Shown: piece after piece, positions 1 through 64,000 of the stretch
Position numbering within the stretch: the first letter of the stretch is position 1
How the letters are laid out: the number at the start of each line of letters is the position of its first letter
Assembly (NCBI GenBank): GCA_029953675.1
Contig: JAMWBK010000009.1
Location: 1,302,001 to 1,366,000, forward strand
Reading direction: 5' to 3'
Source of the DNA: Rhodosorus marinus CCMP1338
Taxonomy: Eukaryota > Plantae > Rhodophyta
DNA length: 64,000 nt
Translations under genes and position numbers: made by a program
The notes under the pieces: model-generated
The model's database searches: none
What the model saw: only the letters and a program-made list of their open reading frames with translations
What the model was told of the DNA's origin: nothing

Positions 1-2026
1 GCATGTCCATACGCGAGAGGAGCGAGTCAACTCTGTCGTTGAGAGCCGATAGAGCAACCGTCTCATCAAGTATGCGCCTTTCCCCAGTTCCCTGTTTAAT
101 TCCCACATCCAAACTCCTCAAGCGCTCTTCGAGAGAGTAGATAGCCCTGTCCTGCTCAGCTATCTGTTCTCCACAAAGACCAAGATCGAGGATTTTCAGA
201 TACTTGACGGGGCGGAACAGAGGTAATACTCGGGACAGTTTTGCCAACGTACCTTTGCGCTCTTCACATTCGCATCAGCTACAGCAGCGATGTACTTCTT
301 CTCCATCTCTAATCTCTGATTTTCAATCTCTTCGATCTTGGCTTCCATTTCCCTCACTCTGGACATCAGGGCTTCCTTGTCGCCTGCCGACTCCTTGGTT
401 GTGGTAGAGTGCGGTATCGAGGCCCCCGGAGAAGTTTGGGGAACCTCAGGACGCGACGGTGGTGGTTTGGAAGCCAACGGCAACATCGAGCTCACTCTCA
501 TCGACTGTGAATCATTCCCAGACTTGGTGGTAAGCAAACCTGGCACTCTGAATTGCTCGCTTCCGACAATCAGACGTGGACCTTGACCCACATGAAAAGC
601 AGGCATTGGCTTCTGGATGTCCATCTTGACGGGCTGGAGCTCTGGAAATTCAAAAACTGTAACATGGATGCAGGTTGGAGCGGCTTAGCAAACAACACCG
701 GTCGAAAGTTCCTTTTTTTGGCACTGACAGAGAGCGAAAATGTACCATCCTCTGGTGGGGTAACCGTCGCGGACCCGCTAGCATCGTATGCTTCACTCAC
801 GCTAGATTCTAGCCACGTCTCACGGACCACACCGCTGTCATAGCCACTCACGGCCAGCGCACCATTCCTGGACGAGCATAGAGAGCAATGATCAACGTGC
901 AATCTGGTGGTGTGATTACAGACCTCCGGACTAGGACAGTTGGACAGCACACTATCACTCACTTTGTCATTGCAACTGCCAATATAGCATCATCTCCCTT
1001 CTCAACAATCTTCTCAGTAAACGAGTGACCAGCCAGTCTCCATGATCGCATAGTGCCATCCGACGAACCCGAAATAGCAAGGTCTCCGGATCCATTCACT
1101 GCAACGGACCAGACGCGAAGCTCATGGCCTTGCATGACTAAACGAGTTCAACCACATACAGGGTAAAAATTCGAGCGGGGTAGGTGAGTTGTTTGGTCCT
1201 GGAAGACATGTTTGATGTGCAACCCTACTGCTTTCTTGTTTCAGATTGTTCAAATCCCAGAGTCGAACAGTCTTATCTCCACTGCAGCTAACAATTTTTG
1301 GATAAGATGGGCCGTCAGACAAGTCCACGGCGTGAACCCATCCCGTATGTCCTAGCAGGTTGTGAACCTTTTTTGTTGTTCGTTTCCGTCAGCGAAGCAG
1401 GCGTTTCAGCGCTATTTGATAGCAAATCCTCAAGCGTGGAGGGAACCTTTTGCCGAACTCACCTCTCGTGTCTTGGACGCTCTAATGTCCCACAATTTAA
1501 TAGCCTTATCACGACCTCCGGAAACGACGAGGTTTCCGCTGCTGACCTCATCAGAACTGGTTGCGACGGCAACGCACTTAACCCACCCTTTGTGTCCTTC
1601 GAGTTTTACGATCTGTTTCTGTGTCTCAACATCCCACAACCGCACACATTCATCCTTCCCGCTGGAAGCAACCACTCTCCCTTCGTCGGTACTTGAAATC
1701 CCGGTAATATCAAGCGCATCGTGTGCTGCCTTCAGCTCCCATTTCTTCTCCGCTTTGACTCCTCCATGATCATCGGAATTCAGCAAAAGTCTTGTGCAAC
1801 ACACAGATCCATGCGCGTCTCCTTCAAACAGCAGGTCTCTTCTGCCCAAGTCCAACGCAGATACCAAGGAACCATGAACACTCACCGTATGAAGTGCTCC
1901 GACATCACCTCCGACTTGATGAACCGCCACAACCCCAGATGCGCTTCCAGAAACAAAAAGGTCTTCGCTCGGAGACAGGCTGATGCACGAAACAGCAGCC
2001 CCTTCATGGCCACCAGAATTCGCCAT
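1..2026 (-). CDS. WD40-repeat protein with low-complexity and coiled-coil C-terminal region; multi-exon; 3' end runs off the left edge
   Basis: ATG at 2026 (MANSGGHEGAAV). Repeated GH...WD units: GKDECVRLWDV, LEGHKGWVKCVAV, GGRDKAIKLWDI, GHTGWVHAVDL, SGDKTVRLWDL, GHELRVWSVAV. Coiled-coil exon ALMSRVREMEAKIEEIENQRLEMEKK. The minus frame is still open at base 1. Confidence 0.85.
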
Positions 2027-2919
2027 GTCTGCAGTTTTTCGGGCGTTCACATAGACACGGCGGAGCGGATTGCCAAGTTGCCGTCTGCTTCAAAAGACAT
2101 CACATCGACAGAAAATCTGAATGTTTTGGTCGTACTGGGTCAAATTTCCTAGACCCAAAGGCCTCCTTGCCGATCCGAAATACCGAGTGCTCCCAGATTC
2201 GACCCTTCATCTAAACTCCTACTATAAGGGTCCCACCCCTCCTCACGCTTAAAAGCTACTCCGCCTCGTCCCTAGCCTTCTTCCATGCTGTCTCAACGAG
2301 ATTAACAGTAGCCTGGCAGATAAACCTATTAGGCTGCGGTATCGTAGATTTGCTGCTTTCGAATCTGGAGCTGTCCCTCCTGTTCTGGAGTTGTCATGCT
2401 CCGCTTGACTTGACCTGAGCGTAGGTGCATGCGCAGCAACGTGTGCTCGAGGTTCTTGGGACGAGTGCTGTAACGATGTCTAGTAGCGAATTGCATTTGT
2501 TCTTGATTTATGGGAACTCTACTGGGCGGCCAGGCTGTTGAGGTTACGTTCGCCTCGAAGTGCTGGCAAATGAGATGCAGCAATCTAAAACTGTTCACCG
2601 TGACAGAATCACTGGTTGGGGCATAAAGGTCAAATTATCAGGTTGTTTCCACATTCCCAGGATCGGGTCACCGCTTGCTCCAGTTTGCACGTTTCTTGCA
2701 GTAGGTTTTTTGGGCTCACGAGGGGGCTGATGGACTATCACACGGATATTTACATCCCTCTCGTTTGCCGCGCGGCGTACGAATCTTCAACCCCACGAGA
2801 TACGAGTCAGGGCCTACGAAACCGGTTCAGTTTTTAACTCGGCCCATGGGTTATTGTAAAAAGTTGCACTAGCTGATCCATAGTTAGAAGAACTTGCCCG
2901 CCAACGGGCACAGAGTACA

Positions 2920-4593
2920 CTACGATATGGTTTCTCTCCTCACACACATTGTCCCATCATACTCCTTATCCTGGCAGCATTCGCCTGTTGTACAGTTGAC
3001 CTGGATGGTTGCATGAATAACTCCAAATTGGTCTTTGAGGACCTGTAAAACAAAGCACATAAGAAGCCAAGCTTTAGAAGGTGTACAGCTTTAATCAATG
3101 TATGCCTCTAAATTCACCTTTTGGGCGCCTTTCAGAACGGGGTGTTGATCCTTCAAGCACGTGTTCAGATGAACTGACATTGCGGGTTGACCAACGGTTA
3201 GCGACCACACATGCAAGTCTGCTACTCCAACAACTCCTTTAACCTATCGATTCCAAAGTTCGGCCTCGTCAGCATCATCGCGGAACAAGAACCTTCTTCC
3301 GGGGTCATGTTTGAGGCGTACCTTCATCAACGAATCGTAAATCTTGCCTAAGTTGAGACCATTAGGGGTACCTTCCATGAGAACGTTTATACTATCCTTT
3401 GCCACTCCCATCGTCGTACCGATCTACAGATTTTACGGGAAACAAGCCAAAACACAAGAACCGTATCAGTCTCTTTCCATATGCGAACAACTCGTTAGGG
3501 TCTTCTCCAACGGACACCGACATACCACAAGGAACGCGAATTGAATTGTACAAATTGGATCCATGAACTTCCAAGACGGATTTATCCAGATAAATGTGGC
3601 CGCAATCATTACTCCAACGTTCTGTATCAAATCACCCAGGACGTGGACGTACGCAGCTCGGACATTAACGTTGGTGAAGTTCTCCCCAAGAAGGATGCCG
3701 CGGAGTCCTCCCACATGGCCATCTGGCTCTCCTGACTCAACGTCTGAAGTGCAAAGAAAAAAGCCGTATCTAAGTATCCAGCAGGGGCTCTTTCCAAAAT
3801 TGCCTTGAATCGCACGAGGAAATAGGATGCAGTTTGCATCTTACCAGCAGATTCATGATGGCCTTCGTTGTCATGGCTTTCATGGTCATGGCTTTCATGG
3901 TCATGGCCGCCATGCCCGTGCAGAATCGACTCAGCACCCTGGATTGACGCCGTTTCGAGAAAGCAATGAGTGAGACAAGGTCGTCGTTCACGCGCTGGAG
4001 AGAAAAAGCACTGGTACTTACAAGCACAACTCCCAGCACAAAGTTGACCACCAATCCAATCAAACCGAGGAAGAACATGCTAGGTCCATTTACGTCCTAC
4101 GGTTGCAGAACAGAATGATAGTTCAGCGTGGGATACAGGTGTTGGGGGGTGGAATACGACAACTGCACCAGCGTCTATCGAGAAGATATTTAAACCGGCG
4201 TTGGCGCACCTCCGGATGGAACAGTCTTCGAACGGCAAAGTACAACAAGACGATTGCTAGCAGCCAAATAAAGAGCGTGCTCACGAGGGCTCCAATAACC
4301 TCAGATCTGGCGTACCCGTAGCTCATTCCGGAGTCTCCAGGGATTCTGCCTACTCTGACAGCGATTAAAGATATAGCAAACCCAGCCAGATCCGACAGCA
4401 GGTGGGCGGCGTCCGACATAACCGCCAATGACCCTGAAAGATAACCTCCCACAAGCTCTACAATCATAAATACAAAACATAGGACGGAGGCCTTCACAAG
4501 CTTCTTCTCCGAGTCGTCCTCCGGCTTTTCTCCAGTGTGCTGTGATAGCAGCCTGGTCATTTCATCCGAGTTCTCAACACCGCGGCTTCCCAT
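2920..4593 (-). CDS. MTP1: Cation diffusion facilitator, Zn-CDF (MTP1/ZnT2-like) zinc transporter; multi-exon
   Basis: [14 protein letters not shown] (TM2), [13 protein letters not shown], His-rich loop exon [34 protein letters not shown] (TM5), [14 protein letters not shown] and HATIQV. GT-AG introns join the exons in frame. Stop TAG at 2920-2922. Confidence 0.93.
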
Positions 4594-5703
4594 TCTGCGA
4601 AAATAAGAACAGTCACCGAAAAGTGTACAAACTATACAACCTTGAAACGGTAGAGCCTCCCAACAAAGCCAGCACCCAGTCACTGTTTACTCGATGATCA
4701 GACGGCACTTTCAAAACATAAACCCGAACATCTCAGGCAATCTACTTCAATCCCGAAGCCAGCCAATCGATGGCGATTATCCACAAATACCCACCAACAC
4801 GAAAACCTCACCAAAAATCAACAAAACCCCGCCTTCCCTCACGACCACAGACAACAAACTACCCAACAATCATCTACTCAAACCTCTCGTCCATTCCCAA
4901 AAGAACTTCCTCCCAAACCAAGATTGAACAACGAACCGCCGCGGCCCCCCCCCCCCTCCCCCCCCTCGACAGCAAGTCACCAGACACTCCCAACCCACCC
5001 CCGTCTCTTTCCCTCTCTCTCTAAAGAATTCAATACCTCCACAGAATACAGTACTCATGCCCCTCCAACTAACCCTCCACTTCCTCACCTAAACAACTGC
5101 ACTCCCCCCAACCCGTTTACCTTAATGCAACACGCCCGTCCATGGCCAAAGTGACTTCGTGCGGATCCCTGGCAGAGGGGGTTGGGATCCGTAGAGGAAA
5201 AGGGTTGCGTTTGTCGATGATACGATAGTGTAGAGATTACGGAAGTGAAGAGGAATTTTTATAAATATTCTGCACATAAAATAGGGTAGAGTTTTTAATT
5301 TATGCCATAAACGTACAAATTATGATTTTTAAGGAAGGGGAGGGGGGGGGGATAGGTGAGTTGGAGAAGAATCTTCTATTTGTTTTGTAGCCATTCGGGT
5401 AGGCTGCAAAAAAAATTCACGAGTCAAGAAACGAAACTTTTGTCATTCTCCTAGCCAGTTGCAAATAATTACAAATCAATCCGTTGAGTTGTCTAAAGTT
5501 TTTGTATTTTGATGTTTTGAATGCCGACCCACCAACAAACGTTGTTTGGAAGATTTTTTCAGGGCTCCGGATGGTTTCGATGTCTGATTGGTTATAGAGT
5601 TCGATTTCACGAAATAAGTTGCACAGCGACAACTGTTATGGTTGGGTTTCTATTGGGATACGATTCTTGCTTTTGAGGTCGCTGCTTACGAGCGCTCGGA
5701 CAT

Positions 5704-6930
5704 ATGCCGCGGCCGTCGGTTGTTGATCGACCGAGGTGACGGTCTCATAGGAAGAGTGAAGGAGAGCACAGAGTGCGGACGATGGAATATACCATTTCAG
5801 GAGTCTAATCTATTTTTTAGCTCCACCGTGTATATCTATTTATCTTACACGGATTGTTCGGATCTGCTACGAGGATGGGAATATAGATATAGCGCAGGCA
5901 ACAGATCAGCTTAGTCCGAATTTTGCCACAGAGAGCGGCGTTGCGACGCCAGTGCTGCTCAACATCTTCGGAGTTTCACGGAAATTCATCACCTGGCACC
6001 AGCCTCCTGATTATATACAACAGCTCCTTGGCCGGAGGCCACCTAAACTGGTTCCGTTCGAGTGACACGGAGTCATGGAGTCATGCGATAATCTGTGTTC
6101 CTCTGCAAACTCTCCTAGTTTGCTTTCTGAATTTGAGTCGAAGCGGCTGGGGCTTCGTTGATATCACGAATTTTAAAAATTCGTGAAGAGTGCTTAGCTT
6201 AGTTTCAACAAATAACATGATGTGCGTGAAGTCTTGAGCCACAGTGTGAATAATTCAGCCTTCCTTTTTTTGAGGTTATGCTCAATGTTTTCAGGAGTAG
6301 CCCAAATTGGCGCTCGGCTCGAGAACCGAGAAGTCAAAATTAGTCAAATGAAGCAGAGTAAGCACTGAGTGATTAATTTGTCTCTGTCCCCGTGGAGCAC
6401 TTCTGACACCATGCTAGAGCATTGCGAAGCCGACGCCTCATCGGTTACTAGCTCCCTACGTAGATTTGGAAAGTCCGTCGGACTCGACCAGCGTTGAAAC
6501 TAAACATTGCTCGGGTTCAATTTGTTGAACGCGTGAGACCGACAAGGTGAGCGTGTCTGAGAGGCAGTGTTTTTGGACAAGTTCGCTTCACACAAAAGAA
6601 TCCATTGACGGGATCATGGAGACTGCATTCCTGGACTTTGCCCACGCATCGAGGCCAAAGTTGTGATCGAACCTCAGCTTCAAAACGCATTCTATCCGTC
6701 AGAGGACGTGGTCCAGTGGCGCGAATTAGGGGCCGTAGCTCTTCGTTTTGCGTACTTGTCTGCAGGATGAAACAGTTCTAAGCAAGCAGAAAGCAGAGAA
6801 CTATGCCAAAGCCATCCGCTGCAGCAGATGAAATCTGTGCTGGGGATGATGCACCAGGTGCTAAAAGGGAGCCAGAGTTCGTTCACGAAACATGTCCGGT
6901 TGTTGCCTACTGACATATAGCCTGTTTCTT
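5704..6930 (+). CDS. Candidate uncharacterised multi-exon gene (structure and 3' end uncertain)
   Basis: ATG 5704 and a 65-nt GT-AG intron (5736-5800) join a long open frame (RSLIYFLAPP...GRRPPKLVPF). A 57-nt intron (6062-6118) would remove the TGA in frame. Further donor-like sites GTAAGC (6358) and GTGAGC (6547). No family recognised. Confidence 0.35.
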
Positions 6931-7143
6931 GCTTTCGTATAACGAGTTGTTGAGTTCCAGCGTTAATTGGTGAAACGATGTTGGTGGCAAGAGCACCAAG
7001 CTACCAGCCAGTGGGGAGGCTGGAGAAAGCTAAAATTTCAATTTTTATGTTTTACTTTGTTTTCGTCTTAGATAAGTAATACATAACGAGGGATTTGATT
7101 TGAACTACAAGGATTCATAAAACAGGGTGTTGATATCATCCTA

Positions 7144-8127
7144 TCAATATACATACTCTTGCACGTTCATCTCTCTGCCGAAAGCCTCAGATCCGTCGAT
7201 CTGCTCGTAGCTTCCAGAAAACGAGTGCATTGGGAGGACTACACTGTCCGGAAGAACCGCGGGAGAAGGAGCATTAACGACAATTGACTCCTTGCTCTCC
7301 ATCCTCTGGGGTGATTCACTTTCTTGCTGCGTTCTCGCAGGCGACAGCGACCCGTCGGGTACGTCCTCGATTCCGAACAGTTTTCCGTTGAAAACTTCCT
7401 CGATGTAGTTCCCATAATCGTCCCTCAACTTGAAAAACGTGAGCTCGGTTACGAGGCTGTCGCTTCCGGCCTGATGCATCTGACCATTCCTTTCAACCTT
7501 GTAGTGTGCAGCTAGTTTGTTCAGTCCACCCCGGAATCTTTCCTGCGCAATGTACTTCATGTCATATATATTAGGGAAGAACATTTTTACCACATCCAGA
7601 AAGCCTTCTCGGTCTTCTGGCATTGACTGGGACGTAACGGCCTTCAACAAGTAGGCGAAATCATAACAAGAGTGGAATGAAATCCACTTTACATTGTCAT
7701 TGAGGACGACCCCGGATGAAATGAGTTTCTCCCCGAAGTCTTCAACGTCAATTCCTTCCCTTTGGAACCTCTCAAAGTCAATTCCACTTCCAGTGAGCAG
7801 GTTAATTGAGTCTTGCGCGTACGTATCGCTATCGAGAAAAAACTTGAAGTTAAACTGCCAAGTGGATACGTCCGGGCACAAGTTTCCGGCTTCGTCGGCG
7901 AAGCTGAAGCCTATTTGAATAATCTTCAACATATCCACGTTCACCCTCAGCGTTTGATACCGCTGCTCAATTTGATTCTTGTAGTGGCCGACCGGCTCCG
8001 CCACGACACCGGGAAACTCAGTATCAATCGCGACATAAGGATAATCCTCCAAAACCTCCGCAATCTTAACAATTTCCTCTACCAAATTGTGACCCCATAC
8101 CTCAACAATTTTACCCTTGGGCGCCAT
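7144..8127 (-). CDS. CAF1: CCR4-NOT deadenylase subunit CAF1/POP2 (DEDD nuclease), single exon, 327 aa
   Basis: YPYVAIDTEFPGVV, LRVNVDMLKIIQIG, TWQFNFKF, DSINLLTGSGIDF, WISFHSCYDFAYL and HQAGSDSLVT are canonical CAF1 motifs. Confidence 0.97.
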   Translation of the reverse strand: MAPKGKIVEVWGHNLVEEIVKIAEVLEDYPYVAIDTEFPGVVAEPVGHYKNQIEQRYQTLRVNVDMLKIIQIGFSFADEAGNLCPDVSTWQFNFKFFLDSDTYAQDSINLLTGSGIDFERFQREGIDVEDFGEKLISSGVVLNDNVKWISFHSCYDFAYLLKAVTSQSMPEDREGFLDVVKMFFPNIYDMKYIAQERFRGGLNKLAAHYKVERNGQMHQAGSDSLVTELTFFKLRDDYGNYIEEVFNGKLFGIEDVPDGSLSPARTQQESESPQRMESKESIVVNAPSPAVLPDSVVLPMHSFSGSYEQIDGSEAFGREMNVQEYVY

Positions 8128-8815
8128 AAACAGTTAGACTCTTTCCTTCATTCAACTCGCGACTCGACAAGAAAAAAAAAAGAAGCCTTCTTCTACACCT
8201 TAGAAACGAACACACACCCCTAACCATTCACCCACTCCCTCAAACAAACCAATACCAAAAAAAAACCAAACTTCACCCGCACATCTCGAACAAATTTTGG
8301 TCCCGGTTCTCATACCTTCGTGCTCCCTGCACCCTCCCCAACCCCAAAATGCGAATCTTCTCCACTAAACCCTCAGCATACATCTCCACAGCAAGCGCCC
8401 ATATTACTAGAAGAAGGCGAACTATCATCCCCCACCCCACCCCCCTCCTTTCTTCCAACCTATGTAATCTAACCATCCAACAAGTTTTGTCAGAATACCC
8501 CTAACAAATTTATATACTCTAATATTGTTTTTAAAATAAGATATTTCATATTTAACGAGAAGTCAAACCCCTGAACAAAATTACCTAGTACGTGACATAC
8601 ATATATATATTCCTGCCCCTGAAAATAATTGGCAGGTCAATCTGCGTTAGGCATTGACCCCTAGTACAGTTCGTTAGTGAGAGGCCACGCCCTGAAAGAA
8701 AAAGTCTTAGGTATTATAGTATTATCTGTACGAAAATATTATTTTTGAAATTTTGCTTTCATTATATCGTAAAAATGACTTGCTTTTGCAGGTATACAAT
8801 CCTGGGCGGGGTGTG

Positions 8816-8856
8816 CTCCAAAGAGTCAAGTGTTGGCTGCACTTGACTCTTTGGAG
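8816..8856. repeat. Perfect 17-bp inverted repeat with 7-nt loop, followed by a T-rich tract
   Basis: CTCCAAAGAGTCAAGTG (8816-8832) is the exact reverse complement of CACTTGACTCTTTGGAG (8840-8856); loop TTGGCTG. Confidence 0.95.
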
Positions 8857-10598
8857 TCCTTTTTTTTGGTTTTGTTTGAAAAAAACACAACAACAGCACG
8901 CCTAAAAACCACCCCCTGCTTGGTGCATAGTATTTTCTTTGTAATGTTGACGAGTACACGTTTTTATTCTGGTATTCGAAAACATTAGCCCAAGAATTTG
9001 ATCAAAATCTGAACCCCTTACCCTCCTCATATATTTCGAATGGTCACATTACAGCAGAGAAGGCATGTCATTGAACGTACCGTTAGAAGGTTATGAGGGG
9101 GTAAGATCAAGATAAAGATATCGACTGGAACAGTTATTTTATATCCATAAATAAGCATATACAAACGTTTGCAGTAACAAAACTACCCGTCATCAAAAGT
9201 CAACACGTTTTTTTCTCCGATGGATACACTTATAGTACTTCCTAGTAATTTGAGAGTTTTCATAGGAAAAACATGACCAACAAATTGTCCGCATCAAGCC
9301 CGTGATAGTTCGCCCGCACTGGGGGGGTCAATTTTGGGAACATTCGGAAATTACTCAAAACTATCACCCCTGGATATTCCACCCAAGAGAAAGAAAAGAT
9401 TGTATTTTATTACGTTAAACGATTTATAGGCCGAAGATATTCTTCAAAATCCCCCCCAAACCAAAAACGGAAACTCAAAAAAATTTGCACAGGTAGCGCT
9501 CACCCTCCCCTCCTCTTGCCGAAAATCCCTTTGACTACTATCGGTTTACAAATACGAGTTCATATTTAGTAAATATTTTATGGGAGCTAAGCCCCTTCGA
9601 GGACTAGGTATATTTTTTATTTTAGAATATTTTATAGCACCTTTTTGGACTTTTTTGGCCTTTTTGGGGGGATAATGTGTAGGGCAACGTGGATTGTTGG
9701 TGGATCGCACATGGATCGCTGTGCTAGTGTGGGGACGGCTTCTCCAACTGGTGCATGCCCGAAGCGATTTGAGGGTAAAGCTGGTGGCTGTGTTCACACA
9801 TCTGATCATGTGAGAGTCCCCCGGCATAAAACCGTTCTTCAGTTCTCATCAGCATCTCCTAGAGACTCCGCGGCGATGACCGCGGATCAACTTTGGCAAT
9901 GGCAGACGTCGAGCTGTGTTGCTTGCCCACGGACGTCAGCCATTGAAAACGCAAGCACTGCAAAAGTAACCCTATAGCCTTTATGCGAGATCCCGTTGAT
10001 CCACAGCGTTTTCGCATAGCATTCTCAGATCGTTTCTGCTGACACATTTTTCCCCTCGTCGGCGCTCGGAAGAGGATTCAAGCATGTCCGTCCTCAAAAC
10101 GCCCCTTGCGATGTCATTCTAGATTAACGGGATATGATCACCATGCAGATTAGTAGCCCACGCGCAGAGGCGAAATCGATGCGCAGCACCATGTTTGCCG
10201 GGATGCCCAACTCAGTGCTCGGCACGTTTTGAGTCGCACACCTCAGGCTATCGATTGCTTCTACGGGATAGTTGCAGTTTGAGCGGTTTTTTTTGTCCCT
10301 AGCCAGATCTGTGGTACGCACAACCGCCTGGTGAACGATCCCCAGCCCTTGAGTTCTCCTGAGACGCAAGAGTGGTCCTTAAGCCGCACAGAGGCCATCG
10401 ACAAACCTCGATCAGCACATGTTGGATGTGGGTTTGTTTCGACCCGGCTCGCTATGAGCTGGGCAACGACGCCACACTTATGATACTCTCGAGGCACACA
10501 TTCGGGCGACAGCATTGTAGAAAGCTTTTTTGTAGTGCGGTTCATGGCTATACTAGACAACCCCGCCGTTTTGGGTCAGAGGAAAATATACAGTTTTG

Positions 10599-11759
10599 CT
10601 ATAGTGCGAAGTACTCAGGCTCCGAGGGATTCGAGGAGTTCGGTGCAAGCGCCTCTGCAAGAGCCCATTCAAGGGCTGGGGAGGCTGAACACGCCACTCG
10701 CCGGCACATTACACTGAAAGGTTTTCCAGAGGGATCGAATACACACCCACCGGCTTCGGTCACAAGTGCTGCCCCGGCTACACAGTCCCAGGGACCTCCG
10801 AATCCAACCTCGTACATTGCATCCGCCCTTCCGCAAGCTACACTAGCCATACCGATGGCGCAGGAACCAATGCCCCTGGGAGAATTAGCATTCATAGCGA
10901 TCTACGTTAGCGGCGAAAACGCCAGCTCGTTCATCATGCCGTGCGGGATTCCACACGCGATCCCTTTGAATCTGCTGAATGTCGCAAACCTCATTGAACG
11001 GCAGCGCTCAGCGACGCTTCGATACCGACCCATCCAAGTGTCGAGCGTCGACGGGGATCTATCGGGCCCGAGTTCAGTGATCACCAATGATCGCATCATC
11101 TGAGTTTCACCAGACGTGCTTATTCTCGAGCCATTCCTCAGAGCTCCCAAGCCTTTCGCAGCCGTAAACGTTTCTTCAAGTATCGGAGAATGAACTACGC
11201 CTATAAGAGAGAAACAAGCAGCGCGGATTTCCGTTACTATTGCCACCGGCTGCCGATATCAGAACCAGTCAGCTGGAAACAGGCTTACCGAGGACGGGTT
11301 GTTTCTTCAACGTGAGGCCAATAGAAACACATACGAACGGAAATCCATGGACAAAGTTTGTCGTCCCGTCCAGAGGATCACAGAACCACGTAGGCTCGTC
11401 GGTTAGGTCCGGGAGCACTCCTGCTTTGGCTGTCTCCTCTTCTCCGATAAATTTGTGCGTTGGGTACTTCTCCTTCAGTGCATCTAATATGATCACCTCA
11501 CACTTTTCGTCTGTATCTGTCACAAAGTCCCGCTGGCTCTTGTTCGTCACCAGCTTCTTAGCCCTGATTGCGTCGGCAATAATCTGCGGTTTTGTCGGTG
11601 CGGTAAGTGAGATCCTCGGGAAGAGGACGGTAGAGGAAGATGCGGGGCTTGCTCACCTGCCCCGCCGAAGAGGCCAAGTCGGAGACGAATGCGAGCATCT
11701 CGCTCAACTCGCCTGCGAATCGAGCAAGTTATGTGGTTAGAAACCTGACCAGACAACAT
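10599..11759 (-). CDS. IMPA1: Inositol monophosphatase (IMPA/VTC4-like); multi-exon
   Basis: [63 protein letters not shown] and PWDCVAG. The model uses a 37-nt first intron (11749-11713) giving [12 protein letters not shown]; a start at the later Met is also possible. Confidence 0.93.
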
Positions 11760-12038
11760 CCATTGTGGAATGTTTTTTCAACAAATCCGCACCGCTGTCG
11801 AAGTCTTTCACATCCATCTACACGTCACGACCCGATAGGCTTAAGAGATTCGATTCTCAGCTAAACAGAAAAAAAATCTCACTCTGAAGCTGTTCAGCTC
11901 GCACAGCACTCCTGGACAACCTAGATGCATTCCCCTCCAGCGTTTTTCTTTTTGGATGGGGGGGTTGTGATGGCCGCAAACATGCGCAAAAGTCTTCTGT
12001 AGACAAAGGTCATCCACGGTTCGCTAGAGGCTTTCTGT

Positions 12039-15000
12039 TTACTTGTTTTTGTGTTTGGTTAGCTTGATCTGTCCTCGTTTCTTATCATACTCAATCACAG
12101 TAACAACAATCTTGTCGTTTAGCTTCGGAAGCATCGATTCGATTTCCGACGTTGATCTTTGATCGGAGGGAACAATCTCCGAAATATGGAGGAGGCCGTG
12201 TCGACCAGGCATCACTTCTAAAAATACACCAAATTCGGCCACGCGAACAACCTTGCCCTCATACACAGAGCCGACCTCCACCTCCCCAATTAATTCATGC
12301 ACAAGCTTCCGAGCAGTTTTCAATGCGTCACTGTTCGGTGCGTGGATTTCCAGGTCGCCAACCTCGCTAATGAACAGCCTGGCTCCTGTGCCTTCATATA
12401 TTCTGTTGATCATCTCACCACCGTTACGAACTAGCAATGGCCGAAGAAGGGGCTCAACCTTTGATTCTGAAATTACGGGCGCAGCGGGTGAGAGCGTCTT
12501 CGCAGGTTCCGGAATACATTCCGACATGATCTTCAAAAGTTGAACTCTTCCTAGTCGAGCTTTCTCGAGTGCAGTGGGAGCCCAATTCAATGGTAATCCA
12601 CGAGGCAGCTTTACGTCCAACTGCAAAGCTGTAATTCCGTTCGCCGTCCCAGCCACCTTCAGATACAGACGAGAATGACAATGATTGGCAGAGTTAATGT
12701 CTCAACGCCTTCCAACGTCCGAGTGAAGCTATTCGGAGGGCCAGCCAAGGTGAAAGCTTGTTCTGGAGATTGCTCACCTTGAAATCCATGTCCCCGTAGT
12801 GGTCTTCGATCCCGAGAATGTCTGTGAGGAATATTGGGTTGATTTTCGATATGTCCGAATGTGTTTCAGGAGCGACAAGCCCGACAGAAATACCAGCGAC
12901 ATGCTTTGCAAGTGGAACACCAGCATGCATGAGAGCCATTGATCCGGCACATACAGTTGCCATGGAAGAGGAACCGTCGCTTCCCAAAACGTCAGCGTTC
13001 ACACGGACAACATGTCTGAAAGGCGTGTCTGACGGTCTCTTTCCTAATCGTTCGTTTCACATCGCGCATCTTCAGAGAGTACACTCAGAGAAGGCAAATC
13101 GCGTTTGAGCTCCTACCTATCAGAGAGTTGCCTGAGAAAATCTCAAAGGGGTCCAGTACGTCCTCCTCCGTCGGAACCATCCACGCGAGCGACTTCTCGG
13201 CGAGAGCCCCATGACCGATTTCCCGCCTATTTGCCTTCAGCCTCGTCCCGATTTCTCCGTTGCAGAAACTTGGAAAATCGTAATGCAAGAGGAATCGCTT
13301 GATCTTCTCCTGAGGGGCCAGGTACTGCTCCACCTTTTGAGCCTCTTGGGGGAGCCCCAAAGTTGTTACGGCAAGAACCTGTTCGGTACCACGGGTTAAG
13401 TCTACTTGAACCGGATAGTATATATCTTACTATCTAGAGCAAGAAAAAGCTGACGAAACCCAAGAGAAACCAAAACTAGCTCTTCTGCGGCTTTTCTGAT
13501 GAAAGACGTAGAGAGGGACATACCTGAGTATCACCTCGTTCAAAGAGCGCAGACCCATGCACGTCCCCGCCCAACAAACCAACCTCCGCACGGATCGAAC
13601 GAATGTCATCCAAGCCACGTCCATCGCAGCGAGTTTTCGTCTCTACAATAAGTTCCCGAAAGGCTTGTCTTGCGAAAGAATCGATCTTGGCATTCAGCTG
13701 AACTGGAGTGAAGTGGTCCGCTGCAATTTTCTTCAGGCGGTTTAACGTCCTACGGGTACATACGAAAAGCAGACAAGTGCTCAATCAGGCACCGCGGGGG
13801 TCAACGCACAGGGAGATTCCATCATACCTCCCAAACGCCCGACCGATGAGTTTCGCCCTGCCCTGCTTTCCTAGAGTTCGCGTGTTCCTAAACACATCCC
13901 TGAACTCCTGTACGGCCTGAACCGCGAATAAGTCGCCCGCTTCGTTCACTGGGCAAGGATCCGCGATTTCCTGGGTCTCGATCTTCTCGCTCTTCTGAGC
14001 AGAACACAAAACAGAGAGAAAGTTGTTCTAGCCCTGAGTTTCTTGCTAGCATTACTCTGATCCTGCCGGGAGTTGCGTTGCGATGTGAACGTACTTTATA
14101 TTTCTTCGCAAGTTCGAGCTGAGCTTCTATCACAGAGCCAATCTTTTCCTGAGCGCGCTCAAGTCCCTTGAAGAAAGTTCTTTCGTCGATTTCTGCTGCC
14201 TCGGCTTCCAGAGCCAAGATGTGTCCTTTAGTACCAGCGACAAGCATATTCAAGGTGCTGTTACGTAGTTGCTCGATGGAGGGATTCTCCACAAACTCGC
14301 CATCAACCATACCGAGTCTGACCGCTCCCACGGGACCTTGGCAACGAAATTCATCGGAAGATCAGACCCCGCACTTGTAGAGATGTATGCTCTCCGTCGT
14401 CCTTCTCACTACCTTTCCATTCAACGTGGGAGAGCAGAAGCGCCGCCGATGCTGCGTTTATGGACAACGCGTCCGCGTTGGATACAGAATCCGCGCTCAT
14501 TAGCGTACACGAAAGCTGGATCTGATCTGCGATGCCCTTTGGAAAAAGTGGCCTCAAGCTACGGTCGATTAAACGTCCAACTAACGTCTCCTTGTCGGAA
14601 GCTGTGCTCTCTCGCTTCCTGGCGTTAATAGGGATCATTCCCCGGGAAGCCGCTTTTTCTCTGTAGTCCAGCTGCGAAAGGATCCGCAGTCAGGGATCAT
14701 AGCTCGCTCAGATCAGAATTCTGCTTCCAAACTTACTTGCAAATTGGTCCCGGCATCTTGAAACTCCATGCCACCTTCTCTGCTTACCGCAACTGCAGCA
14801 AGAACTGAGTTCCCGCCAGAAGTGGCCACAACCGATCCTTCCGCAAGCCTAGCTATACGGCCTGCTTCCAACTTCACGCTTCTCCCTACGAATATTTTTC
14901 CCTTGCTTAGTGTGCATATTTACTACTTCGCCGGGCTCGTGTATTTCTGGCTCTGCGGATACTTACCGTCAACAGAAACCGGGAGAGACAACGCTGCTGG

Positions 15001-15529
15001 CACGTCAGAGCTATTCCCGGATTTCACCGCCTTTCCGGGGCGCCCGCCCGATGCGTGCCCCAGAATTCGTGGTTGCGTATTCCCATTCAGAAATGGCTTC
15101 CCAGCTGGATTGTCAGCGAAGTTTGTCCTCCTCGATTGAACAGACCGTTGTGGGCTACTACCCGTTTGTTGCGAGTTATTGTGGGCTCTTTCTATTCCCT
15201 TTGCTGATTTCGCACGCTCCTGCGGGGACTTCGATGCCGATGCTTGTGGCGGTTGTGGTTTCTGGACTTCTGTTCCCGGGTTCCGTGATGAGCTCTCCGT
15301 TATCGGTGCCATTCTGAAGTACTCAGACGGCAGAGAGCTAGTCTGCATCCTTTCAGCGGCTGCCACAAACTAAAGTGTTAGCTTCACCACTTCGCGTTGG
15401 GCTTAAAGGAAGCCTCTTCAGCTCACTCACCTTGCTCAACCTTGCGCACATCCGAAGCCCCTCTACATATAATACGCTTGGCACACCTGGAGAGGCGGTC
15501 TCCAGTTGACCCAGATTTGAGCGACGCAT
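12039..15529 (-). CDS. PNPT1: Polyribonucleotide nucleotidyltransferase (PNPase), probably organelle-targeted; multi-exon; start codon uncertain
   Basis: [112 protein letters not shown] region (GGEMINRI) and S1 domain ([20 protein letters not shown]). Confidence 0.95.
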
Positions 15530-17513
15530 ACATACGTTTGTTTCCGCTGAGATCGACCCGCTGGTAGCTACACGCAATCACGCGAGAAAGTTACCCGAAG
15601 CGTCCCTTCAATTCCATCCCAGAAGTTAACGGTGAGCGCACCAAAATTCAAAGCTTCGGGAGGCTACAGCGACTACGCGAGCACAAAAGAAGGGTGTTAT
15701 TTCAGTACTTGTGCGCTTTCAGCATTCGCGTCGCTTCAACGATCGCCAAGATCTGCGAAAAAGCAAAACGCTCGTTTCCATCCAGACTACCTACCTACCT
15801 TCATAAAATCGATTTCACAGAACACGAGATGCTTCCTTAGAATTTCAAGTCTACATGAAACCTCGCCCACCCTCCCCTCCAGCTCCTCAAAGCATAACCC
15901 CCCCCCCCCCCCAATTTGCCAACCGAGCCCCGAATGAAAACCTGGTTCGCCTAACGCGGTGGGGAATGTATCCTTTTTTTGGCGCAAAAATAAAGTTTTT
16001 ACACTAATTTTACAAATAAAACGATGTACCATATTGACTTGGGGAAGAAAAAAAGACATTTTGAACGGTCGGCGTCCCTTTGTATAGTATCTTTTGTTTG
16101 TTGGGATGACGAGTCACCTGTCCAAAAGTCGTCAACGGATTGACGAATAGTTGATGGAGAACGGTTTGAGGAGTTTAAGGCCGTCTTGTTTATATAGGCT
16201 ACTTACCTCCGTGAGCTTGATTTCACTACATGCAATACTTCCTGAGGTTTTCCAGTCTAGCCTAAAACCCCTCCCGCCTTCTGATCAAGGTGCCTCATAA
16301 CTGAAAATGGTCGTCCACCGCACGCACAAACTTAAACGACAGCATTTGCCCAACATGCCTCGAAGCTGACCCTGGAAGTTGCCCATCGCCCGCAAATTGC
16401 AAATTAAAGAATTTGAAGGTACATCTTGCGCTCTCGTTTCTGAGAGAGATACCTCTAGGGACTCACGGCTAAACCTTCCACCAGAAGTGGGAAGCTGATC
16501 GAGAGACGGTTTGCAAGCGGGGGTGGAATCGGAAGGACCCTTCGGTAGGAACCGGGACGTCGATACTATCACTCGAGAATATGTCAAAGCAATCTACTTG
16601 TGGCTTGTTTCCTCTGAACTATTCCCGACAATCAGCCTCGTTCCTCCAACGTCAATTTTCCATTAGAGCAATTCTTCTAAAGTTAGTTGCAGTCCTGTCA
16701 GCCCCAAGAAATATACAAAAAACATATCCAGCGTTTATAACCAATCATACCCCCCCCTTCAAACGAAGCTAGCTGGGTAGCGATGTTAGAAAAGAATAAA
16801 CTTTATTCAGATATCCATTTCACAATACGGAGAACCAAGAACGGGGGGTAAACCTTCGCAACATCGTGAAATTCAGATTAATATTCGGAGCTCGCGTTAT
16901 CTCGGCTCTGGGAAAAGCATTGGTGACGCTAAACCATCTCAATAGATAGCTTGAAATTAAATAAAAAATAACTGCATGTTAGTACCAAACAATTATGTAC
17001 TAGAATCCACACAACTTCATAAATTGTTTCAAAAGGAAATCGTTTAGTGATTAGTACTATTAGGTGACTATTATCTTATTTTGCGAGAACTCCTCGTTTT
17101 TATTTTTATCATTAGATATTGATCGATATATACCAAGATGCTCATTTTAAGGGTTCCTTTTGGAACTTCGAAAATTGGGTTTTATGAATATAAATTTGAT
17201 GGATTATCGCTCAGGTTATCATAGCTCATTGAGGTAACATTGGATTCGCCGGGAACGTATTGGCCACGGAAGGTAGTGGGCACGATAGGTGATGGGGTGG
17301 AATGCTGTTAGAGCTAAGCTCGACAAGGATAACAATGCCTCCTCAAGATGGACGAGTTAAATGGCTAGATGTTGTTTATTTGTGTGAGCATCTGAAGGGA
17401 CTTGTTTGCTCTACTGTTTGTATAGCTTGGCTCTAGTGTTGTGCTTTAGGGCGCTTTCGTTTTTGAGGGGGTGGTTGATTTGGTTCTTTTGGTTTTAGAT
17501 TGTCTTGGCTGGC

Positions 17514-19132
17514 ATGAACGGGAAGGGGGCCTTCGTTGGAGGAAATGGGATCATCCAGGCTTTTAGAAGGAGGAGTATGGAAAACGGAAGTTCGGCGTGT
17601 GCTCAGATTCTGAGGATGGCAAGATCTCCTGTTCGGGAGGCTCAGAATGCTTTCGAAGGGTTTTCACCCGCAAACCGAGCAACCCTTGGGTCGGCTTGTA
17701 TTGGTGAGTTTTTTTGCGTCACAGCCGAGATTTGTTACCTCGTCAGTCCGTGTTCAAGCCTTAATGTTCTTTTTGTTGCCAACTGTTCCCAGGTGGAGCC
17801 GTGTACTACCCACTAAGGTCACGTCCAGTCATTGCCTCAACGGCGGCCATGTTTTGCTGCATTTGGAGCTACCTGATCTTGCGTTGGATCGTGTTTGCAT
17901 ACACCTTTGAGAAATCGCTTCTGGACGCGGAGGACCTCGCTGAGGAGGACAGTATTTTCGATATCGTCGATGGTATCAAAGTCCACTTTAGGAAGACTCT
18001 ACCGGTTGAGCAGTCTCCTGCGCAGTCTACAGAAGGAACAGTCCTATACCACGGGTTCGGGGCCTCGCTTTTCTCTTTCAGAGATGTCCAGCGAGAACTT
18101 GCCGATGCACTGGGAATGACGACTGTGAGTTTTGACTTCCCTGGTTTCGGATTGACGCAAAGACCGAGCGGGGGATTTTCCAACTACTCGCTACGCCGTA
18201 CAGCAAGAGTAGGAAACGAACTATCACGCCAGCAAGGCTTCGAGAAGGTCGTTCTTGTGGGCCACTCGATGGGAGCTTTCGCTGCTTGCATGGCAGCGGT
18301 TATGGAGCCCGAACGGATTCGGGCACTAGTCCTAATCTCACCGGCGGTACCCGTTGGGGATGCTAGGGTTCGCCAGGTAGGCTTGTGATACCCCAGCAAT
18401 ACCTGGCATTCACACGGGACCTTACCTTCCATCCCATTCGTTCGCTGTCAAACAGATGAGTAAGAATTGTTTGATCAGAAACATGATGCGACTAATTGCT
18501 GGCTTCCGAAGCATCGTTCTGCACATTCTCTGGTACTTCTTCTTTCCGCTGCTGGTTGCATTTGCGCGATCCAAAGTTTCCAAGAACGACTTTTGGAGAA
18601 GTGGCCTCGAATACGCTGCGTATGACAAGAAAAAGATAACCCCTAAAGTCGTTGACGGATATTCCAAGCCCACGAACGCGAAGGCTTGGGACTGGGGTGT
18701 AATCAGCTTCATTTGGGGTCAAATGGGTGCTCCGTTCTCGTCGAGGGTACGCAGATTCTCAAGTGACTGGGGTTTCTGCAATCCATACTGACACTTCATG
18801 TTCATGTTCAAAAATTAGGGATATTTGGACCGGTATTTCTACGATGAAATTGCTGAACGCGGAATACCGACTCTTGTAATTCATGGAGAGAATGACAGAG
18901 TAGTTCCTATTCGAATTGGTGAGAACGTGTCTAAGCGAATATCGTCCTCCCGGTACGTTGTCCGACCAAATTCCTCCCACAATGACGAACGTGGTTTTGC
19001 TCACGCGACATTGGGCTGTTATATCCGGTTAGGTTCGTGTCTATAAGATGTTGTGGCCACCTTCCGCAGGAGGAGGAACCACAGCAAGTTGTAGAAGAAG
19101 TTCGAAGCTTTTTGGCCGAATCATGTGTCTGA
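17514..19132 (+). CDS. Alpha/beta-hydrolase with N-terminal extension and hydrophobic segment; multi-exon
   Basis: LYHGFGASLFSF, SFDFPGFGLT, nucleophile elbow LVGHSMG, LVIHGENDRVVP and the spliced last exon CGHLPQEE (catalytic His). The N-terminal AFVGG resembles red-algal plastid transit peptides (inference). Confidence 0.9.
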
Positions 19133-19297
19133 TGAGATCGTTACGCACTAGTTGTACATATGAGCATCTCTAGGGTTCTGCAGTTGCCCTCGAATCGTCT
19201 GTGCTTCTTCTTGACTAGTTTATTGTTGGCCGACCTAATAATCTTATACTACTACGTAGACAGTACATGCCGCATATGGCTGGATCCTCCCCGTATC

Positions 19298-20636
19298 TTA
19301 CGCTGGCTGACCACCTTCGAGTGGGACTTCAGTTGCGCCGTTTGGTACTGCAAGGTGAGGTTTAATTTAAATACGGTTGCTTGCTGTGCAGTCTATGCCT
19401 TTCCGAAAAAGTCAAAGATTATGGTGCATGGTGAAGGAACTATGCGTACCTGGTTGGTCGTCCTCTAGTTCTTGCAAGTAGTGCTCTACTTCGAGCGCTG
19501 ACATACAACCAGAGCCTGCTGCAGTGATTGCCTGTCGCCATTTCTTGTCTTGACAGTCGCCGCAGGCGAAGACACCCCGTACGTTTGTCGCTGTCGAATC
19601 CGGCTTTGTGATGATGTAGCCCTGATCATCGGTGTCCACTGCATGAGATACAAATTGTGTGTTCGGCAAATGGCCGATCGCAAAGAAAAGCCCGTTGCAG
19701 TCTATGATCCTCTCCTCCTCTGTCTTGAGATCCTTAATCTTCAGCTGCTCAAGCATTTTCCCGCTTCCAAGCGCCTCAGTCACAGCGTGAGAGTAGAGGA
19801 ACTCAATCTTCGGATTCGCGCGGGCTCTCTGCTGCATGGTCTTGGAGGCGCGAAGGACATCCCGCCGAACAACAATGTACACCTTTGAGCCGTACTTGGT
19901 CAGAAAAGTTGCCTCTTCCATAGCCGAATCTCCGCCACCGATAACAGTAAGCGGCTTGCCGCGGAAAAATGGCGCAGCACCGTCACACACCGCACACGCA
20001 CTTACACCCCGTTGCCAAAAACCGTTATCACCAGCGCCGGGGATATCCATTCTCTTCGCAGTCGCGCCAGAGGCGATCACAAGAGCCTTGGCCTGTGCCA
20101 CCGTGCCGTTCTCTGATGTCACCGTGTACGGAAAGGAACCAAAATCTACAGTGGAAATCGTTTCCGTGAGTATTCGGGTCCCCATGTTGACCGACTGTGC
20201 CCTGAATCGTTCAGTAATTTCCATTCCGGATACTCCTTCTGGAAAGCCCGGAAAGTTCTCCACATCGGTAGTTGTGGTCAGCTGCCCTCCAGCTGCGACG
20301 CCCCCGGCAAGCAGACCTGTGATTCCGGAGGCAAAAGAGGTGTTCGCAATCACCACCAACACCCTAGTTCATACAAGTACCCACTTCGGTTCAGATCGTG
20401 ACTCACCTTCAAACAGCAAAGGCTTTAGCTCTGCTCGAGCTGTATAGATCGCTGCTGTATGTGCCGCTGGTCCACTGCCTATCCAGACACACACAAGAAC
20501 AAGATGCTCAGAAATCAAATCTCTGAAACCGAAGATAAAGACGCAAAAGAAAAAGCAACAAAACAGATAAACCCAGGACGAAAAAGTCCTCACCAACAAT
20601 AATAACATTCTCCACCTTAGGCTCCTCCTCCGCCAT
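19298..20636 (-). CDS. NTR: NADPH-dependent thioredoxin reductase (low-MW TrxB/NTRA type); multi-exon
   Basis: VIIVG|[36 protein letters not shown], active site [29 protein letters not shown] and [15 protein letters not shown] last intron from 19449 gives a stop at 19298; the unspliced frame stops at 19412. Confidence 0.96.
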
Positions 20637-23013
20637 CGCTACCAAATCTCTACCGACAGATCGACCTTCAATATATTCAGTCACAGCGAAAAAAACAAAC
20701 ACACAATGGAAATCATTACAAGTCCAAGCTCGTCAACAAAGCTACCTCCTCCTCCCTCGCTTAACCCACGAGAACTGAGTAGATAGAGGCCACGAGCTGA
20801 GTAGTATCCATTCTTACCCATTTTCTACACCGCCCGAAAATAAAAAATATCCACAATTTAAGCGTCACCACCAATCAATCTATTCAGCAATATAATGATT
20901 GATAAATATCTTATCTTGACTGATGTTCGGGATTGTTGGATGGCTTTTAGAAAACTGGAGACTTTGGTGAGGGTTTGTATGGTGTTTGAGAACCTCCTAG
21001 CTCTATATATGCACTCTTAGATGCTCTTTAAAAAGTCTGTCTACGCTAACTAGCTGTTTAGTAAAGTGCTAGCTCCGCACTCTGACGTTCCCCTTGTACG
21101 AATTTGTTTCTCGGGGGTTGCATGGGGAATCAAGGTCAACAGTGGGCTCCGTTTTCGATCTTTGTGTAGGATATGGACCAGCTAGTTTCAGCAGTTGCGA
21201 AACTTACTGTTACCAGCGGCTTTGGGCATTGGAGATGGTGTATGAGAGACATGGGTAATATGATTGGGATGAATGGATACGAACCGCTGGGAGGCGTGCG
21301 CGCCAGATTCGATGCTGAACACCACAGCCATTGCTCCAAATAGGATTCACATACGGGAGGCGTACGGTATCAAATCTGAGTATCGTCCGGTCCGGATATT
21401 CATACCAAATATCCCCCATCTGGCTGAACTGTTTTTTGCAGATCATGGCTTATCTCATTGGAGGTACCAACCCTGCACAATCGCACTCCCTCAGCTGAAT
21501 CACTAAGAGCTCTGTAGCGTCGCCGTACAGTCGTTATAAGAGTCAAAGCAACGCTAAGCTTTGCCCCAATTCCTTCAGGATTCAAGCGACATCGAGTTCG
21601 CCGAACAACAATCTCTATTCATCAAAATAGATTGAAGTGTACTTGTGACTCTTTCAAGAGGTTTGCTAAATGTACAGGGCTTTTTGCTCCATGTACGTAG
21701 ATTAACTGGGCGGGAACGGGAAGGGCCATGTGGTGGTGAGAAGTTTCTAGAATTTATGTACTGTAGGAAGTTGAGGAGTTGAGAGGTTTCTATGAGACTT
21801 CTTTAGTAATGGGCATGGATTCCCGGTTCGTTTGAAGTTTGCTTACTTATCGCTTTACCTGATCAATAAGGCTGGTGAGAACGAGACCAACTGACCATTA
21901 CCTGGAAGGGGAACTCCTGGTTTGATCCGAACGCGGATCAGATTTGGGAAGCCAAGATGTTTTCCTCTCATGGTTTGTTGCAATATAGTGTGAATAACGT
22001 GAAGATCAAGCTCGTAGGTTGATCTTGAGCGGAAAGCATACAAATTGTGTTGACGCCTTGCACAGAGACACATAGAGAAGGGAGCAGCGCTTTCGTCTAG
22101 GCGTTGGGATCCTAGAGAAGCAGGTGGATGCAAACTCTGTCGAGGGATGCTTAAGAGGTTTGTTTTTTCAGATACTCAGTCCTTTCCAAGTACTTTGAAC
22201 AATTGACCCCTCTGTACCAAGTTCCATTCTACCAAGCTCTTCACAGCAATCGTCAAGCACGGTAGTATGCCTTCTACGTACATCAAGCCCTCACAAGTCA
22301 GGCTGTCCAAACTACAAGAAAGGCAAAGCCTATCATCCTGATAAGAACTTCCTCTCAAGGCCCCTCAACCTAATTCATCCTGTCTACCTCAGTTAACACT
22401 ACAGACCCTGTTCAGAGTTTGGTTCTCCACGTCCTGACAATATTCACCTCTCAATGCCTCAACGGGATGTAAACCACAAACAACAAGAACCTAAAAGCTC
22501 GCTCCTATCTGTGCACTCTTCTTCAAGACTCCACTAAAGGCCGGAAAAGTCCCAGGAGCAAGGACCAAGATGATCCAAAAGTGCTCGCTGTCCTGCCTGA
22601 AAGAAAACAGAAAGAAAGGCGAAACTACCAATGTGAAGAGGATTTCAGAGCCGTTTTCGTACTTTTTCTCGAGAGTTTTCTTTGGACGGGTTTAGGGATA
22701 CTTTTGTTTTGGGACAGTTTGGGTCTCTCCCTGTCTCGGTGGCCTTGTCTTGAGAGTCTTCTTCCGCAGGCTTTTTTAGGGAGAAAAGAGGTTAGAAGGG
22801 TGGGATTGCTTATGTACGATCGAACTCTTTCTTCTTTTCTTTGTTGCGTATCTTCTATTTGTCTTTGTGTTTTGGTTGGGAAGGTGGAGATTAGTTGGAC
22901 TGGGTGGATCCCTCTAGACAGGAGTTGTTTGAGGTTTTTTTTTGGTTTCTCTTTCGTAGAGCTGTTTTGTTTCCGAGGGCGGGTGGGGGTTGGTGGGTGG
23001 TTAAAACAGCATC

Positions 23014-25708
23014 ATGGGCACCAAGTCGGACGCTGGTGTAGGCTATGATGATGCATCGTTCTATCTTTTTGCAATGGCGATGCTCAGCCTCGTCACGGTT
23101 CCGTGGACTATTGTGAAAATTTGGAGGCTTGTGAAGGGAAGAGATCAGGAGGAGGAGAGGGAGAATTTGAGACAGCACTGCGGGTGTAGGAGATGTCAAG
23201 AGAAGGCCCAGGCCATTGCGAAACAGAAGAAGGTTGATACACAAAATCATAGAGCGGACACCACATCAGTCTTCTAATTCGTGAGCTCGTTCCTGTTCGC
23301 TTCAAAACTACACCAGAAATCGTACAACACTTGGGCAAGACCCTCGAATATTTTTGTATTCGTTTCTTGGATACTCATAATCTTGCTACTCAGAGAAATA
23401 CGAAAATCGCCATCCTTCAAAGCACCTTTTGATCCATTCGAGATTTTGGTGAGAGTTTTGCAAGCTGCTTACTGAAAGCTTAACTACGGCTGAGATCACT
23501 GAACTTTGCCGTTACGACCACTCCACAGGAAATTTCGAAGTCAGCATCGGACAAGGAAATTAAGGGGGCTTATAGGAGGCTCTCGAAACTAACCCATCCT
23601 GACCGAAACCCGAATAATCCGGAAGCCGCTGAGCGTTTTATGCAAATTACAAAAGCGCATCAGGCTCTAACTGATGCCGTTGGGAAGGAGAACTACCAAA
23701 AATATGGAAATCCGGACGGTCCGATGGTACGCATACAAAAGCAAACTAATTGGGAAGGCATCGGTTCCTTCGATATGGTGCGGAAATAGTTCTAACCCAA
23801 TATCTTGTTTTGGAAAACTCCTCGTCCCGTGAAAATCAATGAAGAGGTCATCCATCAACCTTGCGCTGCCATCAGTTATGGAGGATCACGGAAACCTAAT
23901 ATTGATGATCTACCTCAGCTCTCTAATAGTGGTACTACCAGCGTTTGTTGTTCTCTGGTGGCGTTCGAACAGCGACAAACTGGCCACGTCTATCAGCGTC
24001 AATACCTATCGCTATTTTCTTGTGGTACTTCACGCCTCTGGCCGATGGAGGGATCTGCTTGCAGCGTTTGCATCCGCATTCGAATTCGAGCACATGGGTG
24101 TGAACAACCCGCGAAAGTTTGCTCCTCTTCGCGATGCCGTGAGAAAGAGTGGGGCTGAAGCCGACTTGAAACAGATCCGGCTGTACATGGACGTGAGTAA
24201 CACCTTTCAGGATTTTTGTGCGACCGGACATTCAGGAGGATGACATTTTTTCCTTTCCTACAAATGAAACTAGGTCAAGCCGTATCTTAGCGAGAACATA
24301 TTGATACTCTTGGCGTATACCCATAGATTAGGAATTGACGAAGAGTTTCTATCAAGGCTAGAGGATCTGCTTGGATGGACGGAAGGTCTCGTCGTTGCCA
24401 TGGCTGACGCGAACAGAGAAGAGCCCCGGCAGGATTGTTACAGAACGTATGGAAGAACAGTCTTCGGGAGAACAAGAAAGATCATGAGCGCAGTCTTCCT
24501 CGGTCAGTGTCTTGCTCAGGTAAGCGTTGAACATTAAAACAAGATTTTAGTGCAAGAGCACCTCGTGCAAATCGTTCACCTGGAAACCTGAGGAGACTCC
24601 CACTATCTGCGCAACCCTTGTTTAGGGAATGAAAGAGAAAGACTCAAGTCTCCTCCAAATTCCGGGGTTCAGAGAGACTGAGCTGAAATATTGCAACTCC
24701 AAATCGAACAAGGTCAGGAACGTTCATGACTTTGTGGCTCTGGATATCGATGCCAGAAAAAAGATACTCAGGAATTTCTCGGACGATGAGTTTCTGGACG
24801 TCAATGAGTTTTGTTTGCACTTTCCCACTGCGACTTTGAAAGTTGCAGCGCCTAAAGTTGAGGACGAGATCGATTCTTCTGTTCACGAGATTGACAAGGC
24901 TGATGTCGAGGTTACGTTGACCGTAAAGAGAGGGGCTGTAAGCTATCACATGCCAATAATAGCATGTGCACCTTTATTTGTTGTTGCATCCGCATCAGCA
25001 GACGGAATTCGGCGCTGAAAGAAGTTTGTTGTTTATCCGACTTCAGGGTACCGGTCGCTTTCCATGCGTACCGAACCTGCCCGATGAGAAGCAGGAGGTG
25101 TGGTGGGTTATCCTCGACGACAAGAAGCACGACGTGCCATTGGCAATAAAGCGGTTGAAACCAAAAGATTTCGATGCCGAAGGAAATGCCACCTTCAAGT
25201 TGGATTTCGTTGCTGGCATTCGCGGCAAGTACGAATACGTTGTCCATGCCCTCTGCGATTGTTACGTTGGGGCTGATGTGTACTCCAACATCAAGTTCAC
25301 GGTTGAGCCGAAATTTGAGAACACTGACAGCTTGAAGTATTATCGCGCAGCTCCAGAAATTTGGTTTTTTTTGTGATATGTGCTAAAGGACTTGATGTCG
25401 CTGTTCACGGCTCCATAGGTACTTTGACACTGATGATGAGTCTGACTACGAAGAGTACAACGCCGAAGTAGAAGATGGGGACGAGGAAGAGGAGACGGAC
25501 TCAGATGAGAATGAAGATGGAGAGGCAGCTGGGGGCGGTCCCGCCGGGGCAGTTCAGCAGGAGAGTTCAGAAAAGGAGGGGATTGATGAGTTGTCTTCCG
25601 CAGAGGAAGAGGATGATGATGAGGATGATGAGGATGATGTTGATGAGGAGGATGAAAGAGAAAACCGGAAGCGCGGTACAAATGGATCTCAAACCACCAG
25701 CGCCGTAA
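23014..25708 (+). CDS. SEC63: ER translocon subunit SEC63 (J-domain, Sec63/Brl domain, acidic tail); multi-exon
   Basis: N-terminal YDD then TM segment, FDPFEIL, J-domain [63 protein letters not shown] and an Asp/Glu-rich C-terminus. Confidence 0.95.
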
Positions 25709-26754
25709 CAGAAGACATCTGACAATTCAACTTTTGCCTGTGAATCAATACTTACGACACGATAAACAAGAAAACCAACCTTTCTGAACAGCTGAAATAC
25801 CTGGAGAGGAACTCCAGCCTTGATCCTTGGTTTCAAACGACTTTGGTCCCAGGAGTCGTGCAGTCAGGAAACCGAGGCATCCTGGCAGTGCGGGGTAACG
25901 ATTGAGAGATTAAACGCGCTGGCTGGCAAAAGATCTTGTGCTGCTTGAAAAGACAGCGATGAATCGCAAACAAGAGTGTTTCTGAGGGTCGCCGCGGCAG
26001 CCAGAGGCCTGGAGGGTATCAATGCCGAACCCGATCGTGGACCATACGAGGAACGGCGGGTTTCGTCTTCGTCTGTAGCGAGTGCCAGAGGGATAGACGA
26101 CATCTTCGGAGCCGGAGGATCAAGAGAATTACGCTTTTTTAGGGCCTCTGTCTATCCCAGTCTTCAGCAGCTGCATATGAGATCCCACCACAAAGGCCTG
26201 TCCGCGACCAAAACCAATTCATGCAAACCCTAAATCGTCCTATCCAATAAAAATATTTCCCGCGAGTTTGTCAAGGATGGGTATTTTTTCTCCCATTAGT
26301 TTAAAGACAACTCCTCACAAAAGAATGCAATTCATAAATACAAGCTCACGGACTCGTAACCCCCTTTACCCATGGGTGTAAAATGCAATGTGCCTTAGAA
26401 GAGTAATTTTTTGCTCTGGAACGACACACTTGAAGGAAGAAGTTGAGGGGTACGCGCCAGATTCTTAAATTAACATCAATCAATAACCTTTTTTCAATCA
26501 GTATAAGGTCCTTCCCGAACTTGAGCATTTCACGTCTGAAGTGGATGGTGTGGAGGTATGTTCCGAGTGTGCGAGAAAGCATTCCACATCCAGCTGAAAC
26601 TCCTCAGCACAGTAGCAAGTTTGTGTGATTGTGACCTGTTTGGAACTCCGAGAAGTTTTTCGTTCTCTCTCTACTTGTTCTCTTCTGTTGTAATTGGTTT
26701 TTTTTCTTCCCCTCGGCTTGTGTCTTCTTGGTGTGTCCAAGAGAAGTTGGAAAC

Positions 26755-27687
26755 ATGGTGAAGCAGGTGGAGGTGAGGCACTGAGATGAGTCCTATGCTC
26801 TTTTGGTCTCTTGTGGTGCTGCGGGGTGCTGTATTTTCTCGTACATCCTCTGCCCAACTGCCGTGGTCTGGTCTAGAGACTTCTTCATCTGAGTTTCTTT
26901 TTCCTTTCCTAGGGGAACTCGCAAACAAGGGATTCTGAGAAGCCCCAGAAGCGCAGAAGACTATCTGAAGAGGAGCTCGTTGCAGTTGGTAAGCGTATTG
27001 AAGTTAAGTGGGACTTGGACGATGAGAATGGGGTCGTACGTTCACGATGGTGGGGAGCGAAAGTCTTAAGAAAAGTGGAGTCTCCTGGAGATGAAAAAGT
27101 TCCATTTGATATTTTGTATGATCCATTTGAAGATTTTGCGGAAACTCAATGTAGAGTACGTAATTTGCCTGGCATCGGAATTGCGCTTCCAGGCGAGGGA
27201 CTATTGTCGCTTTGGAAGCTGACGAGCTCCCAACATTCGATTTCAACTACTTCAGATTGTTTTCCTAAGCACAACCGAGCTTCGAGATTCTGAGTCCGGG
27301 GATCTGCTGTATTGGAGAGCGGAAGGAGATGATTCGGAACCTCAGAGTACAACCATGGTGGAGCTTCAGGAAGAGCAGGATGCGATAGACAGGTTCGACT
27401 GATGCTAAAGGGCAGCATCTCATACCAAATGTTGAGCAAGCGAACCAATAAGAAACGTTTTTTTCTATAGGGAGCTGGGAGAGAGCTTTGAGCAAGAGGC
27501 AATGGCAGAATTCGACAAGCTCCCAATGGAGAAGCAACGACATCTTGCTGCAAGCTACAGAAGTTTTGCGGACTCGCTTAAGGGACATCTTAGAAAGCTT
27601 TTGGCTGCCAACGGTGCCAACTACGAAGTTACGGATAATGACATTCAGAGTGCCTTCAATGCTATAGAGGTTGAGAAGAAGGGCTAG
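26755..27687 (+). CDS. Uncharacterised ~200-aa protein with a Tudor/Agenet-like N-terminal domain; four predicted exons
   Basis: Spliced model MVKQVE|GNSQTRDSEKPQKRRRLSEEELVAVGKRIEVKWDLDDENGVVRSRWWGAKV...FDILYDPFEDF|...|ELGESFEQEAMAEF...EKKG*. GT-AG introns keep the frame, and KRRR is NLS-like. Confidence 0.7.
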
Positions 27688-28739
27688 GGAACAGTATTCC
27701 ACGAGCGGCCCAAGGCTTTCCGAATGAACAGTTGTCAGGTCTGCAGTGGATCTCACGAATAGTGGCGTTGAGTGAGGCCGCTAGCGGGTTTGGGAAAATG
27801 AACAAATATATATGGTGTGATCTAATTTGAATAATAACGAAAATCCTTGCAGAATTCCCACAGCTACATGAGCGTGGAATCTGGTCTTTGAAACTTTGTA
27901 GCTAGACAACAAGGGCGGGTAATCGCTTCTCACGCCCGGGGTATTGTAATCCAGACCGATTTATGTTCAAGTTCCGTTGAGGGCAAAATCCTGACCCGCG
28001 ATTAGGTCCGGAATCCAATCCAGTGAGGCGTAACTCAGTAGCACCATAGCTTTCTTGCTTGGCACCACCAAGCCCGACAGAGTCTTCACACTCTCGCGCT
28101 TACAGAAATAGAAAACCGACCTCGAACCGAGATGCCGGAGGGCACAGACCTTCCACAGGGGACTCTAACCAGCTCTACGTTCACCATTACCCTCCTCGTG
28201 GACGTGTAGTCCGACATCCGTCCCAAGTCAAATGTGTCCCAAAAGCACTATGTCCTCACCCCAAACGTTGGAGGCAGACGTCCATCGACGACGGCCGCCT
28301 ATCCAGACATGAAACGCTAGTGACTCTGAACTGACCGTACCAAAGCTTCCCACGTCTGTCCATGACAGATAACTCAAGCGCACGTTATGAATATTCCTTT
28401 CTGACGGAAAACGTCAACGTCGGGACGAGAGAAGTGATACTTAACATCTCTGATACTTAGCATCCGGACGGTTAGGCTTAGTGCGCTGGGTAAGTGAGGT
28501 AGAGTTCCTGTGTCCATACTTTTCTTTGGTTTTTGGTTTTTGGTTCAGGACGATGCATATGGAAACGATTTGGCAATTTTCGATCTTGTTTACTTCTTGT
28601 TTTGCTGAGTTGTGGGAACGTATAGTAGTTGATTAGGTTTGTTCCGCCTGTTGTCTGTCTGTTGCGTGCGTGTTAGTTTGGTTGTGTTGTCTTTTGTATG
28701 CGCCTTCGAGTGCTGCTTGGATTGTTTCGGTGAGAAGAG

Positions 28740-31700
28740 ATGGACGAGCTCAAGAGTCTTCGGGAGTTGAACGTCGTGTCCAAAGTATGCCAAGAACTTG
28801 ATAATCACTTGGGCATGTCGGACAAGACGATGGCCGAGTTTTTGATCGACCTTGTGGGGAAGAACAAATCACTTGGAGAGTTCAGAGCAGCGCTATCTAA
28901 ATTTGGAGGAGGGGAACAGTTGTTGCCAGATGCGCTGGCGGAGTCTGTTCATCGTCTAGTTCAAAAGTTGACAACTGCACCTGGAAATGCAGGGCAGGAG
29001 AAGAAACCAAGGGCCGCGGCGAAAGCTGTAAAGAAGCAATCAGATCCCAAAACGGAAGCCATCGCAGCACGATTTCCAGGTTTGGCTACGGAAGACCACC
29101 GGCACGGGAGTGACTCGGAAGAGGGGGATGAAAAAGGGGGTTTTCTGGGTTCGGGAATCAATGCCGATACAGTACTCTCGAAGGTTGAGAAGGAAGAGGT
29201 TGAGGCTTCAAATACTGGAAAAAGGAGGGAGAGGTCAGTCGAAAGAGATGAGCGACCATGGGGTCGGGACTCCGCGAGACGTGGAGATGATCGCAGACGT
29301 GACGACGATCGCAGACGTGGAGATGATCGCAGACGTGACGACGATCGCAGACGTGGAGATGATCGCAGACGATATGATCGCGAACGCAGCGATGACCGCA
29401 GATATGACAATGATCACAGGGGAAATTCGAGAGTTGATCCCGAACGTGCTCGTCGAGAAGTTCAGCATCACGTCGGAAAGCCCCAAATCGAAGTTGGTAA
29501 GGTGTACCGGGGCAAGGTCACCAACGTCCGGGATTTCGGGTGCTTTGTAGGTTTGGAAGATGTTGGTTACCGAAGAGGAGAAAGACCTCCGGAGGGACTA
29601 CTGCATGTTTCGGAAATGGGGCTTACTAGCCGGGTTGCTAACGCTAACGAAGTCTATAAAAGGGGAGAGACTTTGTACGTCAGGGTCAATTCTCATGCCG
29701 GGAAGAGAATAGGCCTGAGCGCAAAGGACATTGATCAAGAGACAGGAGAAGACAAGAGACCTCAGAAACCGAACCGTCCTGTACATGATGGTGGAGACTC
29801 GAGAAGGAATAATCGCTCCAATCCGGAAATAGGTGACATGCAGTCTGTTTCTGGGATTCCCCGGTCTTTACAGGAGGAGGATTCTTCCAGAAGGTCTAAG
29901 GGTCGAGCACGGCGCCGACTTCCTTCTCCAGAGCAGTGGGAGCTTAACCAGCTGGCGAGCGCGGGAGTTTTACCACTAGCTGATCTCCGAAAACAGGCAG
30001 GAATCGCGGAGGACTCCGAGGAAGAGGAAGCAGGGGTTCTAAACGATGTCGAGGAGCCTGAAGAGGAGTTGGAAATCGAATTAAATGAAGACGAGCCTGC
30101 TTTTCTGCAGGGTCAAGCTACAAGCAAGGCCCAGCCTCTATCTCCCGTAAGGATTGTGAAGAATCCCGATGGATCAATGCAGCGAGCGGCTATGACTCAG
30201 AGCGCTTTGTCGAAGGAACGAAGAGAGCTGCGAGATCAACAGGCGCAAGCAAATGTAGACGATGTACCCGCAGACCTCAACAGAGCGTGGGAGGATCCGG
30301 TCCCCGATCAAGGAGACCGACACATCGCTCAAGAACTGAGAGGCTTGGGCACGGGTCCCGCAGAAATGGCGGAGTGGAAGAAGAAAGCGATGGGGACGGC
30401 CCCGAGTTTTGGATTCAGTCAAAAGCGCGACCAGAGCATCATTCAACAGCGGGAAAGTTTGCCCATCTACAAGCTTAAGGATTCATTGCTAGATGCCTTC
30501 GCCTCCAACCAGGTTCTGATCGTTATTGGAGAGACAGGGTCTGGCAAAACCACGCAGATGACTCAGTATCTCGTGGATGCGAATTATCACAGAGCTGGGA
30601 GAATTGGCTGCACACAACCTCGTCGTGTTGCTGCAATGTCCGTTGCCAAACGTGTCGCGGAAGAGTTTGGGTGTCGGCTGGGCGAGCAAGTGGGATACGC
30701 CATCCGTTTTGAGGATTGTACCTCTAATGAGACCATCATCAAGTACATGACCGATGGAATGCTTCTGCGAGAAGCACTATTGGATCCCGATCTGAAACAA
30801 TATTCCGTGATTATGTTAGATGAAGCTCACGAGCGAACCATTTCGACCGACGTACTGTTTGGCCTTCTGAAGGATTGTTTGGCCAAGCGCAGTGATTTGA
30901 AGTTGATAGTCACGTCCGCAACTCTGGATGCTGAAAAATTTTCTTCATATTTCTTCAACTGTCCGATTTTCACGATCCCCGGAAGAACGTTCCCAGTTGA
31001 GATCCTGTACTCAAAGGAGCCAGAAGCCGACTACCTTGATGCAGCGTTGGTTACAGTGATGCAAATTCATCTGACAGAGCCGCCTGGAGATGTTCTTTTA
31101 TTTCTCACGGGTCAGGAGGAAATCGATACATCTGCTGAAATCCTTTATGAGCGGATGAAGTCTTTGGGCCCGAATGTTCCGGAGCTGATTATCCTACCGG
31201 TCTATTCTGCACTGCCTTCGGAAATGCAAACGCGCATATTCGAGCCAGCACCGGCAGGGCAACGAAAAGTGGTTATCGCCACCAATATCGCTGAGGCTTC
31301 CTTGACTATCGATGGTATCTTTTACGTGGTGGATCCAGGTTTCGCAAAGCAGAAAGTCTACAACCCAAAGCTGGGAATGGATTCTCTGGTGGTTGCTCCG
31401 GTTTCACAGGCGTCCGCGAGGCAGAGGGCAGGGCGAGCAGGCAGAACTGGTCCTGGAAAGTGCTTTCGTTTATACACCGAACAGGCGTATCGGAACGAAA
31501 TGCTCCCGACGTCGGTACCCGAGCTCCAGAGGAGCAACCTCGCTAATACAGTGCTCACCTTGAAGGCGATGGGAATCAATGACCTCTTGCACTTTGATTT
31601 CATGGATGCCCCTCCCGCGCAGCACATGGTTTCTGCTATGGAGAGCTTGTACTCGTTAGGCGCCTTGGACGAAGAAGGATTGCTCACACGGCTTGGGAGA

Positions 31701-32426
31701 AAAATGGCTGAGTTCCCGCTCGAGCCAATGCTTTCGAAGATGCTTCTTGCCAGTGTCGACTTGAAGTGCTCCGATGAAGTCCTCACGATCGTTGCAATGA
31801 TATCCGTACAGAACGTCTTCTACAGGCCCAAGGAAAAGCAGGCCCAAGCTGACCAGAAGAAGGCGAAATTCCACCAACCGGAGGGTGATCATTTGACCCT
31901 TCTAGCAGTCTACGATGCCTGGAAGGCGAACCGATTCTCCAACCCCTGGTGCTACGAGAACTTTGTACAAAGCAGAAGCTTGAAGCGGGCTCAAGACATT
32001 CGAAAGCAGCTGATAACAATCATGGATAGGTACCGACTAGATATTACGTCGGCTGGAAGGAACTACATGAAGATCCGTAAGGCGATTGTTTCCGGATTTT
32101 TCGTTCACGCGGCTAAAAAGGACCCCCAGGAAGGCTACCGAACGCTTGTAGAAGGACAACCTGTGTATATTCATCCGTCATCGTCCTTGTTCCATATTCA
32201 GCCGGAGTGGGTAATCTATCATGAGGTTGTGCACACCACGAAGGAGTACATGCGAGAAGTCCTTGCGGTTGAGTCCAAGTGGTTGGTGGAGCTGGCACCT
32301 CGCTTCTTCAAAAGTTCGGATCCGAATAGGCTATCTCGACGCAAGAGACAGGAGAAAATCGAGCCCCTGTTCGACAAGTATGCTCAAAACCAGAAGGAGT
32401 GGCGTCTGTCGAAGCGCAGAAGATAA
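28740..32426 (+). CDS. DHX8: DEAH-box spliceosomal RNA helicase DHX8/PRP22, single exon, 1228 aa
   Basis: N-terminal [16 protein letters not shown]-type segment, RD/RS region, S1 domain, [63 protein letters not shown]2 and OB-NTP regions. Confidence 0.98.
29280..29369 (+). repeat. Coding tandem repeat, five 18-nt units alternating A-B-A-B-A ([12 protein letters not shown]) in DHX8
   Basis: CGTGGAGATGATCGCAGA alternates with CGTGACGACGATCGCAGA. Confidence 0.95.
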
Positions 32427-32594
32427 AGACGCTAGTTTCGTGAACGAAAACCGTATTTTGTTTATATTGTGAAGGGTTCTCTTCCCGTTGGATTGAGCCT
32501 CTTCGACTTCAGGTTTTAATAATTAAGACGAAATTTTTTAGGCCGAGAGGACCATCAATGTCAAAGATTTCGTCTTGAAGGCGAGCAACGGTCA

Positions 32595-34545
32595 CTAGCG
32601 AGTCACGCCGTTTAAAGTCTTTGCCTGAGCCCCTCCTGTGTTTGCAGACGCGTTTTGGGTTGGGGTTGTAGTTTGACCTCCCTGAACCAACCTGCAGGCC
32701 ACCAGGAACTCGTAGATTTTCGCCACCTTGTTCGGGTCCATCTTTATCAGGGCCTTTGCATCCTTCCTTCTCAGGAACTTGTTCCTGTGTGACTCTAATA
32801 TCATCGCGTCCTTAGCAATCATGTACTGGTGGAAGGAGATCTGTCATTGAAGATGAGAGAGGAGTTGAGAAGCGTGCCGTGAGCAAATGCAAGACGAGGA
32901 AACCTCCTCCTGGAGACGCTTTTCCGACGCTTAGCCAATACCTTCAAGCCTCTGCATAGCTCGATCTCGTTCGCTGAGAGCAACTCTGCGCCCTCAAGAT
33001 TTGAATACTTATTCTTAGGTTTGCCATCGCCATTAGCATTCGACATTACAACGGTTCCATCCGCCTGCTTTGTAGGACCTTTGCGCTTCTTTGGAATCGG
33101 ATTGCTGAGCTCTTCCATAAGGCTTGCTCGGCCGCGAGCACGCCCTGAACCAACTCGACTGCATTCAGCGGAAGACCTTGCACCCATCATGCGTCCTTCC
33201 CGCAGAGTTTCGATTTCCTGCGACAATGGAGACATCGAGATTAGGTTCAAAAAAAGCAACGGCAGCGTGGCGGAGATGTTCCTATCGATCGATCGGTTGC
33301 TTCAGGATCGTACCTGACGTGTGGTCCGTTCCTCCAGTACGCCCTTCATCATCTCTTCATGGTCTTGGGGTGTGTGAAAACGACTGAAAGGTCGCATCTT
33401 ATCCCTTAACTCCTTCTCATCGCGAGGCCTCTTCTTGTCCGTTTGCTCTTGAGCTTTCAGATCCAAAAGATTTCTGTTCACGACAAACTCTTTCCTCTTC
33501 TTCCGTTCGTCAAGCTTGCTGTTGTAGATTTCCAGCACTCTCTGCTTGACTTCCTTATCCTTGTCACAGTCCTCATCCGTTATCTCCATCTCAGCGATTA
33601 CGTCCTCAGCTTCATTGTCCCATTCGTACACAAAATCTTCTCTCTTTGGCATCCATCCTGCAATAGCCTCGTTTTGATGCAGATGCATAACCTTCAGTAA
33701 CTTGGGATCCATCTCTTGCTCCTCTTTTACCCTAAAACAGCGATACGTGTTCAGAGATTACTGGGATAATTATCCAGAGACGCAGTGCCAGCAGAAACTA
33801 GTAAACCGACGCATCGAGACTAACCATTCTGGGTCATCTTTTGGGAGCAGCGTGTCCCGACGCATATCCGGGATTGGGGCAAGATCATGATTCAAGAAGA
33901 CGGCTTCAAAGTGGTTCTCAGTTTCCCCCTTGTTTCGAGTCTGGATAACTCTTGAAATATCTTCCCAGTTTCCCACACCGTACATCTCAAGTCCTTCAAG
34001 AAGACGCTCCTCCTCATCCGCTGTCCAGGATGCTGAGTAGATTGGCCTAGTCACGACCTGTCAAAGCGGTTAACAACAAAGAAATACGGTCGTGGGTAGT
34101 CAAGGTCGTGGGTAGTCAGTGTCAAATTCCAGAGAATCAAGAACCGTTCATGGCAGCACAATTCGTAAGTTGAATGGGAAAAGCCACCAACCTCTACAAG
34201 GCGATAGGAATGTGTTGGTGTATGAGGCCAAAGAGTAGCCCCAACAGAGAAACAATCCAGGCAAAGGTCAAAATCGGTGCAATCTGCACATCTTGCACGG
34301 ATCGCATTTGATAAATCTCGCCCGCAATAGTTGCAGTGGAACCTCGAACTATCGCTGTCATTGTTTCCCTGTTTAGAATTCTTCCCACCGCGTGCGCGCT
34401 TGGGTCTGTGCTTTTGATTTCCACCGCCTCCACCACCGCCAGAATGGCTATTGCCGGTGCTCTGCTTCTTCGTGTCGGTCTCCATCTTATCACCAGCGCC
34501 GCCTGGCCCAGACGTCTCTTTCAATCCCTCCTCCATTCCACCCAT
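32595..34545 (-). CDS. ADA2: Transcriptional adaptor ADA2 (SAGA/ADA complex): ZZ finger, SANT, SWIRM; multi-exon
   Basis: FHCNYCGRDL...CADCTDFDLCLDCFSVG, WTADEEERLLEGLEMYGVGNWEDI, GWMPKREDFVYEWDNEAE, RPFSRF, and SWIRM-type LLSANEIELC...KIYEFLV. Confidence 0.95.
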
Positions 34546-35789
34546 GCTGTCAGCTAGATCAGGCAAAGCAAAGCTTTTTTCTTCAAAGCATACGCAAAAG
34601 TTCACGAACAAACCTCTCTCACAAAGCCCAGCCTTGGAACTCTCATACCATAATCAAAGTCTCCATCTCAGTCTTCCCCCCCCCACACAACGGTAGCTCG
34701 GACAAACCGAACAAAAGATCTTTCTACAATGATCCTAATTGTTTCCCCCAGCGGCCCGCTTGATTCCTCCAACTTAGGACCAAATTTCTGAGGACATTCC
34801 TCTCACCAAGACCCTTTGAAACTCAGCCCCAGACCAGGTCTTCCGCAACCAATCCACAGGTTTTCGCCTTCTTTCAAGCACAAAAAAAAAAAAAGCTCAG
34901 CAAAACCTCTTTCACTTATACCAAGGACGCACCGTCGTTTTCCTTTCGAAAATTCCCGGACAATCTCCGTCTTACAAACGTTCACCCCTTAACAACCTTT
35001 GGAACTTAGAGAAAAACCACAGCTCCCACTCTCTTCAAGCACCAAAAAAACAGCATCGATGCAAACCAAAAACCAGAACCAAAAAAAAAACACGAGCGAA
35101 AATATAAGCTGTTCCAATTCAACTAGAACCACTTGGAACGTAACTCTCACACTCCTCCCAACATCGAATCTCCCGTTGAACTAACAAAAACTATTCAGAC
35201 CAAAACCATCCAGAACAGATTTTTTCTTCTTGACCAAACCAGCCCACCCCCAAAGACTATTTCTCCAAAAAGGTCTATCCTTTGATTTCAACACCGCTTC
35301 CGTACATAGACAATCCTTTCCTCAATCAAACGACATGGATCCCCGATCTTCACCTCTCACGCAGACATACCATCTTCTTCCCCGCCCCTGAGGAAGAGCT
35401 GACAGATTATCCTTCCTCAACAAGAAATCCTACAAATAGAAAATATTTCTTAATTAGGTTTAAATTTGTCTCATATTAAGTTCATATTCTCTATATTATT
35501 CTAATTGCTATATACTATGCTCGTATTGTATTTAATTATGTCGAATCGTCTTTCCTATTTAGAATTGACTAACTCAGTCATTATTAACTTACGTTAATTA
35601 AGGTGAGTTTCTTATATTTTGATCCATTGTTTCTAGAAAATATGAATTAAGTAGTTTTTACTTGCTTTGATACTATATATGTGATATTTAGTAGATATCC
35701 TGCTCAAAGGGTGTTATATATTTTTTCTATTTTTTTGAGTTGCTGATGTTGTTCAGGGTTGGTCCACTTAGGGACGAGGAATTGATGGA

Positions 35790-36330
35790 GCTAGAGTCCA
35801 GCTGGACGTCAGCGTCGAGAACGAGGACTGGCCGGAGGATGAGCCAGTGACCCTGCATGTGGCAGCTCTGAGGAAGGGAGACACCCTTTATGAAGTGGAG
35901 TAATCGTCCAATCTGAAGGAAGCACTTGACACTCGCTGTCGGAGGAATGGAGAGCGGCGATCGACCAGGATCAGTATCATCATAGGTTTACTCCGAGCCT
36001 ATCTACCCTTAGGAGGGTAGAGGGAGACGACTCTCGTTGAACAGCAAAGCCGCTTTAGGCCACCAGGGCATCAGAGACAACTCGGTAAGGAGGCTGTCAG
36101 GAGGGCTGGCGACATTTCGAAAAACAAGACGAAGCCACCAAGAAAAGCCACACTGTCCAAAACAACCAAAGCATTCCATGATTAACGGTACAAGCCGATA
36201 AGACAGCATCGATTACTCAAAGGTTCTATGAGTCATCGTAGCATTGAACCAGCGGCAGCGCCATGACGTTGCGCAGACGAGGGAGGATACAGTCCAGCCT
36301 GAGGACCTGGAATAGACAAGTCAAGATACT
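35790..36330 (+). mobile_element. Possible highly decayed Ty1/copia pol fragment
   Basis: Across stops and frameshifts: SNLKEALDTRCR/EEWRAAIDQ (copia EAL...W..A...E), RYKPIRQHRLLKG (compare RYKARLVAKG) and GRIQSSLRTWN (compare GLKQS.R.WN). Motif spacing does not match intact elements, and no LTR was seen. Confidence 0.3.
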
Positions 36331-38035
36331 CACTCCTGCGAGCAGCCAGATCAGTGACCACCAAATCCGCCGCAAGCTGGACATCGGTGTCTCATTAGCA
36401 GCATCAAGCCCCCGAGCAACAAGGCAAAGGGACCTCGTAATGCCTCGCACCCCTGGTTCTCTGCCCTCCGCGGTCTTCGCAGCGCTACTTGCACTGGATA
36501 ACCGAGTTTCTGCGTGCAGTCAAAACCTGTATGGCGTTGACAACGCCATCCCTTTGCGGTTTTTTCGACACCAGAGTTCTCACATCTAATTTGAACATCG
36601 AACTGTTCGAATGTGCATATGGAATATTTCCTTGGCGGCTATGATAATGGTTGGCTTGTTATCGTCCTGGACTCCACTGAAAACGTTCCCTGACACCTTT
36701 CGGATTGACAGACACAAGATTTAATTCTGAAAACTTGAGGCAGTAGACCCAATGCAACTTTCAGCTCCAGTCCCGCGGCCGTGTCTGCGATAACTACCCC
36801 CTTGTGTGTCGCAACTTCTGCGTCTCCATTTGCGAAACGAACGGAATTGGCGTCGCCTGCCTCCTCGAGACTACACAGTACTCTTCTCGGTTTACCAAAT
36901 GATGAGACGCTCCCAAGAAAACTCATCATCAGCGTTCGCTGGGACTCTCCCGACGGCCGCGTTGGAACGTGTCGTAGCTGTATCGTTACCTCCGGGCTTC
37001 TTGCAATGCAGACAGGTCTTGTCCCTCTGACAGTCCCGGTAAATGGTCAACAGCTTCCGCACATCTGATCACGGCTATTGAGAATGTGACTGGGAAATGA
37101 CATTCATCAGCTGAAAAGAGACCAGAACATCTCATGAAGGATTGCGAGGAGCGGAAACCAAGCAAGAAAGGTGCGACGTAGCTAGGCACAGCACTCTCTT
37201 GGAATCGACGAAGTCGCAGAAGAACGGGCATGTCAGAAACGGCCCGCTTCTCCGACCTAACAACTGTTCCAGCGAATTTCGCTTGTTGATGACTCTCACA
37301 AGCGCTGAAGACGCTTCAGCAGAAGGTGAATACCTTGACGCTGCTTACCAGTGAAAAGATCCCTGCAATACAGAGGATCTGTTTGAAGACCGAAACATTC
37401 ACAATGATAGGGGTCAGCCTACTTCAAAATAAATAAGCGAGTTAACACTGCAATACTGACTATAGCCCTGTCTATGCAGCATTTCATTGATAATCGGCGC
37501 TGTTATCACGGAGCAACACCAAGAGCCTGATGACCCGGACAACTTTTAGCAACGTCCAGCAAGTCCTTTGTTGGTCACGAAGACACAACACGTCGCTACC
37601 CCCCAAAAAGCCAGGTTGGGACAAACGACCCTGGGAACCTAACAAGCCCCCATCTAAGAACAACAAAATATCCGAGTCAACCGCTTAGGCCAGCCACAAC
37701 CAAGGCAGCTCGGCAGCTCGGCAGCCCAACGCTTTCGTTGTCCGCGACGCAACATTCGCTGCCTCTCATCAAGTTTCGATAAGACACGTTCACCCCTGGC
37801 TTTCTAGAGTCCATATAGATTCGGTTTCAATACGACACGAAACAGTTTCTCAGTTATGATGGACTAGAAGTGCTGAAAGCATAGCTCTTCGACCCCCTTC
37901 GGTGATGAGCAAATTTGTTAAAAAGGGATGCTAGCCGCCTGAGGCGGCTCGAGGAAAGAGAGTTAGGTTTAGAGGAATGCTTTTCATCGCTACTAAATGT
38001 ATTTACATGAGAAATTAAGTTAAATCGGAGGAACC

Positions 38036-38961
38036 ATGGCTGATGAAGAGATTGATGAAGAACTTTTAGCCCTTGAGGCGGAGCTGAAAGGATTGGAGCA
38101 GAATTCTGGAGTGATTGAGAGCGCTCCAAAGCCCGTCGAGCAGATTGTGGTTGCGGCGAAGCCGGCCGTGCCTTTGAGGGCTCCCATTCAGCCGGAATGG
38201 CAGCAAGAGCTGTACGAGCGGGATTATCAGAGGATGCAGATGATGAAGGAATCTCGCGATGGAGATGAACAGAGGGGGGTGAACGCGGATGGAGCTGACG
38301 GGAATGCTGGTCGTGCAGCAGAGGCACCCACACCTGTCCACCAAGCACCGGCTCATGCAGTAGAACCTCACGATTTCCAGGTATGCATTATAGTAAGTAT
38401 CTTTGTGCGCTGTGTTGAGTTTGAGCTGATCCCGTGCTCGCCCCAATCTTCCTCCACTTTAGGGTCCGATGATGCCTCCAACGCGGAAGAAAATTCTTCG
38501 TACTGCAGCGGGAGAGGTGTGGGAAGATCCTACTCTGGAGGCTTGGCCGGAAAACGATCATCGGATCTTTGTCGGAGACCTCGCAGGGGACGCGACGGAT
38601 GAGGTTCTCACAGCGGCTTTTCAAAAGTTCGACAGCTTCCAAATGGCGAGGGTTGTTAAGGACAAGCGTACTCGCAAGTGCCGAGGGTAAGGATTCAAGC
38701 CACTGATCACTACCGTGGGTTATGGAGAGTTTTCCGATACATGCGTCACCGCTAAGACCGGAATTGCTTCGAACCTTCAGGTTTGGTTTTGTGTCGTTCG
38801 CAAGCGCGGAGGATATGGTAAAGGCCATGAAAGAGATGAACGGAAAGTACGTAGGCAATAGACCCGTCAAGTTGCGAAAGTCAAACTGGAATGAGCGAAC
38901 GCTCACGAGGGACAAGAAGAAAGAGGTCCGAATCTTCAAGAAGCTAATATCGAAGAAGTAG
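38036..38961 (+). CDS. RBM42: RNA-binding protein RBM42 (single RRM, tri-snRNP associated); multi-exon
   Basis: LRTAAGEVWEDPTLEAWPENDHRIFVGDL, ARVVKDKRTRKCRG|FGFVSF and KEMNGKYVGNRPVKLRKSNW. Confidence 0.94.
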
Positions 38962-39365
38962 CCTCCGTATTCCATTCGCTCTCAGACCGGGGGGAGTTGC
39001 TAACATTCAATTGCGTTGTCAAATACTAACATTTTGAGCTGAAGCTGAACAATAGAAAAGAAAGTCCCATCGAAGGATATTCGAGTGGATGGGTTGTACC
39101 TTCGGTATCTCCTTGCATCCGAACACTTCTGCGAACGGAATCACCGAGCTCGACATTCTCAACTCCTGAAGTCCATTGCCCCACGCTAGCCAAGTGCATC
39201 ATTCGATGTTTCCCAGCTGCAGCGCCTATCGTACTGGGTGCTCCGAAACCACTATTCCGCAGCAACAGAGCATGTTTTTTGTGTTCCCAACCACGACCAC
39301 CGGGCCTTGTTCACCGCATCATGAGCACTCTTCCGATTGCACTAATCCCTGCTTGTGCGGAAAAC

Positions 39366-39922
39366 GAAAATCAAGCGATCAGTGCTTTGCAGAGTGCTGA
39401 CAGAGGATTCTCAGCTAACGTTCTGTCGGGAACATCGACACAAACATTTCAAGCTCGCATCCTCCACATAAACTGATTGTGGAGATTCGTTTTTCCACGT
39501 GCACCTTTTGAGAGCTAATGCTTCGACACAAGAGACTTTGTCAGCCTCTGACGAGAAAAGCTCTTTTTTCGTGGAACACTAATTTTGAGTAAACTTTGAC
39601 TGCACGGACCGATAACGATAACGGTGATGATGATGATGATGATGATCAAATACACGAAATCAAGCCGTCAGTGCCATGCAGAATGCTGACAGAGGATTCT
39701 CAACTAATTTCAACTGTTCTGTGGGCATATCGACACGACATTTTAAGTTCGCATCCTCCACATAAACTGATTGCGGGCGTTCGTTTTTCCATGTGCGCCA
39801 CCTTTTGAGAGTAAATTGCTTCAACGCAAGACCCTTTGTAAGCTTCTGAAAGACAAAAGCTTTTTTTTCGTGGAGCACTAATTTTGAGTCAAATTTTGGC
39901 AGCACGGATCGATAATGGCAAT
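39366..39922. repeat. Diverged direct duplication of ~260 bp (period ~290 bp) separated by a (GAT)7 microsatellite
   Basis: Copies at about 39366-39620 and 39656-39922 share blocks such as TGCTGACAGAGGATTCTCA, TCGCATCCTCCACATAAACTGATTG and CACTAATTTTGAGT. GAT x7 at 39626-39646. Confidence 0.93.
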
Positions 39923-40479
39923 CGCGCTTCGAGTTTTTTTTTGGTCCCGGATTCAACGCCGGGTTTCAACGAGCAAGGTATGGACAACGGCGTTCTCTAA
40001 ACGGGCAGAAATCGATAAGTTTGTTGCGCACTAGCAATTCCCACTTGGAAAATCGGTTCATCTTTACTTCAAACTAAACAGCGGAAAATATATCTAGTTA
40101 CACCCATTCTGGCCCTTTCTTGACCTCTTCAGCCGTTCGGTACCCTTTTTATTGACTTCGGACTGTTCACGACCTCTCTTAGTCCCTTCAAGGATCGTAG
40201 TTCCACGTTCCCTCGCTGAGAGTGCCTTTGAACGGTCTTCACTTCCCACAACCCGGTGAGAAGGTGGATTCCCACTTTGCGGATTCGCAGCAAGTTTGTT
40301 TGATTTCGTGCACGGTTGTCAGCCGTGCCCATGGATGCAAACCTCGAAGTCTGAGACGGAACACGAATAGGGGTTCAGGGGGATAAAAAAAACGAACAGG
40401 TCGTCAAAGACGATTTCTGCATTCTCACCCAGCGCGATCTCGCCGTAACGCGTTTGAAGATTTTCCAGGCTGCTAACAT
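39660..40479 (-). CDS. Candidate orphan gene or pseudogene (3-4 exons) whose last exon is the duplicated module
   Basis: ATG 40479, then GT-AG introns 40428-40351 (78 nt) and 40143-40074 (70 nt) keep a single frame to the stop at 39660. One in-frame TGA at 39968-39966 remains unless a further GT-AAG intron removes it. Confidence 0.45.
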
Positions 40480-42463
40480 GAAACCCTTCCCTTCCCAAAG
40501 TGCGGTACCCACTGAACGTCAATGCAACTATTCAGTCCGACGAAATCGTAAATTTCCCCTATTACTTAATTTTCTGATGCACCCGTGACCTGTGATTGGC
40601 TGGTAGATGTCCCATACCAACAAAATATTAAGAAGAACGATATCGTTGCAAGAAATCGCACTATGCAAAGAAAAATTGTTACTAATAGATTTCCTTTTAA
40701 TTTAATGATGAAACCCTACCCCCGATTTCGGATCAATCCTATCGGGTTTGGTTTTTCAAGAATTTTCATACAGAAATCCAGGAAAAAAATGCTTATCAAT
40801 GTCACTCATATTACACGATATTTGCGTACCATGACGAATTATTTGAGTTTGTTTTGCTAAACTGTTTGTGTTTCCAAGATTAAAATTGAAAACAAGACGG
40901 AAATCCTCACTTCAAGGGGCATAGTGGATAGGGCTTGTTGCTGCTTTGATGTATAGTGACGAGCTTTTTCCTCCTTTTTTTGAGAGAAGTAGTGAAGAGG
41001 GCTATGTACGAGTCGGTGACTAGCAGAGTACTGCCAGAGGGTTCTCAACTGAAAAAAAAATTCAACCGTCGCGTATATGCGCAGGCCGTTTATCCTAACA
41101 GACTGATGTTCTTCCCCATGAGGAGGAGGGCATCAACTAGGACAAATATAGGAGCTGTTCGTTCTGGCGGCAATTAACATGAGCAGTGAGCATCCGAAGG
41201 CGAGGGGAAAGCGGACGATTGAGAGAAGCATATTACAGAGGCGCCTGACACGAACGAGTAACCCATCTACCTCGGAAGCATCGTGGAGGAGACGGAACTT
41301 CACGTACTTCTGCAGCTATTGCGATCCTGGCTCTCGGACACGTTCTTGGACAAATGCGATCTGAGGATCCACTGTGCAATTTACCCGGGGATAGCTCTGA
41401 AGCCTAGAGGAGTGATCCTTGCTGGGCCATCTTAAGTCAAGCGTTTGAGGTTGGAATTCTTGGGTCGCGAGTACATAGCATTGTCGGTATGTCTACTCAA
41501 ATAAATAATTTAAATGTTGTTTTAGATGCTTGTCAATTGCCCGCAATCCGGCCAGTGGCATGCGCAAGGACCACCATGCTGAAGACTGGTTGAAACAGTT
41601 CAGCTCCTTCCTCCCTGCTTTTTCAGTGATTTCCATGACTGTTTGCTTCTAGAAAAAGTTGGTGATCCTAAAAAGCATGCTGTTTAGCCCAACGGCTGCG
41701 TCCCACCGTGGGTTCTCCGCGCACCAAACCCTACGTCTAAGCGCATTCGCAAGCAGCTCAACCCCCCTCCAAAACTTCCTACGATTGAACACCTCGTATG
41801 GAATATGATTTTTAACTACCCCAAATTCCTGTGTCGAACCATCTCTGTTACCCAGCTCTGTTACCCAGCTCCAGTTCTACCGTCACATCCCTTCGTTGGA
41901 AGTTATTTAAACCAGCTACTTTGATGCGAACTCGGAACAAAGTTGCAAATTAATCTATGAAAAGTCGCTTCGTTATGGTTACATGCAACGTGGACAACCA
42001 TCTCCTAGACCATGAATCCAGCTCAGGTCTTGAAACTCAGCCTCCAGCCTACAACTCCAAAGCCTCCATCCCTCATACGCCGCTGAGCGGATCGAGAGCG
42101 ACACAAATGTAAAAAAAGGGCAGTCAATTTATTCGAGGAGTTTAAAGACTATTGGCAAAAAGTGATTTGTTATAAATAATAATGATTTATTTCAGTATTT
42201 CATATACCTGGATGTGAGCGTTCAAATGTCAGAAAGGGGAAAAGGGGAAATGTTGAGTAGCTTAGTACACCTATTAGTATACTATGAAACATCCGAAGAA
42301 AAATTTCGCGCGGGTGGTGTCGTAAGGAATCCTCCATAATCGATCAGTGCATTAGAAACCGGTTTTTCAGAGCCTACATACCCTGAGAAGCAGGAAAGAA
42401 GACCCTGATCACTCGCTCCCCAACAATAAACCAGTGTTCGAACGCCGGTCGGCTAGTTCTACA

Positions 42464-43410
42464 AAACTTGTGGACTAGTCTTCTCCTAACCTAGGACGCC
42501 TGCCCGGGATCTGTAGTTTTCCAGTAAACCATCAGAGTTGAGTTAAAAGACATGCACCCATCTCTGTCAACGGAAACTTGGTAGAACACGTTGAAGATTT
42601 GATGATTGAGAATGGATTAAGTTCACGCACTTGTGGCTCCCCCTTCACTCTCCTCCGCACCTACTTGGGTCGTTTAGTTGTCAAGTAAACCAGAGTTGAG
42701 TCAAGGACATGAATCCATCTGTGTGGATGGAAATTTGGGTGAACTTTTTAAGGCTTTGACGACTGAGAATAGGTTAAGTTCACGCACTTGTTACTCGGCA
42801 TTCCGTCTCCTCGGGCACCTACCCGTTGTGAGTTTTCCAGCAAAACAATAGTCAAATACCAGTAAACATCAGTCGGTGTAGATGTACCTTTGGTAGATCA
42901 CTTTGGGGATTTGGTGATCGAGAACGGGTAAAGTTCGTGCACTTGTGACTCCCCCTTCCCTCTCCTACACACCCACTTGGGGACGTTTAGTTTTCAAGTA
43001 AACCAGAGTTGACTCAAGGAGGTCCACCCGCTGTGCAGATGGAATTTTACAGAACACTTCATGGATTTGATGATTGAGAACGGGCTGAAGCTCAAGCACT
43101 TGTGACTCCCCACTCCCTCTCCTACGACACATACCTGGGGTTGCTAGTTTTCTGGGACACCATAGTTGTTTCAAAAGACCTGGCATCCATCTGCGTAGAT
43201 GAACTTTGTTGGTAGGTAGAACACTTTTGGGGATTTGATGGTTGAGAATGGGTTAAGTTCACGCACTAGACTCCCCTTTCCTTCTCCTAGGACCCCCGAG
43301 GTCCTTAGTTGTCCAGTAAACCAGAGTTGAGTTTGAGGTATGGCATCCATCTATGTAGATGGACATTTCGTAGAACGTTTTGAGGATTGGAGATGATTGA
43401 GAATGGGATC
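42464..43410. repeat. Degenerate tandem array of about six ~157-bp units
   Basis: Unit starts (AGTTKTC...) at 42515, 42676, 42831, 42989, 43146 and 43307. Shared cores GATTGAGAATGGGTTAAGTTCACGCACTTGTGACTCCCC and AGTAAACCAGAGTTGAGT. Confidence 0.95.
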
Positions 43411-43973
43411 TAAAAGAGGTTGAGCTCTCTCTCTTGATAATAATTTCCTTGTTTGAGACGAAGGGGTGAACTGGGGACTGATCTCGAGGATTTAAGAATC
43501 CGGTCTGAAAAAGAAATCAATCCGTTTGAATCGATCTTTGCGTGAACATTTGTAGGCTTAACGAGTGAGAACTGAAAGAAGAGAGGCTGCAGGAAACCAG
43601 TTGAGGGTTCGGGTTCGACGGGTAAGTTGCTGCTTGTGTGGGGAGATTTTTGGGATTTGAGAGATGCTGCGATGCCGTTTGTGAGTGAGTGTTACGGGTT
43701 TATCCGTGATAGACGTTGGAATTTGTTTGTTACGATTGTGGGAGGAACAGTGCCTGTAAGTTTAGTCGCTGATAGAAGTGTGATGGATTCGGAGGAGATT
43801 GGGATGGGGGTTTTGCGGTTGTGAACCGCTTGAGTTCAAGTTCTCCAGAGACGTTTGAGGAGAGCGTTTGCGTTTTGGTGATTGATTGGGGTTGCTTTTC
43901 GCTGAAGTCAAGCGGGTACGATCCTTTGAATAATAAGCAGTTCACTGATACTGGCGTTTTGAAGTCCTCAACA

Positions 43974-46900
43974 ATGTCTGACGAAGCGACCAGTGGGATC
44001 GCGGCTGCGGTCTTTGGGCTCGTTGCTGTTTTAGCCGCGCAGCTCTTCTTATTGCCTGTTTTCTTGGGCGGCCTTGTGACGTTCCTGGTGAATAGACAGG
44101 CAAGAATTCGAGCACGTCTATCACGTGGCACTGGAGCAGATGTACCCTATTTCAGTGTTGGAGCGCTGCACATATTCCCACTAGCAGGCATGGTCACAGC
44201 GAAACGATTGGTTGTTGTCACTGCTGGGATGGCGATAACTATTGCCGACCTGAGAATTCAACTCATGTGGTGGAGGAACTTAGCAAAAAGGGTTCGTTCT
44301 CGGTTCAAACGCAAATCGGGCACGTCCCAACTGCACGCCATGCATCTTTCTGGATCACGAAAAGCCTTTCGTGTTTCTAAACCTTTTCTCTCCCCCTGAA
44401 AACAATCAGATTCGCTCAGCGGAGGAATTGGAGAATCGTACTGTAGAAAGCAAGATCGACTTAACTGCAGAGGTAGCGGAAAAGCCGGGTCAACGCTCGT
44501 TGGTTTATGTTGTCGTATCTGGAGCGACGGTTAGGATTGTAAACGGCCATTGGAGGTGTGATAGTCATTTCAGAATTCATTGACCGGTGAATCTCCGAGC
44601 CTGTCTTGATCGCTGAGCGCCATTCTTCCGGTTTGTGCTTATTGGATTCGGACTACTTAGATCTGATGGGACATTAAGCGAAAACCAATCCCTGTATACG
44701 AGGCTCAGCGTTAGTATGGCGAGGAGGATGGCGCATATGTCCGCACAAGCGTCAGGCTTCACCGAGAACACCAAAGAGCAAGATATAAGCCACTTCACTA
44801 GACTCTTGGAGCTGGTCGTTTTCGATTTCTATTTTGCCACTGTCATTTCATGTGACCCGTTTGTTCGTTTCTCCCTCATACGCAGACGAAAGTTGGAACT
44901 GTTTGTGTTTCCAATGCTGACTGTTAATTATCCGTTGAAAACACAACAGGAAACACCTCTTGTCAGGTTTTCTGCTGATTCCTGCAGGTCGACTCTCTCA
45001 CTTGAGTCTACCACGTATGAGGAGGACAAATATAGGATCGTGACCAGGTTGAAACTCAGAAACGTAGGCCTCAGGTGTGTGCCTTTAAGACAACCACAAA
45101 CTCAACGATCACAAAGCTAGGGTATGGGGTTTAGTTAAAACAAAGCGCCCTGTGCTTTTATTTTTTTTGGCGGGCATTCTCTAGCGTTCTTGAGAGGAAG
45201 AATTTTGCAGTTGTTGAAATGGACGACCACAAGGGAAATTGGGACTTTAGTAAACTTCCCGACGATCTGGCGAGGAAACGTGAGATGCGGACCCGGAAGA
45301 AGTGGCCGTTGAGGCTTCTCCTGAAATCTAGAAGTGCAGCCGTACAATACGAATACGAAGTTCCGGGGGAGCTGAATAGCTTCGAGGGGTAGGAGTCTCA
45401 ACCTCGTCCGCTCAGATGGGTTTTATTGCAATACTGCACTTTGAGGGCTCGACGTTGCTATTTTTGTCTTGCACGCTTGTACTGACTCTTCCTTGCGCAA
45501 TCTTCAGGTGCAACAACGCGACTTTTCCAGAGCATGGACTTTTCGTAAGACTTGAGGAGAGTCTTGCGGTGCTAGATACGGAGGCTCTTGCATTGACTGG
45601 TGAGACTATTCAGCGAATGGTACCGAGAACGTTCGTTTTTGCGGAGGTGAGGACTTTCATGGATCAACCGGATCAACCATCTCGCCTTTACACTACGTTG
45701 GAATAAATGGTCCATCTGGCATATGCTGAATCGGATCTGCTTCTACCTGGTGCTATCAGAGTGTTGATGACGTTTACGAGATTGGAGTCCACGACAAAAG
45801 AACTCACAGAGCCTTTACCTTCGAGTTGGAGATTCGGCAAGGAAGAGACGACATTGAACCGGGGGTAGAAGGAGTTTCCTTGATTGTTCCTTTCGTTCCA
45901 GGAACGTCATGGGAGGAGTCTGACTTAACACGGGTTAAGACGGGCGGAATACGTTCCAAGCTTCTCCTCGCTTCCAAAAACCCTCTCAGTCTGGTGGCTA
46001 CCTTCCCACTATTGGCGGATGAGAGCGGAATCTGTGCAACTCATGCAGTACTGCAAGGGGAAAACGTTGAGCTGCTGTCTAGGGGTATTGTGGACTCAGC
46101 AGTGGTAAACACTGAAAAGCTCAGAATCGTCGCGGATTCAACAAAAGGTGTTGCTTGGAATGGTACTCCTACCTAGCTGCAAAGAATTCTCTCTCTTGGC
46201 CACCGGCTGCTCTCCTTTCACAATCCTCATTTGCAACTCGAATCCTCTTCAGATCCCATTGACACAACTGTATCGGTTCAGTTCCAGAAAACAAGGGGAC
46301 TTTTCATGATGTGCCACGTCAGCATCTTAGCCGACATCGCGGCCGGCGGGATTAGTTCGAAAGACCCTGGTGACGCGCGATATTTCATCCCAGGATCTCT
46401 CAGTGTTACTCTGAATCACTCAGGCGGTTACGATATTGGGATGGGATGCAATTTTGAGAACATATGGAACGACCCCGAGTATCCTCGTCTACCAAAGCGT
46501 GAGTCGAGAATAAGCAAATCTGTTGGCAAGAGGACAAGTCATCTCACAACAGTCACATTTCTTTGCACAACGTCACGTCTTAGAAACCGATTGGACTTAT
46601 CAAATTGTCGGGCGCGATAAGCTCCGGTTTCATTTTAAGAGCTGTTCAGAGCGGTATTTTTCTCTGGTGACAACGTCGCGCTGGGAGCTTGACGTCCCGA
46701 GCTCTTCAGTTTACCTCAGAGGGCCTGTTCGGCATGCTTTTCTCAGGGATATAAGCTTGGATGAAAAAGTAAGCGGCCGGCTCAAATTCGCTGAAAGTCA
46801 TCCTTCTAAGTCGATACGAGGGTTGAACGCCCCTGCAGGTGATGGACTTTCCGGAACTTTTAAATCTCAGAGCTGTGACGCGTAGCCACAGCCAAAAGGT

Positions 46901-49900
46901 GCTTGAAGCTGTGGACACCAACGACATGGAATGTACAATAAAGCCGACTCGTTTTGCCCTCGGCTCTAAACACCTACAATTCCTATTTAACTGGATTGCT
47001 AACCATTTCGGGGAAACTTCAGCAGTTAGAAGAGCTGCTGCTCAAACGAGTTCCGGGTTAGCTGAGGGGGGAGAGGAGAATACTGACTGGATTTACTACA
47101 AGGTACGTGGGCGTGAACGTAAACTACTCAGTGGGACTAGCTAAAATTGTCGTTTTCATCTTGTTTGTTTCCCTCAAGGACCGTGCTTCATCTCGCCCGC
47201 TGCCGGCCAACCCGGGTGTTGCCAGGGTGAAGATTAACTTTCTGGACGCCTTATTGACCTTAGTAGGCAGAGTAGATGCGGGCTGGCTACCCAAGCATGT
47301 GTCTGTGAACGTAAACGGTCTACCTAATGCTCGGAAGTTCCCGTTTGTGGGACTGCGGACAGCTGGAGTTCGGTTGGAGATTGAGTCTGGCTATTCAGGG
47401 AGCACTCTGATGATGAAAACGGACAGTGCGGTCACCACTTTCAACAATGGGACGGACTACTTTCCGTCGAGGTATATCGAAACCAATTGCTTTACAACCA
47501 ACAACCAACAACGTCGGGCATCTGTGCATGGAGTGGTGGTCTTGCGCCGCTGAAGTTTCATTCTTCCTCTGCCCACAGGGATCCAGATTCCAATGATAAC
47601 ACACTCAGGATAGATTCACTACTCCTGAAACGGCTTAGTACATTCGACGACAATGGGCGTGAGTCATATCTCGCTGAGATGTCTCTAGAAGTCGGTCGGA
47701 TTTCGGGGGTGCTAACCTTGCCCGAGCTTTTGGCGCTCAATGAGTTCGGCTCAACATTAGATTCCATCGTTTTCGCTGACAACAAGGGAGCGGACTCGTG
47801 GGTCACTGGATTAGAACAGTTGTCCTTGTTGAAGGGCAATCTGAGCCCATCACGTTTCTACGTTTCACTTATGAGAGGAGCGGTGAAGAACAGCGTTTTC
47901 ATAGCCGAGGTAGAGTTTGACAGAGTTCTATTCACAAAATCGGGACTGGCTACCGCCAACTGGAGCTCCACCACGAAGGTACTCGTTGACAACTTGGGTT
48001 ACAGGATGCTTCAACTTCACGATGGTGAGTCGCCTTAGTAACCCCTTGTAGCAAAGATCGTGCCCGCATCGAGGCGTCGATGCTGACGTCTCCAAATTCT
48101 GTGCGGACCGTTATTTAGCCCCCTCGCCGATGGTTGCAGTGGAAGACGTCGAAAGGCTCCTTGACGAAGGCAGGGAAGACGTCGTGCTCAAACGTCTGTC
48201 GATGAAAGTAATGTCTGCATTTACACCAGAAATGTACTCACCGCACTACGAGAAGGTTCAACAGGACTTCTTGAAAAAGGTTGACAAGGAGAAAGGCCTT
48301 TTGCAGTTTCTCTTTGATAGCGATGCTTCGCTGGTGGAAGGCAACGGGCTAGGAAGCAGATTTGTAAAGTTTTGGAAGGACAATGGTGTTGAAGCGGGAA
48401 GGGACAAGAGGACGGTACAGGCGAATATTTGGAATCACGGTTTTTTCTGACTTGATATGATGGCCAGGATATTTCGCTGAGCAGATTACGTGCTTCCCTT
48501 GCTGCGCTCTGGATTCCCTCACTTAGGACACCGAACTGCTGAAAGGGCTGACGACTACTTCAGTAGAAGTATCACCCGAGGTAGACCTGGCTATCGGCTT
48601 CGAAGTTATGGCAAATGTGATCACGTTGCTGGACGCTCTTGAAGCTCAGGCTAGGCTTCATGTCAGTGCTGAGACTGCTCTGGTTGATTTGTGGAAGTAT
48701 GCGACAGCTCGTTTCGCATCTATAAAGGAGGCATTCGCATCTGGAAACTTCAGATCGATAGTAAAGCTGCCAGAAGTAAGCGCTAAGGCTTGCTACCACG
48801 TTTCTAGAGTTGCAGATTTTTTGCCTGACAAGGTCTCGTGGGGTCTCGTCCTCCCCATCCATCGCAGACACGAATATCTGTGATTGCTGATGAATCACTG
48901 GAGTCGGCAATCTCAGAAGTTGGTGTCCACCTTCCTTCGGGATTGCGAGCAGCATCCGAGGTTTCTGGATCCGGAGGAATTGTAAGGAACACCCTGCAAG
49001 TTGCTTTGGAGGAAGGCCGGTTATTCGCAGTACGAGATGACGTGGAGGCAGATGAGGAGATTGATTTATTGGAAGCGCGATACCTGGTCTATACAGCGGT
49101 GAGTTACCGCAGCCTTTTCACAATGGGCGACACAACCCCTCGCCGACACCTTTTTTACTATGGACTTACAAAATTCTGATAATTTTGTTCTCCGTAATAG
49201 GTGTCGTCGATCCTGATTTTACCAACACGACTAACAACCCTAAAGGCTCATAGGGATATTAGCGTTGGTAAGTCTTGAAAGCGCCCTGGATGGTGATTCC
49301 CGGCAGGGGTGATATAAGTGACAAGGGGGGGCCCTTCTTCAAGAGGGGCGGCTAACGTCTCAACATATAAATTTGATCGCCTCCGCTCACAGGTGGATTC
49401 AGTGAATGGAATGCAGACTTGAGTGATGTCGTTGAACTTTCAAAATTCGTCGCATCATGTGCCCCGTGGATCGGGGCAGCAACTGTGCAGGTGTCAAAGC
49501 TCACACGGTGGGCGGAAGCCCGGGTCGTCATCTCTATGACTCAAGCTGTGGGTCTCTCCTTCGATGAGTTTCGGGGGCTTAACGAAGAACGGGCGATCGA
49601 GTTTCTTTACGACGGCTTGTCTGTGGTGCGAAGCATTAACGGGAAGGCGCAGCTGAAATCTTGCGAGAGGTACGACAGGAGATCGAAAGCGGCGATGTGA
49701 TCTTCGCAAAGAGCTGACGGATTCGAATTTATTTCATATAGATATCTGGGTATGGTTGCAGGCACAGCCATCGATGGACTGCCTCGAATACCGCCGGAGC
49801 GTAGGACTGGTGCTTACGGTTACAATATCCTCATCCCGGAGTATCGCTTTAGCCTCAGAGGTAGCAAGTGCTTGATTGCGAGCCCTGTCCTGGGACATGC

Positions 49901-52900
49901 GACCTCGGCTGGGAAGCAAGCAACGGTTTCCGTTCATGGTGAAGCCGTGCACCTGCATCTGAATAGCGAGTTAGTTGGTTTGTTGTCGGATGTTAAGCGA
50001 GATTTTACAAGGTTAGCAACGGAATGAAAGCCGGGGATCTTGCAACCAACCATTCAACTCAAGGCCAACATTGTGGGCGTGCTTGTGTTGTGCGTTGGTC
50101 GATGTAGGACTTCGAAGAGTATGGGTGCAGTGATCAAGAGCGTCCGTGCAATGGTTGGTCAACGGAAGGAGGATGCAGCCCAGTTTCTAGGGATAGCAAC
50201 AGTAAGCGATCTCGGTCCATGTGCCATTGATGTAACATCACATTGCAAGCTGACACGGTGCGGCCTTTGGCATGACTCTCTTCCAGACTGCTCGGCCAAC
50301 AGACACAAGCGTTTCCACCTTGCAGACTGGCTCTATTAACGACTTATCATGGGTGCGGGAGATTGCTTCAGAGCTTCACCCTTCCGAGGATCACAGGAGG
50401 CGAGGTATCCAAGTGGACTTATTCGGTTGGGGAGAGAGATACAGTGCTGAGACCTCAGATCGGTTCCCACTGGAACATTCCGTAAGAACGTCAGTGTTTC
50501 AGAGAAGGCGTATGTAGATTCAAACAAGTTGTTTTTGTCTCTTTCCCAGTTCGCGTACACGGATGTTTTCTCAGTTAGGTTCTCCGGCTCTTACACTTGA
50601 ATAGGTTCTGTGGCCGATGACTTCTCCCAGTTTGAGAGGTCAAGGTCGATTTTCCGTAAGGCGAGGAGTCGAGGAACTGACGCCGCGCTTGATATCTCCG
50701 CAGCATCTCCGAATGAGTATTTCACTTTTCAGTACGAGTTCTTTAGACCAGCTCGCATCGTTGTGAACGTATAGTCAACAGCTTTTCATTTTTCTTACGC
50801 GTGTTTCGCCTTTGTATCAGTTCCGGAGGCCTCCGGTTGGCTCTGCTGATGAAGAACTTTGCTGTGCAAGTTTCTGATGAACCCAACCAGCTCCGAGCAA
50901 GGTTCACTGTGAAGGGCTTGCACTCTCTGCTTTCGCTTGCCGGAGAGGTTGGTAACACCTCAAGCTGAAACCGTTTTGCGATTACGCGGTGTAACAGAAG
51001 CGACAACGGAATTTCTAACCGGTGGAACTCGTGTTTTCACAGTCGAGAGCGATATCTCTTTCTACAAAGGAGATTCTCACTGAACTGAAGCACGAGCAAC
51101 GTTCAGTGAGGGTTCGTCTAAAAAGGTTAGCTCTACAGTGCGGACAGGGACGGAAGGTGAGCAAAGTAGACAGTTGCCAAGAAAGATGTCACCTCGATCG
51201 GTTCTCATGAAACCTTTGACGAACAAGGCGTGTCATGTTTCTTCGCCTCTGTCTAGGTTACTACCGTAGAGGGTGATATTGGAGACGTCAAATTGCATAT
51301 TAAGAATGACACCCTCCTAGGATTTCAGGGCTCTATCTTACTTGCAGCAGATACCTGGATGAAACCTTTCCAGAGGCGCCCAGGTCGACACCTCGGAAAA
51401 GTAGAGAGGGAAAATGACCCAGAACTTAGACCACCGACGGGTTTGGTGCTGGTGACGATCGGGATGAGATCGGCTGCTTTCAAGGTTAGATGACGAACTG
51501 AAACAAACCGTTGACTGTCGTCATTGTCACCTAACGGACCAACTCGATTGGGGGAACTTTCACCAGAATACTTTTCCTCGAAAGGAACAAAAATATATAA
51601 GCCTCATGGCCATCCAACTCCTTGTCGATCTATCCGCACATGTCAACTGGTTAGGCGAGATACACGGCTCCCTGAAGATGCACCTCTCCCGGTGGCTTGT
51701 TGCCACTCGAGATGTCATGGCAAAGGAAAGACTGGACGTGAAGACGTTGGGATTTCAGCTGTTCGCGTACTACAACGTAGGAGAACCAGTCGAGGTAGGG
51801 ATTCACTGGCCGTGATTAGCTGTTCGAACGTTCTCGGAGATCGTTAGGAGCCAGCGTTTGTTCCTCAAAAACGGACTCTCGTTTTTCTTTTGTGCTCGTC
51901 AGATTGATTTGAAGGTTGGAAGGCTTGTTCCCGAGCTGTCCCTAGAAAGCTGGATCCTCATCATTCGAAATGCCAAGGAAGCGTTCTCACGCCCAAGAGG
52001 TTCTAGAGGATACAGACGTCCTCGCACTTCAACGCGGCACAGAGTGCAAGGAGATCGGCGAGAACTCCCGCCGGTTGTCGTTGGTAAATCCACCGCAGCC
52101 TCTTTCGAGGCCGTCTCTACAATGTTGTGGTTTTCCAAACTCGCCTGCCTACTTAGTGAACACTCGTTCTCTTTCTTTCCTTTCCAGCGTGCGATGTTGA
52201 AGGTCAGGAGCACAGGGTGTTCGGGCTTGGTGTTGATGCGAGGTTGGCGTTTGAGAGGCTTCAATTGCGGTTTTCAATTCACATTGGCCCGTCGTCAAGC
52301 TTGGAAATGAAATTCTCGTTGCCGACCTTAGTAGTCGCCTTGAAAGGCGATGAAGATGCTAGTTTGTCAAAGCTCGCGTTGCACGAATTTGAATCCACCT
52401 TGGAACTCTCAAGGCGGGAGCTAAACCAGTACTGTGGTTTGAACCTTATTTCAGTCCGAACAAGCGTTGAGCGAGCATGTAAGCCATCGTATGGAAGGTT
52501 TCATGATACATCAACTACCGGCACACACAATCTAATAGGATACGGTTTCTTCGACTCTAGTCTTTTTAGCACAGGAGCACTTCGTCGAAAAGGCAAACCT
52601 TCTGCTACAATCTGCGTCATTCGCTGACGCCACGGAGGAGACTCCGTGGAAGCAGGAAGAAGACGAAGATTTATTCGATGAATCGAACCCTACGCAGACG
52701 ATTACGAAGGGAGTTGGATCCCTATCATTTGGCAATTTGCGTTTCCTGGTGATGGCACCTGAGAAGGTCGATTTACGCCTGTCGGACTGGACACACTACG
52801 CGCAGATTGGTGATTACCAGTTCGTGTCAGTGCAAGAACATAGTGATCTGGACTTAATGGAATCTGCAGATCCAGTCATCGTGTCGTCCAACTCGTTTCA

Positions 52901-55900
52901 CATGCTTTCCTCCCTCAACAGATCATCCCTACTTCTCGATGACGGTAATACAATAGTGTGACAGACCCGGCGGAGGACCTGGAAGAGTATTCATTCGACA
53001 TCTGACGATATGCTTGTCTCCGTGAAACAGTACCTTTGTTCAGCACCAGCGAGAAGGTGTCCCTTAGTGTGAGGAACTTTAACTCTGAGCTGAGATGCAT
53101 ACTGGACGTTGCGAGCTGGAGAATTGACCTCCAAAAGTCAACCGTACAAAACCTATCGTCGCTGCTTGCAGGTCGAACAACGCCGACTCCTAGTAGCAAG
53201 GTAAGCATGAGTGGATGTTAAGTTTTCTGCCTTTGGACTTGTTTAAAGCTTGTTGTATCTGTGCAGGATCCGGCACTTCAGGGGCCCGAGCTTCCTTGGA
53301 ATCACCTGGACATCGTCTTTAACATCAACGGTGGCAAGTTTCAAACGAAACTGGGTATGGCAATTCCTTATCTTTACCATTCTATTCTGTTTGAAATTTT
53401 GACTGACAAGCCGCGGAGAAGAATGGGCGTTGGTTTGATGTGGCGTCCTGAAGCTTTTACTCCTTTATGTCAGGGCACTATTCTGAGGAAATTCCTTTTC
53501 CAAATGTGAGGTTGGCCATCGTTTCTGATTATTCGAGAGGAGTTGATTTGGTGGATATCGTAGTCCACGAATACAAGGTGGACTTGAGGCCCATAGCATT
53601 AGAAAATTTCGCTAATGTCCTCAGAGAAGTTCAACCTCCTGCTAAGCCTCAAGCTCAGCCACCGGTTGGGAAGGAATCTCGCAAAACGAGGACAGGTGAA
53701 GACTCGAGTGCTTCGCATCAGCCGAGGATTTCAGGTGGCCATGCAAAGCGTCCTGGTTCTACTCACCGTCGCGGGCGTAAATTGAGCATCTTGCTAAGAA
53801 CTGGAAAGCTGAACATAGCGGGTAAACGGCTCTCTCCACTGGTGGACTGGACAACATAAAGACCGCCATTACCATAACCGCAGAGCAACTGATCATGTGC
53901 ACTTGTGGTTGAATAGGTGTGGAGCAGGTTAGCGGTGGTCTTTTCTTGAGATTTGGGTTGAGGTGCATGCAAGGAGTTCAGATATTTGCGTCTCATACGC
54001 ATGGGAAATTCGTTGTGAACCTTAGCTTGGAATCGATGTCACTGCACATTGGCACCAAAAACATGAACAGAGTCCAACCCCTGTCTATAAACCTTGGCAG
54101 AGTTAGAGCCTTGATCGGCCAAGCGAGATCCACAGCGCACGTGCAGGAGTTGACCATGAACTGCCATCTCTTGAGTGTGATTGCAATGCTCGTAAGTACG
54201 ACTGTTCAATTCTGGCGCGACTTTTCGGAGTATCCTGAAGCATCGCTTGTCGTATGATTTACGTTCTTGCGACGACCACAGAAGGCGGCAACACCGCCAG
54301 CCAAGCCGGGAAATATACGGAAAATTTCTGGGCTGGAAGAACCTTCGTCTGTCCACGACACGACGGGCCTGAACTATATTTGCTTGTTGTTTGGCTATCA
54401 CGGGATGCCACCGAAGCCCTCCGGACGCACTAAACTGCCTCTTCCTGTATGGCTTGCGCTGAATATGACCCAACCAAGCGGTGATATCGGCATCGGTCTT
54501 AATAGTGCACGGGTCGAGCTCAAGGAGCGGACAGTAGATCTGTCGGTGGCAAAATTCGATACCAGGCTTCGTTGGGAGAGTTTGCGAGGAATCTTTCAGC
54601 TGCGGCAAGCGAGATATGAGCACAATCCAAGCGGCACTACTTTCGGTGCGATTTGGGGTTTGAAGACCATTGCTAGCCGCGCCTCGAGCTTCCCCTTCCT
54701 AGAGGGGGAACTGGCATTCGCCAAGTTTTCCGTATACCATGAGAGGAAAGAATCGTTCGAGCATGTCCGATCGTTGCGAAAGATTGCGCTTAGAGTATCT
54801 GAGTGTCGGACAAAAGTTTCCTCAAACTCCATACCGGCTTCGAAGCGCTTCACAACGCTCTTGAGTCGCTTGCTAACGGACTCGAGTGACATCGTAGGTC
54901 CCAGCAAATTTGATTTCTGAACTAGTGGGTTGGTTGAGCTTGGTTCCTAATCTGCATCATTCTCGTCCCGTCGAAAACAGAGCTCAGCATTCACGCGGGG
55001 TCGAGGACTAACACTTGCAGTCCCGTTCAATAACGATTCGGAGGACTCCACCTCAGTATCGGGTGGTCCTTCGGCGCAACCAGCGGCAGCGGCCATAGTA
55101 GAGTTTATTGAAGGCGACATCATGGCTTTTGTCGACGTCCTCGAAGTGGCCGCTCATCGGTTTTCATTTGAAGAACCAGATCGCGTTGTTCTCCACCTTC
55201 GCGAGTGTAACCTTCATTATTCGCAGGCTTGGGAGGCTTTGCTTCTCCTACAACATTTGCACATGAGCTTTGAAAATTTCCAGATATTCGTCGGGTAAGC
55301 GTTCCATGCACAGAAGCTCTCCCCTTACCCTTGGAGAATCGTACAAGCCTCGTAAAGAATTAACGTGCGTTTGAGCAACGGACCTCGATCCTTCGACTGC
55401 AGGAATGGGAGGTTGACATCAGTGCCAAGATCGGACACTCAACTTATCTGCGAAGAGGAAGGAAATCGACTATCCTTTCACTTCAGCGCGAGCTTCTCAG
55501 ACGAAGTCGAGATCTCCTCAACCGCAACACTGTACAGAAATCTGACTGATATGGTCAAGATTTTCCTGAGCTCGAGTACTCCAAGAATCCGTACTGTCCC
55601 TGGTCCGCCAGACGATGCGCAGGAGGTGCTAAGACAGCACCACGATGATAGTCTCGAAGTCGGCAACGGGTGAGCAACACCTTTCTGCCTTTTGTGCTCG
55701 CATCATGTACTTCTTCGAACAGTTCATTGAAAGAGCCTCTTTCCATGTGTGCGTGCCTCGCAGCGACGAGAGAACGGTGGTACCCAACCAAAATAAACCG
55801 GTTGTGTACATCGGGAACAAGAGAGTGCGTATAGAAACCATGGTCTTCTCTCCCCGCCTGCGAGCTTTAGGACAGCTCACGCCATCCCTGGATACAGTCC

Positions 55901-56118
55901 TCGGATGGATGGGTGTTGGAAATGTGAAAGTTATTCCAATCTGGGTATGCAACACAGCAATTAACACCTCTCACGAACGTATGAAATGAATTGAAGAAGA
56001 GAGTATTCGCTTTCCAATCGTGACTTCACAGGTGTACGAGTATTTGGCTGCCCCTCTTGGAAGCTTTCTGGGTTCGTCGAGCACGCTACGCTCCGATGAA
56101 AAAGCAGTCGTGCGATGA
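43974..56118 (+). CDS. BLTP1: Bridge-like lipid transfer protein BLTP1 (KIAA1109/Tweek/Csf1/LPD-3 family); dozens of exons
   Basis: N-terminal TM then FSVGALHIFPLAGMV...IQLMWWR, DKYRIV, YEYEVPG, FMMCHVSILAD...YFIPG and a C-terminal FSPRLRALGQLTPSLDTVLGWMG...IPIW. These match my recollection of BLTP1/Csf1 N- and C-terminal conserved blocks. Beta-rich exons run throughout; not all internal exons were traced. Confidence 0.82.
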
Positions 56119-56573
56119 ACCTACTTAGTCAAATGCTTGGAGCTTTCTCCAAAGGATGATTGACTCTCCCGGTCTATTTAAATGGAAAGAGTGATCGCGA
56201 ATGAGCTCTGCTGAGGTGTTTGCCATGCCACGAAAAACCACCGTCAATCAGCTCAAATGAACCCGTTTCTTTTCGTCTACCTCTACGGCATCAACTATCG
56301 GTTTGGTTTCGTCTCAGTTGTTCCAAAATTTTATTCTTATGTTGTACATCTCTTGACAGGTTGTCAAACCCGATCTATGACCTTGCGTTTCACTCTTCAT
56401 CACTCCCTACACCCGCCACTCGAAAACTTGTTTCCCGAGTACCGCCACATAGTTTCGGCTTGTACGTTCACCGATCTCCAGGCTCGGGAAACGGCTGCGG
56501 TGTTCACGCCGGGGTCAGATACCACCACCTCAGGGGAATTCTAGCTTGGTGAGTTCCAAACCAACAATCTTAG

Positions 56574-59500
56574 TTAACCAATCCCCGGATTTGGGGTGTT
56601 TCCGTGGTTTGACCGGGAGTTCGCTAGCTTTGCTCGATTTTCGTGGTTTTGAACTCTCGAATACCCACCGGTATTCGCCGGCGTCTCATCCTCTGCGGGG
56701 TTTGGTCCCGCCGCTTCCGCTTGGGATGCATTTACCAGCATAGCAATTGCTCCACCTACAGGGGATTTGGAAGGAATCGGATGATAGCTACCATTTCCAG
56801 AAGGATGAGAAGCAATCGCCTCCCCGGTCGTACGCGTCACATCAGACGATGCCAGCACACCTCCAGCAGCTAGGGTCACAGGACCTGTAGAAGATTTGCA
56901 TGTCGCTTTGGGAGGAAATTCGCTCTCGGTCCTAGGCTTGGAAGGTCCCAAGTTCTCCTGAAGAACAGGTGGCGTGCTAGTGCTCGGAGCCAGGGTAAGT
57001 GGCACCACTTTAGTTCCCGTGACAGCATTGGCCACACTCTCTGATGATTGCATAACAGCTTTCCCCCGCAATCGGGAATCGGTACCAGTGTGGCCCGTTA
57101 GCACTGGAACTGTTGAAGGTTTACCACCGTTTGAACGCGCCTCATGCACCCCAGCATCTGCAGTCGTTATAGTGGGCACTTCAGGTCCCTTCTCGAAAGC
57201 CCCTACGACAGCAACAGTCTTTTGTGCGGGAAGAATAACACCAAGAGGGATTTGTTCGCTCCTTGACTTCACCGTTTTCGAATCCTCGGCCGTGCGCTCC
57301 GAAGCGACCGTGGGAACCTTGACAAGAACCTGCTCACTTTTCCTTTCAATCGGATTCATTTTCGCAGTATCCACGGCTCCGTCCGAATGGAGGTTGACAG
57401 CAAGTCGCTCAGTTTTCGACTCGGACGTAGACGCGTCCGCAGCTGCACAGAGTTGATTGTCTTCACTGTTGGGTTCGGTTTTCTCCAGATGATGCTTGGC
57501 ACTTCTTGATTGACCCTTTTTCTCCAGCTGAGAGAAAATATCACAAGTAGAACATGTTAGTTCGATGCGACACACTTCACAAACGAGGGAATATCTCTCG
57601 CAGACATACCACATGAGACCGAAGTCTTATAGCAAACTCGCTCTTTAGGAGATTCTTCATATCCGCCGACTCTATCTGCGACAAGACGAACATAGCTACA
57701 TCCAGGACATCGGATTCTTTGTTCGACAGCATGTGGAAGTACTGGTAGCTGAGAAGGTCGATCTATTGAGAACGCAAGGGGAAAAATTGTTGTCAGTCTG
57801 ATAATCTAGATAGGCAAGGCGTTCGTCCAGCTCTAGCATCCTGGAATATTCTAAGTGTGGGAATTGTATGCTTGAACCTACGACTGTTCGATACGTGAGG
57901 TCACTAGCATGCATTTCTGTGTTGAGTATGAAGAGCCGGGAGGATATTTCAAACCTTCTTCTTGTACTTCCAAACGCCCATCTGGAACAAAACTAATGTT
58001 AGTCCAACCAAACTTTTCGGCGTTTTGTATCCTGCTGATATGTATCAATACCTGTAGTCGTTCGCTGGTCTTTGTAACCTGTACCATGCGCCAAGAGCGC
58101 TCTTCACCCACAGAGAAGGATCCGACCCGTAGTCTATGCACCACTCGGTTACTCTATGTATTTCGATCATCTGTGGAAGGGAATCAGACCACGACGGAGG
58201 AACCAAAATTCCCTCCGCGACGATCGCAGTATCAGGGTTCTTGTCAAGGTACTCGAGCTTCGCTGTCTCTCCGCGCGCTCCGATAAAGCGAAATCTATCG
58301 AGAACTCGGTTGGGAGTCTGCCCACAAGAAGAAGCGTGCGATGAGTGAATCGCAAGAGTAACAAATTTCCCCGCAATGAAGAGGCAGGGTGGATTCAGCT
58401 TTCTTACCTCATTGTCGTATGAATGTGCGTATTCCTCGATGTTTTCTAGGTCGCCCTCAGGAACTATCCTCGATGTCCTTGCGGAGAACTGTGCTTCCAA
58501 CAAAGCCATGTTCACCTCGCCGCCGTCGCGGTAATTCGTAAGCCTTCTTGAAGATTCCCGTTGTGGCCGCATGGATGCTGCTGTGGGCAAGACCCCTGTA
58601 GTACTTTTTGCTCGCCTGAGGTACTTCAACTCCCGGTCGCGTGCCCGCTCAGCTTGCTGCAGGACTGATCGCCGTTGATGTCGCTCCTCCTCAAGCTCTT
58701 CTTCCTGCTCGCGCTGTTACCATTTGATGTAAGAGAAAAAAACAACCTGATTAGTTTCTAGTCCAACCATGCAATCGATGCTACCTTCGCTTTGCCCGTA
58801 GCTTCTGACCCAGAACCTTGGCCTAGCTAGATTGAATTGCTCAGCCCCTACCATGCTCCTCTGCACTTGCCGCTCTTCCTCGCGCTTCTTCTCCAATGCA
58901 CTTATCCTCGCCGATCGTTTACCATAAGCATGGTGCTGCTCTATCTCAGTTGCAATTACTCTATCCTGCTTCTCCCTTTCACGGTTTGCCCGTCTCCGAA
59001 CTTCCTCCCACTCGACTTTCAATTCGCTAGTTAGTCTGTTCACTAATGACTTCTCAGTTGGATTTTTCACTACGAAAGCAAACACGTTGTTCCCATAAAA
59101 AAGCACAGGAGCTTGAGCAAACCTTGTTCTCGTCTGTCCGGAGCTGTGCTAACTTTGCTTCGGAGCTCACCATTTCCAAGTGAGTCAACGAACTCTAAGA
59201 GAGAGCCAACCCCATCTGCGACAAGCTCCCACTTCGAGCAGGGCACACGGTCTTGAGCGTCCGTGGCTGAAGCTTTGTCCTCCTCGGCAATCTCTGCCCT
59301 CTCGCCTTCAGAAAATTCCGACCTATCTCGTACCTCGAGATCCAGCGCTCCTTCCTCTTCATCTTGCTCAGATGCCATTGAAGCCCTTGTCCTCCTGCGA
59401 GTACTCACCTAAGGGATCCAGGATAGTTTCAACGACACATCTCAGCACCAATATTGACACATAAGAAAAGATTACCGGAACGTATTGAACTTAAGAACAA

Positions 59501-60637
59501 CAAAGTCGTGCAAACCCCACCCTCCTTGATGGGGTACTCCTTTTTCTTTTTCTCTCCCTTTCCTCGGCGTTTTTGGAGCGCCGCTCTTCTCGCTCCTTTT
59601 GCCTCCTCATTTTCTCCTGGTAGTCCAGATCCGGCTCCCGGTAAAGTCTACTATGATCCCCAAAATACCTTGATTCAAAGCAAAAAGACGTGCACGTGCA
59701 TGAGAATAAATCGGGTGCGGCCGACGATGGGACACTGCTCGCTAGCCTAAACGATACCAGTATGTTGTCATATCTGCGTCATATCCGTATGGCAGGAGGC
59801 GTAGCACATCGGAATCTAAACTCCTGACCTCCTCGCCAACCCGACCATCAAGCTCCGAAAGTTGCTTTTCCAATAGAGCATGAAGGATTTTGCACCTCAG
59901 CTCAGCATCCAGTTTTACGTAGGTTCGCAAGTCCTTGAATCGCTAGATATCAAGGAAAGATTGGAGGGCATGAGAAAAATGTACGTCAAAATAGCTGCTC
60001 CATAGTGCAGTTCACTCTGACGAGTGAATCTTACCAAACCGTCGTCCAGTTCCTCGAAGCCATACGCGGCCCTTGCAGAAGGTCGTGCCAAACTGACTCG
60101 ATCTGGGTTAAACAGGAAGCTGAACGATGTGGGGTTACTTCGAGCGATAGATTTAACTTTGTTGATCCACCTGTTGAAAGATGCTGGTCCTAATCCAAGG
60201 ATTCGGGCATGGATCTCTTCCAGCACCCCTAAGTTTTCATCGGCGTTCATCAAGTATTCCTCTAAGGCAGCAGGTTGTACTTCAGATATGTTCAATCCTG
60301 CGAGACTGAATATGTGCAGCAAACGCCAGGCCGCAGGAAATTCCCACATGGATTGCAAACCTTGCAATACCGTTTCTTTTGGATCCCCAATCTCCGCTTC
60401 AGGCTTGCTCGTTGACTCCGAAGGTACAACTTCTTCCGGCCCATCAGACCGATTCCCACCATTCATTTGAGACTCGTCTACAGCCCCATCCGATTTGACA
60501 GCTTCCTCAACCCCACCTACGCCTTTAGCGTCCTCGTTGTTCGCAGGTTTCTCGCTTTCCGACAACTTCGTTGCTTTCTCTGCGTCTTCATTTGTATCAG
60601 TCAGCTCAGCTGAGGCGACAGCAGCCGCCTCGCCCAT
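56574..60637 (-). CDS. DDT-WHIM1-WSD chromatin protein (DDR4/CECR2-like ISWI partner) with an RFTS (DNMT1-RFD) domain and low-complexity C-terminus; multi-exon; both ends uncertain
   Basis: DDT: LQSMWEFPAAWRLLHIF. WHIM1: YVKLDAELRCKILHALLE. WSD: PYGYDADMTTYW|YFGDHSRLYRE and KWELVAD. RFTS-like: PNRVLDRFRF...AEGILVP...VTEWCIDYGSDPSLWVKSALGAWYRLQRPANDY|RWAF. GTAAG-type donors upstream suggest a spliced 5' UTR or more exons. Confidence 0.8.
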
Positions 60638-62338
60638 CTCTAACCCAAGGAGAACCACAGACGACTCCAATTCAGCAAACATGAACTCACTAACGGAACC
60701 AGTCGAGCCACGGCGTGGATCTACTGCAAACAAAACCGAATCCTGAACTAAACTTACAAAAACAAACGAAAAACAGACGAATCCATACTGGAAAACGAGG
60801 GGGCACAGGCCTCACTCCCAAGCAAAAACAAATTTCACATCCTAAAACACATCAACGCAGATACCCCTAAAAGTCGAACTGTACGAATCCAGACTTGATA
60901 CTTACATCTACGGCCCTTTGGCAAAAGCCAAGCAGATGCTTGCAAAAACAAAAACGACCACCCTCTCCTCGCAGAGACACCGACCCACCCCCCACTTCTC
61001 TTTTCAGTCTACATACAAAATTCAAGTCCCGGTACAATTCTCCCCGACTGATCTCCCTGAGGAGTGACACAACCAATCCGCCTCGTTTTCAAAGGTGGAA
61101 CAGAGGCTTCGGAACTCCTCCCTTCTCACCCTTCCCACAAACCCAAAAAACCACTTTCCAATAACACGGAAAACTCACACCCGAATGAAATCCTCAATTT
61201 CATAGAATTACACCTACCAACCCACCACCCTCCCCAACCCATCCAAAATTATCCCTCTTCCCCGAAATGCTCCAAACCACCTACAAAAACCCTCGCTCGT
61301 TATATCCCTTCTGTCGAAATCCTTTTTTCCAAAAAATGAAAGAAAATACCAAGTCCGTAAACGAGCTGTTACAGTCTCATGATTCCACGAGCAAAACCCC
61401 CCGTAACCCCACACACCATCACTTTGGTTCACTCCCTCGGCCAAGACGCAATTTACGGCTTTCTATCATCCGCACAGCATTAGAGCCTGCGACCACGACT
61501 ATTGTCGTGAAGGAGACCCCTTTTCTTCCTACGAAAAAAGGTTGCTTCCCTTGTTTTCCTTTTCATTTTTTTTATGGTTTTGACTTTTTACGTTTTTCTT
61601 CAAGAGGGGAAAGAATTCGCACGCGTTTCTTTCAAATTTCTAATTTATTTCATAGCAGCTAAATGGGAGTTGATTTAGAACTACCCGCTTTACGACGGTT
61701 CTCTACCGACGACAGGAAAAGCAAGAGGAACTCGGCGTACGAAAAAATATATTTTCTTCTTCAAAATTATGTTATTCAATAAATGCATAGGTGAGGTTCG
61801 CGAACCAGGGGCTCCAAGTGGACGCCCAAAGACGTCCCGCGAGGGTTATATGGAGAGGTACTATGTTCCAGATCTGCACTATTTTAGCAGAAATATGCTC
61901 AGTTTCTCGGATTTAGGGTCGGTACTATGGTAAAGTAGACGTCTGGATGGTGGTGCTATACTTATTGCAAATACGTTAATTGTATTCAATAAACATTCGC
62001 ACTGGCAATCCCACAGAGGGGTAGGAGGCACAAGAGTTTTCCAGTATTTCATCTTATAAAACTAATCTGCTCCATAATGAGCCATTCTCCAACAAAAGGT
62101 ACCCGGTGGATACCTTGATGTTAAAACAACGGACCAAATGCTCAGCGGTTAGGCCGGATAAGTTGACAGACTGTCCAGTATTGGATGCTACTGAGAGGCT
62201 TAGTCCGCTGGTCGTTGGGGGGCGGGGGGAGCCGTCAGCCGTTGGCAAGTTCTTGACTACTTCAATGCCTGCCGAAGCGCCTGAGGTACGATCTTGGTGT
62301 AAGGATTTACTTCGAACTACGTTCGTGATGTGGTGAGA

Positions 62339-63235
62339 ATGTTTGGCCTTTGCATAAGCGGCAGACCTCTCATAACAGATTTTCAACAGGTATCTTCTTC
62401 CGCAACAACTACGGATTTTATTTCTATGCATGAAGCTCTTCTTAGAAGTTCTGGGAACCTTGTGGAGCATCAAGGGATAACCAGGTTCACTGCAATGTGT
62501 TTTTTAGCTGGATCCTTCCGTAAACTGCCAAGCGACATTGTGAAAAGAGCATGACGCAACTTGAGTTCCGGATTATGTATATCAAGGACATCAGCGGATG
62601 GACTGGTTGAAGCGTGGGAATTTTGCTCGTCATTATCTCTCTCTCAATCAAGCTAATACTCAAACGCCCTCTTTGCCAGGTTGAACCGAACAAATTCGTC
62701 TTCGAGGCCGCGGACGCTGATAATATTCACGAGCTTGCGTTTTTCATCCTTCCCGGAAACGTTCTACCCGATGAATATATAGCTTGTCTGTATGCATCAG
62801 GTGCACCGTATGACGATTGGCTACTCGTAGGCTCTGTAACTCAAGACTCGCCGTCTACAATATCTCTCGTTCGTTGGAAGAAACCCGTTGGTGCGGGCTC
62901 CAGCGCAAGGGTTAGTGTTTGTCAGGCGGACACCGAGTAGATGTTCTTGAAACCGATTTCGTGGTTTTCCCCTTTCGCAGTTTGGAGTATCTGTCGAAAC
63001 TAGAGGATCCAGCTCTGCGCTCACTGGCAACACGTTGCGCTCTACCTCGTTCACAATCGACGATACAAAAGAATTTGCCAGGGCCATTGCAACGGATCTT
63101 TTTCGATACCTTGACTCATTCGGGCATTCAGTGGGGCAGCACGCAATGACTACACTCGACAAATGGTTCCTAAGGTTTTCGTCGAAAATGGAACGTGACC
63201 CAGAGTTTTGGAAGCGGATTACAAATCGTGACTAG
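62339..63235 (+). CDS. HIKESHI: Hikeshi/OPI10 (DUF775) Hsp70 nuclear import carrier; three exons
   Basis: MFGLCISGRPLITDFQQ|VEPNKFVF, IHELAFFILPG, WLLVGSVTQDSPSTI, FGVSVE, DLFRYLDSF and LDKWFLRFSSKMERDPEFWK. Confidence 0.92.
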
Positions 63236-63391
63236 TAGTCCAAGACGCTTAATGAGCTGTACTAATTACAAATGGTGTATACAGAACTGTTTTGCGGGAA
63301 AACCCGCGAAGGGAAGATCTGCTTTGCAACTAGTCACGTCGAGATTGACACACGCGCTCTGCAGCCATCATTTTCTCTTATCCAAGCAAGA

Positions 63392-63745
63392 CTAGAGTAC
63401 TGGTAACTATCGGCCAGCGTAGCAAGAATTTCAAACTGTGAAATCGTCCTGAGTTCGGGAAAACCCAACCTTCGACTTCTGACCATTCCCCACAAGCAAG
63501 TCCACGGCAGTCGGACTGTTGCTAGAGACAACCTGTTGTTCCTCACGCTTCTGTTCCGCGATCAAAAACCCTGAGCTGTCGATGAAACTCAGCTTTCCTG
63601 CTCAGGGGTTGCAAGGCGCTCACCAAAAAGATCTCGCATGGAGCACAATACCCAATTGCCCTGCTTGCCGCACGAGTAATCGGCTTGGGTAAGGAAATAA
63701 AAAAAGCAAAAACGCGCATGCTTACCAGCGCTCGATAAAACTCAT
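63392..63745 (-). CDS. Candidate spliced micro-ORF (50 aa; 80 aa from in-frame ATG at 63835) or the 3' part of a longer gene
   Basis: Three GT-AG introns of 65, 73 and 63 nt (63725-63661, 63623-63551, 63469-63407) join MSFIERW|AIGYCAPCEIFL|KREEQQVVSSNSPTAVDLLVGNGQKSK|LPVL*. Confidence 0.35.
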
Positions 63746-64000
63746 ACGCTCGGCATTACCAATAAATGCCAATTTGCTCAGGAGATTCGGGTTTTTCCCC
63801 CGCGCGTGCACTTTGGCTTGACATCCGAGGTCCATGTCACACACACACACACCTTTCCCCAAAACAAAGGTTCGACCAAGAGCCACCAAATGCCCATTGA
63901 CATTTGCCCTCGCTATCCCCTGGGATACTCATTTTAAATTCGATTGGGACCTATTCCAGAACTCTACGTACAGTCAAGCCCTAACAAGCTCTGTCGAAAA

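What the first reader, a model, noticed from the sequence alone, without database searches (positions are those of the whole stretch)
56574..60637. DDT-WHIM1-WSD ISWI adaptor fused to an RFTS domain
The N-terminal half has the DDT, WHIM1 and WSD motifs of ISWI-partner subunits (plant DDR4, animal CECR2/RSF1). At about 58317-57630, in the same spliced frame, there is an RFTS-like domain (EWCIDYG...LWVKS...AWYRLQRP..Y). RFTS is known from DNMT1/MET1, where it reads ubiquitylated and K9-methylated H3, and from S. pombe Raf2. There is no methyltransferase domain here, and no bromodomain or PHD as in the animal proteins. I do not know this combination as a described architecture. It would couple nucleosome spacing by ISWI directly to a heterochromatin or replication mark, making it the best candidate for an undescribed system in the window.
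Basis: partly seen in the sequence, partly recalled or inferred. Interest (0 to 1): 0.72.

Follow-up and report, generated by a model that had tools for sequence, protein, structure and literature searches.

The report
Red-algal DDT-WHIM remodeller adaptor with RFTS
This is a real ten-exon gene of the red alga Rhodosorus marinus for a protein that joins the helical module normally used to partner ISWI nucleosome-sliding motors to an RFTS domain otherwise known from the maintenance DNA methyltransferase DNMT1. The same fusion is conserved across red algae, and the three red algae surveyed for DNMT1 and its helper UHRF1 in a published study had neither.

Summary
A GT-AG, 10-exon minus-strand gene (60637..56574) encodes a 1056-aa protein identical to NCBI hypothetical protein NDN08_006867 of Rhodosorus marinus. 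It is 83% identical over its full length to a complete transcriptome ORF from another strain, so both halves lie on one transcript.

The RFTS domain is solid: Pfam DNMT1-RFD E 6e-9 (above cut-off); family profile against Arabidopsis MET1 E 3e-20; AlphaFold model against the DNMT1 RFTS crystal structure E 6e-9, TM 0.67.

The DDT, WHIM1 and WSD blocks fall below Pfam thresholds. Each aligns colinearly by profile-profile comparison with CECR2-type DDT-WSD-bromodomain proteins (97%, 99% and 96% probability). No methyltransferase, BAH, bromodomain or PHD domain is present.

The fusion is not unique. About 32 sequence clusters share it, and every named one is a red alga, from Cyanidiophyceae to Florideophyceae. 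All are labelled only "hypothetical" or "RFTS domain-containing", and I found no paper describing them.

A published survey of three red algae found no DNMT1 or UHRF1. C. merolae also lacks a SUVH-type enzyme and measurable 5mC.

Best reading: a CECR2-like ISWI accessory subunit whose bromodomain position is taken by an RFTS targeting module. ISWI binding and the RFTS ligand are inferred, not shown. This is a new variant of a known kind.

The parts
56574..60637 (-). Whole coding region: 10 exons, 1056 aa, stop codon included. Exons: 60637-60035, 59942-59758, 59668-59521, 59408-59171, 59069-58852, 58713-58408, 58317-58052, 57981-57882, 57762-57610, 57527-56574.
   Evidence: All introns are GT..AG, 70-138 nt. 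The protein is identical to NCBI NDN08_006867 and colinear with MMETSP ORF P0002.
60638..60682 (-). Alternative upstream in-frame start (ATG 60682-60680), used by the NCBI model. It adds 15 aa (MFAELESSVVLLGLE).
   Evidence: P0001 begins 15 aa before my model. The transcript ORF P0002 begins at the 60637 ATG.
60374..60637 (-). Acidic N-terminal tail, aa 1-88, poorly conserved.
   Evidence: 70% identity between the two Rhodosorus strains against 93-96% in the domains. Mostly absent from other family members.
60182..60373 (-). DDT-like helical domain, aa 89-152 (LQSMWEFPAAWRLLHIFSLAGLN...LEEIHARILGL).
   Evidence: hhalign against CECR2-type proteins: 97.1%, E 5e-11, 56 columns, onto the stretch that Pfam calls DDT in P0069. 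Model pLDDT 84-94. The Pfam DDT model itself is below threshold.
59626..59939 (-). WHIM1 motif, aa 203-277, spanning intron 2 (...KLDAELRCKILHALLE...LRLLPYGYDADMTTYWYFGDHSRLYREP).
   Evidence: hhalign 99.2%, E 1.8e-19, 75 columns, 39% identity to the CECR2-type consensus. Pfam WHIM1 only E 0.19. The D, Y.YF.D and YRE residues are nearly invariant in the family.
59241..59625 (-). Charged linker, aa 278-368, with a conserved basic motif (family consensus WAPRVA..R.TRAS; here RRVSTRRRTRAS).
   Evidence: Family consensus. Low pLDDT. Function unknown.
58888..59240 (-). WSD (WHIM2) motif, aa 369-452, spanning intron 4 (CSKWELVADGVGSLLEFVDSL...EKSLVNRLTSEL...GKRSARISALE).
   Evidence: hhalign 95.7%, E 8.8e-9, 44 columns. 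Pfam WSD hits 4 of 33 family members, best 2.5e-5. Family-invariant columns W387, L397 and L415 of P0001 (= aa 372, 382 and 400 of the 1056-aa model) lie here.
58591..59058 (-). Long charged helix or coiled coil, aa 396-505, running from the WSD towards the RFTS. Spans introns 4-5.
   Evidence: The AF2 model has continuous helices over residues 311-419 of the 661-aa construct.
57510..58443 (-). RFTS domain, aa 555-745: beta-barrel N-lobe plus helical C-lobe. Encoded by the end of exon 6, exons 7-9 and the first six codons of exon 10.
   Evidence: Pfam DNMT1-RFD E 6.3e-9 on aa 566-691. All 33 family members hit it, best 8.7e-17. Family profile against Arabidopsis MET1 chains E 3e-20. Foldseek to DNMT1 RFTS 6pzv_C E 5.6e-9, TM 0.67, with 5wvo, 5ydr and 3epz next. 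pLDDT about 90-97.
58318..58407 (-). Intron 6: 90 nt, in frame, no stop codon. Retention would insert 30 aa at the N-terminal edge of the RFTS domain.
   Evidence: Both readings stay open. The transcript ORF P0002 and the NCBI model both lack the 30 aa.
56577..57509 (-). Low-complexity Ser/Thr/Pro/Ala-rich C-terminal tail, aa 746-1056, with no recognisable domain.
   Evidence: No Pfam hit. 60% identity between strains and 12% across the family.

Best explanation
The gene encodes a chromatin protein of a family conserved across red algae. Its N-terminal half is a CECR2-type DDT-WHIM1-WSD helical module. In animals, fungi and plants this module is the part of accessory subunits that binds an ISWI-type ATPase and linker DNA. 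Its C-terminal folded domain is a bilobed RFTS domain, placed after a long helix where CECR2-type relatives carry a bromodomain.

The most likely working model is an ISWI accessory subunit in which the RFTS acts as the targeting module. The RFTS would bring nucleosome sliding or spacing activity to chromatin, or to a partner protein, that it recognises.

Shown here: the gene structure, the single transcript, the domain composition and order, the fold of the RFTS, and the conservation across Rhodophyta.

Inferred: binding to ISWI (from homology of the DDT-WHIM module) and a targeting role for the RFTS (by analogy with DNMT1 and Raf2).

The ligand is unknown. It is unlikely to be the canonical UHRF1-made H3 ubiquitin or a SUV39-made H3K9me3 mark, at least in Cyanidiophyceae.
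For: Gene and transcript:
- 10 GT-AG exons.
- Identical to the NCBI protein and colinear with a complete transcriptome ORF from a second strain.
- The Porphyridium purpureum orthologue is one uninterrupted 3318-nt ORF.

RFTS:
- Pfam hit above cut-off.
- 33 of 33 family members hit DNMT1-RFD.
- Family profile against Arabidopsis MET1 structures, E 3e-20.
- AF2 model with pLDDT above 90 matches DNMT1 RFTS crystal structures over about 200-220 residues, E 5.6e-9, TM 0.67.

DDT-WHIM-WSD:
- phmmer hits of the N-terminal half are proteins with DDT, KIAA2026_hel, WSD and bromodomain.
- The bromodomain of one of them (P0069) is most similar to human CECR2.
- hhalign of the whole module: 99.9%, E 4e-36.
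- Each block separately and colinearly: 97.1%, 99.2% and 95.7%.

Conservation:
- About 32 clusters at 50% identity.
- Named members come from Galdieria, Cyanidium, Cyanidioschyzon, Porphyridium, Chondrus, Eucheuma and Agarophyton.
- Domains are 93-96% identical between the two Rhodosorus strains, against 60-70% in the tails.

The link from DDT/WHIM1 to ISWI is established knowledge, restated in PMC10538959.
Against: - No experiment or co-occurrence test links this protein to ISWI. I could not check that Rhodosorus encodes an ISWI ATPase.
- The Pfam DDT, WHIM1 and WSD models do not reach their thresholds on this protein or on the family consensus.
- Only 2-4 of 33 members give E < 0.01 for those models.
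- Foldseek found no solved structure matching the N-terminal module; Ioc3, for example, was absent from the hit list.
- Sequence search of the PDB found nothing for the N-terminal module.
- WHIM-containing proteins such as plant MBD9 also work with SWR1, so the partner need not be ISWI alone.
- The family RFTS has no conserved Cys/His cluster. It is therefore not a close copy of the mammalian DNMT1 RFTS, which by my recollection holds a zinc site.
Confidence: 0.6

Rival explanations
1. The RFTS is a reader of a ubiquitylated and/or methylated histone tail at replicated or repressed chromatin, as in DNMT1. The protein would then couple nucleosome spacing directly to such a mark. It is a more specific version of the best explanation rather than an alternative to it.
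For: The best structural matches are DNMT1 RFTS domains crystallised with ubiquitin, H3K9me3 and ubiquitylated H3 (6pzv, 5wvo, 5ydr). Both lobes are modelled with high confidence.
Against: No DNMT1 or UHRF1 was detected in the three red algae surveyed. C. merolae has no KYP/SUVH homologue, and its 5mC is at background. Mammalian DNMT1 was not reached by the family profile at E <= 1, so ligand-contacting residues cannot be assumed conserved.
Confidence: 0.25
2. The RFTS is a protein-protein docking module, as in fission-yeast Raf2 where it binds Cul4. The protein would then bridge a remodeller to a cullin ligase or another complex rather than reading a histone mark.
For: [quoted passage not shown] Red algae likewise keep the RFTS without DNMT1. 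The RFTS has been shuffled onto several other chromatin scaffolds: bromodomain, PHD and ARID. The bromodomain and PHD scaffolds are confirmed in red algae; the ARID one comes from an unidentified organism.
Against: I made no sequence or structure comparison with Raf2. No partner is known.
Confidence: 0.3
3. The DDT-WHIM module does not recruit ISWI. The protein belongs to another chromatin complex (SWR1-like, as plant MBD9 does in part) or acts alone as a DNA or nucleosome binder.
For: The module is too divergent for the Pfam thresholds. MBD9-type WHIM proteins bridge SWR1 and ISWI. One phmmer hit to the N-terminal half has the FYRN/FYRC plus WSD make-up of MBD9-like proteins.
Against: Strong colinear similarity to CECR2-type proteins across all three blocks. 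DDT/WHIM proteins studied so far bind ISWI.
Confidence: 0.12
4. The architecture is an artefact of gene prediction: two neighbouring genes fused.
For: The gene has nine introns and a long low-complexity linker. One intron (58407-58318) is in frame and open.
Against: A complete transcriptome ORF from another strain spans both halves with the same junctions. Porphyridium encodes the whole architecture in one uninterrupted ORF. About 32 relatives carry both halves.
Confidence: 0.02

Closest known systems
CECR2 (CERF complex subunit) and CECR2-type DDT-WSD-bromodomain proteins
   Same: N-terminal DDT, WHIM1 and WSD blocks in the same order. hhalign gives 99.9% and E 4e-36 overall, and 97%, 99% and 96% for the blocks. 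These proteins are the best non-rhodophyte hits to the N-terminal half.
   Different: No bromodomain. An RFTS domain follows the WSD helix instead. Long charged linkers are present. The Pfam DDT and WSD models are not reached.
RFTS (DNMT1-RFD, PF12047) of DNMT1 / plant MET1
   Same: Pfam hit above cut-off. Bilobed fold superposes on DNMT1 RFTS structures. The family profile hits both RFTS copies of Arabidopsis MET1.
   Different: No BAH or C5-methyltransferase domain. No conserved Cys/His cluster. The protein is present in red algae in which DNMT1 and UHRF1 were not detected.
Fission-yeast Raf2 (CLRC subunit)
   Same: An RFTS domain outside a DNA methyltransferase, in an organism without DNMT1. 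There it is a protein-interaction module.
   Different: Raf2 is not described as having a DDT-WHIM module. No direct comparison was made here.
Plant DDR1-3 (zf-4CXXC_R1 + DDT + WHIM1 ISWI partners)
   Same: A DDT-WHIM ISWI-partner scaffold fused to a module whose namesake works in maintenance DNA methylation (CDCA7-type zinc finger there, RFTS here).
   Different: A different added domain and a different domain order. zf-4CXXC_R1 proteins were not found in red algae.
Other RFTS chromatin proteins found here
   Same: Closely related RFTS domains, up to about 44% identity. The set comprises RFTS-bromodomain (Porphyridium P0041), RFTS-WHIM1-WSD-PHD (Galdieria P0064 and P0124-127) and RFTS-DDT-ARID (P0085, organism unknown).
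   Different: In these the RFTS is N-terminal and the partner domains differ. In the window's family the RFTS is C-terminal to DDT-WHIM1-WSD.

Membership tests
DDT/WHIM accessory subunits of ISWI remodellers (BAZ, CECR2, Itc1/Ioc3, plant DDT proteins) | DDT domain | tested here: met
   Met by profile-profile comparison only: 97.1%, E 5e-11, onto the Pfam-DDT stretch of CECR2-type proteins. The Pfam DDT model itself gives no hit on the protein, E 0.11 on the family consensus, and E < 0.01 in 2 of 33 members.
DDT/WHIM accessory subunits of ISWI remodellers | WHIM1 motif, including the conserved G.D..G..YW.F....RLY.E signature | tested here: met
   hhalign 99.2%, E 1.8e-19, 39% identity. The signature is visible in the sequence (GYDADMTTYWYFGDHSRLYRE). 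Pfam WHIM1 is only E 0.19.
DDT/WHIM accessory subunits of ISWI remodellers | WSD (WHIM2) motif C-terminal to WHIM1 | tested here: met
   hhalign 95.7%, E 8.8e-9, colinear. Pfam WSD hits 4 of 33 members, best 2.5e-5.
DDT/WHIM accessory subunits of ISWI remodellers | Fold like the solved Ioc3 DDT-WHIM module | tested here: inconclusive
   The model is confident for this region (pLDDT 84-95). Foldseek reported only RFTS matches, and no DDT-WHIM structure appeared among the hits at E <= 10.
DDT/WHIM accessory subunits of ISWI remodellers | Physical association with an ISWI ATPase | not testable with these tools
   Needs IP-MS or pull-down.
CECR2 orthologues | Bromodomain C-terminal to the DDT-WHIM module | tested here: not met
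   No bromodomain at E <= 1 and none in 33 family members.
RFTS / DNMT1-RFD domain (PF12047) | Match to the curated profile above the gathering score | tested here: met
   36.4 bits against a cut-off of 22, E 6.3e-9. Family consensus 62.5 bits. 33 of 33 members match.
RFTS / DNMT1-RFD domain (PF12047) | Bilobed fold: beta-barrel N-lobe plus helical C-lobe | tested here: met
   Foldseek to 6pzv_C E 5.6e-9, TM(target) 0.67 over 204 columns; also 5wvo, 5ydr, 3epz, 3av4 and MET1 9v4o.
RFTS / DNMT1-RFD domain (PF12047) | Zinc site of the mammalian DNMT1 RFTS N-lobe (Cys3His; recalled from the literature, not checked here) | tested here: not met
   Only one column of the family RFTS is mostly Cys, and it lies in the C-lobe helix. 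There is no Cys/His cluster.
RFTS / DNMT1-RFD domain (PF12047) | Binding of ubiquitin or ubiquitylated and methylated H3 | not testable with these tools
   Needs binding assays or a structure-based residue comparison.
DNMT1 / MET1 maintenance methyltransferases | BAH domains and a C5 DNA methyltransferase domain | tested here: not met
   No such Pfam hit in the protein or in any of the 33 family members.
Plant DDR1-3 | zf-4CXXC_R1 zinc finger next to DDT-WHIM1 | tested here: not met
   No Pfam hit. The literature reports no zf-4CXXC_R1 proteins in red algae.
INCENP (the label carried by the C. merolae orthologue, 'similar to inner centromere protein') | INCENP-specific domain (IN-box / ARK-binding region) | tested here: not met
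   No INCENP family among the Pfam hits of the 33 members, which include the representative of the C. merolae cluster, P0034. My guess, not tested, is that the label reflects the charged coiled coil.

The most novel reading that the evidence does not exclude
Red algae may keep the RFTS as a free-standing chromatin-targeting module although DNMT1 and UHRF1 were not detected in the three species surveyed. They have grafted it onto at least three scaffolds: DDT-WHIM-WSD, bromodomain and WHIM-PHD. A fourth, DDT-ARID, comes from an unidentified organism.

In this protein the RFTS would read a replication-coupled or repressive mark, for example a histone or PAF15-like ubiquitylation made by a non-UHRF1 ligase. 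That would load an ISWI remodeller so that nucleosome spacing, or H3K27me3-type silent chromatin, is restored behind the fork. This would be a DNA-methylation-independent function of the RFTS, possibly its ancestral one.
Probability: 0.2. Interest if true: 0.8.

Novelty: new variant of a known kind. Interest (0 to 1): 0.55.

Why it matters
RFTS biology is understood almost entirely through DNMT1, where it handles autoinhibition and reads UHRF1-made ubiquitin marks, plus one fungal case (Raf2). Here the same fold is attached to the module that normally partners ISWI remodellers.

The family spans more than a billion years of red-algal divergence. DNMT1, UHRF1 and CDCA7-type zinc fingers were not detected in the three red algae surveyed. 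In C. merolae, SUVH enzymes are absent and 5mC is at background.

That gives a clean setting for asking what an RFTS does without DNA methylation, and how ISWI-type remodellers are targeted in a lineage whose silent chromatin is Polycomb-based. C. merolae has an orthologue and is genetically tractable.

The case also shows that database labels hide the architecture. Only the RFTS half is annotated, because the DDT, WHIM1 and WSD blocks lie below Pfam thresholds.

Tried and rejected
- AlphaFold on the single sequence gave a useless model (mean pLDDT 46). It was repeated with a 37-sequence alignment.
- The word-indexed homologue search with the single protein and with the family alignment returned only the two Rhodosorus proteins, probably because low-complexity words filled the candidate list. 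The exhaustive phmmer search found the family.
- PDB sequence search with the protein found nothing. With the family profile it found only MET1 for the RFTS part and nothing for the N-terminal module.
- Foldseek gave no match for the DDT-WHIM module.
- Scanning the family consensus against Pfam did not lift DDT, WHIM1 or WSD above threshold.
- A possible inflation of the hhalign score by charged linkers was checked by aligning the three blocks separately. All three held.
- The gene-fusion artefact was rejected.
- The 'inner centromere protein' label of the C. merolae orthologue was rejected.
- The organisms behind P0079, P0081 and P0085 could not be identified. They are Logan assemblies or not on record.
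- The key survey of WHIM architectures (Aravind and Iyer 2012, PMC3272235) is not held, so I could not check whether it mentions an RFD-WHIM combination.
- Literature searches for ISWI in red algae gave nothing usable.


Full report
**What is in the sequence.** The region 56574-60637 on the minus strand holds a split gene. From the six-frame translation and the DNA I built a 10-exon model with canonical GT..AG introns of 70-138 nt. It encodes 1056 aa.

The word-indexed protein search returned two proteins. The first is NCBI hypothetical protein NDN08_006867 of the unicellular red alga Rhodosorus marinus (P0001). It is 100% identical and starts 15 codons upstream, at 60682. The second is an MMETSP transcriptome ORF marked 'complete' (P0002, 1034 aa), 83% identical over the whole length.

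The three-way alignment shows that the transcript uses every junction of my model. That includes the weak GTGGGG donor of intron 3 and the removal of the in-frame, stop-free 90-nt intron 6. The window is therefore nuclear DNA of Rhodosorus marinus, and the two halves of the protein are on one message.

**RFTS half.** The evidence comes from four sources:
- Pfam gives DNMT1-RFD at aa 566-691, with E 6.3e-9 and 36.4 bits against a cut-off of 22.
- A profile of 33 family members hits the Arabidopsis MET1 chains in the PDB at E 3e-20, matching both of their RFTS copies.
- An AlphaFold2 model made with a 37-sequence alignment has pLDDT of about 90-97 over this domain.
- In a Foldseek search of the PDB, the best matches are DNMT1 RFTS domains: 6pzv_C at E 5.6e-9 and TM 0.67 over 204 columns, then 5wvo, 5ydr and 3epz, then full-length DNMT1 and MET1.

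The domain is bilobed and spans aa 555-745 (window 58443-57510). The family has no conserved Cys/His cluster in it. It therefore lacks the zinc site that I recall for mammalian DNMT1. That is a recollection, not something tested against a DNMT1 sequence.

**DDT-WHIM1-WSD half.** This is the weaker part of the observation at the level of curated profiles:
- On the Rhodosorus protein, Pfam gives only WHIM1 at E 0.19.
- Among 33 relatives, only 2 reach E < 0.01 for DDT, 4 for WSD and 2 for KIAA2026_hel.
- The family consensus reaches only E 0.11 for DDT.

The homology is nevertheless clear by other routes:
- In the exhaustive phmmer search, the hits that match only the N-terminal half (E 1.7e-7 to 1e-3) are mostly proteins with DDT, KIAA2026_hel, WSD and a bromodomain.
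- The bromodomain of one of them (P0069) is most similar to human CECR2 (3nxb, E 2e-30).
- hhalign of the family's N-terminal region against an alignment of those proteins gives 99.9% probability, E 4e-36, over 336 columns.

The charged linkers could inflate that last score, so I repeated the comparison block by block. DDT gave 97.1% (E 5e-11), WHIM1 gave 99.2% (E 1.8e-19, 39% identity) and WSD gave 95.7% (E 8.8e-9). All three aligned in the same order as in the templates and onto the stretches Pfam labels there.

No solved structure matched this module. The fold-level test is therefore inconclusive.

**What is absent.** There is no methyltransferase, BAH, bromodomain, PHD or zf-4CXXC_R1 hit in the protein or in the family.

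**The family.** phmmer against 1.84 billion representatives found 101 proteins at E <= 1e-3. About 32 of these are full-length relatives (E 1e-59 to 1e-24, 690-1380 aa) matched in two to four stretches covering both halves.

The alignment shows conserved DDT, WHIM1, WSD and RFTS blocks separated by variable charged linkers. Every relative that carries a name is a red alga:
- Galdieria phlegrea
- Cyanidium caldarium
- Cyanidioschyzon merolae (XP_005538950, mislabelled 'similar to inner centromere protein')
- Porphyridium purpureum
- Chondrus crispus
- Eucheuma denticulatum
- Agarophyton chilense

With Rhodosorus, that covers Cyanidiophyceae, Stylonematophyceae, Porphyridiophyceae and Florideophyceae. 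The Porphyridium gene is a single uninterrupted ORF, so the fusion does not depend on any splicing model.

Between the two Rhodosorus strains the four blocks are 93-96% identical, while the N- and C-terminal tails are 70% and 60%. Selection therefore acts on the domains.

**Context that changes the interpretation.**
- The survey of Funabiki and colleagues (PMC10538959) lists DNMT1, UHRF1 and all zf-4CXXC_R1 classes as not detected in its three red algae: Gracilariopsis, Galdieria and C. merolae. Only a DNMT3-like gene is listed, in the two Cyanidiophyceae.
- Hisanaga et al. (bioRxiv 10.1101/2022.10.24.513474) report that C. merolae has no KYP/SUVH-type enzyme. Its nuclear 5mC is at background, and transposons are silenced by PRC2 and H3K27me3.

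C. merolae has an orthologue of this protein. The RFTS is therefore conserved where the canonical DNMT1 ligands (UHRF1-made H3 or PAF15 ubiquitin, SUV39-made H3K9me3) are unlikely to exist. This matches the situation of fission-yeast Raf2, whose RFTS is a Cul4-binding module (PMC4121317).

Whether Rhodosorus itself has DNMT1 or UHRF1 was not testable here.

**Other RFTS proteins.** The phmmer hits to the RFTS half are not DNA methyltransferases. No DNA_methylase or BAH hit appears among 39 of them. They fall into these groups:
- Sixteen are RFTS-bromodomain proteins. One of them (P0041) lies in the same Porphyridium purpureum assembly as the family member.
- Galdieria species carry an RFTS-WHIM1-WSD-PHD protein with NSD-type PHD fingers (P0064, P0124-127).
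- Two proteins from unidentified organisms are RFTS-DDT-ARID (P0085) and RFTS...WSD (P0081).

Their RFTS domains are up to about 44% identical to those of the family. In red algae the RFTS thus behaves as a mobile chromatin module, and it is paired with WHIM-type scaffolds more than once.

**Most likely mechanism.** By homology, the DDT-WHIM1-WSD module is the part of accessory subunits that binds the ISWI ATPase and linker DNA. This is established for BAZ, CECR2, Ioc3 and plant DDT proteins and is restated.

In this family a long helix leads from the WSD to an RFTS. That is the position where CECR2-type relatives carry their acetyl-lysine-reading bromodomain. I therefore read the protein as a CECR2-like ISWI accessory subunit in which the RFTS supplies targeting.

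What is shown: gene, transcript, domains, order, fold and conservation. What is inferred: ISWI binding and a targeting role. What is unknown: the ligand.

My confidence in the architecture is above 0.95. My confidence in the ISWI-adaptor model is about 0.6. Within that model, a histone or ubiquitin reader (about 0.25) and a protein-docking role (about 0.3) are roughly equally open.

**Comparison with known systems and novelty.** The protein works like a CECR2/BAZ-type accessory subunit. It is not a CECR2 orthologue in the strict sense, because it has no bromodomain. It contains a bona fide RFTS but is not a DNMT1/MET1.

The nearest conceptual parallel is plant DDR1-3. There the DDT-WHIM scaffold carries a CDCA7-type zinc finger, another module borrowed from the DNA-methylation maintenance toolkit.

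I found no paper in the searchable library that joins RFTS with DDT/WHIM or with red algae. The one survey most likely to mention it was not available. Public databases label the proteins only as hypothetical or 'RFTS domain-containing'.

I rate this as a new variant of a known kind. It is of moderate interest, mainly because it offers a DNMT1-free setting, with a tractable model alga, for asking what an RFTS domain does.

Noticed in passing
window 58318-58407 (minus strand): Intron 6 is 90 nt, in frame and free of stop codons. Retaining it would insert 30 aa (VRKLNPPCLFIAGKFVTLAIHSSHASSCGQ) at the N-terminal edge of the RFTS domain. The transcriptome ORF and the NCBI model both splice it out.
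   Followed up: partly
window 60638-60682 (minus strand): The NCBI model starts at an upstream in-frame ATG (60682), adding 15 aa. The MMETSP ORF from the other strain starts at the ATG at 60637. The true start is undecided.
   Followed up: partly
window 59241-59625 (aa 278-368); family alignments A2 and A4: A basic motif between WHIM1 and WSD is conserved across the family (consensus WAPRVA..R.TRAS; here RRVSTRRRTRAS), inside an otherwise variable charged linker. Its function is unknown.
   Followed up: no
P0041 (locus L003; Porphyridium purpureum GCA_008690995.1, VRMN01000001.1) and P0040-P0062: A second family of small RFTS-bromodomain proteins (about 350-760 aa). Its RFTS is closely related to the one in the window's protein. 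At least one member is from the red alga Porphyridium.
   Followed up: partly
P0064 and P0124-P0127 (Galdieria spp.); P0085 (L001); P0081 (L002); P0079: Further RFTS/WHIM combinations with the RFTS at the N-terminus: RFTS-WHIM1-WSD-PHD with NSD-type PHD fingers in Galdieria, and RFTS-DDT-ARID and RFTS...WSD in unidentified organisms (Logan assemblies).
   Followed up: partly
P0113 / XP_005538950 (Cyanidioschyzon merolae orthologue): It is annotated 'similar to inner centromere protein'. No INCENP domain was found in the family scan. My guess, not tested, is that the label comes from the charged coiled coil.
   Followed up: partly
window 28740-32426 (+): A single 1228-aa ORF with S1, DEAD/Helicase_C, HA2 and OB_NTP_bind domains. 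This is a DHX8/Prp22-type DEAH-box splicing helicase, apparently without introns.
   Followed up: no
window 7144-8127 (-), 19412-20362 (-), 1430-2050 (-), 12039-12656 (-), 17801-18388 (+): ORF fragments of ordinary nuclear genes: a CAF1 family ribonuclease, a pyridine nucleotide-disulphide oxidoreductase, a WD40 repeat protein, an S1 RNA-binding domain protein and an alpha/beta hydrolase. Nothing links them functionally to the finding.
   Followed up: no
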